Positions 1 to 63,991 are shown, numbered from the whole stretch's first letter. The stretch: 63,991 nucleotides of DNA, filler included, from Polymyxa betae A26-41 (GCA_003693705.1; 7 parts of 7 records of this genome joined end to end with filler, not necessarily neighbours in it), one strand, 5' to 3'. Notes: generated by a model not told the origin, from the sequence alone. Program-made: numbers and translations.

Positions 1-347
1 CATATCTGAGCTCTGGACAGCCATTGGAAAGTTTACTGCCAATGCCGACATGCATCTGTTTTCTCGCAAAGACATACGCCTTCATGAGCATTTAAGCAAT
101 CTGGGCCATCTGAAACACAAATGTTTCCGATTTCATAGATGCACTCTTGTATGTAGCAAGACGAGAAGCTCTGCTAAACTTCGCTCAAATCGCAACCATT
201 ATTTCTCACGTTTGGTCACCATGAGATGCCCCATTGGTGGGCTCATTCATCGTTAGGGTTTAGGGTTTGATCACTCGCGTCGTATCGCAGAGTGCGTCGT
301 TGTGAAGTCGCGATCGCGCGTCTTCATCGGTTTCGGGATCCGTCGCC

Positions 348-1401
348 ATGTCTGCTGTCTCGCCCAACAACCTCAATGACCCGAACCGGGGCGCCGCCGT
401 CCAGGCCCAGATCCGCGCCTATCTGGAGGCGCGTTTCTCTCGCGACCCGAATCCCAACCCGGCCGCTATCCAGATGATGGCTGTAAGCTCGCAATCGATC
501 TCGTCTGCTCGCTAGCTGTGAACATTCTGTACAGAATCAATGTGGTCAGACGAAAGAGGCGATCAGCGTCTGGTTTTCGGCGAGAAGTAAGCAGAGCTTT
601 CGCTTGCTTGATAGCTGGTCATGAGATTGTTCAGGGAATCTTCGAATGCCGTCTTCAGAGGGGTCCGTTAAGCCTCCTGCTGAAAAGGTTATTGTTAACA
701 GAATCCAATAATTCGGTTATGAACCGGTCTCTCCCAGCAGATCGACGTCTCGAGCCCATTCGGGCTTATTAGTCTCAAGATCGGCGATTGGCAGCATAAT
801 GCCCAATACAGAGGCGAGGTCGCCGGTCAGTTCGATTTCGAAGTACGTTGCTCGTTATGGCAGCATGAAATCATCTTTTTTGATTCCGATATCAAGCGCC
901 AGAAGATCATCTGGATGGTCCTGACGGAAGGCATCGCTCAGCGTATGGAAATGTCGTTCGATTCGGTCGTTGGCCTGGAACTATCTGCAACGTTGGATTG
1001 CTTCTACCTCTGTTGCAATCGTCGTCTTGCTGAGGCGTGATACAGATCAAGGACAACGGCAAGAATCATCTTTCGGTTCGCGACAGGTCCTGTCTTCTCG
1101 GAAGAAGTCGAGCCGTCCGTTAACAAGCCGACCGTCTGGAAGGCGATCCCCGACTTTTCTAGCGGCCGTATTGCCAGTGTAAATTTCACACATATCTTAA
1201 TCGCGACGAAAACTGAAGTGGAATTCCATCTGCGCACGTTATTGCAGTTCTCGCCTTCTATCAAAGTTGACTTCATCATTGATTTGTATGTATCGTCTCT
1301 AACCCATTCCGCTTCAGGCGATGGTCAGCCAGGGCATGAATCGACAACCGCAACCGGCGCCGGTGCCGTCATCCGCAGATTCCATGAATACATCAACATG
1401 A
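348..1401 (+). CDS. Homeodomain protein with C-terminal TRF2/HOY1-type PH-like domain (multi-exon)
   Basis: Hand splicing gives RAYLEARFSRDPNPNPAAIQMMA|NQCGQTKEAISVWFSARR (homeodomain helices 1-3), then SLKIGDWQH..KRQKIIWMVL..RMEMSFDSV..PVFSEE..TVWKAIPDFSSGRIAS..THIL, matching the HOY1/Phx1-type PH-like motif pattern. GTAAGC donors; stop TGA at 1399-1401. Confidence 0.75.
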
Positions 1402-1448
1402 TTATTATTTAATGAATTTCCGATATAACCAGGTGATTAAAGTTCGGT

Positions 1449-3750
1449 TTATCTGCCTACCTGGGCAGAAACCCTGAGGACCGGCGCCAGCAGCGCCCCA
1501 ACTTCGAAATTCTTGTTGACAGCTCGGAACATACTGCTGAGGAAGGGCCGGAATCGAGGGCGGTTGTCTTCTGGAGCATATAGATCGGCCAGGATCTGTG
1601 ACGCTGTACGCCGGATTACAACATCGTTGACATCGCCATCTCAACAGCAAATATTCAGCTCATGAACTTGGATAATGAGTGCAATTAGATTCCAACCTCG
1701 GGCCGGTCGTAGAAGGACTTCGACAAGGCGGTCAATTATGCTAGTATGAGCCACAATACGAATAGCGAATGTGACGCCTCCTACAGCGGTAAGCTTTGCA
1801 AGCGTTTCAAGAGCTGCGATCAGAACATCGTCGCAATCGGGATAACACAGCAGTGACACTACCAAATGGAATACCTAGAGCACGTTTGTAAGTTAAAACC
1901 CACTTGAAAGAGTAATTTTGGTCGAAGAACCTCAATATGCATTTGAGTAGTAAGCGGGCCATGGTTGACTGTGTTTAAGCACAGCGTGCCAACCATTTCA
2001 AGAGCACGAATAACGATCCGTGGCTCCTGGACGCTCTGAAGTGATTTATGGAGCCAGCGCGATAGGTTGGTGAAGTTCAGTTTGGATACATCCAAATACT
2101 GAGCAATTAACAGCAATACATCCCCAGCTATGTCATCTGAAGAAAAATGAGCATAAGAAACGCATTGTAAAAGCCAGAACTGACGTTGAAAGACGTTATC
2201 AAGCAGATCGCCAGCACACGAATGGTGTTGGGCTATTCTAGGCTGATTGGCAGCCACATATGATAAATTCTTGATAATCACCAGCAATACACCAGTGATA
2301 TCAGGGAACAAAACATTATGCGAAATTGTTTGATGATTAGTTGTATAATGAGCTACATTAGGCAGGGACGAGCGGGACCCCAATACTGATAAATCAATAA
2401 CCAAGAGTTGGCGCTCTAGCAAGGCGACGAGAATTTCCAACTGTAGAGAAGATTATAGATCAGAAATACAAGTATAAAAAATCTCATACAAGAGCAGGAT
2501 AATCAGCTAGTAAAATTGGACGGTTTTGATTGTACGAGATTAACAGAAGGTGGTTGAGAGCCCAGCACACACAAGAACAAAGTCTCGATCGAAGAGAAAA
2601 CAGGATTGCTGCCATTCCTGAAATCCGGCCTTGAGTTAAGTAGACAATACAATCGCCGACAATCTATACCTGGCTGACGGTAATGATTGCTAGAAAAGTT
2701 CGATGGGGTAAACGGTGATATCGGCAGCGTCAGCATTGGATGAACGGGGACGTTCGGTATGTTGGATTTCTCTTCAGCCTTAGAAACCATCAGACATCTG
2801 AACTTTGCCGGTTAGGTTTGCAACTTTACCTGACCAAATTGATATTGTAGCTCAAATTCCAATAGCAAGGTGAAGTAGCCAATTCGTAAGATCATGACGG
2901 CAGCTTTATCAGTTGGAGTGCAAACAGAATCGAGACCTTGACGATTAACAACTGTATCCCACAGCTGTCGTTCGGAGACATGCTCGAACCCGCCTAGAGA
3001 CACCACCGACCGATACAAATTGAACAAATCTGAACTTCCGCATTAACCACTGGCTAAGGGAAAAGGATAAACAAATCAAAAAGTCAAAAGTAACCTCGTA
3101 AAAACCAGGAATGCATCACCAATTTTTTGTCTAGCGAAAGATGGCATTTGAACATGGAGATTGTCGGGCGAGAACGCTCTCCAGGCGTCTAGGAAGTTTC
3201 GTTTTTGCTCGGATTCGTTAGAGCCAAAAGGGCCCAGATGCCGAAGAAATTTCGGTGGGCGAACGCCAACAGAAGCCATGGCTTGCTTCATATCATGTCG
3301 AGTCGACAACCACGACGACACATCTACACATCGATAGATAAGCGTTGTTAAACAGCAAATTTTGGAGGCTAAATTTACCAGCAGCATGATGAAGGCATTC
3401 TCTAAGTTGACCACGAATTAAATCGCTGATTGTAGTGCATTGGATACGTTCGGCAGATGAAGCATCTTCTTCCTTCCATTGAACTTGAAGGATTTTAACT
3501 AAATCGGCAACCTAAGACTACAATTATTTCCCATTGTAGGCTAAGTAATTATAACACCTTGGCTTGTGGATTCTGCTTCTGAAGATTCGGCAGCTGTCGT
3601 TGCCGATAGATAAGAAATGGGGTCGGCGAGTACTTCCTAAGCAGCCCTGTTCCAGAACGACATCAGCCCAGGCGATGGCATAACGAATCGTCTCCGACGA
3701 GATACGCCCAAGCCCGTATCCTGGGTCTCGAGTATGGGATCTTCCTCCAT
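1449..3750 (-). CDS. HMG-box + ARID + armadillo-like chromatin protein (SWI/SNF ARID-subunit-like), multi-exon
   Basis: ARID: FLDAWRAF..MPSFARQKI|DLFNLYRSVVSLGGFEHVSERQLWDTV..LRIGYFTLLLEFE. Upstream spliced exons give PTPFLIYRQRQLPNLQKQNPQAK|VADLVKILQVQWKEE (HMG box). Downstream Leu-rich helical exons (AALETLAKL..IIDRLVEVLL). Ends approximate. Confidence 0.7.
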
Positions 3751-4124
3751 GGCGCGGTGCCTTCCAGCTAACTTCCAATTTGCAGCGCGGACGACAATAA
3801 CACGGATCAAATTTTTTCTTTATAATGGCGCATCCGCCGTCCCAGACCAAAAAGCTTCCTTTCACTCCATCCATCACGATATGAATGACTTTTTATGAAG
3901 CAAGAAGCATCATATCTAATGCATTCAAAGGGAGATGACCACTAGAAGGTGTCACACTGCTGAGTTCGAGTTGCGTCGACTGAGCAAATGTCCTCCTTTA
4001 CTTGTGATACGACAGTGGTCAGTGGTTATCGTTACGTCCAAGTCACCTTTGGTCAGGGTGATGGGATGAATGAGACGGCCCCACCAGCCCTGATTAAAGC
4101 CTTAGATGTTACACTTGTTCGTCT

Positions 4125-7100
4125 ATGGATCAGACGACTATTCCGACTCCATATTGTCTTACTCCTGGAAATGTCACCACTGTCGATCCAGCCGACGGCT
4201 GCCAGGGGGGCGACGTCCAAGAGCTGTCCCGGCTCCAGCTTCTAAACGAATGGATCCGCAATGAATCGGAAGTTTGGGCTTTTTTATTGAAGGAGGCGGT
4301 CTGCTTATTTGCTGCTCCATAGTTTGTGGCCTGCTTAGATTCCATCGACCAGATGATCGCCTCCCCGATTCTTGATCGTGTTTATATGGATCCGAGCTGC
4401 ATCGACGCTTTACCTGGGGTGCCCATATTTCTCTCAACCGCGAAAATACTCAAAAGCGCTCATTCGTGTATGCTTCAGCAGCTGGAGCAGGTCTCAAGAT
4501 CATGGTGTGAGCGCTCTTCAACGGTTGGCGATGTTATTGCTCACCACATCGGTATCATACGAATTTTGCTACACGGGTACTCATGCGGTATCGGCATCGT
4601 TGCAGCTGCGATTCGTCGAAGCACTAATCGAAATGAAACTCCATTTCTGCCAGTTCTGTCAGAAGTCGATCTGAGAGAAGAATCATTGAGAACTTTGTCG
4701 AATCCCTTAACCCGACTGCCCTATTATGAATATATATTGAGGCGATTTTTGGACAGAACGAACTTGGACCATGCTGATAACGGTCTGTTATCGCGAGCAA
4801 TCAAGTTCGTTCGAAGTGCCTCCAAGCATATTGCTAATGCTAACGAGATTTGTCGGCAGCACCAATCTGCTCGCGCTTTGGAAGAAACTCTGGATTTAAA
4901 TCTGGTCGAAAGCAATCGTATTCTTCTGCTGCAAGGAGAGCTTACTTGTTCCTTCAGTGATCACGATTGCCTAAGCGCTTTCGAGCCTAAGAAGTCGTTA
5001 TCAAAGCTCTTTCCAGGGAAGCAGCGCCCTTTTCTGTCGGGTGAATTACGTGAACACCCAGTGTTCGTTGTCCTTTTTAATGACGTCATGATTCTCTCAA
5101 GAAAACTTCCGGATGGGAGCCAGTCTGCATTTGATGTGATTCCTCTGCGATCCTGTTCCATCAACGTATCGGAGAATCTCCGACAAAAGATTTTGAACGT
5201 GAAATGTTGTGATGGTCGGGTTTATCATTTTCACAGCATGCAACTTGGGGAATCTTTTCGATGGATGGAATCTGTGCTCAAAGCGTACACCGAAGCTATC
5301 ACAAAGACAAATGACGGCGATGAGTTTCGCACCCAAATTGTATATCGGAACGAATATTGCCAGCTGCGGATCGCTCAACAATCTGTTATCATCACAGGCT
5401 TCGAGAACGAACGGCATGAACGCGCCCATTTAGATGTTCATCATATCAGGCTGTTCTCAGATCCAAGTGATGACTGTATTATCCAGTTTTCATCTGCAAC
5501 AAAGCATATCATCGTCTTCGCCCAATCTGCTAAAGATGCTCAGCGAATCACTCAATACGTCAAAATGGAGCAATTTCGAATTCGTTCCTTGTTGCCGGCA
5601 CTGTCCACCTGCTGTGAACGCTCGAAGTCACACTCAATCCAAGTTAATTATGAAAGCTGCTCATTATGCAACTCTTATATCGCTTGCTCTTCGTGCCTGA
5701 CTGCGGCCACGCTTCTAAGCATCGGGGGTAAACCCAGATCGGTCGTTTGCCAAATTTGTCGGAAGGTGTATTTTCAGAATATTATCGGATGTCCCGTTCC
5801 TGATATCAAGGACAATTCTGAGGAGGATCGAAATTGGGTCAACGTTGAACCTTTAAAAAGTGAAGTTGGCTTTCGTGAGGCACGAAGAATTCGTCATAAT
5901 CGCCGATTTGGTATCACGCGTCTTGCAGATCTCGATGTGAGATCAGCGATCCGGATCCCTCGATTGGAGCCTGATGGGTGCATTTCAACCCCCTTGTTGA
6001 GGCTTCGAGACGAACTTTGTAAACCACCATCCGAGTTGCCGATTCCAACTGTTGATGTGCCGCGAGTTCAATGTGCCTCATGCCTGGAATTCAAATCTGT
6101 CAATAATGAGAACCGTTTTTGCGGTGTTTGCGGTCATGACGAGAATCTCGTCAATGATCGGCTCGCCTTTTTATTCTATTTTCATGACACTGAGAAGGCA
6201 CTGGTAAAGCAGCAAATAGCCCTGTTCAATACTTTCTTATCCGAGGTTTCCGCTGATATCTACGAACCTGCACAGATGAGTCAATTTATCTATCGCCCGC
6301 CGAATATGGCTTCAACAATTCGCTTTGACACGAAACCAAATTCAGCTGCTAACAATCTTTCGTTTATGTTGGAAGGGAAATTTAATGCAAAATTATCGTG
6401 CCGTCAAATTCCCTGCCGAAATTGGATGAATTCTGGCGCTGCTTCTTTTTGTGTATCGCTTCGAATAATTCTGGATTTTTATATGTTGATGTTAGGCGAG
6501 CTAGAAGATCACCTACACAAATGGAACTCGAATAGCCGTTTAGCCGAAATGCTAATGCGCTATTTCCCTCAGATTCTGGCAATTTTTCGTGTATTTATCT
6601 GCAATTACTATGAGGCCTTGGAGAGATTCTCGTCAAGATCCTGGAAATTCTTGTTCTTTTACTTGCAGCTTCATTATAACTTATCGGTGTCTGTGTTGGA
6701 TATGATTTTGATGACTTTCGATCGTATACGATCTTTCTATTTAATTCTTTACAAAGAGAATATGACTGAGGGTGGCTGTTATCATGACCAGCTGCAGCAG
6801 CTTTCTGGCGGCCTGGCTTTATTGATCAATCGCGTACATGATCGTAATATTTCAATTCGAATGGCTCGCCTATTACTGTTACCTGTAGCCAGTTACTCCT
6901 CAGAGCGTTTCCTTTATAACTTTGTAATTCAGACTATCATTCCGGGTGAACGAGCAGCGTAAGTACGCTCCATGTTTCATGAAACTCGAAATAATTTTTG
7001 TGAGTGTCTATAGGCACAGTTTGCTTGTTCTTACAAATGATGTCTGTATTCTAGCACATCATAAAAACGGCGAGGATCAAAAGCTCTCTGTGTATACGTG

Positions 7101-7524
7101 CCGCAGATCAACCTGCGATTTCACCGAGACCTTTGCAGAAATGGAAAATTTTGGATTGAAGGTTCTAGCAATTAAATCTATCTTCTATGAGGGGCCAAGC
7201 AAACAACAGAATGTTTTTCTTTTTGGAAAGAAACCGTCAGAAACGCATGCCATGCTGCGGACGCTGCTATCGTGGAAAAACGCTCCTCCAAAGAATCTGC
7301 CATCTGTGACAATTCACTCGCCCAGGTTTAAATCGGGCAAATCTTCACTGCATTGTTATGCAATACCGCTGCATTTTAGTCCAAAAGAGTTTTCGGAAAA
7401 AAATTCTATGCGAAGGCAATGTCCAGGTTGTGGAAGAATCTGCGCATCTGCGTTCTGCTCGTCGTGCGGCACTCGAACAAACCAAATTATCGCCTCCACG
7501 AAAGGGAACTATGCTGTGTTCTGA
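4125..7524 (+). CDS. RhoGEF (DH-PH) protein with Cys-rich FYVE-like zinc finger and a second DH-PH module
   Basis: NEWIRNESE|FVACLDSID (DH CR1); PLTRLPYYEYILRRFL..DHAD (DH CR3); RILLLQGEL..VVLFNDVMIL (PH); CSLC..CSSC..VCQIC; second DH-like region (DTEKALVKQ) and PH (LVLTNDVCIL). Confidence 0.8.
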
Positions 7525-7598
7525 GTTCCGGCTGAGAAAAACGGGCTTTACAGTTGTGAAAAAGGCTATATTACAGTACAGCAATGTGCTTAATATGC

Positions 7599-8734
7599 TT
7601 AATAATTAACTACAGTTTTAATGGCTTCCAAACACTTTTCTGCATTGGGTACATAAAGAGGCTCATACGCTAAGGGGAACGGCGTATCATAGCCGCATAC
7701 CCTCATGACGGGGGCTTCCAGAGATAGGAAGCATTTCTGTTGTATGGTTGCAGCAATCTCTGCAGCAAATCCGCCAGTAATAGGCGCTTCGTGACTAACC
7801 ACACATCTACCAGTTTTCTTGACAGATTCCAGGACAGTTTCTATATCCCAAGGCAAGATCGTCTGTAGGTCGATCAACTCGCATGAGATTCCTATTTCTT
7901 TGGCCTTATTACAGGCAGCAGCTAAAATACGCATCTGTGCCCCATAGCCGACGACGGTGACATCCGTTCCAGGTGCTAAAATTTCAGCTCGGGATAGCGG
8001 CAAGACATAATCACCAACAGGAACTTCTTCAACGGCGGCACGGTACAGAGCTTTTGGCTCGAAGAATATAACAGGATTCGGGTCGCGGATGGATGCCAGC
8101 AAAAGCCCTTTGGCCTGTTTTGGTCCCCGAGGAATGACAACTTTCAATCCTGGCGTGTGGGCGAAATATGCCTCCGGGGATTGAGAATGATAATGTCCAC
8201 CATGGCCAACAGCGCCGTATGGCGAACGAATCGTCAACAGGCCACAGTCGAACTGGTTTCCAGATCGATACCGATACTTGGCTGCTTCGTTGACAATCTG
8301 ATGCAAAAAAGGTCATTGCACGAAGAGGCATCCGTTAATCAATATTACTTGGTCGAAAGCAGGAAAGATGTAATCTGCGAATTGCATCTCTGCAATGGCC
8401 GTATGTCCATTGGAAGCTAAACCGATAGCAAATCCTGCAATCCCCTGCTCACTCAGCGGAGTGTTAAAGACACGATCTGGGCCAAATTTCTCCCTGTTTT
8501 GGAGAAGTTAATACAAAAGCGATCGAATGACGATCGCGAATCATACAGAAGCCCCATCGAGCACCGAAACACACCACCGAAAGCGACATCCTCTCCAAAT
8601 AACAACGCTGTCTTGTCCGTCTCCAAAGCGATCCTCATGGCATCGTTTAATGCTGTGAACAGATTCATGGATTGCGTCGAGGGTGCGACGGCAGCCGCCG
8701 TCGCCAACCTGCTGGTAATCGTCCTGGGTAGCAT
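7599..8734 (-). CDS. BCKDHB: Branched-chain 2-oxoacid dehydrogenase E1 beta subunit, mitochondrial
   Basis: [78 protein letters not shown]. Two introns; short Arg/Ala-rich presequence. Confidence 0.97.
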
Positions 8735-9341
8735 CACAACCAATAGAGCGATCAAACAAGACAATGACAGAGACGAGACTGCCTTAGCAGGTGACTCTAT
8801 ACAGTTGTAGAGTGCGTTGCAGTTAGTGACCCTCTTAGGGTCTCGAATAAGTTGTTCCTCAGTACGCGTGAGACGCGATCCGTAAGATCAAATTACAGCA
8901 GGACGCGTGGTTCGCGTTCTTTCATTTCACCTATCCATACAAGATGATAGAAGCTGTGCTTAGGCGAGTTGTGGCGCCCAAGCTCATAACTGGTGCAAAA
9001 TTTTTTAATCATACATGCGATCACCTTATCACCAGCATGAGTTGATAAAGCCCAGGTTATACACAACGAACGAATTCGGACGAACGTATTCAAAGGAGCT
9101 CTAAATGAAGAATTGTAGCTGGGATTTTTGGAGAATAGCTCCATATTTCTAACGAAGCACATAAACCTAATTCTCTTTTGCGATTATAAAATGTTTTATT
9201 CAAACATAATAGCGTCTTCTCCGCCTTGATTATGTACGCCAAATACGGCTGAGCGAACCGTCGGGTGATGGGGTGGCGTGTCGGGGGCTCGGGGCCAGGC
9301 GGCTGCGCTGGGCCTTCAACTGTCTCTACTCAGTACTCTCT

Positions 9342-10816
9342 ATGTCAGATCTGGATTTGTCTCTCTATCAATCAGAACAGATAGCCGCGATCCATGATTC
9401 ATGTCTAGCACGTCAACATGCTCGTATCGAAACCGGGACTGGCATGTTCCTGGCTGCAGGCGCTGCGGTCCGTGTTGGCCAGGAAAAACCGGCTCCGTTG
9501 GTCACCCAACCCACCGGAGTGGATAAACGATTGACGCTGTCTGCTAGGCGATTGGCAAATGTTGGCTTTGTATTGGGGCATGGAGATCTGGACATCGGTT
9601 GTAAATCTTGCGAATCCCAACTCGTATTTATATTATCTGTTTTATGGCGCCGACTCGGGCTTTACCGGTACTCTTTCGTTGAAGTTAATTTCCTGAAATT
9701 CACCACCTATGCAGGTGCACTCTGCTTTTGCTTCTTTCTCATTGCTTCCAATGTCCTTTACCTGTATGTCTGGCTGGCCGATCCTGGGTACGTAATCGTG
9801 TCGCTAGATAAAGAGCTATCTGTGTCTCCAGAGCATTCATCAGAACCTGACTCTCCAGGTATTTCCTTTTGAGTTTTTCTTCAAAGCTACGGGCTAGATT
9901 TGATTTTTTTTTGGTTCGTATTGCTACAGGTGGTGCTGAGACCTCTGCACGTAGCCTGATCTTAGATCAGGAGCTCATACTACAAATTTCGAAACCTTTC
10001 CGCCTAATGATTTGAGAGCTAAAACTTTTTTTTCCTTTGGCGATACGAAACCCATCCCATAACTCAATTATCTTACAGAGAAGCTTTCGGATAAACCGAA
10101 TGTCGCCACAGAGATGGCGGTTCTTCTAAAAAGGTCGTCGGTCCCAGCGGCTCAGCAACTATCTATCGATGTCGAAGACCAACACCCATCGACTCCCGCC
10201 TCCACCTCCGACGATTCCAACTATTGCTTCCTCTGCGACCACACGATCGTTAGTCAGCCACATGACTACTGCTCTCGCTTTGATTCTTGTTTCCTAGCCG
10301 CCTCGAGCCAATCATTGCCGCCATTGCGATCGATGCGTCGCCAAATTCGATCATCATTGCCCGTTCTTGAACAACTGTGTCGGTGCCAGGACGCATAGCG
10401 CCTTCACTGCCTTCTGTTTCTGCCAGAGCGTTGTCATGACATTTGCCCTGATTAGCGTCCGTAATTTTTGGACATTGGTGGAACAAGGCCTCCTAACTGG
10501 TTTCAGATAGTCGGTGGCAATGATCAATTTGTTTGGAGAGGGCAGCGATGCATTCATGAACTGCCTCTATGTGGTGACAGCGATGGGCAGCGGATTCTTG
10601 CTAATGACGGCGGCCTTCCTTTGCATCGGTCATATTGTTCTCACCGCCAAGAACAAGACCACTTGGGAGTATATAGTCTCGATGCGAATTCGGCAGCAGA
10701 AATGGAGAGGCAATGCTGTGCGGTATTTGCCGCCCAGTAATTACGACCAAGGCCTCTTCAAGAACATCACCGAAGATTGTTCCAGTGTACCACGTCCTGT
10801 ATTCGCGTGTTTTTGA
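9342..10816 (+). CDS. DHHC palmitoyltransferase (multi-exon, start uncertain)
   Basis: Spliced exons read [35 protein letters not shown], with ADPG after TM2, KNKTTWEY (TTxE) and NYDQGLFKN (PaCCT). Confidence 0.92.
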
Positions 10817-11947
10817 TAATTTGCTTCGATTGTGTTAAATTTCTGTAGGAGTTTCTGTTCGCCACCAGAAGGGTGCGGCATAATGCAGCCTGGGATGGGA
10901 CTGATGACGTGGAGATCGACACGTTTGATGCTGAACTGGACAGCATACAGCCCCTCACTGTCCACGGGCTGTCAGGCGAATGACAACGCTGCCCTTCCGG
11001 ACTACGGGATCTATGCAGGTTTCCTTTCTTTATATTCTAAGCCTTTTAAAAATGGTTATTCACTGTTCAACTCAACTTGCAATTTGGCGACTTTGTCGGC
11101 TTGGATTGGGCAGTTCGCTCTGTCGTAGGGTTAATCGAACGATAATTGGAGGCAGTCGTCAAGCTGCCCGAAGTCTATCTCTTGATACATCCCGCCGTGC
11201 TGATCTTGGGCGATTCCGTCACGATCGATAAAACCCTTCTCAGCTCCAGGAATACGACATCGGTCTCGAAATTTCCGCTGGAAGATAACGATTGTAGAAT
11301 GGCTTAGCACTTTATGCATGACTCCCGGGGATCGTATCAACTAGAAAACGGATCCGTAGAGTCTTGTCATTTTCTACTGAGCTCTGAACTATTTTGGTTA
11401 TGGTACAGCATGATACCACGACCGAGATGAGTCCGCAACTTCCACACCAACACGCTCTCACTTTGTGAAAATGTCTGAAAGAAACTGTCTCAAAGATTTA
11501 TGGACAGAACGTGTGTTTTCAGAGCGAACATGTGTCCAGAGAATCCTTTCGCCAGCACGGAGATACGTCATGATGAGGCCAAAACGTGAGATACCTGGAA
11601 AGGGCAAGTTGGAGCAGAAGCCATTTTCGAACGAAATTCTCATCGCACCGCTGCCAAGTATTCAACGTCAGTATCTGATGTTAGACAGCGGTTCGCCCTT
11701 CCAATTCTCGCCATCACATGCCTCCGCCATACAACGTCTGGCCCTTCTAACAGAATGACTGATGTCACGTTACTTAACGTCTCATGCTCTAATACACAAG
11801 CTTTTGTCTCCAGCTGCCTGGTTGCTGTGATGAGGGCATCCCTTTCACAGACATTCGCTCTCATTTGCTATTCAACATTGCAATAGCAACGTCTCTAATA
11901 GGGTGCGCAGTGCGTATCGTCGTTGTTCAGCCGGGGGCGTCTCTTCG

Positions 11948-39409: not shown

Positions 39410-40473
39410 CCACAGCAGCGAAGATTTGTAGCCCTTTAAGATTCATGCTTCGTTTGCACAATGCCTCCTTTTACCCCAATTCTGAGCGTTGATGGTATCG
39501 TAACATAGATGGCCGAAATTAGTGACTTGTTACCTTCGTTTTATATGAAACGAAATGGCAGAGCATTATTGGATGATTAGACAGATGATATTGAAATCTC
39601 CTAAAGGTCGTCATTGTCGAGGCGCAACTGCTGTTCATCCTATGCCGACCATCAACCTGATCTCAGATGATGGTTGATGACCAACCCCGAGCCGAGCCAG
39701 GCTGGGTCACCCCACCACCCCAATAGTCTGGACCCAGAGATTCGTCACGCTTTCAAATCGGCGACCGGACTTGACGAATGGAAACCTCGACGACATTGTC
39801 TCATACTGTTCAACATCCAAATGCAGACTCTCTCTCTCTCTCTCCATCATCAACTTTCACAACGTTCTCTGCTTTACCTGCAGATCAGCAGCCATGAAAT
39901 CACCAAGTTTTATGGGAATTCATTACAGCAGATTTCCAATCCACGACCCATTTTCATTTCGGATCTACAAAGCTCACGACCATCACCTATCCATCTCAAA
40001 AGAGCTTAATACAGTAACGGACATGAGGGCTGTATTCACAAAAGGCAAATATTGGCAGTCTACGGATATTTATGACTTGGAGTTAGGGTTAGGTGGCGAA
40101 TTGACGGAAATCGAAAGACAATCACTCCGCCGTCAGCTGCGACCAGGTCTCCCAACCTGCGGGTAGTTGATATCCGGCCGCGGCCAGGTCGCGGAACCCC
40201 TGTCGGGTGAGTCGGTGGGTGTGTACGCCACGGCACACGGGACACGACAGGCGGCGACTGATCCACGGCTGAATACATTCGAGGCAGAACAGATGTCTAC
40301 ATGATAGACGGACAGGTTTCGAGTCGTCGTTGACATCATCAAGACAGACAGCGCATGTGGGACCCTCCTCGTCCGGGGCCTGCACGACCGCATCGTTAGT
40401 CAGACGACATCATGATGGACACACAAGCTTGAAAGTGTTAAAAAATCAGGATGTTTTGTGTTTCCATCAGAGT
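39410..40473 (-). repeat. Inverted segmental duplication of about 35120-37080
   Basis: Reverse-complement matches cover the RING exon, its upstream intron, the 3' region (35580-35800 vs 39830-40040) and 36755-37075 vs 39415-39735. Confidence 0.9.
40122..40379 (-). CDS. Last exon of a paralogous RING E3 gene (5' part cut by contig end)
   Basis: APDEEGPTCAVCLDDVNDDSKPVRLSCRHLFCLECIQPWISRRLSCPVCR, nearly identical to 35209-35496, preceded by a CTAAC..GTGCAG acceptor. Confidence 0.85.
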   Translation of the reverse strand, partial: APDEEGPTCAVCLDDVNDDSKPVRLSCRHLFCLECIQPWISRRLSCPVCRGVHTHRLTRQGFRDLAAAGYQLPAGWETWSQLTAE

Positions 40474-40761
40474 NNNNNNNNNNNNNNNNNNNNNNNNNNN
40501 NNNNNNNNNNNNNNNNNTTAATTAATTAANNNNNNNNNNNNNNNNNNNNNNNNNNNNNNNNNNNNNNNNNNNNAAACGACGACCGTTATTATGGCGATCA
40601 CAAGGATGACGACCATGAAAGGAACCGGCGACCACAGAGATGGCGACCGAGAAGGCTGCCCGGCTAAACGACGCACGAAAAGATGCGCATTGGAATTGCA
40701 GAAGATGGCGATCCAGATTACAGCCCCACTTTATCAATCAAAGAAACTCTCGATGTCAACA

Positions 40762-40988
40762 GCGAAGGGGCGTGTTAGCATATGAGCGCTGTTAGATCAA
40801 TCTCGAGATATCAATAGCGTTGACTCACGCTAATTCAACCGGAAGCATTGTCTTCCGCTTGCATGCTATCAAATAAAACACTTCTTCAAACACATTCCAG
40901 TTCAAAACCCTCTCCCGTCTAACAATTCTAACAAACAAGACACTTCTTCAAACACATTCCAGTTCAAAATCCTCTCTCCCGTCTAACA
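40762..40988 (+). mobile_element. Polypurine tract and 3' LTR of an LTR retrotransposon, with duplicated U5 end
   Basis: GCGAAGGGGCG then TGTTAG (40773)...CTAACA (40924 and again 40988); AATAAA inside; about 47-bp end duplicated. PPT resembles the GAGGGGGCG|TGTT of the copia at 57339. Confidence 0.65.
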
Positions 40989-40999
40989 TGTCAGCAATC

Positions 41000-41073
41000 G
41001 TCTGAGTGGCGCAACTGGTCAGCGCGTTCGGCTGTTAACCGAGAGGTTGTGGGTTCGAGTCCCACCTTTGACG
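41000..41073 (+). tRNA. tRNA-Asn (GTT)
   Basis: GTCTGAGTGGCGCAACTGGTCAGCGCGTTCGGCTGTTAACCGAGAGGTTGTGGGTTCGAGTCCCACCTTTGACG: cloverleaf, A and B boxes, GTT anticodon, oligo-T terminator at 41078; one T-T mismatch in the acceptor stem. Confidence 0.95.
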
Positions 41074-41343
41074 TATGTTTTTTGCCGGATACACACGCAG
41101 AGTTTTGCTTGTTGATTTCAAGCTGGGCAAACGGCAACGCTCGACAAAATACCAGCCTTTTGCACGATGCATGTAGAAAAAATGGAGATGTTATCATACA
41201 ATGATATAGTTTTACAACACAGAAATGGCCAGACTTAACGGAAGTACTGTAGGTCTCCAAATTATCGGAGATTGATTAGAAGCTATCTAGCGCGGCCCCA
41301 GATTCTAGATTACTTTGGTGTTGTTCAGGCTGGGACAGGGCCG

Positions 41344-41739
41344 ATGTCGTCGATTATCAACGACTGCTTCGGTTGCCTTGTAAACCTAGCTTGCTGCGCT
41401 GCCTGCCTCTGGTGCTGCAAGAAGGCATGCTGCAGCGATGACGACGAGACACAGAGACATCAGCAGCAGCAGCCGGGTCCAATGCAGCAACCGCAATCGA
41501 CCTGGGCACCTGTCCAGCCGACCCAGCAGCTATACGACTCTCAGGGACGCCCGGTTATGGTTGTGCCGGTTGGGCAATATCAACCAATGCCTCAGCCGTA
41601 TCAACAAATGCCTCAGCAATATCAGCAACAGCCGCCTCCCGATCAACAAAGGAATAATAGTGGATATCCAGGCCAGGGCTACCATCAGCAGCAGCAAAAG
41701 GGCCCGGCTCCCTTACCTCCACCGCCTCCTTATCAGTAA
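41344..41739 (+). CDS. Small protein with N-terminal Cys-rich membrane anchor and Gln/Pro/Tyr-rich tail
   Basis: MSSIINDCFGCLVNLACCAACLWCCKKACC, followed by Q/P-rich low complexity ending PPPPPPYQ. Confidence 0.75.
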   Translation: MSSIINDCFGCLVNLACCAACLWCCKKACCSDDDETQRHQQQQPGPMQQPQSTWAPVQPTQQLYDSQGRPVMVVPVGQYQPMPQPYQQMPQQYQQQPPPDQQRNNSGYPGQGYHQQQQKGPAPLPPPPPYQ

Positions 41740-42663
41740 TCGTTTGGGCTGCATTCTCCAAGGTTAGTATTTCCGAATACAGTTGCAGCTCGTTTTGATC
41801 CTTTGGCATTTGTTTTGTATTCTGAAAGGTTACCGTTTGCAATGTACTGCGTTTATTCTTCGCAAATTCGACGCTTGTCGATTTTTTTCAGACATCTTCA
41901 AAGTGGTTCCGCTTTGATTTGAAGTACATTTTTGCAGATTTGACTTTTTCTTTCTGACTGCATTTTGTAAATGACTTACTCTTTTTAAAGATGAAATAAT
42001 ACGTCTACTGAGCTTGCTAGAACCAATGCTTTCTGCTAAGACTACTTCTCACCATAATGAATTTCTTGAGAGCGTGAATTTCGGTCTAGGTCTAAGTTTT
42101 GCAAGCGATTTTGGATCACGTGCTTTCTTATCCCCAGATTAGCATTGCGGTGATTATCCTGGATACATTCAATTTCTGACTCTGAATGCCATTTCATATT
42201 AACACCATCAAATCTGCAGCAGCATTAATCGTCTCAGTGCAAGCATTGAAGCAGCTTAGACATTATAAGTTTCCAGGCCTGCTACTCCAATTTGCGAGAA
42301 TTCTATTGAATGGATTCGTCTAGTTCGTTGGTCTTTGCCAACAGGCAGCGCTGCATCCTGAGCGCAAGACCGATAGTACTCAGGCTTGCCTTGATAGCTA
42401 CCAATGCTCACTTCTGCTTGCGACAAAAAAGTATCACCAGCCACATGCTCTTTCGAAAGGGTAATACGACCTTCATTCCAAAAGCGTTTGACGGATACGA
42501 ACACGCGAGAACGGATGCATGGTTAGGGTGAAAGGATATGTATCGACCCTCAAATACACAGCTGAGAATAGGAATAGCGTCGAAAGCAAGATCTGCTACG
42601 TTCTGCTTAGAGCAGTTTCTTCCCCTGAATAAATAGATACGACGACCCAATTCTTTTTTAGAT

Positions 42664-43522
42664 TCAGAACACGTAGGGTATCAAACGGCGCCATGATTTC
42701 GGGATCTGGATTTCCTTTTGGCGATACCAAGATAAAGTAGCTACAGACCTGCCAGCTAGATAAAGCGCAGATGCCGAGACAAAGATGCTGGCATATAGAT
42801 GTCCAGCTACCTGTTAAGCGATTCGTTAAGGCAGTCCAAATTAAGAGTTCCAAAACCCACAGAACCGGTCTAAAACCAGCAGTCGAAGAGCAAAAGCAAG
42901 AAAAAACCCAAAAACCTGAAGGTACTGACTGCTTTTCGCTTACCAGTGCCATTCCTATCCATGAGAAAATTTCGAACGAATAATGCGGACAACAGACAAA
43001 GGAAAACAAGGCTCCAGATGGCGTCTTGTACGTTCGCGAGCCATCATCACGAAGTCGTCGCAACAGCCAATGATGATACAGATTTCCTAGTTCGCCAATA
43101 ACAAACAAGGCAAGGCCGACCTTAAAGTGGCCGCCAAAGCTACCCATCTTCACCATGAACAAGTACGATCCGACTTCGTAGAGTGTTGAAACCAGAAAAA
43201 TCGTCCACAGCGATGTGAAGCCGCTAAAACGATGCAGAAAGAGGCATTCAAGGCAGCGCTTTACGAAATGGACAGTTATGAGCGTGGCCATAATGCTTTG
43301 AGATGCACTTGGCTTAGCCTGTAGAAAACATAATGGTGTGATAATGGCAGCAGGAGCATAAAACAGAAACATGCCCAATTTCGACGGCAGAGCCCAGGCC
43401 GAGGTAACATCAGCGAATTTGCTGTATTGGAAATTGACGAATCCGCCGCTTTCGCAGAGATACAGAACCGGGCCAGCGAGAAGCGTCGCTGCCGCCAGTA
43501 CATCTGCTATCGATAGAGACAT
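42664..43522 (-). CDS. 3-oxo-5-alpha-steroid 4-dehydrogenase family protein
   Basis: HFVKRCLECLFLH, GELGNLYHHWLLRRLR, YKTPSGALFSFVCCPHYSFEIFSWIG; one intron, then YLAGRSVATLSWYRQK..WRRLIPYVF*. Confidence 0.92.
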
Positions 43523-44040
43523 CTCACTTTAGAATGATATCGCGAATGAAGACACTAATGACAGGCTGCTCTCAATGGGCTGCGTTATAGCTTTCGTCAA
43601 TCGTCTCTCATCTTACTTGCATTCGATTTCGAAAATGTGATGCTGCAAGCCTTGACATCGGGGTCAAACAGGCTCGGTTTTCCTAGGGTGGTCTTCCGCG
43701 TACTGTTTAGCTACAGAATGTGCCTGGTTTAATGGAGTCGTTTGCTTTGCATTGTAACGCGGTTGCCTAGAATTGGGTATCAAGCACTGACAGCTGCGGT
43801 TTGTTTCTTCCCTTTATATTAGATTTAATGCTCACATTTCATTTGCGTTGAAGGCAGCTAACTACGACAACAGTTTTCTTAGTACGGTATAGATAAATTA
43901 CTGAAAGTTTTTTATCCGACATGATGCTGAAACGCAGGGTCGTAAATCTTTAAACTTTACATATTTGGATCATCTTTCAGAAATTTGCAACATTTATTGT
44001 GATCGGTTTCACAATTGTTTGGAGTCTTTACTGGCCGGTG

Positions 44041-44485
44041 TTAAATCTTCAAGACAACTGTTTGCTGTGGCTCTTGCGTCACGAGGACTTTGATGGCGTC
44101 CTCTACAACTGCCGCAAGCTTCTCTACGTATATAACAATATATGCTGCAGATTGTTGCTAATAGAGACTGCAGATAACTGCTAACAGTCTCGTAAATGTT
44201 TGGGATATTGTTCCAGGATCGTTATAGACCCGGTGATCTAAAAGCAGAAGACATCCAATTGAAAGCTGCCTTAGTTTGGCGAACAGCTGGACCAGCACCT
44301 CTCACCACTCCTGTTAGGAATAGAGTTAACCCGGCCACAGAACCGGCAGCGAATAGGATCGCCCTTGGAACGGTCGCCGGATGACTTTGCATCTGCACCC
44401 ACCAGTAGTATGTAACGACGGTGATGCCGATCCCAACCAATGTAATGGCGAGCAAGACAGCATTCTTAGGCCTGATCCAGGCCAT
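44041..44485 (-). CDS. Hypothetical small membrane protein (two hydrophobic segments; 3' exon uncertain)
   Basis: VLLAITLVGIGITVVTYYWW and AILFAAGSVAGLTLFLTGVV; no family motif recognised. Confidence 0.4.
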
Positions 44486-45529
44486 GTCTCACACCGATGA
44501 CGAAGTCGAAATCGGACGAATTTCGAAAATCGCAGTTTATCATTGTGTTATCTCCTTTCTAAAGAACTTTATAAGTTATTGCAATCGTTGCTGGGTAGTT
44601 ACAGTTGCTGATTGATGAAGATGTTTACTGGCATTGCCTGGGTGAAATTTGGCATGCAATAGTAGAGGCCATCAGGATTAGTTGCTGTTCTTGTTGTTTA
44701 AAGCATGCTCAAGATGGTTTAGTTTTACACCCGATGAACAGCAAGGTCTCGCAAATCAGAGCAAAACTACAATACTTCGATCGGGTTGAAGCCAGCTTCG
44801 TACAGTTAAGCCACATTAGAGACATCTCAAGATTAGAGTTGTCAACCCCGCTCTCAATCTGACAGCATACTGTCAGAATTCATGGTCGTCGAGCTCTCAT
44901 GCAGTGAGAACACCACTAGAGCTCTTACACAGCAAACTGGGTAGCCTCATACAAATCACTGAATGCTCAAGAGTTGGCGACCGATGTGAAATAGATACAA
45001 TTCCAGTCTGAGAAATTGGTGCTCGATTCTTGTCAGTGATCTTCATGAACACGTCAAAGAATCGGAGAATTGCTCATGTTACTCTAAAGATAGAGTTATT
45101 TTCGAGTATAGCGGAGCCAAAACCACAATATCAGTATCAACCGCATACATCGAGTGAAAAATGACATTTCAGGTTTCATTCACACCAGAACCGATTATGC
45201 AGTATCCCATTCCAAACTGCGAAGCCAAGGCGCAGGGGACCAGCTGGAAGCCGCTTGGTCATGTAGCCTATTTACAATTTGAGCAACCACCACCAAATTC
45301 AGAAAATGTAATGAGCTGGGATCTTCAGAGCTCGCAATCACAAAATTCTAGAAAGATTCTAATCTCAAGACAAGGCTAGCTTTTCGCTTTAATGACATTC
45401 TTTTCGTAACCAGACACAGATTCACTGTCTGCAGCGACGTCCTTTCTGACGGCTTGCAAATATATCAAACTAGCATAAACATTAATGTACCGATACAATG
45501 GGATGAATTGAACAATGAGACTGAGAAAG

Positions 45530-48453
45530 TTAAAATAGGTTGTAGAGCTGGACGAAATGGGCGACAGGATCGTGCTTAGACTTATCGGCAATAGATAAGA
45601 AGATTTGCTCCAATGTGGCTTCTTCAACGATAGCCTCCTGAACAGGAATATCACTGCAGTGTTCGTGAACGAATGCGAACAAAGAAGCCAACGATTGCAC
45701 TTCTGCTTTTGGAACCCAAAATCGCAGATGAGTTCCATCAGCTTCAACCAGGACGGCGCGAGGATACTTGTTTGTGAACCAGTTACGAATCACATCAAAA
45801 TGTTCTCGAGCGGTGGCGTTGAGATCAATTTGGTAATGATTACCAAATTTACGTGAGAGATGGCCGGCACTTCCCAGACAGACGATCTCTCCGTTGACCA
45901 TGATCGAGATACGATCACAGACAGCTTCGGCTTCATCCAGCTGATGAGTAGTCAAGAGCAGACAGCGGCTAGGGTCGGCTTGAATTTCAGCGAACATTGC
46001 CCAAAATCGACGTCGACTGGCAGGATCCACACCGGTAGAAGGCTCATCCAGCAGCACCACGTTGCGCTTGATCATGAGGGCCAGAGCGACACACAGCTTA
46101 CGCTTCATTCCGCCAGAATACGTTTCGCTTCGGCGATCAGCTGCCTTGTCAAGACCAACATTGAAAAGCATGTTGTCGACCAATTCAGATCGAATATCTT
46201 CCGGGACACCCTGGAGAACGAATCAAAATTATGCAAAAAGCTAGAGAAAGAAATCAAATATCATAATAAAGATTGAGCTTAGGAACTTGAAAGGACAATG
46301 CAAACTTACTGCTAATCGAGCGATAAACGTCAACTGCTGCCTTCCAGTCATCTTTCCAATGAGAATTTTGTCATGCTGAGGGACATAGCCAATATGTTGA
46401 CGAGCCGCGGACTCGTCCTCGTTAACATTGATGCCGGCAACCTTGACATAACCACGAGATGGAGCAGAGATACCAAGCATGCACTGAATCGAGCTCGTTT
46501 TCCCACTTCCATTGATACCGAGGAAAGCCAAAGACTGCCCTCCGGGAACTCCCACATTGATTCCTCGAACAGCAACAGTCTCGCCGTAGGATTTCGCCAA
46601 ATCCACAACCTGAAGAACGTCATCTGCTCCTGACTTGATGCGGTTCGATTCCAACAGGACGTCTTCGTCAGATACGCGCCCAGTTTCCAGTCCAGTAATA
46701 TCGCTGCTAAAAGAAGCCAGACGATTTGGATGCAAAAAATTATACTCAGCAAAAATGGCAAGAGTAAAGTAAATAACTCCCATCACGATGAAAAGAATAA
46801 TCAAAATAGATGCTGGATTGCACTCGTATGGAAACTTCGGTTAAAGAACAGGACAATAGGATGAATTTGGCAAACTTGTACAAAGTATTTCAAGAAGGGT
46901 AGAACTTGTGAGAGCGTATCCACAGAGCGAACAATCGAAAGCGGCCCCACAATGGCATAGAAAGCACTGCTGGAAGAACCGCTGGAAGTCGATCGGATGT
47001 ATGCCATGAAGCCAACCAAAGCAAGCACCAGTCCTAAAACAGCGCCGGTGGAAAACAACTCAGACATTGGTTGATCCGTTGGTTGATCCGAAAATGGCCG
47101 GAGCGACAAAGTGATCGCAAATGGGATGGCCGTTTGAAGCAAATTGAAGGCGATCATGGCAGCCCAGTAAGCAAAAGAATTTATTCCAAAGATGTCTAAT
47201 TGCCACTGGATGTCAGAATGCTATGGACATGTCAGATTATCATGAATAAAATGCTAATTGCTTACAGTGAAATGCGAAAGATTTTTGAACGCGTTGGGTG
47301 CACTTATAAAAAGCGACAGCAGAATAGCTAGATTGAATAATCCCGCACCTGACAACCAAGATATCACGGAGAGTAAAATCGGGAAAAACATCGACAGATG
47401 AAGACGGACATCCGAGCGGAAATAGTGCCAGATCAGAATTAGAATGGAGATGAAATGAGTCCCAAGAGAAACAGGGACAGGAGTATAGCTGGGAAGCGAC
47501 TTCTGAATATCAAGGTTCTTACAAAGCTGCTCTTCATGCGCTTTTGTGATACTCAGGAATACGTCTTCTAACCGCGAAGGAGCGAGTGCGTAATGTTGAA
47601 TCTTGAGATCAGATTTCTGAGCTTCAATCTCGTTAAGCAGTTTGGTCATCAAAGGAACATCCTAAAACAGATATGAAAGGATGGAAGAAAATACAACAAA
47701 GCATGAATTACTTCGTTCGGGATTTGGACGGATAAGTCATGGCCACTATGTAAAGGAAGAAGTTTGGCATTTGGAACCACATTGTTTACAAGATCCTTGA
47801 CTTTAGATATGTCGATATCGGAATGGTCAGCCAGCTTGAAGGAGATCAGATAACCGGACCCACGATTATGTTTCAAGAACATGGGAGATCCAAGACATTG
47901 CATTGATCCAGCAGACATGATTCCGATACGGTCTCCCAAAGCTTCGGCTTCGCTCATGCTATCAAAATACAGTGTTATTACAGGATGACAAGAAGGAAAA
48001 AGCGAGAATTTAAATAGGGGTAGCGATAACAATTAAAACGTTCAAAAAGCAAAATTGAAAATTATCATACTTGTGTGTTGTCATGATGATAGTTCGTCCT
48101 GGCCGTAATGTTCGGATGACAGACCAGAGCTCCAAAGACGACTCAATATCCATACCGGAAGAAGGTTCGTCCAGGATAACGGTCTTGGTATTACCCGTAA
48201 AACTAAAGAAGCAATCTGAGAAAAATTCCAAGGGTTCAGAAGCGAGCTTACGCTAGGCCGACGGAAAGCTTTCGCTTCTGCCCTCCTGACAGATCCTTGG
48301 CCATGGAGTGCATTTTCTTCAGCAATCCCATCCTTTCCAACATCATCTCAGCAATTGAATGGGCTTGGGCAGGGTGCTGGCCTCGAAGTCGTCCATACAG
48401 CTCGAGCATCTCCAACGGCTTGAAATTGTCATAAAAAGCATCGAATTGGGGAC
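45530..48453 (-). CDS. ABC transporter subfamily A, full-length type, 5' truncated by contig end
   Basis: NBD1: PQFD, LSGGQKRKLS, ILDEPSSGMD, TH|SMSEAEALGDRIGIM..CLGSPMFLK. NBD2: LGINGSGKT, GYVPQHD, YSGGMKRKL, LLDEPSTGVDPASRR, TTHQLDEAEAVCDRISIMVNG. Confidence 0.95.
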
Positions 48454-48553
48454 NNNNNNNNNNNNNNNNNNNNNNNNNNNNNNNNNNNNNNNNNNNNTTA
48501 ATTAATTAANNNNNNNNNNNNNNNNNNNNNNNNNNNNNNNNNNNNNNNNNNNN

Positions 48554-50110
48554 GTTGCACGAGTAGCATCCGATTTTATCACGGTGAATGACAACCTGCT
48601 GGCATTGATCATGCTGATAGGGGCGATTGAAGACTATCAGACCGTAGTTGACATTATCGATGCGTCCACAAAATTAACCAGTCTTCATGTCATCGAGAAG
48701 CTACAAAATGCCGAAAGCGGCAGGAAGGTGCGTGATAAAGAGAATCATCTCTTTTGATAGCGGCAGCCCTGAAACAGAGATTATTCTGTCGTTTCTGCAA
48801 TAATGCGCGAAACTAATGCTGGCGCCAGCTTGTTACCATCTGCATCCTGAACTAAAACAGGCTAATGATAAACGCAATCAATCAATTTCTGCTTATTCAG
48901 CTTCTCAAACAGGTGTTAATCACATTCAAAGTAGCTGGTTGCTAGATTCGGGTTGCAACCGGCATATTTGCAGCGACAAAGGATTGATGGGAGCATTAAG
49001 ACACGATAATTCTCTTTGTATTCAGTTAGGAGACGATCACTATGTTATTAGACCGTTTGTCGGCACAAGTTTCGTGAAGTTCGGAGAAACGAATAGACAC
49101 GATAATTCTCTTTGTATTCAGTTAGGAGACGATCACTATGTTAATAGACCGTCTGTCGGCACAAGTTTCGTGAAGTTCGGAGAAACGAATGCAGTTCTTA
49201 AAGACACTATTCTGGTCCCGAACATGAGCAAGAACCTATTATCTATCGGCGTTAGTACCGAACGATCGATCGAGGTTTGAAATCCTGGTTTGATGGCGGC
49301 AGTTGCCATGTATATTCGTCAATCGAAGTCGAACCTGAAGGTACTTTGTTATGCTCGATTTCGAAACTGAACAATTTCAACCAGGTAGAAAATGCGAATA
49401 TTCAAGCCAATTTTGGCTTTTCTCGTGCGAAGGGCGACATTGCTCGAAGGCATGAACGCCTGAAGCATGGAAATTATATATGATCCTCATCAAGAACAGA
49501 ACGATCAGTGTTTCCAAAACGACTAGTCCTGAAAATATTTGCAGTGGATGCGCTTTGGGAAAATGACTCGGGTGTCAAGGACAAGTATGACAGAGATAGT
49601 TGCTGAGCGGTAGTGGTACGGCAGAGATAGTCTGGGCGAGAAACTGAGGCGTGCTGGTCAAGCGAGGTTGTATTAATGACAAAGAGGTTAACGCAATGAC
49701 AGTCCTATGGCCGAATGTCGAGAGATAAAGGCCGTCGGAATGTTCTAAGCTGAATAGGAGGCGGTCTGGTTGAGAGAGCTGTTGAGAGAGATAAACTGCG
49801 CGCTGCCGGAGGCCACGCTCTTTAATGAAGATAATCAAAGTGCAATCGCATTGGCTGAAAATGAAACTCAAAGTCGTCGAACGAGGCACATCGCTGTCAA
49901 GTATCATTTCGTTCGGCAGACAATCAAGTCCAAGGATCTACGAATTGTTTATTGCCCATCCGAACACATGCTAGCAGACATAATGACGAAGGCATTACCC
50001 GCGCTGAAATTTGCTGAGCTGCGTGATCGCCTTCTATACAGGCTTCACGGAATCTTCCCGACACTAGAGCATTCCTGCGACGTTTCCGGGCTAGTTTTCC
50101 CGCACTCATG
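48554..50110 (+). mobile_element. Degenerate Ty1/copia fragments (gag, protease, GAG-pre-integrase, RNase H)
   Basis: WLLDSGCNRH, VPNMSKNLLSI, RHERLKH..CSGCALGKMTR, EDNQSAIALAEN..RTRHIAVKYHFVR..MLADIMTKAL; 96-bp tandem duplication at 48999-49190. Confidence 0.88.
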
Positions 50111-50171
50111 AATACGGATTAATCAATTAACAACAATACATTGAGAGTTCGTTTGTTGCCAAGGATGGGAA

Positions 50172-50530
50172 GTGACGAACCGACAATCCAGTCTGAGAGC
50201 CAGGGCGATTCTCAGTCTCAGCGATCAGGAAGCTCCAATTCTCAACAGATTTATCCTGGTGGAGGCCGATAACCACGGATGCATTAGTGTTGCGAATAAC
50301 GAATATCGCACTGACAGACGTACAAAACATATAGACGTACAGTATCATGGCACAAGAGATAAGGTCAAAGGTCACACAGTTTGTCTGGAATCCTGCTCAA
50401 CAGACGAAATGATTGCGGATTCGTTGGCTAAGCCCATATGTAAGCCGAAATTCAAATGGTGTCGATCGCAGAGGGGGCTCACAGATATGCGCGGAGACAT
50501 CATTTTGCTCAAACCAGACCCTAGAGGAAC
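50172..50530 (+). mobile_element. Second copia RNase H remnant
   Basis: DNHGCIS..RTKHIDVQYH..STDEMIADSLAKP..KFKWCR. Confidence 0.8.
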
Positions 50531-50639
50531 TGTGCAACAAAAGACTCGCAGATATTTATGTATGTTTGAATGGGTGTGATTGCTTGTGACTGAAAACATA
50601 TTAGGGTGGGCTGCTCTGGATACTTCTTCGTGATTTGGA

Positions 50640-51360
50640 TCAATACGCCCCCTCGAAGAATTACCTTGGGATGATCTGCACCATAAAAACTTCGGCGCGG
50701 CCACTGGTTTTGTAAGGAGGTCGGCTACCATTTTTTCCGAGGCCCAGTATTTGATTTCGATTTTCCGTTTTCAACCAGGTCTCGTGAGAAGTGATATTTC
50801 ACATCGATGTGTTTGGCTCGGCTCTCCGTTCGGTGATGCTGTGTCATGGTCTTGCATCCCTGATTGTCCTCAAAAACGAGCGTGGGTTCGGTCAGGGTAT
50901 CACCTAATTCGAATAGAAGCTGTCTCATCCATGAAATCTCTCTTGCACACTCATAGAGCGCCGTATATTCAGCTTGTACAGATGAAGACGCTGTCGACTT
51001 TTGTAATGCATTCTTCCATGCTATTGGTGCGCCTGCCAGCATAATGACATACCCGGTTGTAGACCTTCTATTGTCCGGGTTTGATGCCCAATCACTGTCC
51101 GAGTACGCTGTTGATCGGCGATTTCCCCTGCTTGAGAACGTGAGGCTCTGGGTTTGTGTGTTTGTTTAATATTTGACGACCCTCTTTGCGGCTTCCCAAT
51201 GCTATTGTCCCGGATTGACATTGAATCGGCAAAGGGTACCTACTAACCAAGCGCTGTCGAGATATCTGGTGTTGTCCTGGTCGCGACATAGCTGAGACAT
51301 CCAGCTTCCCATACGGTATGTTTTTCATCCTTTCCTTCTCGGTTGATCCACAGGCGACAA
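50640..51360 (-). mobile_element. Third copia remnant (RT end, RNase H, PPT), opposite strand
   Basis: MKNIPYG, LAGAPIAWK..Q..SSVQAEY, FEDNQGC, RAKHIDVKYHF, MVADLLTKP; PPT GAGGGGGCG on the minus strand near 50650. Confidence 0.88.
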
Positions 51361-51482
51361 TTGTATCGGTCTGGGAACCAACTAAGCAATCTAAGCGCTT
51401 AGATTGCTTAGTTGGTTCCCAGCTTAGATTGCTTAGTTGGTTCCCAGCTTAGATTGCTTAGTTGGTTCCCAGACCGTTACAA
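51361..51482. repeat. Perfect 52-bp palindrome whose right arm is triplicated in tandem (25-bp unit)
   Basis: CTGGGAACCAACTAAGCAATCTAAGC|GCTTAGATTGCTTAGTTGGTTCCCAG (51371-51422); unit CTTAGATTGCTTAGTTGGTTCCCAG three times (51398-51472); outer CGGT..ACCG also pair; partial copy at 51717-51734. Confidence 0.95.
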
Positions 51483-52088
51483 AAATGTGTTCCGGCTCCT
51501 TTCAAGTCGTTCCTCAGCATTCCCCAGGGCATCCTCATATCCCCAGTACCTAAGCGCTTCGTAGTGGTATCCTGAAAACCCCTCAAAAATCCCCAGTCAT
51601 CAGAGTGACTAGAACTCCGACCCTCCGGAGAAGAACACATTTTTGTATCGGTCATATCTGAGGATGCCCTGGGGAATGTAGAAGAACGACTCGAAAGGAG
51701 CCGGAACACATTTTTGGATTGCTTAGTTGGTTCCAAACATACGTGCACAGAGGGGGGTCCCCCATCCGCGCGAGGATGGAATTTTGCGCAGATGCGCTTT
51801 ATGAAGTTTGATTTGGATCCCGCCCGCGACGCGGTGCTTGACTGGGCTGCAACTGATGATGACGCCAAGGTCGTATCCACCGACTTCTAGGTGATCTCTC
51901 TAACCGAATTGTCTACGACAAACCAAACGTGGTGATTATCAGAAGGTGAATATTGAAGTTGTATTGAGCTGAGAACAAACTCGGAACATGTCCGGAAGGG
52001 CTCCACAAGTTGGAACATTCCGGCATATCAGATAGTGCGGGGTGCGGAAAAGTTCCGCAGAATGTCCGGGTGGTGGTCGCTTCGCTAC

Positions 52089-52538
52089 ATGAAGAATTCC
52101 AATAATTACTATGATCTTGTGATATTGCTGTTGCTGGTTTCCGGCAGAAGGGAGAACGAACTACTGAGCCTCCAATAACGTGAAACAAATGAGGTACCCT
52201 TTCTTTTTGATTAAGAGCAGAAAAAGAAGGAGAAAGTCGAATATGTGGTGCCGTTATACAATATGAACTATCACGAGTTCAGGCACATCCTCGATAAAAT
52301 GAAAAGCATTAACCGGTCATTCATAAGGACACCATGTTGATGAATCTACGACCATGCCTGATAGTGATATTAGGAAGTGATGAGATTGTCATACATGCCA
52401 TCCGAATGCATGGCTTATGCTCATCTCAAGTAAGAGCAGTCTGATAAGGTTGAGCCGTTTCCTACATTCACGAAACGATTACTTGATCATGAATCGGATA
52501 AAACCAGTGTCCATTATAACCGATTAAATATCATTTGA
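52089..52538 (+). pseudogene. Protelomerase / telomere-resolvase-like tyrosine recombinase pseudogene
   Basis: NSNNYYDLVILLLLVSGRRENELL .. FLFD*EQKKKEKVEYVVPL .. IHAIR .. CMAYAH .. TFTKRLLDHESDKTSVHY gives the R-K-HxxR-H-Y order, with stops and at least two frameshifts. Confidence 0.75.
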
Positions 52539-52699
52539 AAACAGATTTTTTTCAAAAGACTAAATATCTATAAAATCCTTATTTAAACAAGTATCCGTCT
52601 TCGCTTTTCATGCGGAAAATGTTTTTATCCGCGCACGGATGAATTTTGCGCAGCCAGGCGCTGATTTTAATATCTCCCATCCCGGCAATCTGATTGTCA

Positions 52700-53106
52700 G
52701 GATTAATCAGCTGCAAGATAGTGTGCAGGCAATCTTAGATTTGATGGAGGGTCGCTAACGCGACGAGGCGCGACCTGCTTAAGGCAGCATGTCCGCTGCA
52801 GCTTTCATGGTGATCGTGGCTGTTACTAGCCACACGTTTGCGACCTAGTTTGGACCTAAATACAAATTCCTTTTTTGATTCTAATTGTTTGTCGAAACCA
52901 ACTGCAGATTATAGGCCCAGTAAGCTTTTCTCAGCAATGGACCCACTAAACAACGTCGTTAAAACGGACCCAGTTGACCAGATTCGTTCTGAAAGGAAAA
53001 GAAAATTGGCAGCTCTGGAAGACTGATGTCCTCCTATGGGCGAAGCATCAAAAAGTCACTGGCTTGGGAAGTCTATCAATTATTTTCATATTTCAACCAG
53101 CAATTT
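52700..53106 (+). mobile_element. 5' end of another copia element (LTR end, degenerate iMet half-tRNA PBS, gag start)
   Basis: ..CA|GATTATAGGCCCAG (52907-52920) versus the copia PBS GGTTATGGGCCCAG; VLKGKENWQLWK gag N-terminal motif. Confidence 0.6.
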
Positions 53107-53206
53107 NNNNNNNNNNNNNNNNNNNNNNNNNNNNNNNNNNNNNNNNNNNNTTAATTAATTAANNNNNNNNNNNNNNNNNNNNNNNNNNNNNNNNNNNNNN
53201 NNNNNN

Positions 53207-56200
53207 TGCCGCCATCGTCATGGATACCCTCCACTGGCACACAGCCTACACATACGCAATTAAATCTCCGTTAATATACTCACTCCTTTCTAATCATATA
53301 ACGAGCTCAGCTCGGTCTCTAATAGATTAAGAGTCCCACTCTCCAGAGTAACCATGAATCACGAGAAACCGTCCCTTGTGCCAATCTTCGATGGCAAGAA
53401 CTTCACCAATTGGCGACAGCGCATGGCGAATCTGATTCTGGAAAAAGATCTAGAAAACGTTGTAGGGTTTGACACCACAACACTATTACCTCAGGAGACA
53501 CCTCCCACTATAACTACAGAAAACAGAAAGGCGGATATTAAAGCAAAGTCCGCTATTCAGCACCGCGTCTCAGATGACATCCTCAACCTGATAACTCCAT
53601 GCACTACTTCCTATTCCACATGGAAAGTGCTGCACGATACATTTCGTCGTAAAACAATGGCATCCATGACCGCCGCACTTAAAGAGTTTGTCGGCACTGT
53701 TAAAGGACCAGAAGAATCCATGCAGACCTATATCGCCCGCATTCAGGAGAAAGGCCGAGCGCTTGAGGATTCTGGTGTCACAATGGATACCCTAATTGTG
53801 GCGATGCTTCTTTCCAACGTCGGAACTTCGTATTCTGAATCCGTTTCAGCCCTCGATACCCTTGAGAGCGTTTCGTTGATGAAGGCTACAACGGTCCTAT
53901 TGAACGCAGAGATTAGCAAGTCCCAGACGGATTCAGCTCCTCGCGCCGTTGCACTTATCACCGAAGTACAGGAGCTCCGAACTGAAATAGCAGCACTAAA
54001 AGCCGCCACTAAACGCAAACCTCGCAAGTTCACTGGAACTCCATGCTCTATTCATGGCCCTCGATCGCAGCATACCGATCAAGAATGCTATCATCAGCAG
54101 CAATCTCAAGGGCAGAATAAACCAGCAGCTTCACTTTACACAGTGCCTTGCTTGGCCTCCTCAACGGAAAGTAGCTCTAGTCTCTGGTATCTAGACTCCG
54201 GAGCGGGACGGCACATGGCTTACGATGCAAACTGCATATCCCATCTTCGCCAGGTTGATGGGCCAAACATTCAGCTAGGCGACGACAGTATTGTTTCTTC
54301 GAAAGGCGTGGGATCGTGTAAAGCCCTGCTCTCTAACGGTCCTTGCGAAATAACTGATGTGCTTCACGTTCCCAAGCTTGGAAGGAATCTTCTCTCAGTT
54401 GGTCAGAGCACCAGTAAAGGCATTAAATTCTGGTTTGACGGAAATCAATGCACTATCTTCGGCAAAGATAACTGCAGACCTCCAGACGGAACCATATTAT
54501 CCGAAATTCCAAAAAGAAGAGATAACTTGTACGAAATCCCCGGTATAGGAACTCTAATAGCTGCAAATTTTGCCCAGCGAGGAGGACCAGAGCCTTGGAA
54601 AATTTGGCACGAACGAATGGGACATCTGAATCATCAAGATATGAAAAGATTGATAACCGCATCGACTGGAATGAAAATTCAAGGCAGCGTGAATGTTATT
54701 GAGCACTGCGAGCCCTGTATCGTCAGCAAGATGACGAGATCGTCCTTTCCTAAAAGTACAACGGTTACTACCCGCCCCGGTCAACTGGTGTTCTCTGATA
54801 TTGAAGGACCTTTTCCAGTCGCTGGCATCGATTCTGAATCCCGCTACTTCGTCACATACTTAGATCATTTCACAAAGATGCCCAAAGCGTATCTCCTTCG
54901 AAACAAATCTCATCAACTTGACGCCCTTAAACTGTACAATAACGAGCTCTTCAACATTTCTGGCAACAATACGAACCGATTGGAAACTCTCCAAAGCGAC
55001 AATGCTGGCGAATACCTGTCACAAGCATGCCATGAGTACTATGTAACGAACGGAATCAAACATCAAACAATTGTTGCCTATAACCCCGAGTCTAACGGGT
55101 CTCCGGAGCGCCTCAACCGCTCTATAATGGAGCTCGCTGAGAGTATCCGCACTCGCGCACAACTGGACAGGTCTTACTGGCGTTTTGCAGTCTCTACGGC
55201 GGTTTACCTGCTGTCAAGAAGACCACATTCCGCTCTTCCAAACAGAATANNNNNNNNNNNNNNNNNNNNNNNNNNNNNNNNNNNNNNNNNNNNNNNNNNN
55301 NNNNNNNNNNNNNNNNNNNNNNNNNNNNNNNNNNNNNNNNNNNNNNNNNNNNNNNNNNNNNNNTGTGGAACCCAGATTTGAACAAAATTATCGTCAGTCG
55401 TGACGTCATTTTCAATGAATCCTCGTTCACATTCTGGCGATCCCCTACGACTGATAAAACCAATGGTCAGCAACCTACAGATGATTATCCGGACTTTGAA
55501 TCGGAAGATGGTCATGCTGTATCTGAAGATTTTACACAAAGTTCCAGAGATGAAGACACAACTTGCGAAGTTTCCCGTGGGGAAGATGTCTGCGATCAAG
55601 AACCAATCCGTCGCCAATCTTCCAGAATACGCAATCCGATCGAACGCTTCGTTCCTGGCAAATCTGCTGCCATGTGTCAGAAGCTGGAAGCCGCACTCAA
55701 TGATAAATCTGACCGTTATCAAAGACCTCCTTTACTAGGCATTAGAGTATCAGATATTCCAGTACCCAATCATGTAGACGAAGCTCTGAATGGCGCATAC
55801 GGGGGTCACTGGCTTGATGCTATCAACACAGAATTTCAAAAATTAAACAAGTTCGGAACAATGCGACTTGAACCCCTTCCCGTTGGACGCAAGCCTATTG
55901 GATGCAAAATTGTTTTCAAAGTCAAAGGAAACCTCGATGGAACAGTCAATGAGTTTCGGGCAAGAATCACAGGACAGGGATTCTCCCAAAGACCGGGGAT
56001 CGATTATAAGGAAACATTCGCACCCGTAGCCCACATCGAATCCATTCGCACAATACTCGCTTTAGCCGCGCAGCACGGACTTATGCTCCGCCAGATCGAC
56101 GTCGTAGGTGCGTTTTTACACGGAACGCTAGAAGAGGAAATATACATGAAACAGCCCAACGGATTCGTCAAATCCGGAAATGATCATCTTGTATACCGCT

Positions 56201-57368
56201 TGATAAAGTCTTTATATGGACTTAAGCAATCAGGTCGGATATGGAATCAGCGTCTCCACGAATTCCTTGGAAAAATCAATTTTACCAGAATCCGTGCAGA
56301 CCCATGTGTCTATCTGCGTAACGATTCAGGAAAATTTGCTCTTCTGGGTGTACATGTTGACGACATGATCATTGCTCACAACGATGATTCATTATGCGAC
56401 AGCGTAATATCGGCAATATCAAAAGAGTTTGAAATCACGGATCTAGGTCCGCCATCAAAATTATTGGGAATGCGGATTTCCCGTGAAACTCCGACAGGAC
56501 CAATTGCAATCGATCAACCCTGCTATATTCAGGATCTTCTGAAACACTTCGAGATGCAGCAATGTAAAACAGCATCAACACCGGCCCAACCGAACCTTCA
56601 TCTGTCAAACGCAATGAGTGCCAGCACCGACGAAGAAATCGAGACAATGAAATCCGTCCCATATCGAGACCTTATTGGAAACCTCCTCTGGCTATCAACC
56701 TGTACAAGACCAGATATCGCAGCAGCAGTTGGGACCCTGTGCCGTTTTGTCGACAACCCAGGACCTCTCCATTGGACCGCTGCGAAACGCGTGCTACGCT
56801 ATCTTGCCGGAACTCCCACATTCGGAATACGATATTCGAAAAGTTCAAATAGCGAAATCGAGGCGTACTCTGATAGCGATTGGGCGAATTGCCCAGATAC
56901 CCGCAGATCAACAACTGGATACGTATTTCTCGCTGCTAACGGACCGATTGCCTGGAAATCAAAACTCCAAGCATCTGTTGGCTCGTCATCAGTTACAGCC
57001 GAATACCAAGCCCTCTACGACACGAGTCGCGAAGCGAAGTGGTTACGACAGCTGCACAAGGAAATGGGATTTGAACAGAAAACGCCAACCAAAATCCACG
57101 AAGACAATCAAGGTTGCATCGCAATGGCGAAAAACCACAGGACAGATGCATTAACGAAGCACATTGATGTCAAGTACCATTTCACCCGCGATCTCATAGA
57201 AGCTAATCAGATCGAATTGGAGTATTGTGAAACTGGGAAAATGGTCGCCGATTTCCTCACGAAACCGGTTAATGCAGTCAAGTTCGCTTGGTGTCGATCT
57301 AAAATAGGAGTAATCGACCTGTTCACCGATGTCTCTTCGAGGGGGCGTGTTGGATTAGCTCAATCCAC
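53207..57368 (+). mobile_element. Near-intact Ty1/copia LTR retrotransposon, gag-pol from 53354; LTRs cut by contig ends
   Basis: FDGKNFTNW gag; WYLDSGAGRH protease; WHERMGH..CEPCIVSK; integrase SDIEGP..SDNAGEY..NGSPERLNR; RT ETFAPV, QIDVVGAFLHG, KSLYGLKQSGRIW, HVDD; RNase H YSDSDWA..ADFLTKP; PPT GAGGGGGCG|TGTTGG. Internal N gap at 55250-55363. Confidence 0.97.
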
Positions 57369-57468
57369 NNNNNNNNNNNNNNNNNNNNNNNNNNNNNNNN
57401 NNNNNNNNNNNNTTAATTAATTAANNNNNNNNNNNNNNNNNNNNNNNNNNNNNNNNNNNNNNNNNNNN

Positions 57469-57515
57469 GACGCCGCCACGGACAGAAGAGCAGCGATCAA
57501 AACAGCAAATTTCAT
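57469..57515 (-). CDS. Signal-peptide start of a secreted protein gene (truncated)
   Basis: MKFAVLIAALLSVAA runs into the contig end; paralogue of 60978-61024. Confidence 0.6.
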
Positions 57516-58875
57516 GATCTCAGATACAAGATCTGGGTAGTTTGTTTTGATCCGATTTCGGCGTCCTGAAGATCTCGTCCAGACATTGACTGGGAAGTTC
57601 CGGACTTGCGGAGGTCGCTCTCTGACTGACGCAGTTTCCGCTTCTCCATCAATCATTTCTGACGAAGCTTTTCAATTGTCTTGAATGTTGAGACAATCAT
57701 GCTACACAGGTAGTAACGAGGGCGGAAGGGCCGCAGCGAGTCACTCTTCACTGCAAATGTAATGTTACATTATATCACTCATCCCAAACGAACCACGTTG
57801 GTCACTTTTCGTGCATGCAATGCTGATGGGGTTGCCCCATTGTCGGGGTTTTAAGCACAAGTCGAAGGCATCGTTATATTGCTTGCATTTGTGCTGTTCA
57901 GAACATCATGACGGGAATCCACATCAGCAACAATTGTCACGAAACGAATCGGAGGAGATTCTCTGTTGCGACGACAAAAAAGTATACAAGGCATACGAAG
58001 TAAGGAAATAACAGTATTGTTTCTTCTATTGTAATTACAGTGAAATCTGTGTTTTATTTAAGCTTTACAAAGGAGCATGGTTTTTGCAAATATGTGATCC
58101 AAAAACATAATAAAAAAATATAGATACCAAATTCACTGAAGGATAGCGAAGTGTCCTTCCGTATTAATCATTAACAGTTCCTTTTACTGTACCGGATGCC
58201 TTCGGGCCGAACTCCCTACCGTCTAAAAACGGGGAAATTCCAATATAAACAGATGCGCTGCAGACATCCAAACATTTAAAACCTAGAAGTTGAATAACAA
58301 CGAACACAACGACATCGTTGGCAGCGACGTCGGAGTCGGGCCCGACGCTGCAGACGAGCCAGCGGAACCGTCAATAAATAAACGGTTGCTGCAAAGATGA
58401 TCAGACGCAAGCACCTGCACCGCTCCCATTCTCTCTCTCTCTCTCTCTCTATTGGAACGCAGTCTTCAATGATAGGGGACTCGCGATCCAAGTATCCTTT
58501 GATATTTGCCTTCGTCACGGCAAATATCGTCATATTTGCCTCGGTCCCAGTCCACGACTGGGGACCAACTAGGACCAACTGGGACCAGCGGTCCTGTTAT
58601 TTTGCCATACTGTAGTGAAAACAAAAGCGCACATATTTTTGCGCGTTCGCAAAACTTGTTTACGTCGTAAAAATGCGAAGTGCGCAGGTATTCTGGACTG
58701 TGGTCACATACGGTACTTTCAAAATAGTCAAAACTTATGCACGCACCTTTTGGAATCCATTTTACACAGTAGAATTTGAGGATTACAACCGCCGATACTG
58801 TACACAAGCTTACGTCTTTACTCTTACTATACAGCAACACGTCTTAAACGTCAGCGGAGGCCGCTGGGGAACAAC

Positions 58876-59586
58876 ATGATGGCTGTCAACGGAATCGCGC
58901 CTGTCGGCCGAATTATCTTGGTTGGCGCTTCCGGCGTCGGTAAGACCAAGCTCCTGGACCGGTTTCTTAACGACACGTTCATCGACGATTTCACGACCAC
59001 TATAGGTGTTCCTCTAAAAACAAAAACAATGGAAATCTATGGCGAATTATTCACGCTCATGATATATGATTCTTGTGGTCAGGGGAGATTCCGGGAGGGA
59101 AACTCGGCATATTATCCCAAAGTCCACGGCTTCATTCTGGTATATGATGTGACCGACCGCGGCTCGCTAACCAGCATCCCCGAGTCTTTCATGGAAACTA
59201 TCCTTAAGAAAGCTGCAAAAGACGTGAAAATGGTTCTGGTTGGCAACAAATGCGATGATTCTGCCTGCCGTCAGGTCACAACGCTGGAAGGGCAGACTTA
59301 TGCAAATGGCTTCGGCATCCCCTTCTTTGAGACATCCGCCAAAACATCCATCAACGTACAGGAAGCCTTCACCTGTTTGGCTGGAACTGTGTTACCCAAA
59401 GACTTACCACCCCGTGTCTGCCATTTCCAGCCATATCTGGTAACCTGCCTAACACGAACATTCAGCCCGAAGCTGAACCCAGTGCTGGCTTTAATTATGA
59501 CGCAATCAATCCATGAGTTTCTGCTGTCGCTGGCGGATAGCCGCTCGAGTCCGAGCCCTATTGGCCACCACAGCAGTAATATGTAA
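58876..59586 (+). CDS. Divergent Rab-family small GTPase (Rab1/Rab8-like)
   Basis: GASGVGKT, TTIGV, YDSCGQGRFR, AYY, LVYDVT, LVGNKCD, FFETSAK; C-terminus uncertain. Confidence 0.88.
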   Translation: MMAVNGIAPVGRIILVGASGVGKTKLLDRFLNDTFIDDFTTTIGVPLKTKTMEIYGELFTLMIYDSCGQGRFREGNSAYYPKVHGFILVYDVTDRGSLTSIPESFMETILKKAAKDVKMVLVGNKCDDSACRQVTTLEGQTYANGFGIPFFETSAKTSINVQEAFTCLAGTVLPKDLPPRVCHFQPYLVTCLTRTFSPKLNPVLALIMTQSIHEFLLSLADSRSSPSPIGHHSSNM

Positions 59587-60977
59587 TACATCGAAATTCA
59601 TTGTAAAGTATTATTCCACCCATCCCATTGCTCATGGTAAAGTTCTTCGATAAAACACACACTACAGACCGCTCCTGAATCGAGCCCGTACAGGGCATAC
59701 TCGATGCAAATCACATCTGAAAGTTATTGGAATCGAATCTGATGGCACTTGTCGCTTCTGTTCAACTGAGAGCGAAACGCTTGAGCACCTATTAATCCAA
59801 TGCCTAAAACTACAACAGAAACTAATAAAATACCGAAATCAATACACCCGGGCCCGCAAACTCAATTTCAACGACGCATTATGTAAACATAGCAAAATTA
59901 TGGCAGAACTGCTAGAAAGAAAAAAACTGCGAAGAATGGCTGTGATATCAAGCCGCGATATTTAAGAAAGCTGGGAATCCAGCAGGGGATAACGACAGCC
60001 TCTTGAGGGTACAGGGTTCAATTCCCTGTAGGATTGGGCCAGCAGATGGCTGCCTTCACTGTCAATTTCTCTAAGTCCTCTGTAGGGCTGAACTACGATG
60101 AAATCACAAGGGCTGAACTATCTCCAAATGTTTTTAAGTAAGAGAACCTGGAAGTGTGTTCAGGCCTCGCACTCGGGTAACTGTGCCGTCCACCCCACCG
60201 AAATGAGCGAACAAATAGCGCAATCCAATCCATCCTAAAGTTCTCCCGTTGTTTTATCGTTTTTTTTTGTAAAAACTGTTTTACTGGTTATGGAAATCAT
60301 TAAGTTCCTTTTTTAAACACACAAACACGATATACACATGATATACACAAATGAACACAAAGTATAAACAAAATTGGTGCAAATGGGTGTATTTTACTCA
60401 TTTTCGCCATTTTTTCCATAAAATTCATAAAAACCCATTAGAATCAGTAAATATCGGACAATTGCACCATTTTTCATAATAATTTATAAAAAAACATTAA
60501 GAATCAGTAAGTATCAGTAAAATGAATCGTAGAAGTGAAAATTGGAACATTGAAAAATGAAAACAACTCTAAAAAAATTTTGATATTTTAAATTTCTAAA
60601 AGTAACAATCAGGAACTTACGAAAAACCGATATACAAGAAAGTCTACATTGCCCAATTTCTGATGCCTGACTCGCCTGAGGCACGCGCGACCCTGTCCTC
60701 AGTTTCGATATCACTGTCGCGCAGAAAGTCGTAAAGGCACGTCAGGCATTCATCCGATTCTTCGATTATGGCAGCATATTTGTTACAGTGCAGGGTGAAT
60801 CTGTGCGGCCCTTCCGCCCTCGTTAAAAGCTGTGTAACAGGATTCTCTCACATTCAAGAAAATATGAAAACTGCGTCAGTCAGACCGCGACGTCCGCAAG
60901 TCCGGAACTACTCCGTCAATGTCTGACGACATCTTCAGGACAGGGGTTCGATCACTCATATTTTCATCACAGAGATC

Positions 60978-61024
60978 ATGAAACTTGTGATGTTGATCGC
61001 GGCTCTTCTGTCCGTGGCGGCGTC
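60978..61024 (+). CDS. Signal-peptide start of a paralogous secreted protein gene (truncated)
   Basis: MKLVMLIAALLSVAA runs into the contig end. Confidence 0.6.
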
Positions 61025-61328
61025 NNNNNNNNNNNNNNNNNNNNNNNNNNNNNNNNNNNNNNNNNNNNTTAATTAATTAANNNNNNNNNNNNNNNNNNNN
61101 NNNNNNNNNNNNNNNNNNNNNNNNGCTGGATTCTCCTCTACTTACTCTTGCTGAAATTTCTACTAACCGAAGTTTAAGGTCGGCTGTGTTGTCAGTTGGC
61201 ATGAGTAAGTAGAGGAGAATCCAGCTTAACAGGCTCAACTCCCACTTCAGCAGGAGGTTGGGCAGCATCTTGTTCCGAATTCCTATCTTCTTCAGAAGAC
61301 GGTACATCGGTCTCGAAAGGGGAAAGAG

Positions 61329-62440
61329 TCATTCGGGAGACAATTGTGTTTGGATTGGTTGGTCTTCAAAGTAGTTATAAACAGGAACTTCAGACGTTAA
61401 TGCTGCGACAGCAGAGCGGTTAACTGTCGGTTTGGGACCCTGTGAAGTATTCTCCTTGCGTGCCGAGTCCGCAGCTTGGTTCGAGGAACGGTTGGAAAAG
61501 TTGTTATTATAGCGCCTATCAGTTGAGAAACGGTTTGGCTTGGCGGAATCTTCTAAAAGATTGTCAGCGGCATGAATGACATTGAGATTACCTTCGCAGT
61601 CTCGGGCCAATTTAAAGATTTCATCGAGTTTGGTAACTTTCCGACCTGAAGCATACACCATAGCACCGAACAGCCTCGAACGCTTACGAAGAGAGTGTAA
61701 AAACATGCGACAGCAGGTAGATTCGGAAACAGGAAATTCCGAAGATACTTCTTTGGCAAAGCGGTAATACTGTGAAAATCGAGAGATATAATCCGATAAA
61801 GATTCATTCAGAAAGGGAGATGACAATTCCAGCTTTTGGCGCAGAACATCTTCAAGGGCTCCAGGATCAGTAGACGAAGCATACCAGGAAGCCAGATGAT
61901 CTAGCAGCTCTTCGCTAGAAGAAGCTTCATCAATCACAGCACGATCCTGGGCCTGTCCAACAAGACAACAATAACGATGCTGTAGTCGAACTTCTTCTGG
62001 AAGCAGATAAGTAAGTTTCGTAAAACGTGCACGGAATGAAAGGAATTTGAAGGCTCGGACAATAAGGCGGTCATCATCGGATAGATTCTTAGCATCAGAA
62101 GTACCTAAATAACGGAAAGCGTCATCCGAAGAGATAGATTCGCCAAATTTAGGCAACTCAGAAGGTGAAATATAAACAGACTTTACAGGGGTTGGGGGCG
62201 GAGGAGAAGAGACCGTTGGCTTTTCAGCCTTAGGTTCAGTGGTAAATTTTTGAAGCAACTGCATCATCAGATTGTTGGTCTGTTGCTGCTGATGCATAAA
62301 GCTCATGAAGACAGATTCGAAGGATGAGAGCGTTTGAGCATTTCCAGGGCTGGAAGCATTACCAAAATTTGAAGCATTATCTATCAATTATAGCATCATG
62401 TGTAGCATCGACATTATCAACGGTTGGGGGGAGATTATCA
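61329..62440 (-). mobile_element. Retrotransposon gag-like ORF (probably Ty3/gypsy type)
   Basis: 352-aa intronless ORF: Q-rich N-terminus, ELPKFG, CLVGQA, NESLSDYISRF (major homology region-like), MFLHSL..LDEIFKLA. Confidence 0.6.
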
Positions 62441-63991
62441 AAGCCTGAAGACATTGATAAAGTAGAAAAGCCCTGAGGCAATTCAAAAGATTGAATAGAC
62501 GAGGGTGAAAGTGAAATCTTTGTAATTGTTATTGAAAGGATTGGGAATATATACTTGTACCGGATCTCAGTCGCTTTACAACGAACCTGAGGAAACCGCT
62601 TGGGACGAACAGCGATACAGCGGGCGTTAAGACGTATAGATTTAAGCCGAGAGGGGCTTAAGCTTAAGCGTGTGTACTGCCCTAGGGGAGGGCTAGTGAT
62701 CACTAATGCACCTAGAGGGTACTAGACTACGAAGACAACGTAGACGAGAGAGGGGAATAGAACTCTGGTTTATTTTTACGGTAAATTGGGTGGACTTGTA
62801 GAGGTAACCAATACTGACCATGCACGACGGGAGTAACTGAGGAAGGGGTGACTTACGAGTGCGCGGGGCGCAACACCATTTGAGCTGTTATTCTGTAAAA
62901 ACTGCGCCTGGACTTCACAACAACTAACAAACCAAAAGGTACAATTTCAGCTCCACAGCTGTTAGTCCAGGGCCCACTTAAACAGTACTACACAGCGAGC
63001 CTGCGCATCCAGATATTTTCTGCAAGTGGATTCGAGTGATAGATCTTTGTAGGAACCATCGCGTTCAACAACTATGAAGTCTATGATAATGACAATCAAA
63101 AAATTTATCCATGGAAAATGTCATTAAATTACGAGATGCGATAGGATGTTGGCTTCACGAGATGCGAGCTGACTACGAAGATCTCCGACTTGAGCAGCTA
63201 GACCTCCGACTTAAATTGCTTTGGAATTTATCGCAGCACGATCATTTGCCTCTTCGCGCTTTCAAACCGAGCTCTGCATCGGAAAGCTTCGCCTCTGTGG
63301 GCGGCACTGCGGGCCGCGCCTCTACGTTGTATGTACTCATAGAATTGGAGCGGCGCAGCCCCAAGGGCATGCCTCGGACTTTTAGTGTAGGTGTTTTCAC
63401 GCAATAAAATTAGAGTTCTCCTTTCGACGTTCTTGTCTGTTCGTAGCAGGATTCTCCTCGGTCGCTTCAGAGCCGGCCGCGATCTCAGCCTTGATCGCAC
63501 GGATCTGTTCTTCTAACGACTGCTCAGATGACATTGGCAGACGACAACTGCGTGACTCTCCATTCTCCGGTAATAACTCCGTTGACGAAACAATTTTAAA
63601 ACAAATCTCAATCTACAACGGTCTTATTTATTGACGCAACATTTGCAAACATAGCACAGCATTGGCGGAAACATTTGATAACTGGGACATTCGAGGGAAT
63701 GACATAAAGACAGGAATAGTCAATCAAACATTTTTTTACAGTTACTCGATCAAAGAGTGTGAGTAGTGTGAATTACGGGGGTTAAGACGACGACTAGAGT
63801 GTCGATTAACGTAACCCATACAGTAGTAAATAACTCCAAATGGGATGTTAACAGCGAAACAAACGTGCAAAGACGGTTGTAGACGGAGGAGAGGAGAAGT
63901 CTGATGATGCTGAGGTTGCCGGAAATTACGATAATGGGCACCACTTAGATATTGATGGTACGGTGTACGGATCGCGATCTCAATTAGAGCA

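Follow-up and report, generated by a model that had tools for sequence, protein, structure and literature searches.

The window, a stretch of 63,991 nucleotides of Polymyxa betae A26-41 (GCA_003693705.1), appears to hold, nested within one repeat-rich contig piece, the relic of a viral-type telomere-resolvase gene and a separate multi-copy repeat that contributes a long palindrome, a reading to which we give slightly better than an even chance. The window consists of seven contig pieces strung together by six N spacers; the adjoining pieces encode eukaryotic genes (Tho2, NRDE-2, Ras family, and RhoGEF), and the locus lies on the piece 48554-53106, made up of decayed copia sequence and other repeats. 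A previous reading, made from the sequence alone (the sequence-only reading), had joined gene and palindrome as an enzyme and its cognate hairpin site. Contigs were compared from six sequencing runs (X1, X2, X3, X4, X7, and X10), one of which, X1 or X2, may itself underlie the assembly. Some of the runs containing the locus are labelled as rhizosphere metagenome or carry a species label common to another organism's RNA-seq runs, and no RNA run is among those listed.

The gene relic and its relatives

The relic is a 5'-truncated, decayed gene for a small tyrosine recombinase of predicted telomere-resolvase fold, located at 52080-52538 on the plus strand and recognised by a profile of ten relatives, which matches 52080-52532 with 112 bits (E 1e-35) over profile positions 98-247 of 248. 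Stops interrupt it at 52176, 52212, and 52431, and the stretch 52313-52408 lies in a different frame, with 59% identity over 32 residues. The motifs GRRENE (52143-52160), EQKKK (52215-52229), HAIR (52394-52405, in the other frame), and DHESDKTSVHY (52485-52517) stand where the sequence-only reading had put them, and the catalytic Arg, Lys, Arg, His, and Tyr are all present, spread over stops and frames. The decayed gene that it described is real, but the extent it gave does not hold: homology is confined to 52080-52538, and the N-terminal ~100 residues are undetectable upstream of 52080, where scores stay at shuffle level for all seven relatives compared (p 0.09-0.65). The homology begins where a second repeat (51804-52089) stops. 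The ATG at 51792 and the following 96 codons were rejected as a gene start owing to shuffle-level scores and to differing GC and depth. Read in a single frame with X at the stops, the relic has no match in Pfam (PF16684 included), PHROGs, PDB sequences, phages, plasmids, viral contigs, or a word-indexed homologue search.

A short X1 contig joins the gene end (52512-52545) to a diverged upstream part with a canonical LGH...HY, as read by hand; this diverged C-terminus is not in X2, and the contig is possibly a second, less decayed copy of the gene. Separately, the last residues of P0003, the closest relative, are MPC, at the point where the frame of the relic closes with TPC (window 52310-52340).

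The grouping of the relic with telomere resolvases rather than with ordinary integrases is supported via its intact relatives, at the level of sequence profiles and predicted structures. An exhaustive search of 1.84 billion representatives returned eight proteins at E <= 0.001, the best of them at 8.6e-19. Those nearest to the relic, P0003-P0006, are all four partial, suggesting, as far as their sequences go, a clade of decayed endogenous copies; three relatives are full-length, at 244-263 aa. Bearing out the enzyme class proposed by the sequence-only reading, P0007, P0008, and P0010 match the telomere-resolvase family PF16684 with 59-64 bits and P0009 with 32 bits (cut-off 27), with the remaining four partial relatives below the cut-off, while the full-length relatives reach at most 32 bits on Phage_integrase. 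Among the Pfam profiles, the Crypton/DIRS families match neither the relic nor any of the eight relatives. Moreover, a profile of the relatives ranks TelA (E 1.6e-9), TelK (2.8e-9), and ResT (2.4e-5) above Xer-like proteins (1.6e-4).

The same order emerges from the AlphaFold model of P0007 (pLDDT 90.7), for which Foldseek finds TelA at E 2.7e-11 versus XerA at 3.9e-6 and, among viral models, the EhV-86 resolvase as the best match (E 1.1e-9). The model aligns with TelA at Z 20.2 (rmsd 5.4, 247 aligned), with TelK at Z 18.2 (rmsd 4.7, 244 aligned), and with ResT at Z 14.9 (rmsd 3.2, 142 aligned), against Z 10.7 for XerA (rmsd 15.3, 214 aligned) and Z 11 or less for integrases. It includes an N-terminal DNA-binding domain and a linker helix, both of which the relic lacks; TelA Tyr201 has no evident counterpart in the aligned relative. 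On these models, the relatives are predicted to be minimal ~250-aa proteins with a whole-length protelomerase fold, and their function is likewise a prediction.

At the catalytic positions, the 27 aligned relatives retain Arg in 25, Lys in 26, the second Arg in 27, His in 24, and Tyr in 27, and the motifs GRRxxE, Q/G-x-K, x-x-x-R, and LGH-x8-Y align with TelN. TelA and ResT are reported to have a Tyr before the second Arg, where integrases have His. The residue at this TelA Tyr363 position is His in the relic (the HAIR motif) and in 26 of the 27 aligned relatives, and Lys in TelN (KDSR); the His counts against filing the family as a PF16684 member. In a second profile search, 7994 candidates were scored and 26 proteins reached E <= 0.001; all but one of them carry a precomputed PF16684 domain, and 25 of the 26 measure 214-275 aa.

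In a tree of 39 rows, built with no integrase outgroup and midpoint-rooted for drawing only, the relic falls with P0003-P0011 and P0014 (11 rows, 98/92), and the sister clade has 25 rows (99/97). Three viral contigs were found (L004, L005, and L006), all belonging to the 25-row clade. L004, a virophage, comes from a record of 19.6 kb that is complete and has direct terminal repeats; its genes include a helicase-like one and those for a cysteine protease and a Sputnik-type minor capsid protein. L005 and L006 are polinton-like contigs with A32-like ATPases, and L005 also has a polinton-like capsid gene as judged by eye. In the Atlas, a 261-aa cluster that is 45% PF16684 and 90% viral, with Preplasmiviricota commonest, ranks second for P0007, behind an integrase cluster in the top row (0.97 vs 0.98). 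The relic's own clade has no locus in the viral scans (queries P0007, P0012, A3, A7, and P0013), in the metagenome scan (query A3), or in the prokaryote genome scans; query A6 retrieved a phage protelomerase only, P0007 found only weak integrase matches among plasmids (E 4e-3), and neither P0007 nor the L004 protein had a match among phages. Where the sequence-only reading had left the origin among virus, plasmid, and transposon, the sister-clade contigs and the Atlas cluster make it likely that the relic stems from a small DNA virus or element of eukaryotes, on viral contexts that are those of the sister clade in three of three loci.

One of these loci resembles the arrangement sought in the window. 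In L006, a PF16684 gene that is intact and encodes 279 aa is preceded, at a distance of 103 bp, by a perfect palindrome of 38 bp made up of A and T only (2033-2070). None of 1000 local shuffles and none of 60 whole-locus shuffles matched this palindrome, which is a candidate for the telRL site of a small virus of eukaryotes. Upstream of the resolvase-family genes of L004 and L005, no perfect palindrome exceeds chance. L004 also carries an 18-22-bp palindrome that recurs after gene ends (800, 5982, 8607, 9893, and 10811) and a histone-fold ORF at 3094-4389 (Pfam Histone E 1.5e-4, below the cut-off).

The palindrome and the repeat patchwork

To the left of the locus lies a decayed copia RT/RNase H on the minus strand (50642-51361), whose homology runs from 51258 to 50642 (tblastn with the window's own copia Pol as query, E 1e-61) and whose RT reading continues by eye to ~51361, where it ends abruptly. 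Within the contig, tblastn detects no continuation of the RT to the right of the palindrome, in agreement with the sequence-only reading, which had set the palindrome at the break of this RT. In the same decayed copia, contigs of X3 and X7 skip the GT..AG stretches 50559-50605 and 50717-50777, like spliced RNA; the skips are absent from X1 and X2 contigs, and X3 and X7 have no RNA annotation on record. One X3 contig spans 51771-52884.

A palindrome scan identifies a perfect 52-bp palindrome at 51371-51422 with the core CTAAGC/GCTTAG and its centre at 51396/51397. Only one other perfect palindrome of at least 16 bp occurs in the window, at 16 bp, and dinucleotide shuffles of the window give a longest palindrome of 14-18 bp in 20 of 20 cases. 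When duplicated units are collapsed, the arms 51367-51396 and 51447-51476 make a 60-bp perfect form, so that both lengths and the AAGC/GCTT centre claimed by the sequence-only reading are confirmed; the arms extend, with one mismatch, to TGT (51362) and ACA (51481). The palindrome is present as that reading described it, yet it is not a stand-alone feature, being part of a patchwork of inverted and tandem pieces at 51362-51737 that comprises a unit A, segments B and C, an inverted B, and an A remnant. Unit A (51362-51481), defined by loose ends and depth, forms the palindromic terminal unit (TGT...ACA) of a repeat that is present in many copies, and contains its right-arm unit two further times; this 25-bp unit (repeat family D5) is present in three tandem copies on the plus strand at 51397-51472, and a fourth, degenerate copy lies at 51712-51737. 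Segments B and C (51472-51652, from sequence and depth) are multi-copy, at 2-15 times single-copy depth, and their 20-bp inverted ends flank a second AAGCGCTT core at 51552-51559. An inverted copy of segment B (51480-51540), 92% complementary, occupies 51656-51716 on the minus strand; elsewhere, the inverted B copy is followed by a TGTATCGG end (loose end at 51716).

Between the palindrome and the gene lies the second, low-copy repeat (approximately 51804-52089), recognised by its depth of ~2 times single copy, by diverged copies with other flanks at 51809, 51841, 51929, and 52081, and by a GC content of 49-53% versus 39% in the gene. It has no match to the resolvase family or to Pfam, and ATGAAG at 51801 and 52089 may be its target duplication. 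Moreover, the gene is bracketed by a 28-bp direct repeat on the plus strand, detected as a pairwise match, of which the first copy (51764-51791) contains a small internal hairpin and the second (52627-52653), 88 bp past the stop codon, the hairpin ATCCG-CGCA-CGGAT. The two copies match in 25 of 28 columns (score 41, with none of 500 shuffles above 31). This repeat could be the real target site of the enzyme or a gene-end motif like the post-gene palindromes of L004; no joint uniting its two copies, as in an excised or empty-site form, is among the contigs listed.

Contigs from other sequencing runs describe the behaviour of the palindrome family. At the outer edge, 51362 (TGT), contig matches stop and unrelated sequence lies beyond in six of six runs, with five contigs of differing flank in X1, six in X2, two in X4, and one each in X3, X7, and X10, and with a flank agreement of 0.46-0.58 in the runs having several such contigs. 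Other copies end in CCGATACA, and some are lone palindromes with unrelated sequence on either side (loose ends 51399, 51418, and 51560). The summed depth at 51376-51394 is 1897 versus 24-31 in X1 and 30635 versus 287-330 in X2, or 60-100 times that of the gene, as summed contig depth, which is not copy number; over the gene core (52153-52500), X1, X2, and X3 have one contig apiece. The fixed end at 51362 with its many flanks, together with the excess depth, indicates the end of a multi-copy element that mostly lacks the gene. The palindrome is thus likely the end of a multi-copy TGT...ACA family of a kind that we take to be foldback or MITE-like, and is probably part of a separate non-autonomous transposon. 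Next to the repeat stand ACAAT on the left and AAAAT on the right, a comparison for target duplication in which the right flank is itself inside a repeat family and elsewhere one flank per copy is visible.

Loose ends of 30 letters point to three types of junction around a single AAGC/GCTT core, namely A/A' (in the window, X4, and X10), A/B' (a joint 51400/51543 on opposite strands and the loose end 51560, in four runs), and B/C (in the window). The palindrome arm is absent from the metagenome contigs searched. The A-B-C-A layout was not taken for a TRIM or solo LTR, the unit having, by eye, no adjoining primer-binding site or polypurine tract. The sole Rfam match, to mir-4788 (28.9 bits against a gathering score of 91), was discarded as a hairpin artefact.

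Repeats also occur elsewhere in the window. More multi-copy sequence lies immediately downstream, at 52675-53100 (loose ends 52867, 52969, 53058, and 53066), with no Pfam match in six frames, and a near-intact copia gag-pol follows at 53294-57420, with an N gap at 55250-55363. The decayed copia protease region contains an in-frame 96-bp tandem duplication (48999-49190, 98% alike), and a 352-codon open frame on the minus strand at 61329-62387 is gag-like by eye and has no Pfam match at E 0.001. An inverted repeat of 335 bp, 91% complementary (35144-35478 and 40110-40444, 4.6 kb between), encloses the nested inverted pairs 36893/39501 and 36996/39431 and is a candidate long-TIR element. Further repeats are a 71-bp inverted pair (26203-26273/31494-31564, 5.2 kb between), a two-copy repeat with a period of ~510 bp (23471-24346), and a 48-bp dispersed repeat (27331/42338). 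Short internal AACCCT runs, telomere-repeat-like, are found at 20071, 35489, and 38298.

Alternative readings of the locus

The nesting of a viral-type resolvase relic and a separate multi-copy repeat is favoured because copies end at one base, 51362, before many different flanks, because the palindrome far exceeds the gene in abundance, and because a second repeat intervenes, and also because TGT...ACA ends are those of integrase-type DDE transposons. Under this reading, a small DNA virus or element would have left a recombinase gene that lost its 5' part and decayed, and a separate foldback/MITE-like copy would have inserted into the copia RT beside it, with nesting and deletion in the repeat-rich contig bringing the pieces together. 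The repeat family would be mobilised by an integrase-type DDE transposase, and its perfect palindrome may have arisen through internal deletion between the self-complementary AAGCGCTT cores of two inverted ends. The intact enzyme would have acted in a TelA-like manner, its dimer using the catalytic Tyr to cut at a short palindromic site, with hairpin formation and strand exchange at about even odds; its own site would now be lost or would be the 28-bp repeat that brackets the gene. Against the separateness of the repeat stand the rarity of so long a palindrome (one in 64 kb) at 660 bp from the only resolvase-like gene, a proximity (<700 bp) with a chance of ~2% reckoned after the fact, the upstream perfect palindrome in one of three relative loci (L006), and the three junction types common to one core. 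Moreover, recombinase genes of polinton-like viruses reportedly tend to adjoin inverted repeats, and for the repeat neither a target duplication that could be fixed nor a transposase was found in the sequences compared.

The same observations are the strength of a modified form of the original proposal, in which the gene product cut CTAAGC/GCTT and made hairpin ends. The A/A', A/B', and B/C joints would be the telomere junctions of an element that was linear and hairpin-ended, and the fixed TGT end would mark the point at which an opened hairpin was joined to the host. Besides the rare palindrome near the gene and the protelomerase fold of the family, this proposal draws on the 6-bp self-complementary centre AGCGCT, given that protelomerases reportedly cut 6 bp apart, on the second core at 51552, on the third junction type given by the joint 51400/51543 and the loose end 51560, on the palindrome before the L006 gene, and on a reported precedent in Ectocarpus endogenous viruses. 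However, telRL is internal with both flanks kept, while here the outer flank varies in six of six runs; the palindrome is far commoner than the gene; the relic and 26 of 27 relatives have His in place of Tyr or Lys; and two of three relative loci have no upstream perfect palindrome above chance. The junctions fit a resolvase site, but two inverted ends that share a self-complementary core would yield them as well, by simple deletion or by fold-back repair. The palindrome has no DNA similarity to N15 telRL or to the viral loci, although protelomerase targets are reported not to be conserved. The fixed insertion end, the variable flanks, the excess depth, and the intervening repeat speak against a telRL-like cognate site tied to the gene, and we regard this proposal as unlikely.

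Equally unlikely is its extension, by which small eukaryotic DNA viruses (virophages and polinton-like viruses), along with related elements, encode a minimal protelomerase (~250 aa) that closes their ends covalently into hairpins, and by which the CTAAGC/GCTT site of that enzyme is the basis of a multi-copy mobile family in this genome, with resolvase and telomere junctions endogenised and spread to many loci.

A third arrangement assigns gene and repeat to one element with an integrase: a polinton-like element would have 51362-51737 as its TIR or attachment end and would encode this tyrosine recombinase in its end module, most end copies being non-autonomous. The His-x-x-Arg is the integrase-type residue pattern, and such viruses reportedly place recombinase genes beside inverted repeats and integrate in protist genomes. 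Were the 28-bp repeat a gene-end motif, 51764-52653 would be viral and less than 30 bp from the patchwork. Conversely, the 12 frames flanking the gene contain no capsid, ATPase, or helicase remnant, on a contig that stops at 53106, ~570 bp past the gene; the TGT...ACA ends suggest a DDE integrase; and the predicted whole-length fold is that of a protelomerase, not of Xer/Int. This arrangement appears a shade more doubtful still.

Crypton, DIRS, and Tec are labels for tyrosine-recombinase elements, and the gene could in principle be the relic of an ordinary Crypton/DIRS-type or phage-type recombinase with a chance likeness of motifs. The lack of a Pfam, PHROG, or PDB match for the relic alone, the weak Phage_integrase matches of some relatives, and the integrase cluster in the top Atlas row point that way. 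This reading is already largely refuted, and very improbable, as the sequence profile and two structure searches put telomere resolvases first by wide margins, and no in-frame RT or other DIRS gene lies near the relic (the Crypton/DIRS profiles being those of Pfam only). Lastly, an assembly or amplification artefact behind the palindrome and the inverted pieces, suggested by the fragmented assembly with six spacers and by the tandem arm 51401-51447, which no listed contig bridges, so that its count of three units is as assembled, is hardly credible, because runs of four studies have contigs that extend to or through the centre (X1 51046-51401, X2 51380-51446, X4 51362-51418, and X10 51362-51411) and near-exact overlapping contigs cover the copia junction and 51519-53033, the palindrome thus being genuine as the sequence-only reading had it.

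Significance and relation to known systems

The locus is a dead relic, and its value is that it leads to a ~250-aa protelomerase-fold family, about half the size of TelN. Some members of this family reside on the genomes of virophages or polinton-like viruses, whose recombinases have been reported as integrases. Should these enzymes indeed form hairpins, the model of how a widespread class of viruses replicates would need revision, and a protelomerase this compact could serve in producing closed linear DNA. An endogenous resolvase with telRL is already known in Ectocarpus viruses, and the minimal virophage-type family is the newer part. In a literature search with subscription journals outside its coverage, no work was found joining telomere resolvases with polintons, and only the Ectocarpus study joined them with virophages; for protelomerase with virophage, no title dealt with the resolvase-fold family. 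The main text of two 2026 preprints on polinton-like viruses mentions no resolvase, hairpin, or telomere, and their supplements could bear on novelty.

The relatives are predicted to share with TelA (Agrobacterium), TelK and TelN (phages phiKO2 and N15), and ResT (Borrelia) the whole-length fold, including the N-terminal domain and the linker. They differ in length (~250 aa versus 440-645 aa) and in the His at the TelA Tyr363 position; the relic is broken and has no N-terminal domain, and hairpin activity is putative. The telRL of N15 measures 56 bp and lies 164 bp upstream of its gene, whereas the palindrome in the window measures 52 bp, is centred on AGCGCT, and lies 660 bp upstream of the homologous part. 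In addition, telRL is inside its element with flanks kept, while the window palindrome has a variable outer flank and 60-100 times the depth of the gene.

Endogenous giant viruses of Ectocarpus are reported to have a telomere resolvase, a telRL, and fold-back reads (PMC13236599). Together with the Phaeovirus and EhV-86 resolvases, they parallel the window in pairing a gene of this kind with a palindromic site, both now endogenous in a eukaryote; in the Ectocarpus account, the site is internal to a ~350-kb virus, while here giant-virus genes are missing, the protein is shorter, and the outer flanks vary. Polinton-like viruses are reported to carry tyrosine recombinases, taken as integrases (PMC4642659, PMC11296320, PMC10120064, and the two 2026 preprints). 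The recombinases of virophages and polinton-like viruses are like the relatives in size and AT-rich make-up, and the sister clade is found on such contigs. Two OLV11-like proteins shown in PMC4642659 have no GRRxxE by eye, as unaligned sequences, and from sequence the resolvase-fold family looks like a subgroup other than the OLV11-like recombinases.

For the repeat, the closest parallels are transposon ends. TGT...ACA ends are described for IS481EU, and those of Ginger as TGTNR (PMC2836005, PMC10045372). Like the palindrome repeat, Ginger and IS481EU/Banshee combine TGT...ACA termini and inverted ends with many insertion sites. The left end and other copies begin with TGTAT, departing from the TGTNR start of Ginger, and only the right end in the window reads TGTAA; unlike in Ginger and IS481EU, the end of the repeat is itself a 70-bp palindrome with tandem units.
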